64,000 bases of DNA, from assembly GCA_030265395.1 (NCBI GenBank), contig JARFYF010000062.1:20981680-21045679 (forward strand). The letters run 5' to 3'. Of the stretch, positions 1 through 64,000 are shown piece after piece. Numbering within the stretch: position 1 is the first letter of the stretch; every line of letters begins with the position of its first letter. Source of the stretch: Rhina ancylostomus. Lineage: Eukaryota. The notes under the pieces are model-generated. The model saw only the letters and a program-made list of their open reading frames with translations. It was not told the origin of the DNA and did not search any database. The translations under genes and the position numbers were made by a program.

Positions 1-186
1 AGTTTGGGAATTTGCCACACACACACGACAAGTTTAGTTAGTTTTTGGGAGTTAATGTTCGGGGTTTAACATTTTTATTTCTAACATTCGAACATTTTTA
101 CTTTTCATTTTTCTTATTATCATAAGTCGTTATTAAGTTACACTTATACATGTCTCGGTGTGTTTCTTTTGTTGCTGATCGTAACA
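1..186 (+). mobile_element. possible 3' end of an LTR (truncated by window start)
   Basis: T-rich segment ending in ...TGATCGTAACA (terminal CA) right at the satellite boundary; weak, pattern only. Confidence 0.25.
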
Positions 187-2553
187 ACACACACAGTCAC
201 TCACTGTACATGCAGAGGTGTGTGCAAACACAGTACCTCACTGGACAGACAGAGATGGGCACAGCCATAGTAGTTCACTGCACTGCCACAAATGTCTGCA
301 TACAGAACCTCACTGTTCACACACAGATGTAAACACACTCTGTACCTCACTGTACAGACACAAATGTGTACAAGCGCAGATGTATCCACACACAGACCTC
401 ACTGTAAGGACCCTAATGTATTCAACCAATGTACCTCACTGTACACACACAGCTTTACACACCCACAGTACTGCACTGTCCAGACACAGATGTGCACACA
501 CAGTACCTCGCTCTACAGACAGTATCATACACACACAGAAGCTCAATGTGCAGACACAGATGTGTGCACACACACAGCATTTCATTCTACAGACTCACGT
601 GTATATGCACACACACGTCACTGCACAGAGAGATGGATGTACGCACAACTTGCTCGACAGTCACAGAAGTATACAGAGTAATTCACTGCACAGGTGTGCG
701 CAGCCACAACATCTCACTGTACAGTCGGAGATGTACACACCCAGAGTATCTCGCTGTATAAATACAAATGTATACACACACAATACACTCTCTAGAAAAA
801 GATGCATTCACCCACAGTCGCTCACAGTAAGGACACAGATGTACACACACAGAACCTCACTGTGCACACTCAGATGTACACAGCCACAGTATCTGACTTG
901 ACTGATACAGATCTATACACACAGCGTAGATAACTGAACAGACACAGATGTTTACACACACAGAACCTCACTGCACAGACACATACTGCACATGTGCAGT
1001 GCCTTACTGCACAGATGCAGATATGCACACAGTGTACCTCACTGTACACACACAGATGTGTACACCCAGAGTGACGCATTTTACTGAGACAAATGTTTAC
1101 ACACACAGTACCTCACAGTACAGATACAGATGGACAGTATATTTGCACAGTACCCCACTGCAAAGACAGTGATGTACACACCCACTGTACCTCACAATCC
1201 AGACACAGATGGACACAAAGGAAGAACCTCAATGTCCAGGTACAGATCCATCCAGCGACAGTGCCACACCATCAGGACACAGATAATACGCACACTAGCT
1301 CAGTGCACAGACTCAGATGTACACAACGGCAGGACATCACTGTACCGACACTGACACACACCTACAGTGCCTCACTTTACAGCACAGATATACACACAGG
1401 AACTCAATGTGCAGACACTGACATATACACACACAGAACATCACAGCACAGGCACACATGTATACACACACAGTGCCTCACTGCAAGGACACAGATATAT
1501 GCACATCCAATACTTCCCTAAATGACACTGATGTTCACACACTAAAGATCACTATACAGACACAGATGTGTACACCAACCATGCCTCACTGCATGGACAC
1601 AGATGTGTGCACACACAATAGCTCACTGTATGGACACGGATGAATTCACACACAGTATGTCACTGTCCAGACAGAAGTATGCACACTCAAGTCATCATTG
1701 TACAGACCCAGATACACACACTCAGTACCTCACTGCACAGATACAGATGTACAAACAAACACTACCTCCCTGTACTGACACAGATGTTTGCATGCAAAGT
1801 ATCTTTCTGTACAGACGCAGATATACATACGCACAGTACCTCACTGTACAGCTACAGTAAGTACCTCACAGTGAGGTCACAGATGTATACACACAGTTCA
1901 CTGTTCAGATACAGATGCATACATTCACAGAACCTCACTATACAGATACAGATGGATGCAGACACAATAACTGACTGTATTGACATGGTTCAATAACCTA
2001 CAGTACCTCAGTGTCCAGACACAGATGTAAGCACCCAGATTACATCACTATCCAGACAGATGTATACACAGTGACTCACTGTAAGGCAATAGATGTGTAC
2101 ACACACAATACATCACTGTACGACCACTGTACAGAGACAGATATATACAGAGTACCACACTGTACAGACTCTGATGTAAACACACACAGCACCTCTCTGT
2201 ACAAACACTGATTCATACAACGACAGTTACTCTGCGTATCACAGATGGATACCCTCACAATACCTTTCTGTATATCCACAGTGGATGATGGTACAGATGC
2301 AGATGTTTACACACAATGCATCACTCCACAGACAGATTTATACACCCACAGTTCCTCAATGTGCAGACACTGATGTGTACAGACACACAACCTCTCTGTA
2401 CAGACTCCGATCTCTACACCCACAGTACCTCACCGTACAGACACAGATATACTCTATACACACATTGTACCTGACGGTCCAGATGCTTGTGTATACACAC
2501 ACAGTAAAGAACTGGACAGTCAGGCTTATACACACACATCTTCGTCACTTTGC
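187..2553. repeat. degenerate CA-rich minisatellite, ~35-39 bp unit
   Basis: Recurring unit ~CACACAGTACCTCACTGTACAGACACAGATGTGTA; explains the many H/T/Q/C-rich ORFs; ends at a gap. Confidence 0.92.
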
Positions 2554-2653
2554 NNNNNNNNNNNNNNNNNNNNNNNNNNNNNNNNNNNNNNNNNNNNNNN
2601 NNNNNNNNNNNNNNNNNNNNNNNNNNNNNNNNNNNNNNNNNNNNNNNNNNNNN
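2554..2653. other. assembly gap (100 N); identical-size gaps at 3191-3290, 13706-13805, 15982-16081, 19295-19394, 23546-23645, 42291-42390, 46078-46177, 59572-59671
   Basis: Nine runs of exactly 100 N, typical of unsized scaffold joins. Confidence 0.99.
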
Positions 2654-3324
2654 CCGATCTCTGAGGTAGAGGCGTATAACACAAATATTTTACCAAGATA
2701 GAAATGCATGTCAGTCCCAAATAGAAACAGGAAATGGTGGAAATACTCGTTCCTGGTGAGAGGATTGGAGCAAATATTTCAATTCGGTGTTCTTTGGTCA
2801 GATCGTTGAAGACACAAATTGAATGACCCCAAGCATCTCCTGAACAAGTACAATTAACATTGCACTTGGTAGTTGTGAATCTCAGCAACGGCCGTTGTTA
2901 GATTTCGATTTAACATGCGTGTTGATATGAAAGGGAAGTGGAGCGTCAGGGCTCCTGGGTTTGGGAAATGACAGTGAGAAGACTTAATTAGCTCATTGAG
3001 AGAGCACCCTGCCAATTGGCGGCACTGAGGATTTGCCGCACAGGGAAATGAGGTGCTGGGCCCTGTGTAACATCGACCTGCAACCAGAGGGAAATGAGCG
3101 TCAAGGCCCAGTGTAACAGCGACATGCCGCCGTAAGGTATGGAGGGCTGGGCTCTGTGTAACTGTAGAGAAGCCAAGTAGTGCAGATGGTNNNNNNNNNN
3201 NNNNNNNNNNNNNNNNNNNNNNNNNNNNNNNNNNNNNNNNNNNNNNNNNNNNNNNNNNNNNNNNNNNNNNNNNNNNNNNNNNNNNNNNNNAAGGCAATAA
3301 TGGAGCCAAATTGAGGACCAGAAC

Positions 3325-3560
3325 TCAGAACCATGATAGGAGGTGTGAGGGGCATGTTTTTAAACAGTAATATTGGGTGACCGGAAGGCGCTGCCTGGGG
3401 TGATAGTGCAGCAAATACGGTAGGGGCTTTCAAGAAGCTCTCAGACTGGCAAATAAATATGAAGAAGTTGGAAGAATTTGGACATTGCACAGGCAGAAGG
3501 GACAGATGGCCACATATTTACTAATTTAATCGGTTCGGCACAACATTGTGGTCGAAGGGC
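3325..3560 (+). mobile_element. CR1-type LINE 3' end
   Basis: Typical CR1 3' UTR ending GGCACAACATTGTGGTCGAAGGGC; the tail resumes as CCTGTT after the inserted LTR. Confidence 0.7.
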
Positions 3561-3963
3561 TGTCATGGTTCTGAGTTCTTGCCTTCAATTTGTTTCCATT
3601 AATGCCTTGTTGTCCAGCACATGCCTTGCTTGACTGATTATATAACTACCCACACCTGAGCCCCATGAGGGGCCTGGCATCACTACCTGTGTTTCTCCAG
3701 CATAGTGTTGCCAGAGTATTGGTCTGCCTTTGTGTTTACTTTGGCTCCTAGTTGCTTAGAGTGCTCTGCTCAAGAGCAGTCCTGTGTTCTCTATTCTGTT
3801 TCAAAGATCCAGTTCGTGTTGGGATTCCTCTTCCGATCTCTGAGACAAGATTCCTTCATGTTACTGCCTTTGTTTGTCATGAGGAAGTATTCTGACTCCA
3901 GTCTTGTATCGGTGTGCCGCATTTGTGTTCTCTGTGAGTTTGCTCTTGATCAACATTGTGACA
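3561..3963 (+). mobile_element. solo LTR (~403 bp), family A
   Basis: TGTCA...TGACA termini; flanks AGGGC/AGGCC (5-bp TSD with one mismatch); inserted in a CR1 tail; three more copies in the window; orientation assigned by convention. Confidence 0.8.
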
Positions 3964-4714
3964 AGGCCCTGTTCATGTGATGCACTGTCTGTGATCTACG
4001 TTATATGTTTACAGAAACAGCACCGGATGTTAGTGGATTTGAGATGATCCACTACGTATGGCAAAGGATTGAGTCATGATCAGTGCTTGAGGTTTGCTAG
4101 GGACTTGATTGATCAAGGGATCCATATCTATGCAGAATGGCCACATGAATCAGATCTTCCAGCTCACAGTTTTTTGCAAAGTGATCCTAATTCTGCTGAG
4201 TGAACTGTATTTCCTAATTGGATCAGCACCTCCATTTCCTGCCGCTAATTGCAATAACGAATCGATTCAAGGTTCAAAACGTGTGTTTAATTCTGTTATG
4301 GATGCAGAATGTGCAGCCAGCATTCCTGTGTGCAGTGAACGTTACTTCTTCATTGCGGTGACAATGTATCCAACGAATCCCTCAACCAAGTTGAAGTCAG
4401 CATTCCCATATCTCCCTGAGGCGCTGTCAAGTTCTGCTGAAAGCCTGTTATTCCAATGTCACTTGCTCCCACCTACAGAGAGACAGTGTCACTAAAGTCC
4501 ACGTGCCCTTGAATTTATTGAATTGCATTGTCTAACAAATAAACCGATGAACAAGATGAATCGCTGCTTGGATGGAATTGGAAAGATATATGTTTTAGAA
4601 GCGATCAGAAGTCAGGAAGCATCTCCTGAGAGTAAAAAGGCATTAAAATCACATCGGTTACCTTTGTTAGAAGTTGGGTAAAGAAATCATCAGAGATGTT
4701 AAAATGGCAGATAT

Positions 4715-5040
4715 AGTTCCATAGAACCATAGAACAATACTGCACAATACAGGCCCTTCCGAACAACGTGTTGTGCCGCCCATCAAACCACACTTGACAC
4801 AATCTAACCCTTTCCTCCCGCATATCCCTATATCCCACAAGCCTCTATATGCCGATCCAATAACCTCTTGAACCTGTGCAACCTATCTGCCTACACCAGC
4901 ACCCCAGACAGCGCAGTCCATGCACCGACCACTCTCTGGGTGAAAACTATCCCTCTGACATCGTCCATGAACTCCCCCACCCCATTACTTTAAATCCATG
5001 CACTCTTGTCTCGAGCATTGGGGCCCTGGGAAAGAGGCAT
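4715..5040 (-). mobile_element. CR1-type LINE 3' end
   Basis: CATAGAACCATAGAAC tail, ACAGGCCCTTC motif and reverse-complement CR1 3' region. Confidence 0.7.
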
Positions 5041-5577
5041 CCTGTTCGGTTGCAGCTGATGGATTTTGTGTGCCTGACCAAACCGTGAACCGTGAATATA
5101 AACAGTGAAATGTATGGCCGTTGAGGGAGTTGAACAACAGAGCGCCCCGGTGCACAACAGCAAATATCCCCAAAGATGGCAGCACACGTTGATAGGTAGT
5201 TAACAGCGGGCATTACTGAAAAGACACAATTTTCCAGCAAGCCCGTGAATAAATTTTTGCCCATCCAATTTTCAGCATTAGAATTTTATCCGTCTCCGCC
5301 TTGCCTAATCAGCTACCTGCCTAAATGCATCTCAAACATTATAATTGTATCTGATTTTCCCATTTCACCACCTCCTCGGGCAGAGCGTTCCGGACAACAA
5401 CTCTTGGTGAAAACAATGTTGTGCTCAGGCTTATTTTAAACTTGTACCACTCACCTTCAACTAGAACATTCTTATTTTGACAGTCCTATCACTGGGAAGC
5501 GATCCTGAATATTTACCCTACCTATGCACATGATAATTTAATGAACCTCTATTTAGTCACTACTCAACCTTCTTGTT

Positions 5578-7260
5578 TCATGGATACAGTGAATTTTCGC
5601 GGATAATAATATTATTCGGTGAGTTCGCAAAAAGTCGATCGGGCGAAGTAGCCTTCTGTATCGTTAGCAAAGAAGCAGTCAGGGGATACGGGTGAGGAGT
5701 CAGTATTGTAAGATGTTCCGTGACGATCAGCAGGGAAATGAAGGTAAATATATGGAAGCACCAACCTAAACAGGTGGTACTCCGCATCGCTCCCCCATTC
5801 CTTCCACTGAAGTCAGCGGCAGCATCCTTCCAGAAAACAGGCCGATCAATACCTCATAGTAACACGAATTCATCAAACCATGTGTCAACAAGTCTTCACG
5901 ACTGAGGAAATAAAGATCTTCCGGACAGCTTTCTCACAGGACCACACCTACAGGAGAGGCAAAAGAGGCTGGGACCAACTCTGAATGTTGGAAACCTCTC
6001 CAAACAATGGTGGCGCAGGTCAAATCACCGACTGAAAGGAAGGTCCATCCTGGCCACAGTTGTTCCATCTCTCTCCACAGTGGTAACTGTAAGCTCCACC
6101 CAGCACAGTTTTCTCAATTCCACATTCGAATGCAAGCTGCACCTTGGACTTGTTGTTTCCAGCTCCATGCAGAGTGGGGCAGTCTTGTCTCCACCCTCTC
6201 GCCAACTATTCTCCATGGACACCATTGGAAGTAAACTCCATCCTAGTCCTGCATTTTTTGGCTGACTATTTGAATAATGGCGGCGAACCTCACGAATGCT
6301 GTATCATTGCTGATACATTGCACGCAGGACACATTTCCCAAGAATCGTGCTGATGGATTCGTCATGCTGCAGAAAATAATTCGAAATACTGGCTGTGGCA
6401 TTCATGTTGAAGAACACGAGGTAACGCCCCTTATAGAATTAGTCCTGGACGTACCCATACCATGAAGGCACAGGGAGTTGAGTGCGCTGCCGGAACTTAC
6501 GTTGCACGCTGCCCCGATTGTTTTCCATCAGCTACTGTAATCTATTCTCACAGTGTGTATGCATGCAACAGCCTTGCATATTCTTGCCACAATGGAAAGC
6601 GAAAGGATTTGTTCCCCTGGACGACGTCTCTTTCCTCTGTCACACCACTGAAGTACATTTTCCAGAAGGCTCAGGGACATCAGTGCATGGATATTAAGGT
6701 CGAAGCACAGAATCGGGCATCTCTCATTGGGAATGTGCATCCTGATGATTTGTCCAAATTGTTGATCCAAGCGCATCGTCTCGGGGCGCCGCGGCTCGAT
6801 GAATCAGTGCCTGACGCTCCTGTTAAATATACACTGCAGACCTTGTTCATACAGGGCTCGCCGCCAGTGGGCTACTCGCTTCCCTTTGAAGATGGTTTCG
6901 AATTGAAGGAGGGTAGGTGCGTTTTATCCACTCCAAATAGTACTCAGACGACCTTTCCGTCCCACGATGTTCATTTCCATTAAGAATTCTAACCACGAGC
7001 CAAAGTGTTAAAATCTATGTTGGCCGTGTGAGAGAATCTTCCGTGCACCATAATATAAGAAATGTTGTTAATTGTGCCCAAATTAACCCTGAGCAGCGCA
7101 CTGACAAAAGAGAACCGCGACACATCCGACAAGCCAGTGTTCTGTGGACTGCCTCACAAATTCATTGCGTCAGACACTTCCCGACTTGCAAGGCGTGTGC
7201 GGTGTGGGCGGAGGGGGCTCGAGGGATTAACGGTACAAATATATCCTCTGCATTGTGGAT
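5578..7260 (-). pseudogene. decayed orphan coding sequence, family not recognised
   Basis: One minus frame 6528-5578 (~317 codons) has only 5 internal stops, 4 of them TGA; a second frame 6980-6528 has 2 internal stops; in-register antisense shadow ORF 6462-6983. Confidence 0.45.
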
Positions 7261-7412
7261 ATCTTCTTTTAATATATCTTCTTTAAAATATCTTTATCTT
7301 CTTTATAATCCTTCTTTAATTCTTCTATAATTCTTCTATATATCCTTCTTTTAAAGAAGGATATCTTCTTTAAAATCTTCTTTAAAAGATATCTTCTTTA
7401 TCTTCTTTAAAA
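7255..7412. repeat. AT-rich low-complexity repeat (ATATCTTCTTTAAA-like)
   Basis: Directly visible short tandem degenerate units. Confidence 0.8.
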
Positions 7413-7479
7413 ACTCTGATAAGGTAACCACGTTTACACGATGGATCTATTTACTATCAACCAGACACTTCACATTGGC

Positions 7480-7900
7480 GAAGAAATAGAAGCTGTCTTT
7501 GGCTCTGGGGGATCGGGCGATCAAGCTATTGTATGTCTGGCCAGATAGTAGGGGAATATACGAGGTGAACTGGGTTGGGAGTGGCCTTCGATTATGATGG
7601 CTATTTTTCCGTGGTATCGGGAAGTTTTGACACAGTCAATGGAGAAGAAGCTGGTTTTCGTAACGGTTACGTCACGTCTCTCTGCAATGACTTTACGGTC
7701 TCTACCAAGCTGTGATGCATCCGACTAGGATGCTTCCTATGGTGCATCAGTAAAAATTTGTGAGGTTCATCGGGGACCTGCCGAATTTCATGAGTCTTCT
7801 GACTAAGTAGCGGCGCTGTTGTGCTTCCTTGGCCATAGCGTCCACGAGGATGAACTACATATCGCCGGTGTTGTTTGCATCTGGAAATCTGAATCTTTCA
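7480..7900 (-). mobile_element. Rex1/Babar-like LINE fragment
   Basis: CCAAGCTGTGATGCATCCGACTAGGATGCTTCCTATGGTGCATC...; resembles the reverse complement of the RT C-terminal region of this clade. Confidence 0.55.
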
Positions 7901-8929
7901 AGCAAAATAGGACATGGCCCCTAATAACCGGAGAAAAGTAATGTGCCTGAGTGAATATTTGGAGATTAACGTATTTCCCAATTGTATATTCAGCCGATAA
8001 AATGATTTTTTGGATTGAATTTCCAGAAGAGGATTCACAGGAAGGAAACGTAACAACATGTAAAAAGGCATCTGTCCAGCTGCTTGAATGAGTAAGTCAT
8101 GAGGGATATGGAACTAATGCAGGCAAGCGGGATTTGTAGAGATGGACACTTCGGCCGTCATAGAGCTGGTGGGTGGAAGGGTTTAGTTTTCTTATCTGCA
8201 ACTCTCCGAGCCTGTACATCTGACGTTCAAGTTTCTGTCTGTACAAATCTAACTAGTTCCAATGCTCTAACGGTTAAAACATCTGTACCAATTCAAGGGT
8301 CTGGAATATGATGATTGCATTGATATCTTCCACATGGGGACTTCCTTTTCCGATGAGGTAATTGCGTACTTTTACGACTGCTTGCGTCTTATTGGCTTTA
8401 TTGATGTGATTTTCTGGGGGCCTACATGTGTTTGAATGCTCTTTTCGTTGGAGATCCTTACGACTTTGACATCGATAAAAAAACACACAAGGTGGATTTG
8501 ATTCACCACTAACCGAGACCATTTTTCCAGAACAGTAACTTGCAGCCCTGAGCGGGCAATGAGAGAATGGACATTTTAATGGAGTAGGACTATGGACAAT
8601 GGCAAAAAGACACAAGTATGACTTCGGAGTGTAATTCAAGGTACAGCCTCTAAGGATTTCGTGAATCATAACAGAGAAATTGCAAAGCCGGAGCATTACC
8701 ATGCAGAACTCATGACAATTGGGATATAACTCGAATGACGTATTTTCTTTTGCAGTTCTATTGAACTGCATTTTTGAACGATTTTGAAGCAACATTTTGA
8801 AAGATATTGTATGTTCAGTGTTGGAGTGGAAAAATCGCCAGGCTATAAAGTAATGGTTGTGAAGAAACTCTGGCTCAGAACTTCCTTCAGCGAGATCACG
8901 GACAGCTGGACGACAGCCTTATTCTCACA

Positions 8930-11900
8930 CAACATATTTGCACATTTTCCGGTGTCAGAAAAATATATTTTCTGACCGTTGCTGTTATTGGTGTTCCTGG
9001 TAAGAACATTGGTAAAATAACGTTTGCGTGTGATATGTTTGGAATCGCCCTGTTCCCCGCGGTGCTGTAATGCAGATATTTCAGTGTCCACAGCGTAGAT
9101 ATCCGGAGTTGGATCCCTGTACATTCAGAAATCCCCTTTGCGCTTTGTTCTGTTGCCTTGGTTGAAAATATACGAACAGTTGAAATAGTCGCCCGCAGGG
9201 ATACGGAGGAGAGAGATGGGTTTGCATTTTGTCTCTTATCTTTTTGATGTGGCTGTCACTTAAAATGCCGATAATCGCTGTTGTGCCGCTATCGGGATAT
9301 CGAGAATACCGGCCGAATGGATTTTTTTTTTAAATGCCAACACACCTCGTTCATTTTTTAAAAAAAAGTTACAAAGTATTCTGCGATAATTTTCAGAGCT
9401 TCCAACCGGTTTAACGGGATAGTGGGAATCAGAGTTCGTTGGCATTCAGTAGAGTGCGGGAAACGTTGTTTATGAGCCAAACGCCGAAATTTCCGGAGGT
9501 AAAATGTTCAGAATTTTAGGACTTTAGTGTACCTGACCTTGCTTCCGCATCCCATTACAAATACTCTCAGGAGGGCGAAGACGCAAAACTGCTGGCTCTG
9601 GAGCCGCAGTGAAGGACAGCAGACTTACTCTCTCTGGTCCAACAATCAGTTAGAACAATACATCAGTAAAGTAATTTTGGTATTATTTTAAAGCACCAGA
9701 TTTTATTCAATTTTATACACCTAATTTTAAGTGCAATCTGAGCACTTGATATTGCAAACGAAGAACCTGGAAACATAGCGGTCAGGCAGAAAATATGAGG
9801 AACATTTTTTAAGGAAAATATGAGGGAGAGTTTGAGGTCTGGGACAGGTTATCAGAATTGTGGACGTATGCACAGTTCAAATGTCGCTGACGGATGACGG
9901 TAATCTGGGATTCCAACCACTGTGCTACTGCTCTGTAACCCAGTAGTTAACACGTTGTGCCTGCTGTATTGGTCAGGGTATGATTTTGCAGAACTCGAGC
10001 CGCAAACAAAACCCTGTTGTTATTGAATGAAAATATTCGAGTGAGTTGAAAAACTTTAAAAGATGCATATAGTTCAACGTTCAACCAGGCCGATAGAAAA
10101 AGCGAGTATATTATTAATAGGTGCTATTCATTTATATGTGCAGCGTTTCTTTTCTTTGATGTCTTGGACCAAATATGTGCTACATCGACGCTCCACTGTT
10201 AAGCTCCAGTCATCCATAATCTTCCGGACGTTGCTGGCATTGATCTAGAAGTTTTCATGGGAAATTGGAAGTTATATTATTTAACATTTCAATGTTCTAT
10301 CAACCCCCCACAATCAACTGTCCAATAATTAAGAAAACCCGAAATTTTGTCGCCTAACTCGCCGCTTCCTGACTCCCGCGGTTCGTTCCACTCAGCGGGG
10401 CCGCCAGCTGCACCTTGCACTGAAAATCACTTCATTCCTCTACCCCCACGCACTTGGAAGTTATCTGACTCTACGTTTCCTGCTGCATTGAAAGTTGTGG
10501 AGTAAAATGGAAATGTATATTTCTGCTTGGTAACCTCAGATAAAATAAAATTAAAAAAGATGTCAGAGTTTCAACGTTATTTTATTTTAAAGATGATGGG
10601 TGTTACAAAAGAGCGCGGGAAACAGAACCGCATATGCTTCAAGGAATGGTGGCCTTTCAATGAATGGACGGGGAGAGCGTCAACCCGGGCAAAGATGGGT
10701 GGAGATAATCCGGAAACGGGGCCACGGTATGAGGAAGGACGGAACAAAATCTCTATCGGAGCAGCCCGATTCCAAACTATTGATATTTCCGAATTGTCCA
10801 GTAAAGTATTTTCGGAGACTTTCTGTACAACAAAACTTAAAATATATTGTCATACACTTCCCAGCACCCAACAACTCCTGCGTGTTCCGCAGACATGAGC
10901 AGAGGGAAAAGCTGAACCTGAATACATTGAGTGACATCAAAGGCTGACAGCCTCAACAATGCAACATATTTAAGTTATTCTGATACGCTTGAGTCGTGAC
11001 CGATGAGAACAATGTCAGGATTGTCAGACGAGTATTTTCTCCGATTAATACTCTGACACAATTTTACTTCTCTTTTATGTAGTGTTATGAAGTCTAAATA
11101 TAAAATTTCCATGAACCCGGCAACATTCATTGGTGGGGGAAAATATAACGAAATTAGTTTCATTGTACCGTGGATACCACCAGCAGCGCCAGTGAATTGA
11201 ACGGAGCGCAGGACTAAGTAGACTTCCACCCAGCTGAGAAACATCGGCTTCTCTTAATTATTGCCCATCGGTTTGGGGAGGGAAGGGGTGGTTAATAATC
11301 GATTGATACCGATGAAGCCCCTTCTGCTGTGAGTTAACAATTCACAACCCTCTGCATCCTGGTACAGCTTCATGTCATCCCGGTGATACGCGTTGGAAGT
11401 ATGGAAGAGTCGAGTTGTTCGTCTTCGTTTTGTTACCCTCTTAATCTCTACCCTTATTGACCACAATCCAAAATTTTATTGTGATTGACCCCAGGCGCAA
11501 TTGTCTGTCCTGAGAACCACAAAGAGATTCTTCGGTCATTTAGTCATCCTTTACTTTGCATTCTCAGTGAATTTCTTGGCAATTGTTATCCTGTCCCGAG
11601 GAAAGTGCGGTCTCTCCACCTGCACCACTCGCTACCTGGTGGCCATGGCAACGACAGATCTACTGACGATCATTAATGAGGTGATACTGTGGAGGGTCAG
11701 TTATTATTATTTCCCTGTGACATTCCTGGACATCGCCCCAGTGTGTAGTGTTAGATTTACCCTGGGAAGAGCAGCAGTACAGTGTTCTGTCTGGTTCACC
11801 GTCACTTTCACATTTGACAGATTCGTCGCCATTTGTATTAAGAAGCTGAACGCAAAATATTGCTCTGGGGAAACTGCGGCTGTGGATATGACGACAACCG

Positions 11901-12477
11901 GCGTCCTGCTCTGTGGAAAATGTGTTCCCTTCTATTTTACATGGCGACCCGGGAGGGTGATAGACCATGTACTCTGGGACTCTTTTCAGAAGCCGAGCTA
12001 CTTAAAGGAACCCGGATGGGTGGCATTTGGCTGTCTGGATACCGTTTTTACACCATTGCTCCCGTTCATGTTAATAATGTTGCTCAATGCTCTGACAGTA
12101 AGACATATATTAGTGGCCAGTCGCTGCGGTAAGCGGCTGAGGATCCCGAGCAGGCGGGGAACGTCAGCCACCCGGATATGCAGAACAGGAAGCGGACTGT
12201 GATCTTGCTCTTCACTGTATACTGCAGCTTTATCCTCCTTTGGTTCCTGTATGTGATCGAAATTCTGTATTACACCATGGGGAGAGTGGATCGCAATAGC
12301 TATAACGATTCCGAATACATATTTTCACAATCCGGAGTCCTGTTACAGATGTTAATTTGCTGCAAAAACACGTTCATTTATGGGGTGGCTCAGTCCAAGT
12401 TCAGAGAGCAGTTCCTGAACGCAGCAAGATATCAGTTGACCTTAATTGTTCAATTGAGAAATAAACCTAGCAACTGA
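8930..12477 (+). pseudogene. GPR139/GPR142-like class A GPCR, two exons (exon 1 ~8930-8999; exon 2 11568-12477), frameshifted
   Basis: Exon 1 ...RKIYFLTVAVIGVP G|GTAAG lacks an ATG; acceptor TTCTCAG|TG gives VNFLAIVILSRGKCGLS, YLVAMATTDLL, SVWFTVTFTFDRFVAIC, FTPLLPF; frameshift ~12155; NTFIYGVAQSKFREQF; TATA-like GGCTATAAAG at 8841. Confidence 0.88.
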
Positions 12478-12934
12478 GCTCTTTCAAACACGGGTCGGTC
12501 ATGTGTTTACAATTCAGACACACGATGATTGGCTGGTTACCTGAACACTTTCCATTGGGGAGAATGGAAAGGATCAGAATGAAGAGTAACAACCCGAACA
12601 AAGCATCTTCGGCCACCGAGCCCGCGCTGTCAATCAACTCGCATTTTACCTGATCCTACCCGTCTCCATTTTATTCCGCCCGCCTCCCTATCAACGGTCC
12701 ATTCTCCACCCGATATTCATTCTCCCGCTTTTATCTATGCGAGGCCTCATTTACAGCTAGTCAACTATAATGCTGCAGATCTTCGTCATAGAGGAGAAGG
12801 AAACGGCAACCGAATGGTACAATTGCTCACTGAAGTCGGAGAAGTGTGCAAGCATGGAGTGACAATTGTTTGCCCAAGGAAGACAAGGAGTTGTAGGAAA
12901 GGTGTATGTTTTAACTTGAAGGATAAAACAAGAT

Positions 12935-13225
12935 ACCTTCATTTGTCGCATGTACATGGAAACACACAGCGATAAGCATCTTCTGCGTAGAGTGTTCTGG
13001 GTACTGCCCGCAAGTGTTGCCACACTTCTGGCGCCAACAGAGCATGCCCACAACTTCCTAACTCGTACGTCTTTGCTTTGGAACGTAGGCGGAAACCAGA
13101 GCACCCGGAGGAAACGCACGCAGAGACCGGGAGAACGTACGAAGTCCTGACAGACACCGGCCGGAATTGAACCCAGTTCTCTGACGCTGCAATAGTGCAC
13201 CGAACCGTTCCACTACCAACCTGCC
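12935..13225 (-). mobile_element. tRNA-derived SINE
   Basis: Reverse strand has B-box GGGTTCAATTCC followed by the GTACGTTCTCCC...TTTCCTCCGGGTGCTCTGGTTTCC core. Confidence 0.75.
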
Positions 13226-13570
13226 GATAGTGCAAATTATACACATAGTGCACATTAGTTCTTCCTCATAAAGGGGTCCGAAGGCAAACTATTATCTCAG
13301 TGGAGAAAGATTGCAGATGAGGGAAGCACAAAGGCATCAGAGAATCGAGAAATATTATCAAGCAAGTGCTTCAGTGTGTTGCGAAAATCAATGGAAACAT
13401 GGTCTTTGTTTCAAGTGGGGTGGTGTTGGGAAATAGGGGTTATGACCAGGACAAAATAAAAGATGCGCAATTAACACAAACAGCATCATTCAAAGAAGCC
13501 AAATTCCCTGACCCCAAAGGCCGAGCTCCACCGAAACATTGTTTTGCACTTAGGACCGATTTCATCAAAA

Positions 13571-13926
13571 TGTCATAATATTGATCCGGAGCAAACTCAC
13601 AGAGAACCCAAATGCAGCACACTGATAAAAGACTGGAGTCAGGATACTTCCTCAGGACAAACACAGGCAGTAACTGGAAGGAATCTTGCCTCAGAGATCA
13701 GAAGANNNNNNNNNNNNNNNNNNNNNNNNNNNNNNNNNNNNNNNNNNNNNNNNNNNNNNNNNNNNNNNNNNNNNNNNNNNNNNNNNNNNNNNNNNNNNNN
13801 NNNNNGCTAGGCCCCTGATGGGGCTCAGGTGTGTCTCGTTATGCAATGAGTCCAGCATGGAATCCATGTGCTGGACAACAAGCCATTAAAGGAGCCAAAC
13901 TGAGGAAATAACTCAGAACCATAACA
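13571..13926 (-). mobile_element. solo LTR family A (interrupted by gap)
   Basis: Reverse-complement match to 3561-3963 on both sides of the 13706-13805 gap. Confidence 0.75.
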
Positions 13927-13952
13927 TCACCCTCACACTCTCTCATCTCCAG

Positions 13953-14387
13953 GTTGAGGGATATCGGTCTTACAGACTCTGGTGCCGAGGATCTCGCCTC
14001 CGCTACCATAACAAATAGCTCACGGAGGGACCTGGACCTTGAATCAAACTCCCTTACAGGCCGAACTGTCCCCACTCTCCGCCGCCTCATCCTGACCCTC
14101 CCGAGCCTGGACCGTATCGGCTGAGTTTGTTAATGTTTAATTAATAAAATATCAGCAGGTGTTCAGGTGTTTCTGGTGATATTTGTGTATCAATGTTCTT
14201 GAAACATGAACCCCAGCGCCTGTTATCGACACTGTTCTGTTTATTTTCCCATTTGTTCTGTAATTTGAGGCTCGAGTGGAATCAGTTCAGTCGGATTGGG
14301 AAGCAGGAATTGTGTGTCGTGCGGGTGCTGAGCGGTGCCTGTTGGTTCAGGGATGGTTCTGAAAACGGTGTATGTGCCAATGTGTGA
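13953..14387 (+). pseudogene. NLR (NACHT-LRR, NLRP3/NLRC3-like) last LRR exons: 13953-14120 and 14270-14387
   Basis: 168-bp exon LRDIGLTDSGAEDLASATITNSSRRDLDLESNSLTGRTVPTLRRLILTLPSLDRI (ribonuclease-inhibitor-type LRR); donor is CTGAGT rather than GTGAGT; terminal exon LEWNQFSRIGKQEL; no NACHT exon in window. Confidence 0.75.
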
Positions 14388-16081
14388 AAATCACCAGCCT
14401 CGGAGTGGATATTTTTCTGCCTCTTCTCACGTGACAATATATTGTCAGGTGACCCGGCTGTCTGTCCTTCCGGCGCCGCTTCCTCCGGATACGCGGGGCT
14501 GGGTGTCCCCTGTGGGTCTCCGGGAGTGGTACAGACAGGAACACTCAGTGGTCGGGTTCAGCCTAGCGCACTAATAATGGAGTTCAATGTCCCGCGGTGG
14601 GGCTCAGTCTGGGACACCAGTGAAGACATTCAGTGTCTTGGTGTGGGGCAATCAGGGTCACTAAACCTTGGCTACGTTGACGACGGTGCGGCTGGTATTT
14701 TTACTCCAGTTCCTGTTGCAGCCTGTCGATATGACGTCAGTTTGTAAAATACCTCAATAATGGTCTCTGGGTCTGCCGCGATCTCGCACGCTGTCCTGGA
14801 CTATGACTCTGTAATCAGTGGTCACGCTGACGCAGAATGATGGTGTTAAGCGGAACGCATGATTGAACCTGACAATGACTGCAGATTGTGTCTGGTTGGA
14901 TCTGAGCTGTGAACTGATTATTTTGCCCACAAAACAAAAGTCACTCTATCTACGTTACATTTCCGATGGTCAGTTCCGGACGCGCTGTTTGAAATCTAAT
15001 GATTTGAGGGGAGGATGTGCCTACGCACCGACTGCTGCAGTTTGTGTGGGTCTGGCTGCTGGAAACAGGAAGACAGACATCGTCAATGGACGTGACCTCA
15101 GCCTGTGGGGATCCGGCCTGAGGTTCCCAGCTCCGATGTTCATTCTGTCCCCGAGTGCCAGAATTCCCGGGGGAATAGTTTCTCTCCCTCTCCTCCGCCT
15201 GATCCCTCTGATATTCTGAAACCTGCATCGGATCACTCTTCACCTTTCACCATCCCAGTGATATATCCTGGATGGCAATCTCTGGACATAATGTGACCTT
15301 GGAATCCCGGGGTCATTCTGGACAATCCACTCTGCTGTCATTGAGGCTGGATTCTCAGTGTGGGGCTGTGCACTGCTCCCTGTGCTCCCGGGACAGGCAG
15401 ACCAGTGCTTTGTATCGCTGAAGCAGAGCCCCTGAGACATGGAGTGTGGGTTCCCTCTGCCTTGCTGTTTGACTTCTGTAACTGTGCAGGACCTTTCGAG
15501 AATTAATGTACACGGACATCCAAGTCACGTTAACAGCTGGAAGGAACAAGAGTTTCATCGGTTAGGGAGTGTTATCCAGGTTTGTTCCGAGGAACTCGCT
15601 GGGAGCAGTCCCAATTATATTTGAGATGATTTACAAGAGTAGGGCTCCAACCCATGAGCTGTGGGGCCACAGGAAGCAATGGGACAGTGAGGAGTGAAGG
15701 GTGGGTGTGGATGGGGGACGTGGGCTGGAAATGGAATCGGATCACGTGCAATAAGAGCTGAATGGTCTGGGAGTGAATGTCCTGCTGTCCCTCTGTAATA
15801 TGGAGGGTCTGAATCACAGGAACAAACTGCTGGAAGAACTCGACAGGACAAACAGAATCTGTACAGACAAAGAGAGGGTTGACGTTTGAGGTCGAGCTCC
15901 TGATCAGGACTGAGTGTGGAGGGAAGATGGTCGGCATGTTGAAGCTGAGCAAAGGGATGCATGTGTGAGACGGAGAATAGTNNNNNNNNNNNNNNNNNNN
16001 NNNNNNNNNNNNNNNNNNNNNNNNNNNNNNNNNNNNNNNNNNNNNNNNNNNNNNNNNNNNNNNNNNNNNNNNNNNNNNNNN

Positions 16082-17432
16082 TATAGCCCAGGAAATTATA
16101 TACCAGTGATTCTTACTTTAGTGGTTGGTAAGTTGATGGAAAAAAATCCTGAGAGGCGGATTTATGAACATTTGGAGAGATATGATATGATTAGAAATAG
16201 TCAGCATGGCTTTGTTAAGGTCAGGTACAGCCTTACGAGCCTGTTTGAATTTTTTGATGATGTGACTATACAAATTGATGAAAGAAGAGCAATTGATCTA
16301 ATGCATATGGATTTCAGCAAGGAATTTGATGAGGTACCCCATGCAAGGCTTATTAAGAAAGTAAGGACGCATGGGATCAAAGAGGGCATTTCTTTGTGGA
16401 TCCATAACTGGCTTTCCCACAGAAGGGTTGTTGACGGGTCACATTCTGCATGGAGGACCGTGACTAGTGTCGTGCCTCAGGGATCTGTTCTGGGACCCTT
16501 TCTCTTCGTGAATTTTATAAAAGACCTGGATGAAGTGGAGGGAAGAGTTAGTAACTTTGTTAATTACACAAAGTTTGGAGGTGTTATGGACAGTGTGGAG
16601 GGCTGTTAGGAGTTACAGTAGGACATCCAGTAGATAAGATGCAAAACTAGACTGAGAAGTGGCAGATGAAGTTCAAACCAGATAAGTGTGAAGTGGTTTA
16701 TTTTGGTAGGTGAAATATGATAGCAGAATATACTATTAATGTTAAGGCTCTTGGCAGTGGGGCGGATCAGAATCATCTTGGAGTCCGAGTCCATAGACGC
16801 TCAAATCAGCTGCATGGGTTGACTCTATAATTAAGAAGGCATACGGTGTATTGTCCTTCATCAATCGTGGAATTGAATTTAGGAGCTGAGAGGTAATGTT
16901 GCAGCTGTATTGGACCCTTGTCAGACCCCACTTAGAGTACTGTGCTCAGTTCTGGTTGTCTCACCACAGGAAGGATGTGGAAGACATAGAATGTGTGCAG
17001 AGGAGATTTACAAGGATGTTGCCTAGATTGGGGAGCATGCCTTATGAAAGCAGCTTGGTCTTTTCTCCTTGGAACGACGGAGGATGAGAAGTGACCTTAT
17101 AGTGTATAAGATACGAGGCATTGATCGTATGGATAGTCAGAGGTGTTTTCCCAGGGCTGAAATAGTTGCCACAAGAGGACACATGCTTAACGTGATGGGG
17201 AGTAGGTACAGAGGAGATGTCATGGGTAAATGTTTTACTCAGAGTGGTGAGTGTGTGGAATGAGCTGCCGACAACGGTGGTGGAGGCGGATACGATAGGG
17301 TCTTTCAAGAGACTTTTGAACAGGTACATGGAGCTTAGAAAAATAAAGGACTATGGGTAAGCCTAGTAATGTCTAATGTAGGGACATGTTCGGCACAACT
17401 TTGAGGGCCGAAGATCCTGTATTGTGCTCTAT
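16082..17432 (+). mobile_element. CR1 LINE, RT region and 3' UTR, degenerate
   Basis: NYIPVILTLVVGKLME, SQHGFVK, MDFSKEFDEVPH, SVVPQGSVLGP, LVRPHLEYCAQFW; CR1 tail. Confidence 0.93.
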
Positions 17433-17641
17433 GAAAGTAGGGAATCAGCGAGAAAGCAACAAACAAGCATACGGGAAGACGGGATTAGATTTTTTTCCAT
17501 TGGGCATAAGCTCGTGGAGGGTGAAAAGGTTGCATAGACCATGCAATTGTCTCCTGGTATTGGGTAAACACATTGTTAAATTCTAGGAATGCTATCTTCT
17601 ATTCTATCCTGCATTAATGAACAGATTGAAAGTATTCTTAC

Positions 17642-17956
17642 CAGAACAGGTCACTGTCACATCTTCCTTATGACTGCAGTCGTGTTCGCCCCGCGGTGTT
17701 GAGGGACATTCCCAGAGATATGATTCGTTGCCCGAACATCTAACTTCATCCAATAAAATCGGGCCAGAGTTTCGTCCACAGTAACCCGGAACTTTAACCT
17801 CCAAAGCATATCCGCAACCCAGTTGCCTGCAGACCACGTTAGCGTCAACCTGATCCCATAAATCATCACAGACCGTGCCCCAAGACCCACGGTAATAAAT
17901 CTCCAGTCGTCCAGCACATGTATCTCCACCCCCAGACAGACGTAACTGCAAGTGGC
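17642..17956 (-). CDS. single SRCR (group B, DMBT1/CD163/WC1-like) domain exon
   Basis: 315-bp open phase 1-1 exon with TTCAACAG acceptor and GTAAG donor; [45 protein letters not shown]...[18 protein letters not shown]...[14 protein letters not shown]. Confidence 0.92.
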
Positions 17957-19231
17957 CTGTTGAACAAAAATACGGCAAGTTAATCATTCCATGATAAGTT
18001 AAGCTCATCTCCCTGTTAGAGTTTATGAAGCTGCGTGTGGAATTATTTTGAAAAGCACTACATCATGATGGCATCGAAAGTCTAAATCTGCAGGTGTTAG
18101 AGATGAAAACATGTAACGGAGAAGGCTGGAATAACTCAATGTCTCAGAGAGTGTGGTTCTGCCTCTCCCATTGAAAAGGGCGGTGAATCCGTAAAATATG
18201 TATGAACACAGGTCCGTTCGATCCACCTTCATTCACTGCAGAGATACATGCACGCCGAGGACCTTCCCAGTGGGGTACGCTGCTTAAGTACCACTTTGAC
18301 CGTGCAACTGCTTCAAGACCACGCATGCTCACAGTGGCAGGAATCGCCATGCTGCTATGAAGTTGCCTCAAGCCCCCGCCGTTAGAGTGAGGACGGGCGC
18401 TCGGCTACCATGGAATTCGGTCAAAAGTGATGGCCCAGATAATGGGGGAAGCGCGCAGCATGCAACTGTGGCGCGTGGCCGAAGCTTCTGTCTGTCTGGT
18501 CGCAATGAGTTTCGAGACAGCTCATATGTGCAAAGCGATCCAAACCGGATGTTCACGAGCCCGGGTGAAATTGTTCATTGCATGCAGGCTCCTAAGTCAT
18601 CCTTAGAAGTCAGTCCCGCATAACTTGTGCCATCTCTCGGAAATTCCCTTTGTGATGTTCCACGTCGCACAGGTGCGTTTCTTAGACGGGCTCGCTCTAC
18701 ACACTTTCCAAAATTTTCCCCCGTCTACCATCTGGACATGGCGCGGTGGACCATTCTGACAAAAGGAAATGAGGAAATAGCCATTCGAGTTCCCTATACG
18801 TCGAGAAGCCTCCCCCTTTCGTCGACCTCAAAGCGGAGAACGCTGCACAAGCATTCTGATGTAAAATTTGGTTGACGGACACAAAGGACGATTACCAGCT
18901 CTCAAGATTAGAGACATCAGCTTTTCTTGGATATACTTAAGGTGAGAAGTTTCATCCCCTCCATTAGTTGGTTTGAAGGTGATGCCCCTCAAGGTTTTGT
19001 TGCAATTCAGCCCTATTCGATGTGGAGGAGGGCTGAGTTGATGTGAGGTCTACCTTGTTATTCTTCTTTTGAGCTTGGCTAAATCAGCAAGCCACAAGTC
19101 CAGGCAAGGGGCACTGATCGAGTCAACGGGATCCAAGCGTTCCTGAAAAAAGAACGTGTGATTTCCATTATCTCTGTGGATGACTTCTGTTACGGACTAG
19201 GTTACAATTAGTGAGGTTCCTTTAAGATTGG

Positions 19232-19232
<1 letters not shown>

Positions 19233-19278
<46 letters not shown>
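19233..19278. repeat. (GT)n microsatellite; (CA)n also at 42266-42290 and ~47725-47753
   Basis: Direct observation. Confidence 0.95.
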
Positions 19279-19279
<1 letters not shown>

Positions 19280-19394
19280 CGTGCTTACGTCAACNNNNNN
19301 NNNNNNNNNNNNNNNNNNNNNNNNNNNNNNNNNNNNNNNNNNNNNNNNNNNNNNNNNNNNNNNNNNNNNNNNNNNNNNNNNNNNNNNNNNNNNN

Positions 19395-19743
19395 CACATG
19401 GATTCCATGCTGAACTGATTACATAACGACACACACCTGAGCCCCATCAGGGGCCTAGCATAAGTACCTGGGCTTCTCTAGCACTAGTTGCCAGAGTATT
19501 GATCTACCTTTGGGTGTACTTTAGCTCCTAGGTGCTAGAGTGCTCTACTCTAGAGCAGTCCTGTATCCTCTATTCCTTTTGAAGGTCCAGTTTGTGTTGG
19601 GATTCCTCCTTAGATCTCAGAGGCAGGATTACTTCCAGTTGCTGCCGGTGTTTGGTCCTGAGGAGGTATCCTGACTCCAATCTTGTAACATTGTGCCTCA
19701 TTTGGGTTCTCTGTGAGCTTGCTCTCTGATCAACATTGCGTCA
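19395..19743 (+). mobile_element. solo LTR family A (5' end in gap)
   Basis: Collinear with 3561-3963, ends CAACATTGCGTCA. Confidence 0.78.
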
Positions 19744-19829
19744 TAATGACCATAACTCCTGGACCTTTACCATAGCCCTGGAGAGGTATTGCAGTTAACG
19801 ATATGGGAAATTATTTAACTAGGGGAGGG

Positions 19830-21912
19830 GGGATCATGATGGTATAAAGCAGGATCTTGGGAGCATAATCTGGGAACAGGTTTTCTTGGAAGTGCGCAGA
19901 GGAAATGTGGAGGTTGTATAAGGATTACATGCATGGGATTCTGGATAGGTTTGTCCCATTGAAGCAGTGTAAGGATGACAGAGTGAAGAAACGGTGGTTG
20001 ATAAGAGATGTGGAATATCCTGTCAGGACAAAAAACGAAACTTAACTGAGGTTTAGAAAACATGGAGCAGACAGGGCTCTGGAGAATTAAAGCTTGCCAG
20101 GAGGAGCTTAAGAATGGACTTAGCTCGAATGGGGCGTGAGAAGTCCTTTCAGTCGGATCAATGAAAACCCCAAGGTGTGTGAAGAATAGGAGGATAACCA
20201 GAGTGAGGGTTGTTCCAATAACGGACAAAAGAGGAAACATGTGCCTGGCCTCGGAGATGTAGGGGGACATCCTTGATGAATAACTTGCTTCAGTATTCAG
20301 CAGTGGGAGAGACCTTGTCGTTTGTGAGGATGGCGTCCAACTGATATGCTAGGGTATGTCGATGTGAGGAAAGAGGATATGCTGGAACTTCTGAAAAACA
20401 TTAGGAGAGATAAGTCACCGTGACCGGACGGATATATCCATGGTTATTTTAGGAAGCGAGGGAAGAGATTGCTGCGTCTTTGGCGACGAGCTTTGTTTCC
20501 TCACTTGGCACAGTGTCGTTGCACATGATTGGAGGGTTGCAAATATTTTTCCTTTGTTTAAGAAAGGGAGTGGGGTTTTCACAGGGTATTGCAGTTCAGT
20601 GGGTCTTACTTCAGTGCTGAGCAAATTACTGGAGATTCTTAGAGACTGGATTTACGGGCATTTGCAGAAGCATAGGTTGTTTCGGGACAGTCGGCATGGC
20701 TTTCTAAGGGGCAGGTCATGCCTCACAAGCCGGATTGAATTCTTTGAGGCTGTGACAAAGCACATTGATGAAGATAGAGCAGTGGATGAGGTGTACATGG
20801 GTTTCGTAAGGCGCTTGATAAGGTTCGGCTTATTCAGAGAGTCAGCAGGCGTGAGATCCATTTTAACCTGGCAGTGTGGATTCAGAATTCAGTCGCCCAT
20901 TGAAGGCAGAGTGTGGGGGTAGCAGTAGAGTATTCTGCCTCGAGGTCGGTCACCATTTGTGTACTGCAAATCTGTTCTGGGACCCTTGTTCTTCATGATT
21001 TTTATAAATGACCTGGAAGATGCAGAAGGGTTGGGATGGAAGTTTGCTTATGATAGAAAGGTTGATGGTGTGGATAGTGTGGAAGGTTGCCGTAGATTTC
21101 AATATTGTTAAAATGCAGACCTGGGCAAAGAAGAGGCAGATGGAGTTGAACATGGATAAGTGTGAAATTATACACTTCGGGAGGTAGAATTTGAATACCG
21201 AATATAAGGTGAATGGCAGGACTCTTAGCAGTGTGGAGGAACAGATGGATCACGGTGTCCAGGTCCATAGATCCTTCAAGGTTGCCACACCTGTCGATAG
21301 GATTGTTCAGAAGGCATATGGTGTGATGGGATTTATTAGTCGGGGTACTGAGCTGAAGATCTGCGAGGTGATGTTGCATCCCTATAAAACTCTGATCAGA
21401 CCAGAGTTGGAGTTTTGTTTTGTTCTGGTTGTCTATTTACAGGAAGGATGTGGAAGCTTCAGAGAATGCAGAGGAGATTTACCAGGATGTTGTCTGGATT
21501 GGAGAGCATGTCTTATAAGGATAGTTTGATGAGTTTTGGCTTTTCTCTTTGGAGAGAAGGAGGATGAGAGGTGACTTGATAGAGGTGTACACGATGTCAA
21601 GAGGCACAGATCGAGTGGACAGTAAGAGACATTTTTCCCAGGGGTCAAAGGCTAATATGAGGGGATGTAATTTTAAGGTGACTATAGGAAGTTGCAAGGG
21701 AACGCCAGGGGTAAGTTTGATTAGTGGTGGGTGAATGGAATGCACTACCAACAGGAGTTGTGGGGGAGATGCATCACGGACATTTCAGAGACTTAGATAG
21801 ACAGATGAATGCTGGAGAATTAGGGGGCAATGTGAGAGAGAAGGGTAGGATAGATCTAAGACCAGGGTAAAATGTCAGCACAACATTGTGGGCCGAAGTT
21901 GCTGTACTGTGC
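19830..21912 (+). mobile_element. CR1 LINE ORF2 remnant with 3' UTR
   Basis: DWRVANIFPLFKKG, LTSVLSKLLE, RHGFLRGRSCLT, LIRPELEFC, ERRRMRGDLIEVY; tail CACAACATTGTGGGCCGAAG. Confidence 0.92.
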
Positions 21913-24289
21913 TACAATTCATTACCCAGAACCACAATGTCCTGGTAACTGCAGCTATAAAGCCATTTTACAAATATTCCCGTCCTTTTGTCCAGACGTC
22001 CCTTATTGCTCTGCCACTGAAAAATAACTTTCTTCTCTTTTCTATTTCTGAAATGGCAAAACAGACCTGAAATATTGTCTGTTTCTGTTTCTATGGGTGA
22101 CGCTTGACATCTTGAGCTTCCCCAGGACTTGCTGTTTTTTACTGAGGTTTTCCAAATTATGATGTATTTGCATTTTTATTACATTCCTGATCACTAAGCA
22201 AAGGAGCAGAGTCTGGGTGAGACGTTGCAAAAAATCATTTCAGAGCCCTGCAGTAAATATGATTTTACAATACCATGCTTTCATGAGATCCAATGAAGGA
22301 CTAGCAATATTGATTACCAAACTGAGATTACATATCACTTAGCGTACATAGCAAATGGTGTCATTTCCGATGGACTTCTGTGTTCTTCACTCCAGGTGGC
22401 AGAGGTCACATATTTGAAAATCCATGTCCATTCATTCCCAGCGAAGTGCAGTGATGCATCTCATGAACTTTGTACACTATAGTCACACAGCGCAGATCTG
22501 AGGTTTTTTTTGGTGGCAGTGCTAAGACTTGGGTGGGGACTCATTTAAAATGGTGGTTGTGTTGCTGTTCCGTGTGACATTTACATTTGATTTTTGAGTA
22601 TAATACTAAAAGTACTCTGTGAAAACATTGAAGAGTAGCCCATCGCATTCTTTGCAGCTGGTAGAACTGTTTTGTTATTTCGACTACGGATGACATGCTT
22701 GAGAATACACTGTCTCTGTTCCGCTCTTGTATCTACGGTGTTTATGTGAATGGATCAGACAACGTTCAAGGTAATGGTTGATATTACAAAATTGAATGAT
22801 ACTGTAGTTCATGCCAAGGGAAAGACAGGGAGACTGAGCTGCATTTCAACAATTTCTTTGAGTATGTGTGAAATGGAAATAACCTCTTCACTGTGAGCAA
22901 AACATCAAAGTTATCCCCTCTCTCACTGCATAAGGGTCATAGCTGCTTCAATATTTGAGGAACTATGTATACATTGCACCAACAGCAGTGAAAATTTCCA
23001 GCTCATAATGAATTGTTCACACATGCGCTCTTGAAATAATTAAATATTCCAAATATCTAAATTTGTGAATCATGTGATTGTGTAGTCCTCAGTGTTTACA
23101 GAACTCTGATCAAAGTGAGTTAATATTTACAGGACAGACCCACATTGTCATTCCAGGTCTGTTTGCAGGAAGCACACCTGAATGATTTGGTTAATCCACG
23201 AAATCACCGCAATTTCATTGAGATTCACTTCTGGCACTTAGCAGTGGATAGTGTGTCAACTCAAAACATTAACATCCATGTTGTATCGCAGTTTCTCATG
23301 CGTTTGAACATGAATGGATGGTTTTGGAGATATGATGCCAAACTATTTAAGACCATATATTAATAATTATTACACGAAATGGATATTTCACTGCAGGCAT
23401 CAACTTATCCCTAAATTCAGTACAAATTACTGCAGGAACACAATTGTTTCTTCATCTCAGAAGCAGGAGCATGAATCACATTGTCATGATAAACCAATTA
23501 TATCCCAAACAACACAAATGTTGCCACACAGTTCAACATGAACACNNNNNNNNNNNNNNNNNNNNNNNNNNNNNNNNNNNNNNNNNNNNNNNNNNNNNNN
23601 NNNNNNNNNNNNNNNNNNNNNNNNNNNNNNNNNNNNNNNNNNNNNGCTTCAGAAATAAGGCCCTGTGGAAAAATGTATCAGAATCCTCCACATAATGTGC
23701 AAAAACTAATTATATCCAAGCTGGGAACCTCCAGAGCTGTTCTTCAAATCACTTCACTTGACTTAAGATTTAGGAATACAGCCAAACTTCAACTCCTGAT
23801 GCTATTGCAAACCACACAAAGCACTTGTGATTCCTGGATGGATTCCAGCATTGAATAAACATTTGCCTCATGTCAATATTCCATTGTGTGTTTAGATAGA
23901 CTGTGAAAGAACTCTAAATTTATTGCTGGAGTCATGTACTTTACTTTGGCTTGAATAGATCAACTGTGATTTCATGTAATGTAGACTCATTTTCTTTCCC
24001 TGAACTAGCAATAGCTTTCATCAACATTTTTGGCTTCTATCTCCAAAGCATTTCTAGAATCCTCTGAGTAATATAAGCATCTGGTTTCACATGGTTTCCA
24101 GCTTCTACCCTGAACACAAATTATAATGATAGTGTTAGGGATGGTCTCATTGTCATTGTTAATTCTGATTCCCAGTAATAACCTAATTTATCCTTTTTTA
24201 AAAAACTATGTCCATTAGCTGCAGCCACATTTCATGTCTCACCCAATTTCTGGGGAATGTAACCTTGACTGGTTTTTCAGGAAATGCTA

Positions 24290-24592
24290 GACTGCCAGAA
24301 GCAAAGTCTTTCTGATGAAGTGTCAAAGTGAAGTCCTTTGTCCCGCTCAAGTGTGGAAAAAAATCCCATGGCACTAACTGAAGAGAGGGCAGCAGAGTTT
24401 TGGCCAGTAAAAATCCTTGATTCAATACAACTAAGGTGATCTGGTTAGTTGACACAGTTTTGTTTGTACATCCTTGTTTTATAATTAGCTTTATATTCCC
24501 TATGTTATTCTAGCAGACACACTCCACAAGCCCAACAATGGCTGTGAAGTGTTTTGAAATGTCCTCTGGTTGTGAAAAGCATTATATAAAGG
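24290..24592 (+). mobile_element. ancient Deu-domain SINE (AmnSINE1/SacSINE1-like)
   Basis: ATCCCATGGCACTA..GAAGAG core and 3' GGCTGTGAAGTGTTTTGAAATGTCC...GTGAAAAGCATTATATAAA. Confidence 0.55.
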
Positions 24593-24604
24593 TAGCATAT
24601 TATG

Positions 24605-24955
24605 GAATGGTGGTGTAGTAACTCAGTTTCTGAGCTAATGGCCAGAGTTGTGGCCTATTAATTCAAACATGAGTTTGAATCCCATTATGGGAGCTAGGGA
24701 ATTTAAATTTGAGTACTTATATAAGCCAAAATATTACATGAAAGCTAGTCCAACAAAGGGCAACCATGAAACTACCAGGCTGACCTAAAAAACAATCTGG
24801 TTTATGAATGTCTTGCAGGGAAGAAAATCTGTCATCTATATAGAATTGGCCTACATGTGATGCTGGCTCTACCAAGGTGATTAACAAGGAACTGCCTTCA
24901 CAGTCCAGGGGCAATTAAAGATGGAGAATAATTGCTAGTGACATACACCCCAATG
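24605..24955 (+). mobile_element. old chondrichthyan SINE-like repeat
   Basis: tRNA-like head (GAGTTTGAATCCC), then TCTGGTTTATGAATGTC..AGGGAAGAAAATCTG..TGGCCTACATGTGA..GGGCAATTAAAGATGG. Confidence 0.5.
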
Positions 24956-27507
24956 TCACTACAAGTTTTTCTTAATTCAGTTATCCATCTTTGGAATTTT
25001 TTTCTTCAAAGTGTGGCGGAAGCAGTATATTTGAATATTTTAACAGCAGAGGTAGATAGGTTCTTGACATATAAATGGGTGAAAGGTTACCTGGAATGGA
25101 TTGGAAAATGGAGTTTGGTTTATAATCAGATTAACCATAGTCTTACCATATGGTAGAGAAGACTTGGTTGCTCCCAATTCATATGTTCGTAAACAGGTGC
25201 TGCCTCACTCTATGGGATAGAGCAAACCATCATGCTGAGAAGTCTTGTCCATTGCCTGGTTAAGTCAGGGGAGCCCCAGAGTACTCAGTATTGCACATCC
25301 AAAGAGATGTGTTGGTCCCTTGTGTGCTACAAGGCTTTGCCATTATGGGGACATCATCCTTTCCATAAAATCATAGAGTCATTGAATGGTACAGAACACA
25401 AATGAGCCCTTCAGCCCATCACATTCATGCCTATCTATTGAGCTATCTACACTGTCCTCACAAGCTATCCATTTGCCTTCATTTGGATTGCATCCTTCTA
25501 TGCCTTGCCTATTTGTTCCTGTCTAAATGCCCCTTAAACAGAGTAATTGTACTTGATAGTATCACCTCCTTTAGCAGCACATTCCAGATATCAAAAGTGG
25601 AGAAACAGGAAGATGAAGAAGAATAGAGGAGCCAATAGATATATCTACTTTTAGTTGTGCAGGAATTCACAGGCTGTGCCACTGGGTAAAGGCAGTACTA
25701 TTTGCCTACTCACTAACAGTGTCTCTTGAGGTTGGTCCTCACAGTTTGTTCACAATACAATAACTGAAGCCAACATCAGGTAAGCAATAGAAATCGAATT
25801 TACAAATCAATGCAGGTTATGTTACTTGGAAACACATTGTTCAGAATAAAAGCAGAAAATGCTGGAAAGACTCAGCAGGTCAGAAAGCATCTGGGGAAAG
25901 AGAAACAGTGTTAATGTTTCAGGTCCGAGACCCTTTGTCAGAACTCTTAGTTTCTCCCGATTTTCTTATAACCCCTTTTGACTGATGCTCTCATCTGGGT
26001 GACTGTTGCAGATTGGGTGGCAGAAGACACTGACAATCTATAGGTCAGCATGGAGTCAGGCCTCATGGTATGGCTCCAGCACATTCAGGCCTTCCATGGT
26101 CTTCGAAAGCCTGGCCTCAGGCTGCATCATCTCACTCTGGCTGGGTTAGCCACATCCCATGGGAGTGGAATGCCAAATTGGCTTTGCTGCATAGAGAATG
26201 GTGCCCTGCCACCTAGGGTGGTATAACAGGTGAACCCATTTCTCCCATTGTTTACACAGGGAGAGGGTGGATACTCATATTATAACAGCAGCTGGAGCAC
26301 AGTAATCCAACAAGCAGGTATTCCCATGCTCAGCTGATCAGGCCTGGTGTCTGCTGATGGTATTTCTCAGTGAAAGTCTGCAGAAGTTTGACCCAGCAGG
26401 CTGGAAACCCCAGAAAGTGTTTGTATATTTATTGTAATGAAGGGGTAACAGCTAAATCTCGCATTCTCGACAATATAGCCATTGCTTGATTTACAAAAGG
26501 CTCGCATTCTCAGGAAGAATATTGTTAAACAAGATTTTGTAAATTGAAAAGGTTGTGTGAAATGGGTGATGTGGTACAGTAGATTCTTTATATGGAGAGT
26601 GGTGTGCTGTTTGTTATAGTGAAAAATCACTTCATAATTCAAAGACATGTATCCCAAAGAGTCAATGGTGTAAAGGCAAAAATTTGTGAATCTGTCATTC
26701 ATAAATCTGCATGTGTACTTGAAAGTTTTCCAGGCATTTGGCTATAGGGGTGATTCAGCAAGGACTGGAATCAGCATTATGCATACCCAATGTAGAGATG
26801 CACATTGGCAAAGTAATTAACTGGGTCTGAATGAGCAATATATTCACATTTTCCACAATGCAAGGATCCATTTGCAGCCATGTTTTATAGATGGGAGGAA
26901 ACAACTCTGATCTGACAGGTAGTCAGATAGTTTGATGACTCTGAGAAATCTGTACTTTGAACAAGTGAACCTGTGGATTTGGCCACATGGCCCTGAATGT
27001 ACTGAATGAAAGCACTCATAGCTGTAGGATCTGGGATGTTCATGGGAATCAAAGTAGATTGGTAGTGTCATATTCCACTGCTCAGTATGAGTCATGAACT
27101 AAAATCTCACTTATAAGTGAGCTTCAAATGAGCTAATACAGCAAAAATCAGTTGCCCCTGCTCATCACGATTCAGAGACTGTGAAGTACAGGGTTATATC
27201 CGTAAACTCTATAAGCAGAGCAATGCAGGCATGAAGATGTGCTGAATTCTTTTTGGGACAGAAAAAAATCATCTTTGAAATTCATAGCTCTAAAGGCTTT
27301 ACTACTGGAAGAACTGGGTGTGGGAATGTAGCTACCTTTACAAACTTAGGAGATAACATTGTCAGACATGAGCCATTCTTCAACTTCCCCAATGGTGTTA
27401 CTAGTCATGTTTCTCTAGTTTACACTGTCTCTCCTACGGACAACATTGAAACATCCATGGCAGAGGCAGTACAATGGGAATGGCAGTGCACTGAATTGAA
27501 GTTGCAG

Positions 27508-28028
27508 TGAGGAAGTGAAGGGTTAAGAATCGCAACCATACCTGGTAGAAGAAATATATACGTATATTTCTCTAGCAAGGACTAGCAAGCTGCTGACCCA
27601 CTAGTTAAGTTGGAATGTTAAGTATGTTAACTGCCTTTGTTTTGGGTAATGGGCCATTCTGATCTGTCAGACAGTAGCGATACCGGGTGTAATTAACATC
27701 AAGATGGAAGCTTGGTCTAAACAATGAAGGATGATACCTGCCGTTGAATGTCGTGATTCTAACTCAATTTTTCTAAGACAAAAAGTGTGATAGCTGTCTC
27801 AGGATCTCTATAGCTTGACTGAAGCTCGCGGAGCCGTATGCATGGGATGTGCGTGACAATGCCTACATAAAACCTTTGTCTGCCCTTTGTACGGGGAGAA
27901 CTCAGGAAGCAACTCTGAAGAGAATTCTCCTAGTGGTGCATTGCTAATAAAGGTATTATTTCGAATCAACCTCATGGCACTATGTTACTTACAACGGACA
28001 GAAGGGAAAAACTAATTTCAGTATGACA
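27508..28028 (+). repeat. ERV 5' LTR
   Basis: Starts TGAGGAAGTGAAGGGTTAA, AATAAA at ~27946, ends ATGACA 3 nt before the PBS. Confidence 0.85.
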
Positions 28029-28031
28029 AAT

Positions 28032-28049
28032 TGGCGAGCCAGCCAGGAG
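28032..28049 (+). promoter_or_regulatory. primer binding site, tRNA-Arg(ACG)
   Basis: TGGCGAGCCAGCCAGGAG is the complement of the vertebrate tRNA-Arg(ACG) 3' end ...CTCCTGGCTGGCTCG-CCA. Confidence 0.88.
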
Positions 28050-28602
28050 TTCAACAGGAGGTTTCGGAAGTGGCGTGAGCAATCGACAGGAGCAACGACT
28101 ACCTGAGATGGAAGAGTCCACAAGGTAAAATTCACCTTGATTCCTCTCGGGCAGCCGAACTTCTGACCGATCCCTTCACTTATCGAAAACCCTCTGACAG
28201 ACTCCTCGCAAGACTGTCCGAGTGCCACAGGTAAGAGGGGTTCCCCAGTTAGATTCGGGTTTGGGGTTCGATGCCCAGTTAGATTCGCGTTTGGGGTTCG
28301 AGTCCCCAGTTTGGGGTTTGGGGTTCAAGTCCCCAGGTTTGCGTTTTAAATTTGTGAATTTCAGGGTTTTGAGTTCTAAGTTCTGAGATCGGTTCTCTGG
28401 TACTACCACCCTACCATAGACAGGTTCTTAAGAGGGGAAATCCTCCTTGGGAAGGTCAGGAACCTGAAGTGGGTGAAGGAAAGAGACCGATCGATCTTAT
28501 AAGATAATCGAAGCAATCTATACCGTATGGCTTAAAGTTTAAAAAAATAGGGAGAGAAAAAAATTGGGAAATGAAATATGGCCATTGGGGGGATCTTGGG
28601 AT

Positions 28603-29384
28603 ATGAGTAAGCGCCTGAAGGCAGAAAGGGTGATTTGGGCATGGAATATGGGGGAAAATGGAAAATAATAATGTCCACTTGGAGAAAAACAGCCGAAGAA
28701 CTGACAAATAAATCTAAACGGAATAGTTGGGAACATAATGCACATAGAAGAGGGATTAGTGTGTGTGATGAGAAAGGTGATCCCAAGAGTTGGGAAATTC
28801 TGAGTTCTCAGTGCGGAGACCATGATCAGAAGAATAAGGACAAAACATAGAAATAGTAATAAAAAGGATAATAGCAAGGAGAAAGTGGAGGTACCTTCCA
28901 ACATGTCTGGTGTGCCCCTGTTGTTCCAAAATACCGATACGGATGAGAGTGAGGAGGATTGGAGGGTTCGACCCACAGCCCCTATCTACCTCCAAATTCC
29001 ACCACCGCTCCCATGCAATGTGGCTAGCCTGCAAACCATTAATGCCAGCCAAGCCCCATCACGGGAGCCCCTGAACAAAAGCCACAGACATACAGCAGAA
29101 CCTTTTGCTAGGGGACAGACCTATTATAGATCCTCAGTTGGACAATGATTATGACTCCAATTCTACCACTAATAGTGATGACCTTAGAGGTCCTGACCCA
29201 TCACCTATGCCAAATAAGGCAAAGGGAATTAGGGCTAAAAAGCAGCTCCCCAATAGGAATGTCCCCAATCCCGATCCAGCCCGAGCACTTGCTAATCCCA
29301 CGATCCAAATTTACATCCCTTGGAAGCCTCAGGAGATGTGCCTAATCATGAGTCAGGCGCCCAACAGTAAAATGAACCCAGCGC
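28603..29384 (+). pseudogene. gag: ERV gag N-terminal part (matrix, Pro-rich region, start of capsid), frameshifted and truncated
   Basis: RPTAPIY late-domain-like motif, IYIPWKPQEM capsid-start-like motif, position after leader. Confidence 0.65.
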
Positions 29385-31234
29385 CAAGTAAAATCTCAGG
29401 ACACCCGTCTAAGCACCACTGAGCAGCAGCTTACCCCGAACATATTGCTCTCATCATTGCTACCCCAGCCCCCACTACCCCAAAGGGGATGTGTGCCTTC
29501 TTAGGTTTAGTAAGTTTCTGCAGGTAGTAGCTACCTGACGTGGCCCTCCTTACTAAGCACCTCACACCTCTGGTTTCAAGCCAGTCCTTGGGACCTTTTG
29601 AACTTAAGGAGAAACAAAAGGTGGCCTTTGATAAGCTCAAAGAGGCCCCCACCAGCACCCCAACCCTGGGGCGATCCCTATATGATCGCCCATTCCAGCT
29701 TTTTGCGAATGTTGTGGAGGACTGCCCTACAGCTGTCCTGACACAAGCCCATGGGGATAGAAAAAGACCAGTGGCACATTACTCTCTAAGGACAGTAGCT
29801 AATATCTTTACTGATTCCCACTATGCTTTTGGAGTCGCCCATGATTTTGGACAACTATGGGCACACAGGGGACTTCTGACCTCTACAGGCAGTCCTATAC
29901 AGAATGCGGCTTACATGAAGAACCTCCTCCAAGCCATGCTCCTCCTTAATAAATTGGCCATCATTAAATGCTCAGCTGACCTCTCAGACACCTCCCTAAT
30001 AACACAGGGCAATAACAGGGCAGATGCAGAGGCAAAATTGGCAGCACACTGGGGGACGACTATGATTTCGACTGCGGAAAAATAGGCAGTTGTTTGTAAA
30101 CCGACAATAGCAATGCAGGGCACCCCAGACATGGTCACTCTGCAGCACTTACAGGGGGACGCCCCTGACTCAGAAAAACAAATGTGGAAGGTGTACACAC
30201 ACCACACTGCACCACACGGCCTCTGGGTTACTCCAGTCCGTCAAGTATGTATGCCTGATTCTTTGTTACCAATGCTTATTGACTGCCTTCATTCTGACAC
30301 CCACCTTGGCAAGGAGGGAATGAGTAACATTTTATTACGTACCTGGTGGCATCCCAGATTGGAGGAAGCAGCACAAGGCAAAATACGGTTGTGTTTGATA
30401 TGCCAACAAATCAACACTGGAAAAGGGGTGAGGTGCACCCCAGCCAAAACCCCCTTGCCAGGTGGTCCTTTTGAATGTATACAACTCGACTTTATTGAAT
30501 TACCACGTGTACATTGTTATACCTACTGTCTCGTTATTGTTGATATATTTAATAGATGGATTGAAGCTTTTCCAACCACCAACAATAAGGACTCAACGGT
30601 GGTAACGTTATTGCTGACAGAAGTTATACCAAGGTTTGAGTTACCACGTCAGATAAGTTCAGACAATTGTCCCCACTTCATAGAGAAAATAAATAAAGAC
30701 GTGTGCCAGGCCCTGCATATCGAACAGCAGTTTCACTGCGCCTACCACCTTCAGGCAGCGGGTAGAGTAGAACGAGCTAACAACACGCTGAATAATAAAC
30801 TAACGAAATTAGTATCAGAGACTAGTCTAAATTGGCTGAAGGTTTTCCCGTTAGCATTATGCCACATGGGAATTACCACCCGCTCGGCCACCGGGGTTGT
30901 CGGCTGCCGAAATCGTCTATACACGTCCGGTAAGAACCCCATGGGAGCCCCCCACCCAGGTTAACCTTGATACCTTAATATCATGGGGGATGAACTACAA
31001 AGGTAATTTAGACAACTTCCGTCTTCTCTAAACTTTCTTCATTCACAGGTGAATACCACCAGAAGGACAAAATGTGGAGCTGCTTGACCTGGATATCGGA
31101 GATTCTCTACTAATATGAGATTGAAAGCGCCCTAAACTTGGTGGGAGGGCCCCTTCCAGATACTATTCCAAATTCCTGCAGCCGTGAAAGTACGGGGCCA
31201 GGAACGCTGGTTTTATCTGAGTGACTGTAAATGA
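29385..31234 (+). pseudogene. pol: ERV pol remnant: RT C-terminus/tether, RNase H, integrase
   Basis: PTTPKGMCAFLGLVSFCR; RPFQLF; ANIFTDSHYAFGVAHDFG...GNNRADAEAK; HSDTH..CLIC; IQLDFIEL, SSDN, VERAN; WEGPFQI..AVKV..W. Confidence 0.93.
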
Positions 31235-32646
31235 TGGCCGCCGGAAGGAAGATGACATTTCTTGGATTCGGACTCCTTGCCATTACTGGTACTCTTGCGT
31301 AGGCATCAGAGGATAATCTGTTTTTAAAAGTACACATGCAGCTACATGGGAATCGCACCGTTTTCTACCCCTTGGCAGAATCAGTTGAAGGCCTTTTTGT
31401 AGCCACACCAAACTGGAGCCCCAGGGCCCTTTTAAATTATGAATACTCAACAACAAAGTGTATTGGGCATACGGGAACTTACTGGAAGTTGCTGCCGGGT
31501 AAATGCTTGCAAAGAACAGTAACAGGTCCGAGTAGCACAACCAATCACCAGTCCTTCTCCCGCTGCTTTACCAGTAAAGGATGGGGTTGTGGGATAGCCA
31601 TTGTGCAGCACACGATATCATGTGCTACTACTACTTGAACAGAGAGAAAATGTGGATTTAAGGGGGTATGGTTTAGGTGTGAGTGCGCTGCCACTAGGTG
31701 TGTTACGTTAGTTGCAGTGAAGCGATGGGTTTGTGGGGAAGGGAACGGAACCCATGTGAAATTGTCCAATGTCTCTTTAGAATTGCTAACCATGGAGAAT
31801 TAGCATGGGAGAAATGTTACTGGAAGCACTTGGTATCTCAAATGCCCAGTCCACAGCAATGGGGTAATGTAACCTGTTACCGAGCTAAGGAAGAGTATGT
31901 GTTCCTCTCTAATGGTACTTACACTACCGCCACCCCCACTCCGCCAACCTGATTTGCAATGGAAACGATCGGACAGGTCACGGTCCCCTGCTCCCAGAAG
32001 ACTCATGACCGACGACGACTTGTGATTCGGTCATTAGTGAGGAGTTCTGTGAGGACTGTAGGAATCCTATTACATTGGGATCTCCCTTATTGTCGTTAGG
32101 CTCTGGATTTCTGAGTATTCTTTCTCTCTGGGGGGGATTAGCAGGAACTATAGCCGCCAAATACCGGAACTACCTTATTTGTGGACTGGCCGCGCTGGGT
32201 AACAGAACGATGAAGGATTTGGATGCAGTGAACGGGGAAATGGCGGAGCTTCGACACTATGCCCAGAAGGCCAGGTATGCTGTAGACCAGATCAGCAAGG
32301 AGGAGTATTTGCCATAGTCGGGGACAAATGTGTCACCAATGTGAGAGATGAGTCCGACAACATTTTCCATGCCATTCAGGACATTCAGAAGCAAATAGAT
32401 AGCTTTAAGCAGGGACACACAGGAGTGATGGGTTGGTTGGGTTGGTTGGGGTGGTTACTAGGAGGATCATGGCCATCACACCGTCTGCATGGAGCAGTGG
32501 GTTTGATCGTTATTATAATAATATGCTGTGTGGTGCTGGCCTGTCTAAATACCTGTTACAAGGTCCTCATTAATAAACTCTCGACCCCGTTCTCGGCGCC
32601 ACTCTGTTTATCATGTAATCATAAAAGGGAGAGAATGAAGAAGTGA
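31231..32646 (+). pseudogene. env: ERV env (signal peptide, Cys-rich SU, TM with internal fusion loop), several stops and frameshifts
   Basis: MTFLGFGLLAITGTLA signal; basic RRRLVIR; LICGLAALGNRT..ELR..ARYAVD..QQGGVFAIVGDKC; Trp-rich stretch and TM helix AVGLIVIIIICCVVLAC. Confidence 0.88.
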
Positions 32647-33090
32647 AGGGTTAAAACTGTAGCCATACCTACAGCCGATAGAAAAAAGTACCTCGCAAGC
32701 AAAGAGCACGCAAGCTGTTGACCCAATGGATAAGTTGTTAATTACTTTGTCTGGGACCTTGGTCAGTCCCGTTTTGACATACAATAGGAGTACTGGGTGC
32801 AATAGCCAACGATGAAGAAGTTTGTCCTAAACAATGAGGGGTGATACTTGTCGTTGAATTTCGTTGATTATAACTCAGTTATGCTGGACAGTAGGTGCTA
32901 TATCTGTCTCGGGACCTCCATGCCTTGACCGAAACTCACGGTGCCCCATGCATTAAGTGTGCGTGACAATATCTGTCTGCTCCTTTGTACAGGGTGGAAT
33001 CAGGAAACGACTCTTAACGAGTGCTGAAGAGACGTCTCCTTAGTGGTGCACTGCTAATAGAAGTGTTTTATTGAATCGACCTCGTGGCGA
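32623..33090 (+). repeat. polypurine tract (32623-32635) and ERV 3' LTR (32636-~33090, 3' end missing)
   Basis: AAAAGGGAGAGAA|TGAAGAAGTGAAGGGTTAA; collinear with the 5' LTR up to GAATCGACCTCGTGGC, then replaced by a CR1 tail. Confidence 0.85.
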
Positions 33091-33255
33091 CAGGTACAGT
33101 TACCACATTTAAAAGTCATTTGGACAGTTCCATGGAGAGGAAAGGTTGACAGGTATGTGGGCCAAATGCAGGCAAATGGGAAAAGTTCAGGAAGACCACT
33201 TGGTCGGATGAGTTAGTCTGAAGGGCCTGATTCCGCGCTATATTGCTCTGTGACC
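33091..33255 (+). mobile_element. CR1 3' tail
   Basis: CATTTAAAAGTCATTTGGACAG...GAAGGGCCTGATTCCGCGCT. Confidence 0.7.
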
Positions 33256-35879
33256 CTCAGTCTGCTGCTCTTCTAGTTTGATCCTCTAATACTCCCCTAT
33301 AAAAGGGGCGGGTTCGCTGCAGGCAAATTGTGATTTGGTACACGATGAATGGGCAGAAGCTGCTACTTCCAGGGACCGTGCGTTAAGGGACCCTAAGGTC
33401 AGCAGCGTGGTGGGGTCTTTCGTTTGTCCAGGTTGGGTGGGAGAACTAAACTCCCAGAGCCAATGCAAAATGATCTTCAAATAATATAACAAACAAATGT
33501 GTTGTTCCCCATGAGTCTGTTCCAGATTCGTCTGTAATTCCAGTTGCACTGAGAACTCTTCCCCCAGACTCAGGAGAGGACACAGTGAGAGAACTGATCT
33601 CCGCAGGTGCAATGGCAGTTCCAGTGAAATATTTACAACCAACTACAGTGAAGAAACTCCACTGATCCCAGGAATCGGTGAGAGCTGCTCCGGGAATCCA
33701 GGACTGGTTGCGGGCTGCCTTACCCTCCAATAGCAAGCTTCACATTGTCATTGTGGATGCGGGTTCTGTCTCGGAAGGATGTGACTGTCTTGGACCATCC
33801 TGACCCTGGACTGCGCCACGTTAGCTCTTCAGACACGGCCCAATACGGTTATTTAGTGCTGGTGAACATCTGAATATGAGATATGATTCGTTGTTGTCCC
33901 TTATCGGCGACAGTGTTTAGACATTAAACAAAAAAAAAGCTAACAGAATAGAGAGTAACCGGGCAGCAGTTTGCAGAATTTACGCCATGGGTGCTACACC
34001 CTGGGTGCGTTCTCATTTCGCCTGTGCCCAGTTCCTCCGACTCGTTTCTATTGTGTCTGCTAAGTACCATAAGCTCCCTCAGAGAACATCTTCGTCCTTT
34101 TTTCCTTTTATTTGTCCGCGTCAGACAGCAACTATGACAAAAATGCCGAGACATACCAGCTGAACCAATCTTAAATACCTCAACCGACATGGCCAGTGTC
34201 GAGAGGAGACGGACAAAGGCAGGATCCTGTTATCGAAGGCCCGGCCTTTAACCTATCTATAAATCATTGTCTTCACAGCTCAAGGGCTCTTATGTGACAC
34301 AGAGGTGACCACAGAATGCAGAATGTTTCTGTGCAGAAGACTTACAGCATCCATGTAAGCCATTGAGTCCCGCGAGAAGATTCTCTGCTCGAAAGATATA
34401 ATAGTTCACTCCACTGTTGTCCCATTCCAGTGGAGCCGAACTGACAGCACCTTCCACCCACTTGTCTCTAGCTCTCGCTTGCTTATCCTCCGGGAATTGT
34501 GCTCCAACATATTTCATATTTCAGCCTGTAGTTTAATTAATTCATTTCTGCCTGTCTCCGCCCACTGGTGTTCACATGTTATTCACACCAGCACCCGCAG
34601 ACCTTGGCGTTACACAGGCCGAATTGCACATGTACTGCTCAACGTTAACAGAACTGCACATACTGGATCCTTTCACGGAAGCGTATCTCCATGTGCCCCT
34701 CACCGGTGTCTATCACGCAGACCCGCCAACTCCGCCACTGGAAACACGGAAGTAGTGCAGGAAATCGAAAGGACGATCTCCGTCGGATTCGGTTGGGCTC
34801 TGAGAGCTGGTAGATTTAGGGAGGTATCACTGACGGAGATGGGAGGACCTGAGAGACACTGTTCCTGCCAAACAGTGGGCCGTGACAGTGATGACCATGT
34901 TTGATAGTGGGTGAAGTTCCGGATTCACTGCTTTTGGAAGATCCCGCTACAGTTGTTTCACGTGTTTCCTTCCACAGTGTTCCTCTACCAAGCCTCCCAA
35001 GAGAGAATGACTGACACGGTGGTGGCGCCGACCATGAGAGGATATTGAGGACTGATACTTGCGAATGATCTGCCTGGAGGTGATGTGTCGAAAGAGCAGA
35101 AGAATAAAAGGAATTACGAAAGAATGAGGAGAGGGGTAAACTATTTGGCCAGAAATGCCATCTGTCGAAAGGATGGATAGGGGGAAGTTCAGGCCTAAAT
35201 GGAGGAGGAGTGAGGAGAGCGATTCCATTGGGTAAAAATCCACCTTCACTCTGTGGAGAAACTACAAACATTAACTGGACATGTTATGATGTTTCCCAGT
35301 TTGCTGAGGGAGTCTGGAATAAAGAGAGAGCAGGAAGCTGCACTGCTCAGTTCCTCGATTCACCGGGAAAATCTGAGGGACAGAAATTTTATCCATGATC
35401 CATTGACCAGCTCGCAGTGAATCACAACCAATGAAATGGTGATGGAATCTCCCTGACACCCGACGTTGAGTATTTTGCGAATTAAATATTAAGTTTGTTG
35501 TAAACTGTGCTCTGGAAAATAAACACGCCCATTTACAGTTGATGGAAGGATGAAAGATCGTGCAGGTGCTGACACAAGCTGGTATACTCTCCGAAAACTG
35601 CGCTGTGCTGGAATGTAACTGGTGTTCAATGGTTGGAAGGCAGCAATACTCACCGCTGCACCGCCATTGTTTTACACAAAGAGAGAGCAAAACAGAAACA
35701 AAGCGATGTTTCTGTGGGCTTGGTCGTTTGCAGCGAGCATCTGATGTTTCAAATGACATGCCGAAACTTGGAATAATTGTTAAAAATTCGGAACTATTTA
35801 TGGGTAGATATATTCTCGCTATGTTTCAGTTCCCGGCATGAGATGTCTTCATCTTCCACCAGATCGAAGTGGCAAAACA

Positions 35880-37392
35880 TCCTAACACCAACATTCACGG
35901 CTGGAGAGGAGGACAATAGGAGCAGACGAATGCTTGTCTTAAGGGTGGGTGCAGCGAGAACAGTTGAGAATATTTGGACCATTAGCATCTCATCTGGGAC
36001 AAGGGTGTCCTCTCCAAGTAGGAAGTTTGCATCTGAACTGGAGGGGGACCATTATAATGGGGGACAGACTTGCTGATGTTGGCAAAATGGGTTTTTACTT
36101 AATTGATAGTGGTTATGTTCCAAATAAGAAGTGAGGCAGAAGGGAGGATGGAAGCTGAGACAAAATTCAATTCCGGTCAGTGGACGATACAGATAGAGGC
36201 TTGGAAAGCCAGGAAAAAAACGATGGATTAATTTTCTCTTATTTTAATGCAAGAGGCCTGACTGGTAAGGAGGATGAACTCATGGATGGATAGCTACATT
36301 GGACTGGGATATTATAGCCACGAGAGAAACATGGCTGTAGGAGGGACAGGACTGGCGGCTCAAAGTTCAGGGCACAGGTGCAACAGGCATGACAGAGATG
36401 GAGGAGAGAGAGAAGGGGAGTTGCATTTCTGATTAAGGAGAACGGCAGTATTTCAAAATGAAATTTCGTGAGGCTTCATTGGTGGAGTTGAGAAATAGGA
36501 AAGGGATGGTCACCTTGTTGGGATTGTACTATTTGCCCCAAAATAGTCAATATAAATTAGAGTAATAAATATGCAGGGTGACTGCAGAAGGTTGCAAAAA
36601 TAATACGATTGTCTTCGTCGGGATTTTAACTTTCCTAATATTGATTGGGACTGCCATATTGCTATCAGTTTGGATGAGGTGGAATTTGATGTGTGTGCAG
36701 GAAAGTTTACTCAGGCGATAAATGGAAGGCCCTGCTAAGGATGGAGCAAAGGTTGGCCTGGGTCAGTAGGGGAGCACCTTGGGACCAGCGACCTCGCCTT
36801 CTTAAGTCAGAGCATTGAGTCGAGATGCCGCGATGTTCTATTGCAACTTTACGAGATGTCGATGGCCGCATTTGGAATATTGTGTTCAGTTTTGTTTACC
36901 CTGCCATTACCATTGAGTGGGAAAGACTGGAAAGGAGATTTATGAGGATTTTGGCAGGACTGGAGAGAAGGAGGTGTAAGGAGAGTTTCAGCAGATTGGG
37001 CCTTTTCTCATTGGAGTCTACGAGAATGATGGGCGATCATATAGATGTGTTTTAAATTATGAAGGACATAGATATGGTGAATGCGCAGTCGTTTCCCCAG
37101 GGTTGAAGAATCAAGAACTGGAGGGCATAAGTTTCAGATGGAAGTGGAGACAATTACTGGGAATATGAGGAGAAATGTTTTCATCCAGAGGATTGTCTGT
37201 GTATGGAATGAACTGCCAGATGAAGGGTTTGATACAGTACACTGACAGCATTCAAAAACTTCTTGGACAGGTACATGGTTAGGAACAAGGGATATGGGAC
37301 AAATGCGGACAAATGGGACTAGCTTGGATGGAAATCTTGGTCGGCATGGATCAGCTGGGCCGAAGGGCATGTATCCGTGCTGTATGACTCCT
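35880..37392 (+). mobile_element. internally deleted CR1 LINE (ORF1 end, APE endonuclease, 3' end)
   Basis: LHLNWRGT (esterase-type ORF1 end), FNARGLTGKEDEL, DFNFPNIDW; the RT core is skipped at ~36800; tail GGGCCGAAGGGCATGTATCCGTGCTGTATGACTC. Confidence 0.8.
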
Positions 37393-37526
37393 TGAATCTG
37401 AACTGTCAGTTTCACGTTTATCTGGGATTTAGAGTCACATCGGATTTAGCATCCGAAATGATTTTAAAAATATGTTTTGGCTTGTCTGAGAATGTCTGCT
37501 CACTGTTCATACTTCATGGTCACCAG

Positions 37527-37599
37527 GGAAGATATGCAGGGGATTGAACCTGGAGCTCATATATACAAATCATGCGCACTCCCGCTGAGCTACAGACCC
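37527..37599 (-). tRNA. decayed tRNA-Ala(TGC)-like pseudogene
   Basis: GGGTCTGTAGCTCAGCGGGAGTGCGCATGATTTGTATATATGAGCTCCAGGTTCAATCCCCTGCAT aligns to vertebrate tRNA-Ala; stems and anticodon are mutated. Confidence 0.65.
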
Positions 37600-38231
37600 G
37601 ACGATAATGAGTGGGGTTCCAAGTGAACTCCAGCCCGTCTCTCTCCTGCTGAGTATAAAACATCGACACTAAATAAAGGATCATTAAGAAGTCTCTGTGT
37701 TCCCTCCAGTAAAAGAAAATCAGGGTGGTTGAGTGGGGAAGAAGACGCGATTGGGAATGAAATCGCGAGGTGTTCTGCAGAAGCAGTATTTTATTTAATG
37801 GTGAACGATTGAAACAACATAGAACAAAGAACAATACAGAACAGTAACAGACTCATCGGCTCACAATGCTGTGCCGAACAAAGTCAGTAATTATATACCC
37901 CACTCAACTAGTCATAGTTGAGTGAGAGCAGGAGAAGGTAGAAAGAGACGAAAAGATACTCCAAGACACAACAGATCAGACAGCCTATTCAGAATCGCGA
38001 ATCAGGTACAACGAGCTCGTGTCAAGCCGCCAGTTGAATGGGGAGTGACGTCGAGAAAAGGGGACATCTCTGGAGGATGACACCAGTGGTGTTGTCGGGA
38101 TCAGCTGGGAACGACGGTTTCGGAGCTCTATTCGGAACACTATATCCACTTCCCCATAAGTAGGTGATGCGGCGGGGAGGGGGGGGTGTGCTGTCAGATT
38201 TAATTGAAATATTATACACCATTTATTTCTG

Positions 38232-40837
38232 TCATTTAATGATTTTCAACATCCAATTCAGCGGGCATTTCACTGCGTTCTTCAACTCTGTTCGGAATTT
38301 ACTCTATGTGACTGAATAAATACACGTGTTTTTTTCGGGAACTGAGAAGCTGCAGCATCGCTCCTGCTTGTGCTGTGATATAAAACGGGGATTCATGAGA
38401 GAATTATCACAAATCTTTGAAACTCGCCAATAGATGTAAAACACCACCTGTGTTACTCACAACAGGACGTAGCTGCCGGTTATACTGAAGAGTAAAACGA
38501 TTCTTCCTTCGGTTCTGCATCTCCGAGTCCTTGTCACCCTCTCCATTACTGCGGCCCCGGAGGCCCCTGCGGACTATACTTGCCACTAAAATCTTTCTTC
38601 CCTTCATAATATTGAGCAGCAAAATCAGAATAAACGTGATACAAGGGGTTAAAATACGGTGAAACATCTCAAATGCCATCCATGATGGGGACGATTTGAA
38701 GCTCCGTTTCAGAACACAATCCCAAGGAACAGCATGAATTATTTTTCTGGGTTCGTATATAAAGTACCAAGGGACAATCTCCAAACATCCCAGCAAACTC
38801 ACTGTTTCTATAACCACAGCTGTCGTTCTCTCTGTGCAATATTTTGTTTTCAGATTCACACAACAAATGGCCAGAAATTGATCAAAGGTGAAAGCGACTG
38901 TAAGCCAAACAGAGACCGCGGTGCTAGCAAAAATCAGCCATATGCCGAGACTGCACACGGGAGTAATTAGGAGGAATGATCGCGTAAAATATATCAGAGC
39001 AGTCCACCTCAGCAGGGGATCCGATAAACCACCAGGAGATCGGCCGCTGCCATTCCCACCAAGTAGCGAGTGATACAATTGGAGAGACAGCATTTTCCGC
39101 GAGACAGGATCGCAATCGCCACCAAGGAAACTGGAATAGAGAGACCAGAAGCAGAACGTTGAGAAAATAATTACCATACCCGAAGCCAATGCTGCGATTT
39201 CACGGGATCCGGTGTTGTTTCCACTTTGTTGTTTCAGCCAGCGGTGGGAACTGATTCCTATATCATGTGAAGGACCGAGAGGGCGCGGTGCCCGTCTCGC
39301 TAGCGATGAAGTTTACAATGTCAGATAAAATGAGTAAGACCTCTATTCGGATTACTTACTGTTGAGCGAAATTTGAAGTGACAGTGGAGAGCTGACTGGG
39401 CAACTGCCTCCTCAGAGGCACTAATGGATGGATCGCTTTTATTGGCGCCGTCTGCGTCTCACATGGGTGAATTGACTAATGCGGGCGTTGATGCCAGGAT
39501 TATCCCATTAGCCAACCATCAACATCCCCGTCGCTCCCTGTCAGTGACAGAACAGAAAAGGTCGGAACAAGAACCGGTAAAGCTGGGAACACTCATGCGC
39601 ATAAACAGTATCTGTGGGAAGAGAAACCAGTTAACATTTTGGGTCAGCAACTCCTCCTCAGTTGAGAGAAAGCTCCTGACTCCAAGCATTAACTGGGTTC
39701 TTGTTCCAGACACACTTGCCGGGCTGAATGCTTCCAGAGGGCGGCACGGTCGCGTTGCGGTTAGCGCGACGCTATTACAGCACCAGCGATCGGGGTTCGA
39801 TTCCCGTCGCTGTCTGTAAGGAGTTTGTACGTTCTCCCGCATTCTAAAGACGTACGGGTAGGTTAATTTGGGGTTTAAAACGGGCGGAGTGGAATTGTTC
39901 GGCCGGAAGGGCCTGTTACCACTCTGTAAATAAAATATAAGAAAGAATTTCCCGAATTTGTTTCATATTTCAACACTTGGCATCCGTACGAGTTCACAAT
40001 AAAACGACGGCTGATTCCAACAGATACAACGCAGTCTGACACAACCTCATAGCCCGGGATGTCGTTTTACACTGAATCTATCACAGGGAGGCTGGGGAGA
40101 GGATTTCAACAGCCGGCAGTAAGCTCGGTGCAGTCGTCGGGCGTCTGCAGTGATGTCAGATGCAGATAAAACAAGCTGCATTTCGCAATATCGATTACTG
40201 TCAAGCACGAAGTCAGTTCTGTTAATTGAATCCGTCAGGATTTCATTGAGTTATCCATTAACTGCCTCATATCCAGTCACAGCTCACACATCTCTTAAAA
40301 ATATTCCACAACTGCTTCGTACTACAACATGGAACTCCTCACAATTGCTGGTATTACTACCCGCCGATGGTTTGATTGCTGCTCCGAACCCAGACACCGG
40401 CTCCCAGTACATTTGCAGAAAATCAACCGGGATTGCGTGAACACAATAATTACAAATGCAGTGCAGCTGCTACAAGACCAAAGCCGCAGAGACCACGAAC
40501 ATTCTGTCATTGATAAGAAAGCTTTGCTGTAGGAACGCTGCCTGATCCACTGGGTACCACGGATGCTGCTCGACCCATTGAATCCCGGCAGCAGTTTGTT
40601 TTTAGCTGTGGATCCTAGAATCTACCCTCTCTTGTGTCTACATTACATTTTAAAATGCTATAATTCTGGAACTCAGTGGGTGGCTGTGTAAACCAGAGAG
40701 AGAAACAATCTAATGTATTAGAATTAAACGCCAATTCCCACCAACGTCAGCTGAGACAGCTACTTACCAGGAATTTCAACGGTTGAAAGAACTGGATAGT
40801 AAAGGTCTCGTATCCAACAGATTACTGGATATCCCAT
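38232..40837 (-). pseudogene. GPR139-like GPCR, two exons (exon 1 40837-40768; exon 2 39130-38232), frameshifted
   Basis: Exon 1 MGYPVICWIRDLYYPVLSTVEIP G|GTAAG; acceptor CTATTCCAG; LVAIAILSRGKCCLS, SVWLTVAFTFDQFLAICC, ILTPCITF, EMQNRRK; frameshifts near 39025 and 38500; TGTATAAATG ~85 bp upstream of the ATG. Confidence 0.88.
39738..39940 (+). mobile_element. tRNA-derived SINE with CR1-like tail (intronic)
   Basis: GGGGCGGCACGGTCGCGTTGCGGTTAGC A-box, GGGTTCGATTCCC B-box, GAAGGGCCTGTTAC tail, A-rich end. Confidence 0.8.
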
Positions 40838-42390
40838 TTCAGTGAGAAGCAGAGACTTCTCTTGCTCCGAAATCCACATCTCCGGCAGACACTCTGAGCT
40901 GATGTACTTCAACAGGCCCACATTTATACAGAGGATGAGTCTCCAGAGGCAAAGTTATACCCCTGACCATTGTTCTCAATTAGAGTTACTTGAACAAACA
41001 CTTTACTTCAACTGCATTGTCTCTTTGGGGCGATTGAAAGCAAATACATCGCAAGTACTGGACATTACCTCAGCAGTGTGTTGATGGAAGTAGGACCGGT
41101 AGCGTTAATCATACGTGACTGACCTTTGTCACGCAGATGCTCCATTTAGAGCTTTAATTTCTGTATTGGCAACTTGTTCATCTGTAAATGGAGCGGTTTT
41201 CTCCTCAGTCTGTAACGAGTCCAGTGACATAGACTGAACCGTCGCCCCTGCCCCTGCAGTTTCCCAGTTGGAAAATCCTTCCTTCAGTCCTTTTGCGCCC
41301 TCCTGGCCGCTCACACAAACTCCACCATTGGTAAATTGCAACAGTAAATACCGCTCTCCCTCTCCAGCACAGCGCAGGTCCTCTTGCATTTTCCCCTTAT
41401 TCAGTGTTCCCACTTATCTGAAGTTTCTCTCTGCAGATATAATACCTGCTGTGAGTGATACCTCGGTGGTTCAAAATGTTCCTTACAGTGCACAGAACGT
41501 TATATTGCGTGCAAGGTCTGATGTGCAACCATTTTGACTGTTGTTTTAAGCTTCTACCCATTCAGTATACAGTAAAATTGTGGCATGAACAACTGGTCTG
41601 TTGTTCAAAGTTCTCTGCCGCATAGATTCTGCTCTGTATACAGATGTGTTCTTCTACTGCTTTTCTTCGCTGTGACCATTTCCCTGGTATCCCTGTGGTG
41701 AAGTGTTGGTCCGATGGTGCAGAGGCGGCCCTTCGGAAAAGATTAACAGAAGGAGGACCATGGCTGGGCCGAGTTTGCAGCGTTCAGAGCTTTTGCTGGT
41801 GAGGGAATGAAGGTGATTTGCCGGGCGTGCTCCGGGTTGAAATATTTGCTGAATATATGAAAGCTGCATTAATGTACAGGTGCCGAGACAGTTATGTACT
41901 AAAGGGTCGTGTTGGTGACTCGGTATTGATAGAACAAGTCGCAGAATGGTTTGATTCATCCATGTCTGGATTATCGGCCCAGCAACGAACCTGAACCAAC
42001 CTTTCTGCACCAACGCATTAGTGCCATCGAAACAACTGGTATCCACTTCGACACTGCCGCAGTGTGGTTTGGAATTCACAGCCAGTATTTCTGTACTTCT
42101 TACTGTGGTCCAATGCCCAGAATCCTGCTAAGAGCAACGCGCGTGTGTCGACACTCACCCGCGGGACCGACTCTCAATTAACACCACTTCCAAACGGGCG
42201 TGCACAGCGGCACAACACCAAATGTGAAGCCCATTATCACCGCACAAAGACAGAGGCACTGGCTAACACACACACACACACACACACACANNNNNNNNNN
42301 NNNNNNNNNNNNNNNNNNNNNNNNNNNNNNNNNNNNNNNNNNNNNNNNNNNNNNNNNNNNNNNNNNNNNNNNNNNNNNNNNNNNNNNNNN

Positions 42391-42626
42391 ACTGAATAAA
42401 GACACGGGACACTTGTTTGGAGTCCAAGAGTCGAATGAATGACTGGGGTGCGCTGCCCCTTTAATAAGCACCGTTCCCGCGCTGACGTCACGCGCAGGTC
42501 ACGTGACGTTCCTGCGCGCGGGCTCCACAAGCCCACAAAGAAGGAGTGCCCCGCGCCATCTTGTGTCGGGGCCTCTGGCGACGCTCGCAATCGTGGGAGC
42601 CGGTTCGTGAAAGGTAAGTCGCCACA
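42391..42626 (-). mobile_element. Gypsy 5' LTR (family B), truncated by gap
   Basis: Reverse complement is roughly 93% identical (hand count) to 60109-60359; begins TGTGGCGAC. Confidence 0.88.
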
Positions 42627-43142
42627 ATGTGTTACATAAATCAGAGAACAAATCGTTTCGATAACCACAACTGCTGTTTTCTCGGTGCAACACTTCAGTT
42701 TCAGCTTTTGGCAACAAATGGCTGCAGATCGATCAAGGGTAAACGCCACAGTTTTCCAGACGGAACAATCTCAGGTTTCATCTTTAAGAGCACAATTAAG
42801 GCCGCAGACAGAAGTGAATTAAAGGAAAATGAATGGTTGATAATATGGTGTAACACCACAGCCAAAATAAGAACCAAGATATCTGTTGCAGCCATTGCCA
42901 CCAGGGAAAAGTGACACATCTGGATAGAGCGCATCCTCCTCGCAGCTGGATCAATATTTTGTCAGATTTCCTGCAAAACAGAAAGACATGTCTGATCAAT
43001 TAAGAAATGAGTGTGACACCCAAGGAAGAGAAGAGGAAAATCTGCAATGCTTGTCACGCAGCACAGCTCCTGCCACCCGGGAAGTGAAATCCTTTGCTAT
43101 TCAGTTACTGGATAGTAATATCATTTGAATTTAATTTTCCAT
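42627..43142 (-). pseudogene. GPR139-like pseudogene, 5' half (degenerate exon 1 ~43142-43078; exon 2 42970-42627)
   Basis: LVAMAATDILVLI, AFTLDRSAAICCQKLKLKCCTEKTAVVVI; cut by the LTR after TM4. Confidence 0.8.
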
Positions 43143-44469
43143 GTTCAATTGTCCCTGAATTGAGGGACAATCACACAACTTCATTGCACTCACATGTGGC
43201 TCAGATTGAATAACGATGATGGATTTCCATTTAGCAATGCTCGGGGTAAACTGTATGTGTTTTCGGACAGTCTGGATAATTAACTGATATTATCTTGGAA
43301 TTTTTAATGTTCCAACTTAATTAATGTGTATTGCCTAATCAGCTGTGTTGCGGGTACTGAACGATAACCATACGGCCAGCTGAATGGAGTAGGTAGCTGT
43401 CGGATTACCAGTCAGTCTGAATCCTTTCTCTGGCATTGAGAGGCTGACACATCCTCTATTCACAGATTCAACGTCTTCATTTTCTTTTCTGTTGGTCTCG
43501 TTGGGCTGTTTACTTGCAGGAGGTTGCAGCAACTCTGTGGTTACTCTCGGTGTCCCGTGTTCAGTCTGGGTGTCGAAGTCTGGTTGGGAAAGAGGTCGGC
43601 GTGTGACATTAGTGATTTGTGATGGCCAAAGTCAGCTGCTGATAAGGCAGAGAAACTTTGTGAATATGATCAATTGAAGATAGACATGATTTTATTTGTT
43701 TCTGTAATTCACACTATCTCCGAATTGAATGAAGTAACATTTCGCTGTCAGTACCTTCTTTCGTGGTGAAGCCCAGTTTATTCTGTTATTAGTGTCGTTT
43801 AATTTACACGAAGGTCTTGCTTATGTACAGTCGTTTTCGCTCTCTTCATTGTTGGATAATTTATGTAAAATGTACATGCTACGTCTTCTCTCTTCCTACG
43901 TGCCTGTGATGCTGCTGCAGGCAAGTTTTACATTGTACCGAGAACGCACCAAACTTGTGTAGACGATAATAAACTGGACTTGACTAAATTTTATGCCCTT
44001 GAAACAAAGGAATTTTGCAAGTTATTGCTAAGGCAGACAGACACAATCAATTACGTGCAGTCAGATACGTCTTTATTCACCAAAGCCACATCTGCCTCCT
44101 TTTCCCACTTCCGAATATGCTCTATAAATAGGCGTCCTGTCGGAGCGCTTCTTCTAAAATCAGATCAATTATTTTTTTCCGTGAAGGAAAAATCTCGTTC
44201 GAATACACCTGTATAAAAGTTCACTGGGTACTTGCTGGCAAACAGATTTTTGTTTTGATATACGTTACAAGGTCCAGAGCGCAGTAGTTTCCAGTGTCTC
44301 GGAAGGTATCGGTTTTGTTTCTTTGTGGCTTTCTAGCGGTTTATTACAAATGAATGGAGAATTCCAAGGCATTGCAGACTTATATTGTGGCAGGTAAATG
44401 ACAGATGAAGACAGACAGAGAAGCAAGTCGTCTTCCAACCAACCCCGCTCACCTCCTCTGCCAGGCATT

Positions 44470-44680
44470 ACATTCCTGTCATCTTGTACTCGTCCTCAGT
44501 CAGCAATGAGCTCTGAATCTTTCTCGACACTTCTCTTCTCTTCTTTATACTGATCATGTCGCCTCTCCAGTCTCAGTCCTGATGCAGGGTTTCGACCCGA
44601 AACGTCGACAAATTCTTTCCTCCAATAGATAGTTCTCGTCCAGCTGAGTTCCTCCAGTGTTTTGTTTGTCGCTCCGGTTC
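44470..44680 (+). mobile_element. Penelope-type short repeat with minimal hammerhead-like motif
   Basis: CAGTC CTGATGCA GGGT TTCG ACCC GAAA CGTC GAC; decayed relatives near 9830, 15880, 25920, 39640, 47060 and 56120. Confidence 0.6.
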
Positions 44681-45859
44681 CATGTCATATTCATATCGCT
44701 TGATGTGTTACTATAAATGCACAATTGAGACAAACAAATGATACAAGCGGCTCTTGCGGTCGTGTATATTTTCAGACTCAAATGGCGTTGGACGGGTCTG
44801 GCATGAATCTTCAGTCAAAATATTAAGATGTTAGTATGTGTTCGCAGATATACATAAAATGGCACGTAGAGATTGAAGATTTTTAAATTTGACAGCTTAA
44901 GCAGCGCTCACTCTACAGGAACAATTCTTTGATTTGAAACCTTCAGCATTAAGTAATCTCTGTCTTTTGCACCACGGGCCAGAGAGATTCCTCGTCTTGA
45001 AAAATATTTTAGACAGTTCCCGCTCCCCATCTAGGTTATATGATTCATCCGTGTCACATACATCCAGCACCTTTGCAAAAGTATTTTAACACTAGCATTC
45101 AAAGTGAAATCTGCAGTTCAGCCACAGTTAGAAATTACATATTTATTGTTGAATGGACTCTGCTGACTATCATCGCATTTGACGACTGAAGTTGCGCGAC
45201 ATTGCAGGAGTATCAATCAATAAAATCATTCGCCACAAATGCTCCTTGTGTTCTCCAGTTGCAAACTGCACCTTGTGTTATAAGCTTCTCAACTTTCACA
45301 ATATCTCTTCTACGGCATCGCATTTACTCACTGGGTGAATATTTAGTCTCCCTTACTCCGAATTTGGAATAGATTCTGATCCTGCCCCGAGCGAGGCGGG
45401 GTCACTGATCTGGTATCGCTGACGATCTGGCGCATTCACATGTGACTAATGTCAATATGCCGGATATGAAAATACACAGACTCCTGGCATTTAACTCTCA
45501 TGCATGCTTCTTTTGCATCACAGTTATTTGAAACAGTTACATGGAGACTAAGTCTCCGCGTTCAATTCGTGAAGCCATGGCTGATCTCTAATCTCTATTT
45601 CCCATTTTACTGCGCACACAGCTCATTAATAAATATTGGAAGCCTTTTAGTTTTAACATTTGTATTGTGAGTTATAACTGCTAAATCCCCAAATCCCCAA
45701 ACCGATTAAGTTAATCTGGTGTTTATTTCCGAGACTGATAAATAAGTTTTAACGGTTACGTTGCAACGCGTTTCTGTCTATTTTTTGCCGTCTTTTTATC
45801 CTGGTACTAAACTCCAAGCAAAACATAACGTTCGAAACGTGTTGATGACTGGAGTAAAA

Positions 45860-46705
45860 GCCGTCACGATTCCCACATCTCTGCCCAGTCTTTTATCCAT
45901 TAATATTTCCTTGTAATGATGCACTTTCTCCACCCTGCTTATGATATCATCAACCTTTGTATTCTCCTGAAGCTTGGTTATATAGCTTCGTGTGACATCG
46001 TCATATTTATTAATAGGGTGAATAATTGACACCGCAAAGCTGCTCAGTGCAGGAAAGTATTATATTCAATCATCTGCNNNNNNNNNNNNNNNNNNNNNNN
46101 NNNNNNNNNNNNNNNNNNNNNNNNNNNNNNNNNNNNNNNNNNNNNNNNNNNNNNNNNNNNNNNNNNNNNNNNNNNNNTCAACTTCTCCTTCTCAGATTTA
46201 AAACTGGACTCAATCATATTGTGGTCACTTGTTCCGAATGGTTCTTTTACCTCCAGTTCCCCAATCACCTCCGGTTCGTTACACAGCACCCAATCCAAAA
46301 CAGCCGATCCCCTGTTGGGCTCATCAACAAGTTGCTCCAAAAGCTGTCCCATAAACACTCCACAAACTCACTCTCATGAGGTCTGCTACCTTCCTGAGTT
46401 TCCCAGTCCACCTTTATGTTGTAATCCCCCATAATCATCTTCACGTTGTCACTCTAACATTCTTTTTCTATTTCTAACCGTAATTTATAGTCTGTTTCCT
46501 GACTGCTATTAGGGGGCCCTATATATAACTGCTACTATTGTCCTTTTACCCATGCTATTTATTAGGTCCATCCATCTTCTGACCCGATGTCTTTCTCTCT
46601 ATTGATTTTATATCATCATTAACAATCGTGGCTACACCACCCCTCTGCCTACCCGTCTATCCTTCCTATGCACTGTGTACCCCTGGACATTTAGTTCCGA
46701 AATAC
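45860..46705 (-). mobile_element. CR1-type LINE fragments (RT piece 45860-46077; endonuclease 46178-46705)
   Basis: LEQLVDEPNRGSAVLDWVLCNEPEVIGELEVKEPFGTSDHNMIE endonuclease C-terminus. Confidence 0.8.
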
Positions 46706-47724
46706 ATCTGTATGTATCCCTGTTTAATGGTTGACTGGCTGATTTGAAAAACCCTTGGAGGGGAATAATACGGGGGAGAGCTGCCGTGTTGTCTGCGTCA
46801 GGACGGCCGATTGACTCTCTGAAGATCGGAGGTGAACCAGATACTTTTTTAGGACAATGCGGTAGTTGTGACAGTCGATGTATTGCACCATCCGCTGCAG
46901 CAATTCCAGGTGAACTTAAATTTGAAAAGTGTGTTGCGTAGGTAACACACCCAAGCGCCTTCCAGTTCTCCCGGTTCAGAGTTCATCTGGTCTGTTATAA
47001 GGAGGACACCTTCACCTTGTCCATGTGACCGAAGCTAGGTTTGTTCCTCTTCACACATGAAGTATCATTGCCCAATAACGTTGATCCTGTTTCTATCTCC
47101 ACAGAATCTGTTTGATCTGCTGAGAATCTCAGGCAATTTCAGATTTCCAGCGTCTGCATAATCCCACATTCCGTTAGCCCTGATCCTGTGCAACAACTTT
47201 CTTGTAAATTGAGTTCTAAAATGCATTGAAAATTTACATTCACCGACCTCCACCCCCCAACCCAACCTGTGACTGTTCTTCACTCGTCAGACGAGATCCA
47301 GTATCCCTCCTCAGACAAACTAGGGGAAGTCAGGCTCAACAGAAGGGACACAACATGACCTTATGTTTATATAGAACAATGAACAGGACAGAACATTCCG
47401 GGACATATCCTCGCAGGGACACATAGTACATGAATGAAATCGTGAGGGTTGTACCTTTAATATGTCTGACGAGATCTTGGCTGATTTTTGAAGCTTTTAA
47501 TGGACGTTACACGGTGGAACAAATGGCACAGAGTCGGGAAAGTTTGAGGTGAGGGGGGTGGTGACGAGCTCGGCTTTGTTTTCTCATGGTGTGGTCGGCA
47601 CTGTCGGGAGAGTTTCACCTCAATGATCAACCTTCTGCCCCTATAAACGTCCCACCATGAGGAATCGTTACTGACCACATCACAGGAAAGAGTGGAACGC
47701 CAGCGCCAAACACCCATCCCCCCA

Positions 47725-47755
<31 letters not shown>

Positions 47756-48232
47756 CTGAAATGTGAATTCAGCGCTGATGATTGGTGCTGGGGAGGGCCT
47801 GTCATTGTTCTCATTCAGTAAGGAGCTCCGGGGCCCACGACATTGCTGTCACCACCAAAACTGAAAATCCTGTCACCACCCATCCCACTTCCTAACCATC
47901 AGCCGACCGTCGTTGCACCGAGCGACAAGGAAACAGACACAGGGCAAAGGAGAATTTATTCATTATTTCCAGTCTCTGTGAACAACATGCTTGATATTTG
48001 ATTCACAGTCGGGATGATGTCACAGCGTGCTGTTCTCCAATAAATTACATGTCTGGGATTGCCACATTTTACAACATGGTGATGTCATTTGGAGTGTATT
48101 CATGGTAACATTTGGCGATGGCTGGGATGTATAACTGGCACCCCCGATAACCCGCCGCAAACGCAGCTGCAACTGTGAGCATCTACTCAGGGATCGGGTA
48201 TATTGATAATCAGACCACGTCTGGAACTGTTT

Positions 48233-49122
48233 CTATGACCTGATTAATTTCGCAATGAGTTTCACTGGGTAATTCACCGCGTTCAGCAGCTGCTCTCGGA
48301 ACTTCCTCTGTGTCAGGACATAAATCCCCGTGTTGGCGCAGGTGCTGAGAAGCTGCAGCATGAGTGCAACTGAAAGGAAATCACTGTCCGCGCTGTACTG
48401 AGCGCCGAGAATACGCTGAAATACAACATACACAACTATTGTGCTCCACAACAGTATGAAGCTACCCGATATGCTGAAGAGTAAAACGATGGATTTCCTT
48501 CTGTTCTCCATCTCTGGGTCCTTGTCATTCTCTCCACTTCTGCGGCCCCGGAGCCCCCTACGGATTCTACCGGATTGTAAAACATACCTGGCGGTCAGTG
48601 AATTTACCAGCAATAACAAAAAGAACGGGAGACAAGGGGTGAGGGTGAAAATAAACAACTCAAATGATGCCCATGAGGGTAAACTTAAGAATGTCCATTT
48701 AAAAATACACCCACGGGGTACGTTGTCGATGATATGTGCTGGGTCAAAAGTAAAATACCAGGGGATGTTTATTAAACAGCTCAGCACAGTTACCGTTCCG
48801 ATAACAACCGTCGCGGTTCTCTCGCTGCAATATTTTGCTCTCAGAGTCTGACAACAGATGGCCAGAAACCGATCAAAAGTGAAACCCACCGTTAACCAGA
48901 CAGAACTCACATTGGCTGCAAACAGCAGGACGAAGTTAAGTGAGCACACGGGGGTGATGGTCAGGAATGATAGTGGGAGATACATTTCAACGATGGTCCT
49001 CACTACGACGTCAGTGATGACGACCAGGAGATCGGCCGCTGCCATTCCCACCAGGTAACGAGTAATGCATTTGGAGAGACCGCACTTCCCTTGGGACAGG
49101 ATCACAATCGTCACCAAATTAA
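48233..49122 (-). CDS. GPR139/GPR142-like class A GPCR, open exon 2 (TM1 C-half to C-terminus); exon 1 not located
   Basis: Acceptor TCTCTCTTCCAG; 890-nt open phase-1 exon NLVTIVILSQGKCGLSKCITRYLVGMAAADLL...SVWLTVGFTFDRFLAICC...IPWYF...LTPCLPF...ENRRKSIVLLFSISGSFILLW...NTGIYVLTQRKFREQL. Confidence 0.9.
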
Positions 49123-49269
49123 CTGGAAGAGAGAGAAAATAAGAAATGATATTTCCCTGAGATCATCAATAATTATGCAATAATTCCCGGCTGACACTGA
49201 GGATGAAGTTTCCGGAATAAAACTAGGAATATAATAATTCATCCTGGGATGCTGAGGAACACCAACCAT

Positions 49270-49595
49270 CATTCAGGACAAGACCAGGAACCCGGGTTCG
49301 ATCCCCTCCTCGGATGCTGACTGGGTGGAGTTTCCCCCTTCTCCATTGGACCGATTCGCTTTCTTCCGGGGCTCCGGATTCCTGCTGCATCCCAGAGACG
49401 TTTCAGTGCGTAAACAGGCTGCTGTAAATTTCCCCATAGTGCAGGGTGATGTCAGGAGGCTCACCACGGAGGCTGGGGACGTGAGGGGGAAGAAGCTGCT
49501 GCACTGCAGGAAATCAGAAGGGTCAGTGGTTAACGGGATTCAGCTTTGGGGATAACGTGGGGTCAATGGTTTGAGTGGCCTCCTTTAATAAACGC
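49270..49595 (+). mobile_element. degenerate tRNA-derived SINE; another on the minus strand at ~53800-53980
   Basis: CCCGGGTTCGATCCC B-box and TTCTTCCGGGGCTCCGGATTCC core. Confidence 0.6.
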
Positions 49596-49849
49596 CAAAA
49601 ATAAATTGTCGTTGTTAGAGAATAGACACGGGTTCATGGTCCAAAGAACAAACCACGTTTGGGGAGCGATGGAACCGGAAGTGAGGCCATAAATGGTTCC
49701 CCGCGCGGTTCAATTTGAAATCTCCTCAATGGTTTCGCTAATTTCACAAGACTGATCACAGGACACCAACGCATCCCCGACACAAATGCGACATCAAACT
49801 GAGCAGTTCCAAATGGACTTTCTTCTGCTCAAGGCCAACTGCACTTTCA

Positions 49850-50110
49850 GCGACGCCCCCTCTTCGCCGCACTGAGCAGCTGCTCTCGGGACCAGCGCTG
49901 GATGAGGACCTGAAACCCGCTACTGTTCCCCGTGCTCGGGAAATGAGCGTCATCATACCTAACGACGAGTGCGTGAAGGGCGGAGGGTCTGACGAAGAAA
50001 AGAATATAACATATCACACTGCTTCGCTTCAAGACGATATGGAACAGTCGGATATCGGGAAGTGTTAACGGTGGATAACCTGCTGCCACACATCTCGGGA
50101 CACCTGAATA
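49850..50110 (-). pseudogene. heavily decayed 3' fragment of another GPR139-like gene
   Basis: GFQVLIQRWSREQLLSAAK matches GIYVLTQRKFREQLLNAVN of the adjacent intact copy; nucleotide similarity also over the DPEMENRRKSIV region. Confidence 0.55.
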
Positions 50111-50279
50111 TATTCGCATCAGAGAGAACCAGAGTGTGTTGCAGACTTTCTAAACCACACGTCAGTAACTACCACAAAGAAGCTACAATTGATGAAAGTA
50201 CCGGGGCTGTAAAAGGCTGTGGCTGTTGACTGACACGGAAGAGCGCAATCACAGGGAAGGCTGTGAGAAGGGAACTCAC

Positions 50280-53215
50280 AAAGGGCAGTGAGAAAGATCA
50301 ACGTGCAGTGGGGACGGGCAGGGTGAAGGTGAAGTGGGAACAGGGCACAGTCTAGGAACAGTGGGGAGAATGGAGGGTAAAGGTTCAGTGGGGACAGGGA
50401 GAATGAAGGTGAAGTGGGGACTGGGCAGGGTGAAGTTGCAGTGGGAACCGGACAGGGTGAAGTTGCAGTCGGGACAGGGAGACTGAAGGCGCATTGAGGA
50501 CTGGGCAGGTTTGAAGGTGTAGTGGGGATCGGGCAGGGTGAAAGAGCAGTGGGGGAAGGGCACAGTGAACGTACAGTGGGGAACAGGCACGGTTAAGGTG
50601 CAGTGGGGACGTGGAGAACGAAGGTGAAGTGGGGACCAGGTAGGGTTATGGTGCAATGGTGACTGGGTAGGGCAAAGCGGCAGTTGAAATTCGGCAAGAT
50701 GATGTTGCAGTGGGTTCCGTGCAGAGTAACGTTTCAGTTAGCACCCGGCAGATTGAAGGTGTCTTTAGGACAAGAAAGGGAAAAATGGAGTTGGGACCAC
50801 GCAGGGTGAAGGTGCAGTGGGGAAGGGGCACGGAAAAGTTACAGTTTGTTATCTACAGGTTGACGATTCATTGGGCACCGGGCAGGTTGAACGTGCAGCT
50901 GGGACATGGCAGTTGAAAATGCAGTGTGGACGACGAACGGTGAAGTTGCATTCGGAACCGGGCACGATGAATTTGCATTGGGGAACGGGCGGTGTGAAGT
51001 TGCAATGGGGATCGGGCAGGGCGAAGGTGCAGTGAAGGCCGCGCAAGATGAAGGTGCAGTGGGGACCGGGAAGGGCGAAGGAGCAGTGGAAACTGGACAG
51101 GGTGAAGCTGCTGTGGGGAACGGGCAGTTTCAATGTGCATTGGGGACAGAGAGGGTTGAATGTGCGGTGGGAACTGGGCAGGGTTAAGGTGCAGTGCTTC
51201 CTGGGCAGGGTGAAACTGCTGTGGGCCAGGGCTCTGGGGATATGCAGTTAAGGCTGGGCTCGGTGATGGAGAAGTGGGGAACGTTCTGTATGAAGGGGCA
51301 GTGGACAGCGTGCATCGTGAAGTTGCAGTTGTTATCGAACAGGGCGAATGTGCAGTGATTGCAGGCAGGGAGACGTTGCAGTTGGTTCTGTGCAAGGTGA
51401 CATTTCAGTGGGAACCAGGCTGCATAGGTGCATTGGGGACCGGGCAGGCGGAATCTACAGTGTGGATCGGACAGTGTGAATCTGCAGTGGGGACCGGGCA
51501 GGGTAAAGGTGCAGTGGGCACCGGACAGTTTGAAGATGCAGTTGGTTCGCTGCATTCATGCTGACGCAGAAGGACGAACGTGCAGTTGGGAACAGAAAGG
51601 TGAAGGTGAAGTGGGGACAGGGAAAGGTGATGGTTCAGTGGGGACCGGGCAGCGTGACGGGGCAGAGGGGACTTGGGAGTACGAAGTTGCAGTTGAGATC
51701 TTGAAAGGCGAATGCGCAGTTGGAACTGGGCCGTGCGAAGGTGCAGTGGTTACCGAGCAGAGTGAAGATTAATTGGGGACCGGAAAGGGTGAAGGTATAG
51801 TGGGGACGGGGCAGGGTAAAGGTGCATTGTGGACCGGGCAGCGTGATGGTGACGTGGTGAGCGGGCAAGGTGGTGCAGTGGACACTGGGCAGTGTGAAGG
51901 TGCAGTGGGGACTGGGAAAGGTGAAGATGCGGTGGGGATCGGGCAGGGTGAAAGCGCATTGGGGACCTTACAGCGTGAAGGTGCAGTGGGGTCTAGGATG
52001 TGTAAATGGGCAGTGGGGACCAGGCAGAGTGAATATGCAGGGCGTAGTTGAAGTTTGAACCGGAGTTTCAAACTCCGAACCGAAGTTTGAAGGTGTAGTA
52101 GAGACCGGGCAGGGTGAATGGTCTGTGGGGTCTGGACACTGTGAAGGTGCGGTGGAGACCGGGAATGGTGAATGTGCAGTAGTCACCGGACAGGGTGATA
52201 GTGCAGTGTGTATGTGGCAGGGAACGTTTGGAGTTCGTTTTGTTCAGGGAACCCGGCCGTGTGCAGGTGTAATGTGGACCGGGCAGTGAGAATGTGAAGT
52301 GGAGTCCGGGCTTGTTGAAGCTGCAGTGGGGACTGGTCTGGATGAGGTGCAGTGGGGACCGGGCAGATTCAAGGTGCTGTGGGAACGGGGCAGAGTGAAG
52401 GTTCAGTGGGAACGAGGCAGGGTGATGGTGCAGTGGGCACGAGGCAGGGTGATGGTGCAGTGGGCAGCGGTCCGTTTGAAGGTGTAATTACTGCCGGGCA
52501 GGGTGAAAGAGCAGTGGGGGCTGGGCAAGCTGAAAGAGCACGTGGTCGCTTTGTATTGAAAGGGCATGTGGACCATCAGGGTTAATGTGAAGAGGGGATC
52601 AGAAAGGGTGAATGTGCAGTCGGGACCGGGCAGGGTGCAGTGGTGACCAGGCAGGGTGAAGGTGCAGTGTTGATCGGGCTCGGTGAAGGTGCAGTGTGGA
52701 CCTGGAAGGTTGAGTGTGCAGTGGGTTCTAGGCAGGGTGAAATTGCAGTACCTGCCGGGCAGGGTGAAAATGCAGTGTGGACCAGGCAGAGTGAAGTAGC
52801 AGTGGGGACTGGCTGGCTGAAGGTGCAGTGGGGTCCGCGCAGGATGAAGGTACAGTGGGGTCTGGGAAGGGCGCAGTTCAGTGGGAACCGGGCAGGGTGA
52901 ATGTTCAATGAGGACCCGTCAGGGTGAACCTGCAGTGGGGACGGTTCAGGGTGAAGGAGCTTTGGAGACAGGTCTGGATGAAGGGGGAGTGTAGCTCGGC
53001 ATGACGAGGTTGCAGTAGGGTCCGGCAGTGCCAAGGTGCAGGGGTACTTGGCAGGGTGAATGTTCAGTGGGAACCTGGCATGGCAGCATGAAGGTGCAGT
53101 GGGGACAAGGCAGGGTAACGGTGCAGTGGGGATTGGGGAGGGTGAAGGTGCAGTGAGGCCTGGGCAAGGTGAAGGTACAGTGGAGACTGTGCATTATGAT
53201 CGTGCAGGTGACCTG
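50280..53215. repeat. G-rich degenerate minisatellite, 27-bp unit GGGCAGGGTGAAGGTGCAGTGGGGACC
   Basis: Roughly 100 diverged units; translate as GTGQGEGAV, VKVQWGPGR or PHCTFTLPG depending on frame and strand. Confidence 0.93.
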
Positions 53216-53229
53216 AAGTTGAATGTGAA

Positions 53230-53760
53230 TGACATTTCCTTCCATCCTCTCAAAACTTGCTGCAAATCCTTCCTCCGATTTTGCACCCTTTGCCAGAGGA
53301 AATGCTGCCTAATTCTGTATCTCGTTCAACACTGATTATCTGCCGCTTCATTAAGACTCCCCTCACCTTTCGTTCCACCAAAAACATATCCGCTTTCTCC
53401 AATAAATTTTCGTCCTACAAACTTTCCACCTGGAAGAATATATGTGTAAATATCCACTGCTGTCCCTCCAGTCAAATCACATCATTGTTGTAATTTGGGA
53501 ACGATACCTCGCCGCCATGCTGAGACTATAACCAAACTGGTGTGACAACCACTTTACACAGAATATCTTGGCTCCAATATAACAGAGAAGAGCGCCTGTT
53601 TTCTGGCTCCATTTCAGATGCCTGTGACATTCCCCACCACCTTTGAAGATGTATGCACGCACAATCCATTTCACAGAGTGATTTACCTTCAAACAGAATA
53701 ACATCATGGATCTCTAGACGACAGTTTTCGTTCAACATTCACATCAATTCTCCCCAGATT
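53230..53760 (+). mobile_element. very decayed LINE (Rex/RTE-like) fragments; similar tracts at ~55380-56040 and ~56600-57130
   Basis: A/C-rich pseudo-coding composition resembling non-LTR RT regions; no clean motif. Confidence 0.3.
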
Positions 53761-54539
53761 CGACAATTCATCTTACCCATTGTGTAACTACAGCAGTGAA
53801 AGAAACGACTAACTCACACATCTTTGGATGAGAGTGGAAACCGGTTCATTCGGAGGGAATTAACGCGCTGACAGGGAGAACGTGCAGAAAACACAGACAG
53901 CACCAAACTTCAACCTGAATCCCTGGTCGCTTGAACTGTAAGGCAGGAAATCCAGCAGCCGAGCCACTGCGCCGCCCATGGACAAGAAGAATTCAGAATC
54001 TGACACCGAGCTCAGTAATGAGGTTTCAGACAGTGTAAAAATGACCAAGAGCAGAAATCAACAGATCTCCCTCCAGCTGCAACACTGTACATTCACAGTA
54101 AATCAAATACGGCGAAGAATGCAGAGACTGCCAGTGAACAAGGTCGGGAGGTCTGAGGCATGCAGGGGAATCACCATTGATTCTCATGTAAATTGAGTGA
54201 CTGTGGGAAGCTTACCTCTGACCGCACATTCCTCTGTGTGTGACAAAACTTACACCGCACCAACCCATCCACTTCCCTTTCCAGGAGCTTATACCTGTGT
54301 GTCCTCTGACACCAGAAGACTTTTTCCAGTACCGTCTCCCCAGGCTTAGTGTCCCGCAGCTCACAGACATATTCCCAACTGGAACAGGTGCTGCCTTTCT
54401 CCATGATATTTCTCACCACACACCACTGTGACAGTACCGACACCCACAAAAGGTCAGCTGTGCAACAACCTTCTTCAGTCATCTGGTGCGAGGGCTCGGG
54501 AACCACAAGGGTTCCCCTCACGGAGCAACAAGTGCGGGA

Positions 54540-54947
54540 TGTCACAATGTTGATCAAAGAGAAAGCTCGCAGAGAACCCAAATGTAGCACACCGATACAA
54601 GACTGGAGTCAGGTTACTTCCTTAGGACAAAACACAGGAGTCAACTGGAAGGAATCTTGCCTCAGAGATCTGAAGAGGAATACCAACACGAACTGGATCT
54701 TCAAAAGGGAATAGAGAACACAGTACTGCTCTAGAGTAGTCCACTCTAAGCAGCTAGGAACCAAAGTATATCCAAAGGTAGACCAGTACTCTGACAACTA
54801 GTGCGAGAGAAACCCAGGTGCTTATGTTAGGCCCCTGATGGGGCTCAGGTGTGTGTCATTGTGCGAACAGTCCAACTTGGAATCCATGTGCTGTACAACA
54901 AGGCATTAAAGGATCCCAATTGAGGGCCAGTACTCAGAACCATGACA
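54540..54947 (-). mobile_element. solo LTR family A, full length
   Basis: TGTCA...TGACA termini; reverse complement of 3561-3963; no clear TSD. Confidence 0.8.
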
Positions 54948-57471
54948 AGAGGTACAAACCCGGACTTGAACCTCGTCCGTCACCCAATTCCACGCGCCAG
55001 GTCTGATCTCAGATTCAGGCAGAATATGAACATATTCATGATTGAAATGTACTCTCCAATAACAAGACCCCATCTCTCTGGACCACAGTCTGAATTGTAC
55101 TTCAACCAGGAACAACGAAACACAAATATCACCACAAGGTAAAAAGAGAACCGGAAAAACTGATCCATTTCTGGAGACGGAGCATCACATCGATGGACCA
55201 GCGTGGAAATTTAAAAAATGCTCTGGATCCTGAAAATCCAAAATAAAAAAAAAGCAAAAACGATGCATAAATGGAAATGCTGGAAGATGCTGGGCAGATC
55301 CCAGCAGGTCAGACTGTACAATGTTGTCCCAGATTTTGATACAGCAAATTCCCAGTTGCATCAAAGACACACACCACTCTACACAGATTATTAACTTTGT
55401 GTAACTACAGCAGTGCAGTTACAACTAGGCTTTGCTCAAACTAACTTTCTGTGTCCTGACAAACAATGACTTTGAATTCAATAAGAATGCTACTTGCAAG
55501 TTAAAGGGACAACAACAGGGAAGAAGTTTGCCGCAGCTTATGCCAATAAATTTATGGCAGTCTGGGAAGAGACGGTCTTCTAGAAGTGCCGCAGGCGACC
55601 AATGTTTTATTACAGTCACCTCGATTACATTTGTGGAGTGTGGACACATTCAAAAACGGATTTTGAGGGAGGCATTCAAATCTTTGATAACCATCGTCCA
55701 AGGCCAAATCCTTAACAACCAAAGAGAAAGCTGACTTTCTGGACACTACCGTTTTCAAATTGGCATTAGAAAATGAGGGCCACAAATCTGCCGTCAAAAA
55801 TTTCTTTTGAAAACAAGAGACACGCACACCCCCTTGCACGCTACAAGCCACCATCCGGAACACACATTCAAAGGCAGAGTGAATCACACCATATGCAGTT
55901 TCATCACATTTGCATCAAGTAGGAGGAATTCAACCACTCAACTTCACCACATCATTCTGACTTCACTACATCAACGTGGACTTCACAACATGGGCAACAC
56001 ATGACACAGACAAAGGAGTTCAACTCTCCGTTCAACGGCAACATCATCTCACCCATTTCCACCTATTGCCTCCGCTCTTCCTTTGCCGTTTTCAGGAACT
56101 TACTTTCTCCCCTTTTCAGTCCGAATCAAGTGAACTTGACCTGAATCCTTCACTATTTCTCATTCCACAGATGACGCCTGACCTGCTGAGCTTTGTCAGC
56201 AGTTCAGGGTTTCACTACAGACCAGAGAGGATTTATTCACGAATGTGGAAATATTCCGCGCCACCTGTGAATAAAGAAAGTGGATGGAAGTGAAACCCGA
56301 GTGTGTCTCTGGCAGTCGGGCGACAACACCGACTCACACCCGGGCGGGAGCATTAACGGCTGATCTACAGTCACTGAAAGAGAAAGGAAGTCATTGACAG
56401 CAGTTTAGATTGCCTCAGTGCTGTAACAGCCGGGAGACCCAGGGACACCCATCCTGGGTTAAATCACGATGTATTCTACATACTGGGACCACTATGTATT
56501 CTACATACTGGGACCACTATGTATTCTACATACTGTTTAAAATATATTTTACATACTGTATTTTACATAATGGGTTACTCTTCCCTGCACACACACCCGG
56601 AATTTACACTGTAAACTCACACTGTGACTGCTGACCTGACACTGGCGGCTGTTAACACATCACACTGCAACAGCTTCAGCAGTCAAAGTACAACACGACA
56701 ACTCTACCTGAGATCACAGATTGAATGAAGGCACCGGGTTAAATTGAAAGCAACAGCAGTATGGAGCAGATCTCACCCAAAGACTTGGACAGCAGTGCAA
56801 CAGGCCATTAATCTGGTCCAGGTCTATCACCAGCACCTACAGAGTTAACAGAGATGAACAGTGCGAGTACCTGTGTGGATTTACGCACCAGGAACACCGA
56901 CAGCTGCCAGAACTGGATAGTAAATAGCCAGGACTTGTCCAAGTATCCGGGTTCCCATGTTCGCGGATAAGTGTTCATTCGTCTGCTGATGCAACATACC
57001 AGGCCAGTTGCCAAACCAGTGCTGAGATTTTCACCGGAGCTCTTATGATAAGAGGAGGGAACTCTCCAGCCGCACAAGTCTCCCGATCATTGACGTTAGT
57101 TCCACTCACTGAACAACCAGGTTACATCAGCTACTCCCAGAATAGCGCAGCCGTGGTAATTCCATACTTAAAGTGACACGCCAATGATCAGAATGTAACC
57201 TTCGGCAGAAAGCACAGGGTAAAGTGTACAGGAGCTGTGCCACCGTAGGTAAGGGATCACCAAGGATCCCGGGGCTTCACTATTTGGGGTGACACTGTTT
57301 ATGACTGTGACCTGCCCTAGCCACACCGGGCTCTGGGGTGTATGGTGCCTGGAACTCAATGAACCCATTCTGGTGCTGCAACTGTGGGAATGTGCAACAG
57401 GGGACGGAGGTTAGAACAAAGTTAAAGGTAAAATGTCGATAGGTGTTGGTAACGTGATCATCTTCTCACAG

Positions 57472-57769
57472 CAATGGAAGGACGGCGCCTCCTCACCTGG
57501 CCTGGTCCGTGTGTGACTCCAGTCCAGCAGTGTGGTTGTCCCTGCAGTGCCGTGTCCGGCTGCTGCTTCTACCGATGCCCGAGGGGAGAAAAAAACCCAA
57601 AACACAGGGCTGTTGGGCGTGTCGGACAAAGGCGTGTCCGAGGGCAACGTGTGTGGGTGAGGATATGCGGGGCGGTCTGTGTGGGTGGCTCCTGGTATCA
57701 CCTGTGTGAAAGGTATTTTACCTGGTGCACTGAGCCCCAGTATCAGTGAGGAGGAGCAGAGAGTGGCAG
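57472..57769 (+). pseudogene. possible decayed Ig-like domain exon
   Basis: TTCTCACAG acceptor, CAG|GTATGT donor, ~298 bp; fragments LSLQCRV, CFYR, GSWYHLC in shifting frames. Confidence 0.25.
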
Positions 57770-57839
57770 GTATGTGTGTGCCGCTGACCTGTGATGCTCT
57801 GAGTCCCGAGCGGTCCCATCAGATTTATAAATTCATCCA

Positions 57840-58365
57840 TTCATGTAAGAGTACAGGACGGATACAAGCCCTTCGGCACAACCTGTCCGCACAACGTCGC
57901 CGTGTACACTAATTCCATTTCCCTGCGTTGGGTCCATGTTCCCCTAAAACGTTCATCTCCCCGTCCCACTCAATGCGTTTGCTTTGACCGTGTCATTGTA
58001 TCTGCCTCAACCACCTCCTCTGGCAGCTCGTTTCATTTACCCATTGACCCACCACTGTCTGTGTGGAACACTCACACCTCAGACTCCCTGTGAATATTTT
58101 CCTTAACTCTATGCCCTCGACGGTGAGATTCCCCCACTCTGGGAAGAAGAGAGTGACTGTGCCTCTAATAATTTTACAAACCTCTGTACGGTCAACTTCA
58201 GCAGCTTTCACTCCAGGGAAAACAGTCCCAGGCAATCCAAGCCATCAAATCAATCCAGCGAACATTGTTGTCAAGCTTTCCTGCACCCTCCCCATTTTAA
58301 TCACATCCTTCTTATAGCATTGGATTAGAACTTCACACCAACACCTTGCATAACTGTACAACTCC
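57840..58365 (-). mobile_element. CR1 3' fragment
   Basis: ACAAGCCCTTCGGCAC tail; GCCTCAACCACCTCCTCTGGCAGCTCGTTTCA. Confidence 0.72.
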
Positions 58366-58368
58366 CGT

Positions 58369-59455
58369 ATTTACCACCATCATTGTCATTTCAAAATCGA
58401 CACAGTAAGTGTTGGATAAAAGGTCGCCAGTAGTTCTATGACCCACCCTCCCACGGTACACTGGGCGGGATCATCGTCGATCGGAAACTAAACATGGACG
58501 GTTGGATTTGTTGACGAACGGTACTGAGGCGAACTTCACCACTTGCGTGTCAGGTTAATTCGTTGCACGTCTTCACGGTGAGCATTCAGCGCTGCTGCAA
58601 AACTTCACAACAGTCCCAACGCTACATTACTCTAACACTGAAATTCAAATGGTGGACCGGAGAAGGGACCGGCTTCAGATCAACACTCTCCCAATGAGAC
58701 CCACCATTACAGAAAGGGAAAGCCCGCCCGTCTGAGAACGGCTGAGGCGATGGCAATATTTGAAAAACGAAGAGAAGTGCGTTTCTCAGCTTCTAACGTA
58801 TTCCCTGCTCAGGATCAGAGAGCCGGAGAAGGAGGGTTAGAATCTTGTTGGAGTTCTTGCTGTATTGATATTGAAAAAGGTAGTGCCGTGTGCTGTTGGG
58901 ATTGGTTGGACAACAGTTGACGTGTGGTGTCTGGGCAGCTTTCAGTTTGGGCTGTCAGTTGCAGTGGTCACTCTGCCCATTGTCCCTCTGTGCGGAAAGA
59001 CGTTCCATCTGAGAGACAGCATATCAGTTGCCGGATTGAATTATTGGATGGAGATCAACTACTTGAATGATCAACTTACGCATCTCACAATGGGTTAATA
59101 CCAGAGAGAACACATCAAATGTTGATACTGCTGTTGAGTACAAATTATTGTCAGATGCTGTCTATAACAGACACCACTAAAAAGCCACATTACATTGAAG
59201 TACAGATGTGAATTGTAAATTGGTTTATTATTGTAAAATGTACCCAGGTGCAGTAAAACACTTTGATTTTGCATGAAGATTATTTCAGTACATCAGTGCA
59301 TGGAGGACGTAGAAGGGTAAAGCAATAACAAAATGCACGAAAAAGTGTGACAATTCCGTAGAAAGTGCAGGCAGTCAATAACGTTGAAGGCCATGATGAT
59401 GTACATCGTGAAATTAAGAGTTCATCTTATCACACAAAAGGTTCGTTCAGTAGGT
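58369..59455 (+). repeat. segmental direct repeat, copy 1 (copy 2 = 62903-64000)
   Basis: Collinear ~1.1 kb, roughly 85-90% identical by eye, including a shared LINE 3' end. Confidence 0.92.
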
Positions 59456-59571
59456 TTATCACAACGGGATAGAGGTCCTTCAGCTGGCTGGTGGGTGCTT
59501 TCAGGCTTTTTTATCTTCTGCCGATAGGATGGGGAAGAGAGTGTGTCTGGTGTGGGACAGGTTTGTGGAGG
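59215..59571 (-). mobile_element. Rex1/Babar-like LINE 3' end (also ~63750-64000 and ~61075-61215)
   Basis: TTGGTTTATTATTGT..ATGTACC.AGGT.CAGT.AAA head and GCTTTCAGGCTTTTTTATCTTCTGCC motif. Confidence 0.65.
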
Positions 59572-59671
59572 NNNNNNNNNNNNNNNNNNNNNNNNNNNNN
59601 NNNNNNNNNNNNNNNNNNNNNNNNNNNNNNNNNNNNNNNNNNNNNNNNNNNNNNNNNNNNNNNNNNNNNNN

Positions 59672-60359
59672 TTGGTGGTCCCGGGTGAGTTCCTACCCGC
59701 CCCTCGGGGGCCAGAGGAAGAACCTACTGCGACGCTCAACCGGCTGCGTGAGTGACTTGGCAACCTGGCCCCGATTCCCACCTCGCAACACGGACAGATT
59801 CCGACCCGGATGCCGACATCCCTCCGCGACTGCAAGTTTGTATTTGTCAGGAGAGGCGCGCACCGAACACCACTGCAGCGGCTGTACGAAGGGCCGTTCC
59901 GTGTCGTCAAGGACAATGGGGCTACGTTTGTGTTGGACATTGGGGGGCGTGAGGAGGTTTTTACAATTGACGGGCTGAAGCCGGCTCATTTAGACCTGGA
60001 CCAACCAGTACTGGTCCAGCCGGCACGACGCAGGGGCAGGCCATCCAAGTCATAGTTTATTTATTCCTGGTTTTTACGACGATATTGCCGGTTCTGGGGG
60101 AGGGGTTATGTGGTGACTTACATTTCACGAACCGGCTCACACGATTGCGAGCGTCGTCGGAGGCCCCGACACAAGATGGCACGGTGCACTCCTTCTTGTG
60201 GGCTAGTGAAGCCCGCGCGCGGGAAGGTCACGTGACCTGCGCGTGACGTCAGCGCGGGAACGGTGTTTATTAAAGGGACAGCGCACCCCAGTCGTTCATT
60301 CGTCTCTTGGACTCCAAACAAGTGTCCTGTGTCTTTATTCAGTGTAGCTAGCCGCTACA
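59672..60359 (+). mobile_element. Gypsy LTR retrotransposon 3' end: integrase C-terminus (59672-60055), PPT, 3' LTR 60109-60359
   Basis: LVVPGEF..., FVFVRRGAHRTPLQRLYEGPFRVV..IDGLKPAH (GPY/F module); GGGGGAGGGG PPT; LTR TG...CA. Confidence 0.92.
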
Positions 60360-60945
60360 ACATATCCCATTTCACTATTTTATATGAGCCAATATTTATA
60401 ATTAACGATGCTCCTTGGCTTTGCAATGTGAAGTTAATATTTTGTGCCTCTGTAGCATGTGTTGCATTTGACTGCATTCATATTATTTTTATTCCGTGCG
60501 TTATATTCATTATTATATTACTGCTCAACGCACTCACCATCAGACACAATTTTTTGACCATTAAGTTTGAAAAAGACTTTGGTCAACAAAACTGGAAAGA
60601 AGCAGACAGAGGGAGAGATGGAGTTCCGGAAAATCTGTTGTTTTGCTCGTCTGTATTTACGGTTGTTTCAACGTATTATGTATTTTGTTTCTCACCCGAT
60701 TTCTTGATGTCCGTATTACTAAACTGAATGATTTTTCTGGTTCTAATTTTAATGGTTCCAAATTTCTTATGGAGGAAATTGCATGCATGCTTCAATTCCT
60801 GTATTTATATTAACAGATTTATTTATGTAGGATCCCAGAACCAATTCAGAGTGTCGTTAAAGAATTGTGTGAAATATCTGAATCTAATTTTTTTTATCAC
60901 TCGAACTATAATATTTGCATTTAATTTCATTTACAAACTCTTGTA
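60360..60945 (+). pseudogene. GPR139-like pseudogene, 3' half
   Basis: YEPIFIINDAPWLCNVK..AFDCIHIIFIPCVIFIIILLLNALTIRH; later NRFIYVGSQNQFRVSLKNCVKY; frameshifts. Confidence 0.82.
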
Positions 60946-61899
60946 ATACCTTTGAATGTAGTAAAAATCAAAGATTTTCCCTTGATGCAGATAGATTTTC
61001 TTCCATTCAGGATTCTTCATTGAATACAACGCTGGGTAGCTGCTCATGAAAACAACCTAAAAATCAATATGGAATTTGGTAATTTAATTTATAGCTATGT
61101 CCCATGTCGCGAGGTACAGTGAAAAGATTTGTTTTGCATGCCATCCACACAAATAATTTCATCACGTCAGTACATCGAGGTATTAATAGGGAAAACAATA
61201 ACAGATGCACAGAACAACTGAATACACTACAGATTTTTTAGTTTTCGTATTGGACACCTGGCACCTGCAGTTTTTGCATCCTTCATCCTTGACCATCTGC
61301 TTATACATGTTGCGATTCGCACAACTTCTCGAGTACTGATTTCCCACCCTGATATATTTTACTCGAGCAGCCTCGTCCGAAGGGGAATAAGAAATAATAT
61401 GAAGCTGTGATCAACTGATTGGTATTTATTAATACAGTTGTTCATACAGATGATATTGAGGGTCACGTGTTACCAGTGACAAGAAATGGAAGCAGCTTCG
61501 TGGCGGAAATGTAAATGTCAGCGAGCTGGCACGCAGCGACGGTCGCAGCTCTTGGATGCACAGGAACTCCCATATTTTGAGCAAATAAATTATTTTTTTT
61601 AAAAATATGCACGAATTAGTCATGGATGCAAGGAAAACTGGGACATTTTACACGTATTCTGTGGTTTGAGGGAGACAGGAATTTTGGGGCCATATTTCTC
61701 ATTTCTACTGCTATCCCTTGCTTTCCTATCTTCTGATGAGGATTTAATGAGGAATGTTAAAGGACGGCCAGTATATGCAGAGATTTTACCGTTGATAAAT
61801 GGGCGAGTGAGTGTTCTGATGCATGAGGTAACTGCCATGCAGCAGATGGAGATATGGCCATCTATAGACAATTGGCTAATCAAGGGAGACTAAGATATT

Positions 61900-62400
61900 G
61901 CACAAATGTGTCAGTTCATGTTGGCAATGCATAATCAGTAATGTGCCACAGGGTTAAGCTCTCGGACCTAAACTAACAATGAATGTTAATGATGGAAGAG
62001 GCAATTATCGTGCCACGTTTGTTGATGATGTAAGTATAGGTGGGGAAGTTAGAATTCTGCGGAGGGAAACAGACAGATTCGGTGAATGGGTAATACCCTA
62101 CCCGACGGAATGTAATATGAGGAAGTGTGAGATCCTCCACTTTTGTAGCAGTAATAATAACTGGGAGCTGGTCATTGCTCAGGTGGGGCAGGAGACACAA
62201 ACTGTCACTGCACAAATCAGCAAGTGATTATCAATGCAAATGAATAGTGGATTTTGCTTTAAAAGGAAAAGAGTATGAACGCCACGGAATATTTTACAAG
62301 GAAATCGAGAAGCCTCGACTGGAATAAAATATTAGCTTCCTTTTTCAAGGAAGAAATACTTTAATGACATTTCAGAGAAAGTTTACTGCAATGATTGTTG
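61900..62400 (+). mobile_element. decayed CR1/L2-type RT fragment
   Basis: VPQG-like GTGCCACAGGG, FVDD, CNMRKCEILHF. Confidence 0.6.
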
Positions 62401-62902
62401 TCTACGGTCTGATTGTTGTGGAGCTGAGTCCGTACGAGTTTAAACTTAGAAGGTAAAATAATAATCCAGAAGATTCGCACCCACATACACACTCACATAT
62501 AACGGGAGATGCATTAAGTCTACAGTATGAACTGAGATACATAAATAAACTAACAATTCGCTTCCACCTGGTTACTAAGAATATTTTAACTCTGTGCTCT
62601 GAGATCGACACACTTCCCTGCTTTAATAAAATTCTGTGCCTCGTTATTTTACAGTCTTCTCCACATTACGCAGGTAACGTGTGAATATGAATCGCCCAAT
62701 ATTCTGTTTTTATCTTTGTATAACGTGTTTATTATAACCGTATTTCTTGGTCTGAACAGGCTTTTTTTTCAGGTCAACGGCATGGAAGAATAAAATGTTG
62801 ATTTGGCAAATTGCAGCTCTCAACTGACACTGTAGAATCATATAAATGCAATAAATCCATTTAAAATGCTGCTGTAGACGAATTGCTGAAGTTAGTAAAC
62901 AC

Positions 62903-64000
62903 ATTTACCACCATCATAGTCATTTCAAAATCGCCACAATAAGTGCTGGATAAAAGGTCGACAGGAGCTCTATGATCCACCCTCCCACAGTACACTTCGT
63001 GGGAGGCATCGTGGATCGGAAACTAAACATGAACGGTTGGATTTGTTGACGATTGATACTGAGGCTAACTTCACCACTTGCGGGTCAGGTCAATTCGTTG
63101 CACGTTTTCACTGTGAGCATTCAGCGCCGGTGCAAAACTTCCCAACAGTCCCACCGCTACATTACTTTAACATTGGAAATTCAAGTGGTGGACCAGAGGA
63201 GGGACCGGCTTCAGATCAACCCTCTGCCAATGAGACCCATCATCACAGAAAGGGACCGCCCGTCGATCTGAGAACGGCTGAGTCGACAGAAATATTCGAA
63301 AAAACGAAGAGAAGAGCGTTTCTCAGCTTCTGCCGTGTTCCCTGCTCAGGATCAGAGAGCCGGAGAAGGAGGGTTAGAATCTTGTTGGAGTTCTTGCTGT
63401 ATTGATATTGAAACTGTGGTGCCGTGTGTTGTTGGGATTGGTCGGGCAACAGTTGACGTGTGGTGTTTGGGCAGCCTTCGGTTTGGGTTGTCGGTTGGCA
63501 GTGGTCACTCTGCCCATTGTCCCTCTGTGCGGAAAGACGTTCTATCTGAGAGACCGCATATCAGTTGCCAGATTGAATTATCGGATGGAGATCAACTGCT
63601 TGAATGATCAACTTACGCACCTCACAATGGGTTAATACCAGAGAGAACACATCAAATGTTGATACTTCTGTTGAGTATAATCATTGTCAGATGCTGTCTA
63701 TGACAGAGATCATTAAAAAGCCACACTACTTAGAAGTACAGATGTGAATTTTCAATTCGTTTATTATTGTAAATTGTACCCATGGCAGTAAAAACTTTAG
63801 TTTGCCATCAATGCAGATTATTTCAGCACAACAGTACATCGAGGAAGTAGAAAGGGAAAACAATAGCAAAATGCACAATAAAGTGTGACAATTCCATAGA
63901 AAGTGCAGTGCAGGCAGTCAATAAAGTTCAAGGCCATAACGATGTACATTGTGAAATTAAGAGTTCATCTTATCACACATAAGGTTCGTTCAGTAGTTTT
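62903..64000 (+). repeat. segmental direct repeat, copy 2 (runs off window end)
   Basis: Collinear with 58369-59455. Confidence 0.92.

What the first reader, a model, noticed from the sequence alone, without database searches (positions are those of the whole stretch)
32010..32646. ERV envelope with a filovirus GP2-like transmembrane subunit and Cys-clamped internal fusion loop
Seen in the sequence: after a basic RRRLVIR site (1-nt frameshift), the TM reads VISEEFCEDCRNPITLGSPLLSLGSGFLSILSLWGGLAGTIAAKYRNY-LICGLAALGNRTMKDLDAVNGEMAELRHYAQKARYAVD, then after an apparent 7-nt deletion DQQGGVFAIVGDKCVTNVRDESDNIFHAIQDI, a Trp-rich stretch and a TM helix. From my recollection, Ebola GP2 reads [66 protein letters not shown]. 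The 38-residue block aligns with no gaps and shares LICGL, the N-x-T glycan, ELR and RxAxD. The upstream Cys residues lie 41/44 residues before the LICGL Cys, close to the C511-C556 loop spacing, and bracket a hydrophobic internal peptide. Established: filovirus GP2, ASLV TM and reptarenavirus GP2 are homologous to gamma-type retroviral TM, but ordinary gamma/epsilon Env has an N-terminal fusion peptide. Inference: a class I pol backbone in a cartilaginous fish carries a fusion-loop type Env close to the lineage from which filoviral glycoproteins derive. The CX6CC motif appears as FX6CV; TTT is one change from TGT, and the third Cys may be ancestrally absent, which would imply non-covalent SU-TM association. 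Related fish elements may already be published; I cannot check novelty.
Basis: partly seen in the sequence, partly recalled or inferred. Interest (0 to 1): 0.88.

Follow-up and report, generated by a model that had tools for sequence, protein, structure and literature searches.

The report
Shark retrovirus envelope resembling filovirus spike
This is a broken fossil retrovirus, likely from a shark or ray, whose membrane-fusion protein is more similar to that of Ebola and Marburg viruses than to the retroviral ones with solved structures; the link is already published for the fusion core, but here the receptor-binding half is also predicted to fold like the Ebola one.

The parts
27508..28028 (+). 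5' LTR (TG...CA)
   Evidence: aligns to the 3' LTR over 27508-27978, 332 of 430 columns identical, K2P 0.28; right end read from the sequence before the PBS
28032..28049 (+). primer-binding site complementary to tRNA-Arg(ACG)
   Evidence: pattern found at 6 places in G000; 3 of the 6 loci are tRNA-Arg(ACG) genes by ARAGORN
28242..28346 (+). 30-nt tandem repeat in the leader (3.2 copies)
28530..29379 (+). broken gag remnant; about 2.3 kb (gag 3' end, protease, most of RT) is missing at about 29379 relative to the longer copy L039; start approximate
   Evidence: blastn against L039; no Pfam gag hit in 3 frames tested
29366..31225 (+). broken pol remnant: RT connection/RNase H (second gap of about 530 nt at 29784 relative to L039) and integrase; end approximate
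   Evidence: Pfam RNase_H, RT_RNaseH_2, rve, Integrase_H2C2; best PDB hit MLV RT/RNase H 76.7 bits
31231..32009 (+). env signal peptide and SU, broken by stops and frame changes
   Evidence: three-frame translation; pieces align with intact relatives
32010..32030 (+). basic SU/TM cleavage site (R-x-x-R type); frame break next to it
   Evidence: sequence; the same site is in frame with TM in sister copies
32048..32182 (+). predicted internal fusion loop between clamp Cys 1 (32048) and clamp Cys 2 (32180), with a hydrophobic core
   Evidence: Cys conserved in 31 of 32 and 32 of 35 copies; best 13-residue hydropathy 1.7; the disulfide itself is inferred
32183..32287 (+). HR1 with N-x-T sequon (32201-32209) and start of the ISD; frame break at the end
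   Evidence: ungapped to GP2; sequon N in 26 of 35 and T in 35 of 35 copies
32290..32430 (+). CX6C loop (first Cys lost in this copy, no third Cys in any copy) and HR2
32434..32646 (+). Trp-rich membrane-proximal stretch, TM helix (about 32494-32547), short cytoplasmic tail, stop
   Evidence: translation
32623..32635 (+). polypurine tract
   Evidence: sequence directly before the 3' LTR
32636..33088 (+). 3' LTR; the last 50 or so bases of U5 do not align, and no target-site duplication could be called

Best explanation
This is the broken env gene of an old endogenous retrovirus with an MLV-like pol, likely from a cartilaginous fish, whose Env is predicted to have worked like the filovirus and alpharetrovirus spikes, fusing through an internal loop that is likely clamped by a disulfide. 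Shown: the provirus anatomy, the cleavage site, two conserved clamp Cys with the second exactly 45 residues before the CX6C loop as in filovirus GP2, an HR1 glycan sequon, and a CX6C loop with no third Cys. Predicted: a compact SU with the beta-sandwich proximal domain shared by retroviral SU and filovirus GP1. Inferred from ASLV and Ebola: cleavage by a furin-like protease, a trimer, receptor binding by SU, insertion of the clamped loop (probably after an endosomal trigger), and HR1/HR2 collapse to a six-helix bundle. Also inferred: SU and TM are held non-covalently because the linking Cys is missing. The family very likely is the shark/skate ERV clade of Nino Barreat and Katzourakis 2024, and it belongs to a wider group with lizard Env-Mab2, Tapajos virus GP and mammalian filovirus GP. 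This copy cannot make a protein.
Confidence: 0.85

Rival explanations
1. The family is the specific sister group (donor lineage) of Ebola/Marburg/Lloviu GP, as the first reader and the 2024 paper propose, separate from lizard Env-Mab2 and Tapajos GP.
For: Published tree, posterior 0.83. My 59-row tree gives the same topology at 86/81, not starred. 81 ungapped residues to Marburg-type GP2. The SU model ranks GP1 above syncytin-2 SU and gp120.
Against: Support falls to 39/0 under the mixture model, and the alternative appears at 61/4 after thinning. AU tests reject none of the three resolutions (p 0.34-0.51). SU sequence links shark to Mab2 (z 12-14, 0 of 300 shuffles) and not to any of 8 mammalian filovirus GP1 frames (z up to 1.5). 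The third Cys is absent in shark, Mab2 and Tapajos but present in mammalian filoviruses.
Confidence: 0.4
2. The family is sister to lizard Env-Mab2 and Tapajos virus GP over the whole Env; mammalian filovirus GP is a separate, more diverged capture from the same wider group.
For: P0001 aligns end to end with Mab2 (107 bits), over SU end plus TM with Tapajos GP (84 bits), and only over TM with Marburg-type GP (67 bits). Mab2 SU to Tapajos GP1 z 16-18. Shared SU N- and C-terminal motifs, shared lack of the third Cys.
Against: Shared SU similarity and lack of the third Cys may be ancestral, retained states. Direct shark SU to Tapajos GP1 similarity is not significant (113 of 200 shuffles reach it; 7.5 bits vs shuffle max 6.2 only after adding Mab2 to the profile). 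The loop is CX6C in sharks and mammalian filoviruses but CX7C in Mab2/Tapajos. TM trees do not favour it.
Confidence: 0.4
3. It is an ordinary gamma/epsilon-type Env and the GP2 likeness reflects a conserved HR1-ISD core plus the heavy filovirus sampling of the PDB.
For: Ordinary Envs outscore filovirus GP on whole-protein score; AU p 0.42 for shark + ordinary; the PDB holds many GP2 chains and few non-mammalian retroviral TMs.
Against: Ordinary Envs in the set have CX6CC and lack the clamp, while this family has the clamp in filovirus register and no third Cys. All three trees place it away from ordinary Envs or with clamp-bearing groups. Bit scores per chain do not depend on the number of PDB entries.
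Confidence: 0.05
4. It is a filovirus-derived insertion (non-retroviral EVE) or a retrovirus that took its env from a filovirus-like virus.
For: GP1-like SU fold and GP2-like TM; Hotzel 2021 preprint leaves the direction open.
Against: The gene sits at the env position between integrase and PPT/3' LTR in many copies, so it is no lone EVE. Related Envs occur in several shark orders and in lizards, and fish filoviruses are reported to lack the ectodomain, favouring retrovirus-to-filovirus transfer. Direction was not tested here (no root).
Confidence: 0.07

Closest known systems
Cartilaginous-fish ERVs with filovirus-like ectodomains (Nino Barreat and Katzourakis 2024, PMC11521997; Chiloscyllium, Scyliorhinus, Amblyraja, Leucoraja)
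   Same: env position in an LTR element, best viral hits Marburg GP2 / Tapajos GP, LTR-to-LTR 5.8-6.4 kb vs 5.6 kb here
   Different: Nothing shown to differ. The passages read do not describe the fusion-loop clamp ('fusion loop' 0 hits), the missing third Cys or the SU. Their alignment was not readable.
Filovirus GP (Orthoebolavirus, Orthomarburgvirus, Cuevavirus)
   Same: clamp Cys 2 at 45 residues before the loop, HR1 sequon, CX6C spacing, ungapped HR1-ISD-loop-HR2, predicted GP1-core-like SU fold
   Different: no third Cys, clamp 40-44 rather than 45, SU of 220-260 aa without glycan cap or mucin-like extension before the cleavage site, no SU sequence similarity, retroviral context
Env-Mab2 (Mabuya lizard, ATY46612.1) and Tapajos virus GP (YP_010798909.1)
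   Same: compact Cys-rich SU with shared terminal motifs, Cys clamp, no third Cys; end-to-end alignment with Mab2
   Different: CX7C loop and clamp of 38; only 22% identity to Mab2; direct SU similarity to Tapajos GP1 not significant
Avian gamma-type (alpharetroviral, ASLV) Env
   Same: internal fusion peptide flanked by Cys, no separate RBD (PMC9967133 passages); SU features nearest to Avian_gp85/TLV_coat clusters in the ESM Atlas (0.92, a lead only)
   Different: ASLV has CX6CC and a covalent SU-TM bond and an alpharetroviral pol; ASLV TM scores only 11-17 bits
Anamniote gamma-type Envs of CXnC subtype (bioRxiv 2021.11.23.469661)
   Same: two-Cys loop reported as a subtype in fish/amphibian ERVs
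   Different: the text read does not tie CXnC to a Cys-clamped loop or to a named shark family; figures and supplements not seen

Membership tests
Chondrichthyan ERV clade with filovirus-like ectodomain (PMC11521997) | ectodomain's best viral match is a filovirus GP | tested here: met
Chondrichthyan ERV clade with filovirus-like ectodomain (PMC11521997) | lies at the env position of an LTR-flanked retroviral element | tested here: met
Chondrichthyan ERV clade with filovirus-like ectodomain (PMC11521997) | host is a cartilaginous fish | tested here: inconclusive
   host unnamed; every named close relative is a shark or ray
Chondrichthyan ERV clade with filovirus-like ectodomain (PMC11521997) | falls in the same clade as the published loci | not testable with these tools
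   sequences of those loci not found in readable supplements; four zips too large, one PDF unreadable, one zip cut
Canonical gamma-type Env | ISD followed by CX6CC | tested here: not met
   ISD-like stretch and CX6C present; third position C in 0 of 31 copies and in none of the 23 shark-family proteins with a scored loop
Canonical gamma-type Env | N-terminal fusion peptide | tested here: not met
   hydrophobic stretch lies inside the Cys clamp, 14-18 residues after clamp Cys 1
Canonical gamma-type Env | conserved SU CXXC that bonds TM | tested here: not met
   by eye: a CxxC occurs in some relatives (P0001) but not in P0003, P0008, P0155 or the genome's copies seen
Avian gamma-type (alpharetroviral) Env | internal fusion peptide flanked by two Cys | tested here: met
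   by sequence; the disulfide itself not shown
Avian gamma-type (alpharetroviral) Env | covalent SU-TM bond through the third Cys | tested here: not met
   third Cys absent
Filovirus GP (mammalian genera) | GP2 clamp/HR1 sequon/loop register | tested here: met
   45-residue register and ungapped alignment
Filovirus GP (mammalian genera) | GP1 core beta-sandwich fold | tested here: inconclusive
Filovirus GP (mammalian genera) | GP1-GP2 disulfide Cys, glycan cap and mucin-like domain | tested here: not met
   no third Cys; SU core 223-257 aa ending at the cleavage site
Class I (gamma/epsilon-like) ERV backbone | RT/RNase H/IN closest to gammaretroviruses | tested here: met
   3 of 5 pol pieces clearly MLV/XMRV-best, 1 tie with foamy, 1 foamy-best
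Class I (gamma/epsilon-like) ERV backbone | placement in an RT phylogeny | not tested
   no named reference RT set was at hand

The most novel reading that the evidence does not exclude
This shark/ray ERV lineage preserves the whole ancestral spike (SU plus TM) that filoviruses captured: its SU is the retroviral counterpart of the bare GP1 core before glycan cap and mucin domain were added. Lizard Env-Mab2 and Tapajos GP belong to the same non-covalent, fusion-loop Env class, so filoviruses took entire env genes, possibly once, and the GP1-GP2 disulfide is a later feature of mammalian filoviruses.
Probability: 0.3. Interest if true: 0.75.

Novelty: new member of a known kind. Interest (0 to 1): 0.48.

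Why it matters
The origin of the filovirus glycoprotein is an open question. The published link rests on a short ectodomain tree with posterior 0.83. This family has naturally intact relatives in several shark and ray genomes and brings the receptor-binding half into the argument: a GP1-like predicted fold, and SU sequence kinship with a lizard Env and, through it, a snake filovirus GP. That makes 'whole env captured' and 'one capture or two' testable by structure-guided phylogeny. It also points to a fusion-loop Env class that likely lacks the SU-TM disulfide thought to be a hallmark of gamma-type Env. The locus itself is a dead copy with no sign of host function.

Tried and rejected
Homologue search with the 86-aa window piece found nothing among longer proteins. 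P0001 found no relatives in metagenome contigs or viral contigs; Tapajos GP found none; an alpha-like Env gave one irrelevant locus. No ASLV, reptarenavirus or tarsier sequence could therefore be put in the trees. The full-length AlphaFold model was low-confidence; its Foldseek hits were weak though GP2-led. BFVD search of the SU model gave no match; syncytin-1 SU and alpharetroviral SU were not listed in the VIA searches, which is no evidence of difference. ESM Atlas structure search was uninformative. Rfam found nothing in the window. No target-site duplication could be called. One search used a wrong frame for the second TM piece and was redone. Rows dropped from trees: one search used every fourth ordinary Env (23 rows) and one member per redundant cluster; one search dropped 2 long branches (P0037, P0069) and 18 near-duplicates; one search used 25 clamp-bearing rows only. 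Census used 37 of 40 ERV loci (3 were wider re-fetches) out of 150 scored matches. Rejected: that both upstream Cys matter (second is private), that the element is a non-retroviral EVE, that this copy is a co-opted gene (multiple breaks). Searches of earlier scan findings returned nothing. Not run: complex prediction, read mapping. The original Env-Mab2 paper was not held; the Tapajos virus description was not seen.

Full report
Observation. The quoted peptides are present. The basic site is at 32010-32030; TM continues in two further frames (32030-32287, 32290-32643). The window piece alone matches only filovirus GP chains in the PDB but weakly (7 hits, E 0.56-1.5) and PF22307 below cut-off. 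The recalled Ebola text matches a fetched ebolavirus-type locus (the species label is my recall).

Element. The gene is the env of a provirus at 27508-33088. LTRs are 332 of 430 identical, K2P 0.28. At the mammalian rates used in PMC11521997 that would be roughly 45-65 million years; shark rates are slower by my own knowledge, so this is likely a minimum. The primer site fits tRNA-Arg(ACG). About 2.3 kb of gag-pro-RT and 0.5 kb of pol are missing relative to copy L039. Pol pieces favour MLV/XMRV in three of five searches, tie with foamy virus in one and favour foamy integrase in one; MLVIN_C is present in L039. The genome holds 150 scored matches of 208 candidates, some of them split copies, with open frames up to 378 aa against 460-500 aa for intact relatives; DNA identity to the window is mostly 70-85%.

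TM across copies. Over 37 loci, counting only those covering each position: clamp Cys 1 is C in 31 of 32; the second upstream Cys position is W in 28, C in 3, L in 1 of 32; clamp Cys 2 is C in 32 of 35; the sequon N 26 of 35, T 35 of 35; loop Cys C in 27 of 33 and 27 of 31; the third-Cys position is never C (0 of 31). Intact or near-intact relatives from sawshark, horn shark, whale shark, manta and catshark repeat this pattern. Clamp Cys 2 lies 45 residues before the loop in all clamp-bearing groups, including mammalian filoviruses. An unbroken natural frame scores 38.5 bits to Marburg-type GP2 over 81 ungapped residues, against 29.5 (reptarenavirus), 18.5 (syncytin-2) and 16.8 (ASLV); the intact relative P0001 gives 60.5, 31.9, 27.3, 11.1. 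Against this, in the 1.8-billion library many ordinary CX6CC Envs score higher on the whole protein than Marburg-type GP (motifs).

Trees. With 100-144 columns, the shark family, mammalian filoviruses, and Env-Mab2 plus Tapajos GP form one group (96/95 under the mixture model against alpha-like and squamate Envs; 86/78; 80/78). Inside it nothing is resolved: shark + mammalian filovirus 86/81 or 39/0; shark + Mab2/Tapajos 61/4; AU p 0.34-0.51 for all alternatives. Shark + ordinary Env was also not rejected (p 0.42). The 'alpha-like' label for P0103/P0122 is mine, by motif; no ASLV or reptarenavirus row was available.

Mechanism. Shown: motifs and their conservation. Predicted: SU fold. Inferred from ASLV and Ebola (PMC9967133 and bioRxiv 2023.10.07.561363, passages): cleavage, trimer, clamped loop insertion, six-helix bundle. 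With four TM ectodomain Cys forming two pairs and no third loop Cys, SU-TM association is likely non-covalent. Conserved Cys near both SU ends (13 of 17, 28 of 30 copies) may pair with each other; the model has beta-bridge residues at C50 and V267, which fits but does not show it.

Literature. PMC11521997 (abstract, passages, section 11 in full, supplement searches) reports shark and skate ERV ectodomains as sister to Ebola/Marburg/Lloviu/Mengla GP2 (posterior 0.83) and lizard ERVs as sister to Tapajos GP. bioRxiv 2021.11.23.469661 (passages, section 7) notes a CXnC subtype. bioRxiv 2026.05.06.723177 (first quarter and term search) surveys shark Envs without mentioning filoviruses or fusion loops. 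PMC11089739 and PMC11721365 (passages) add nothing on this. Nine library searches found no paper on the shark clamp, the GP1-like shark SU or the SU link to Mab2/Tapajos. Subscription papers, figures, preprint supplements and several large source-data files were not visible and may hold these points.

Verdict. Real, well supported, and in its main claim already known; a new member with additional anatomy worth a follow-up. Interest 0.48.

Noticed in passing
window 11489-12199 (+), 48236-49162 (-), 38410-39312 (-, hit frame partial), and a similar stretch near 7129-7608 of L039: Several single-exon rhodopsin-family GPCR genes or pseudogenes flank the provirus (Pfam 7tm_1); the first two resemble each other. 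I recall such GPR139-like expansions as typical of sharks and rays; not tested.
   Followed up: partly
G000:C62:21056533 (L024), about 43 kb right of this env: A second copy of the same env family lies just beyond the window.
   Followed up: partly
P0017/P0155 cluster (Scyliorhinus torazame, 52 members), P0008, P0072: A subfamily has an extra N-terminal Cys-containing domain of about 150-180 aa, in P0155 followed by a basic site, ahead of the SU core; many near-identical annotated copies suggest recent activity in catshark.
   Followed up: no
P0079, P0100, P0106, P0137, P0043 (Anolis, Ahaetulla, Phrynocephalus and unnamed): A separate squamate Env group also has a Cys clamp (43-53) and no third Cys, so the non-covalent fusion-loop type may be widespread in reptiles.
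   Followed up: partly
P0035 (Tapajos virus GP) vs P0020 (Env-Mab2): The snake filovirus GP1 is sequence-related to the lizard Env SU (z 16-18) and not to mammalian filovirus GP1, pointing to capture of a whole env gene.
   Followed up: yes
window 28242-28346: 30-nt tandem repeat in the proviral leader; a similar repeat region is seen in copy L032.
   Followed up: no
window 20395-20919, 185-898, 50871-53193: A LINE-like RT fragment (by eye, no Pfam hit) and low-complexity tandem arrays giving long spurious frames.
   Followed up: no
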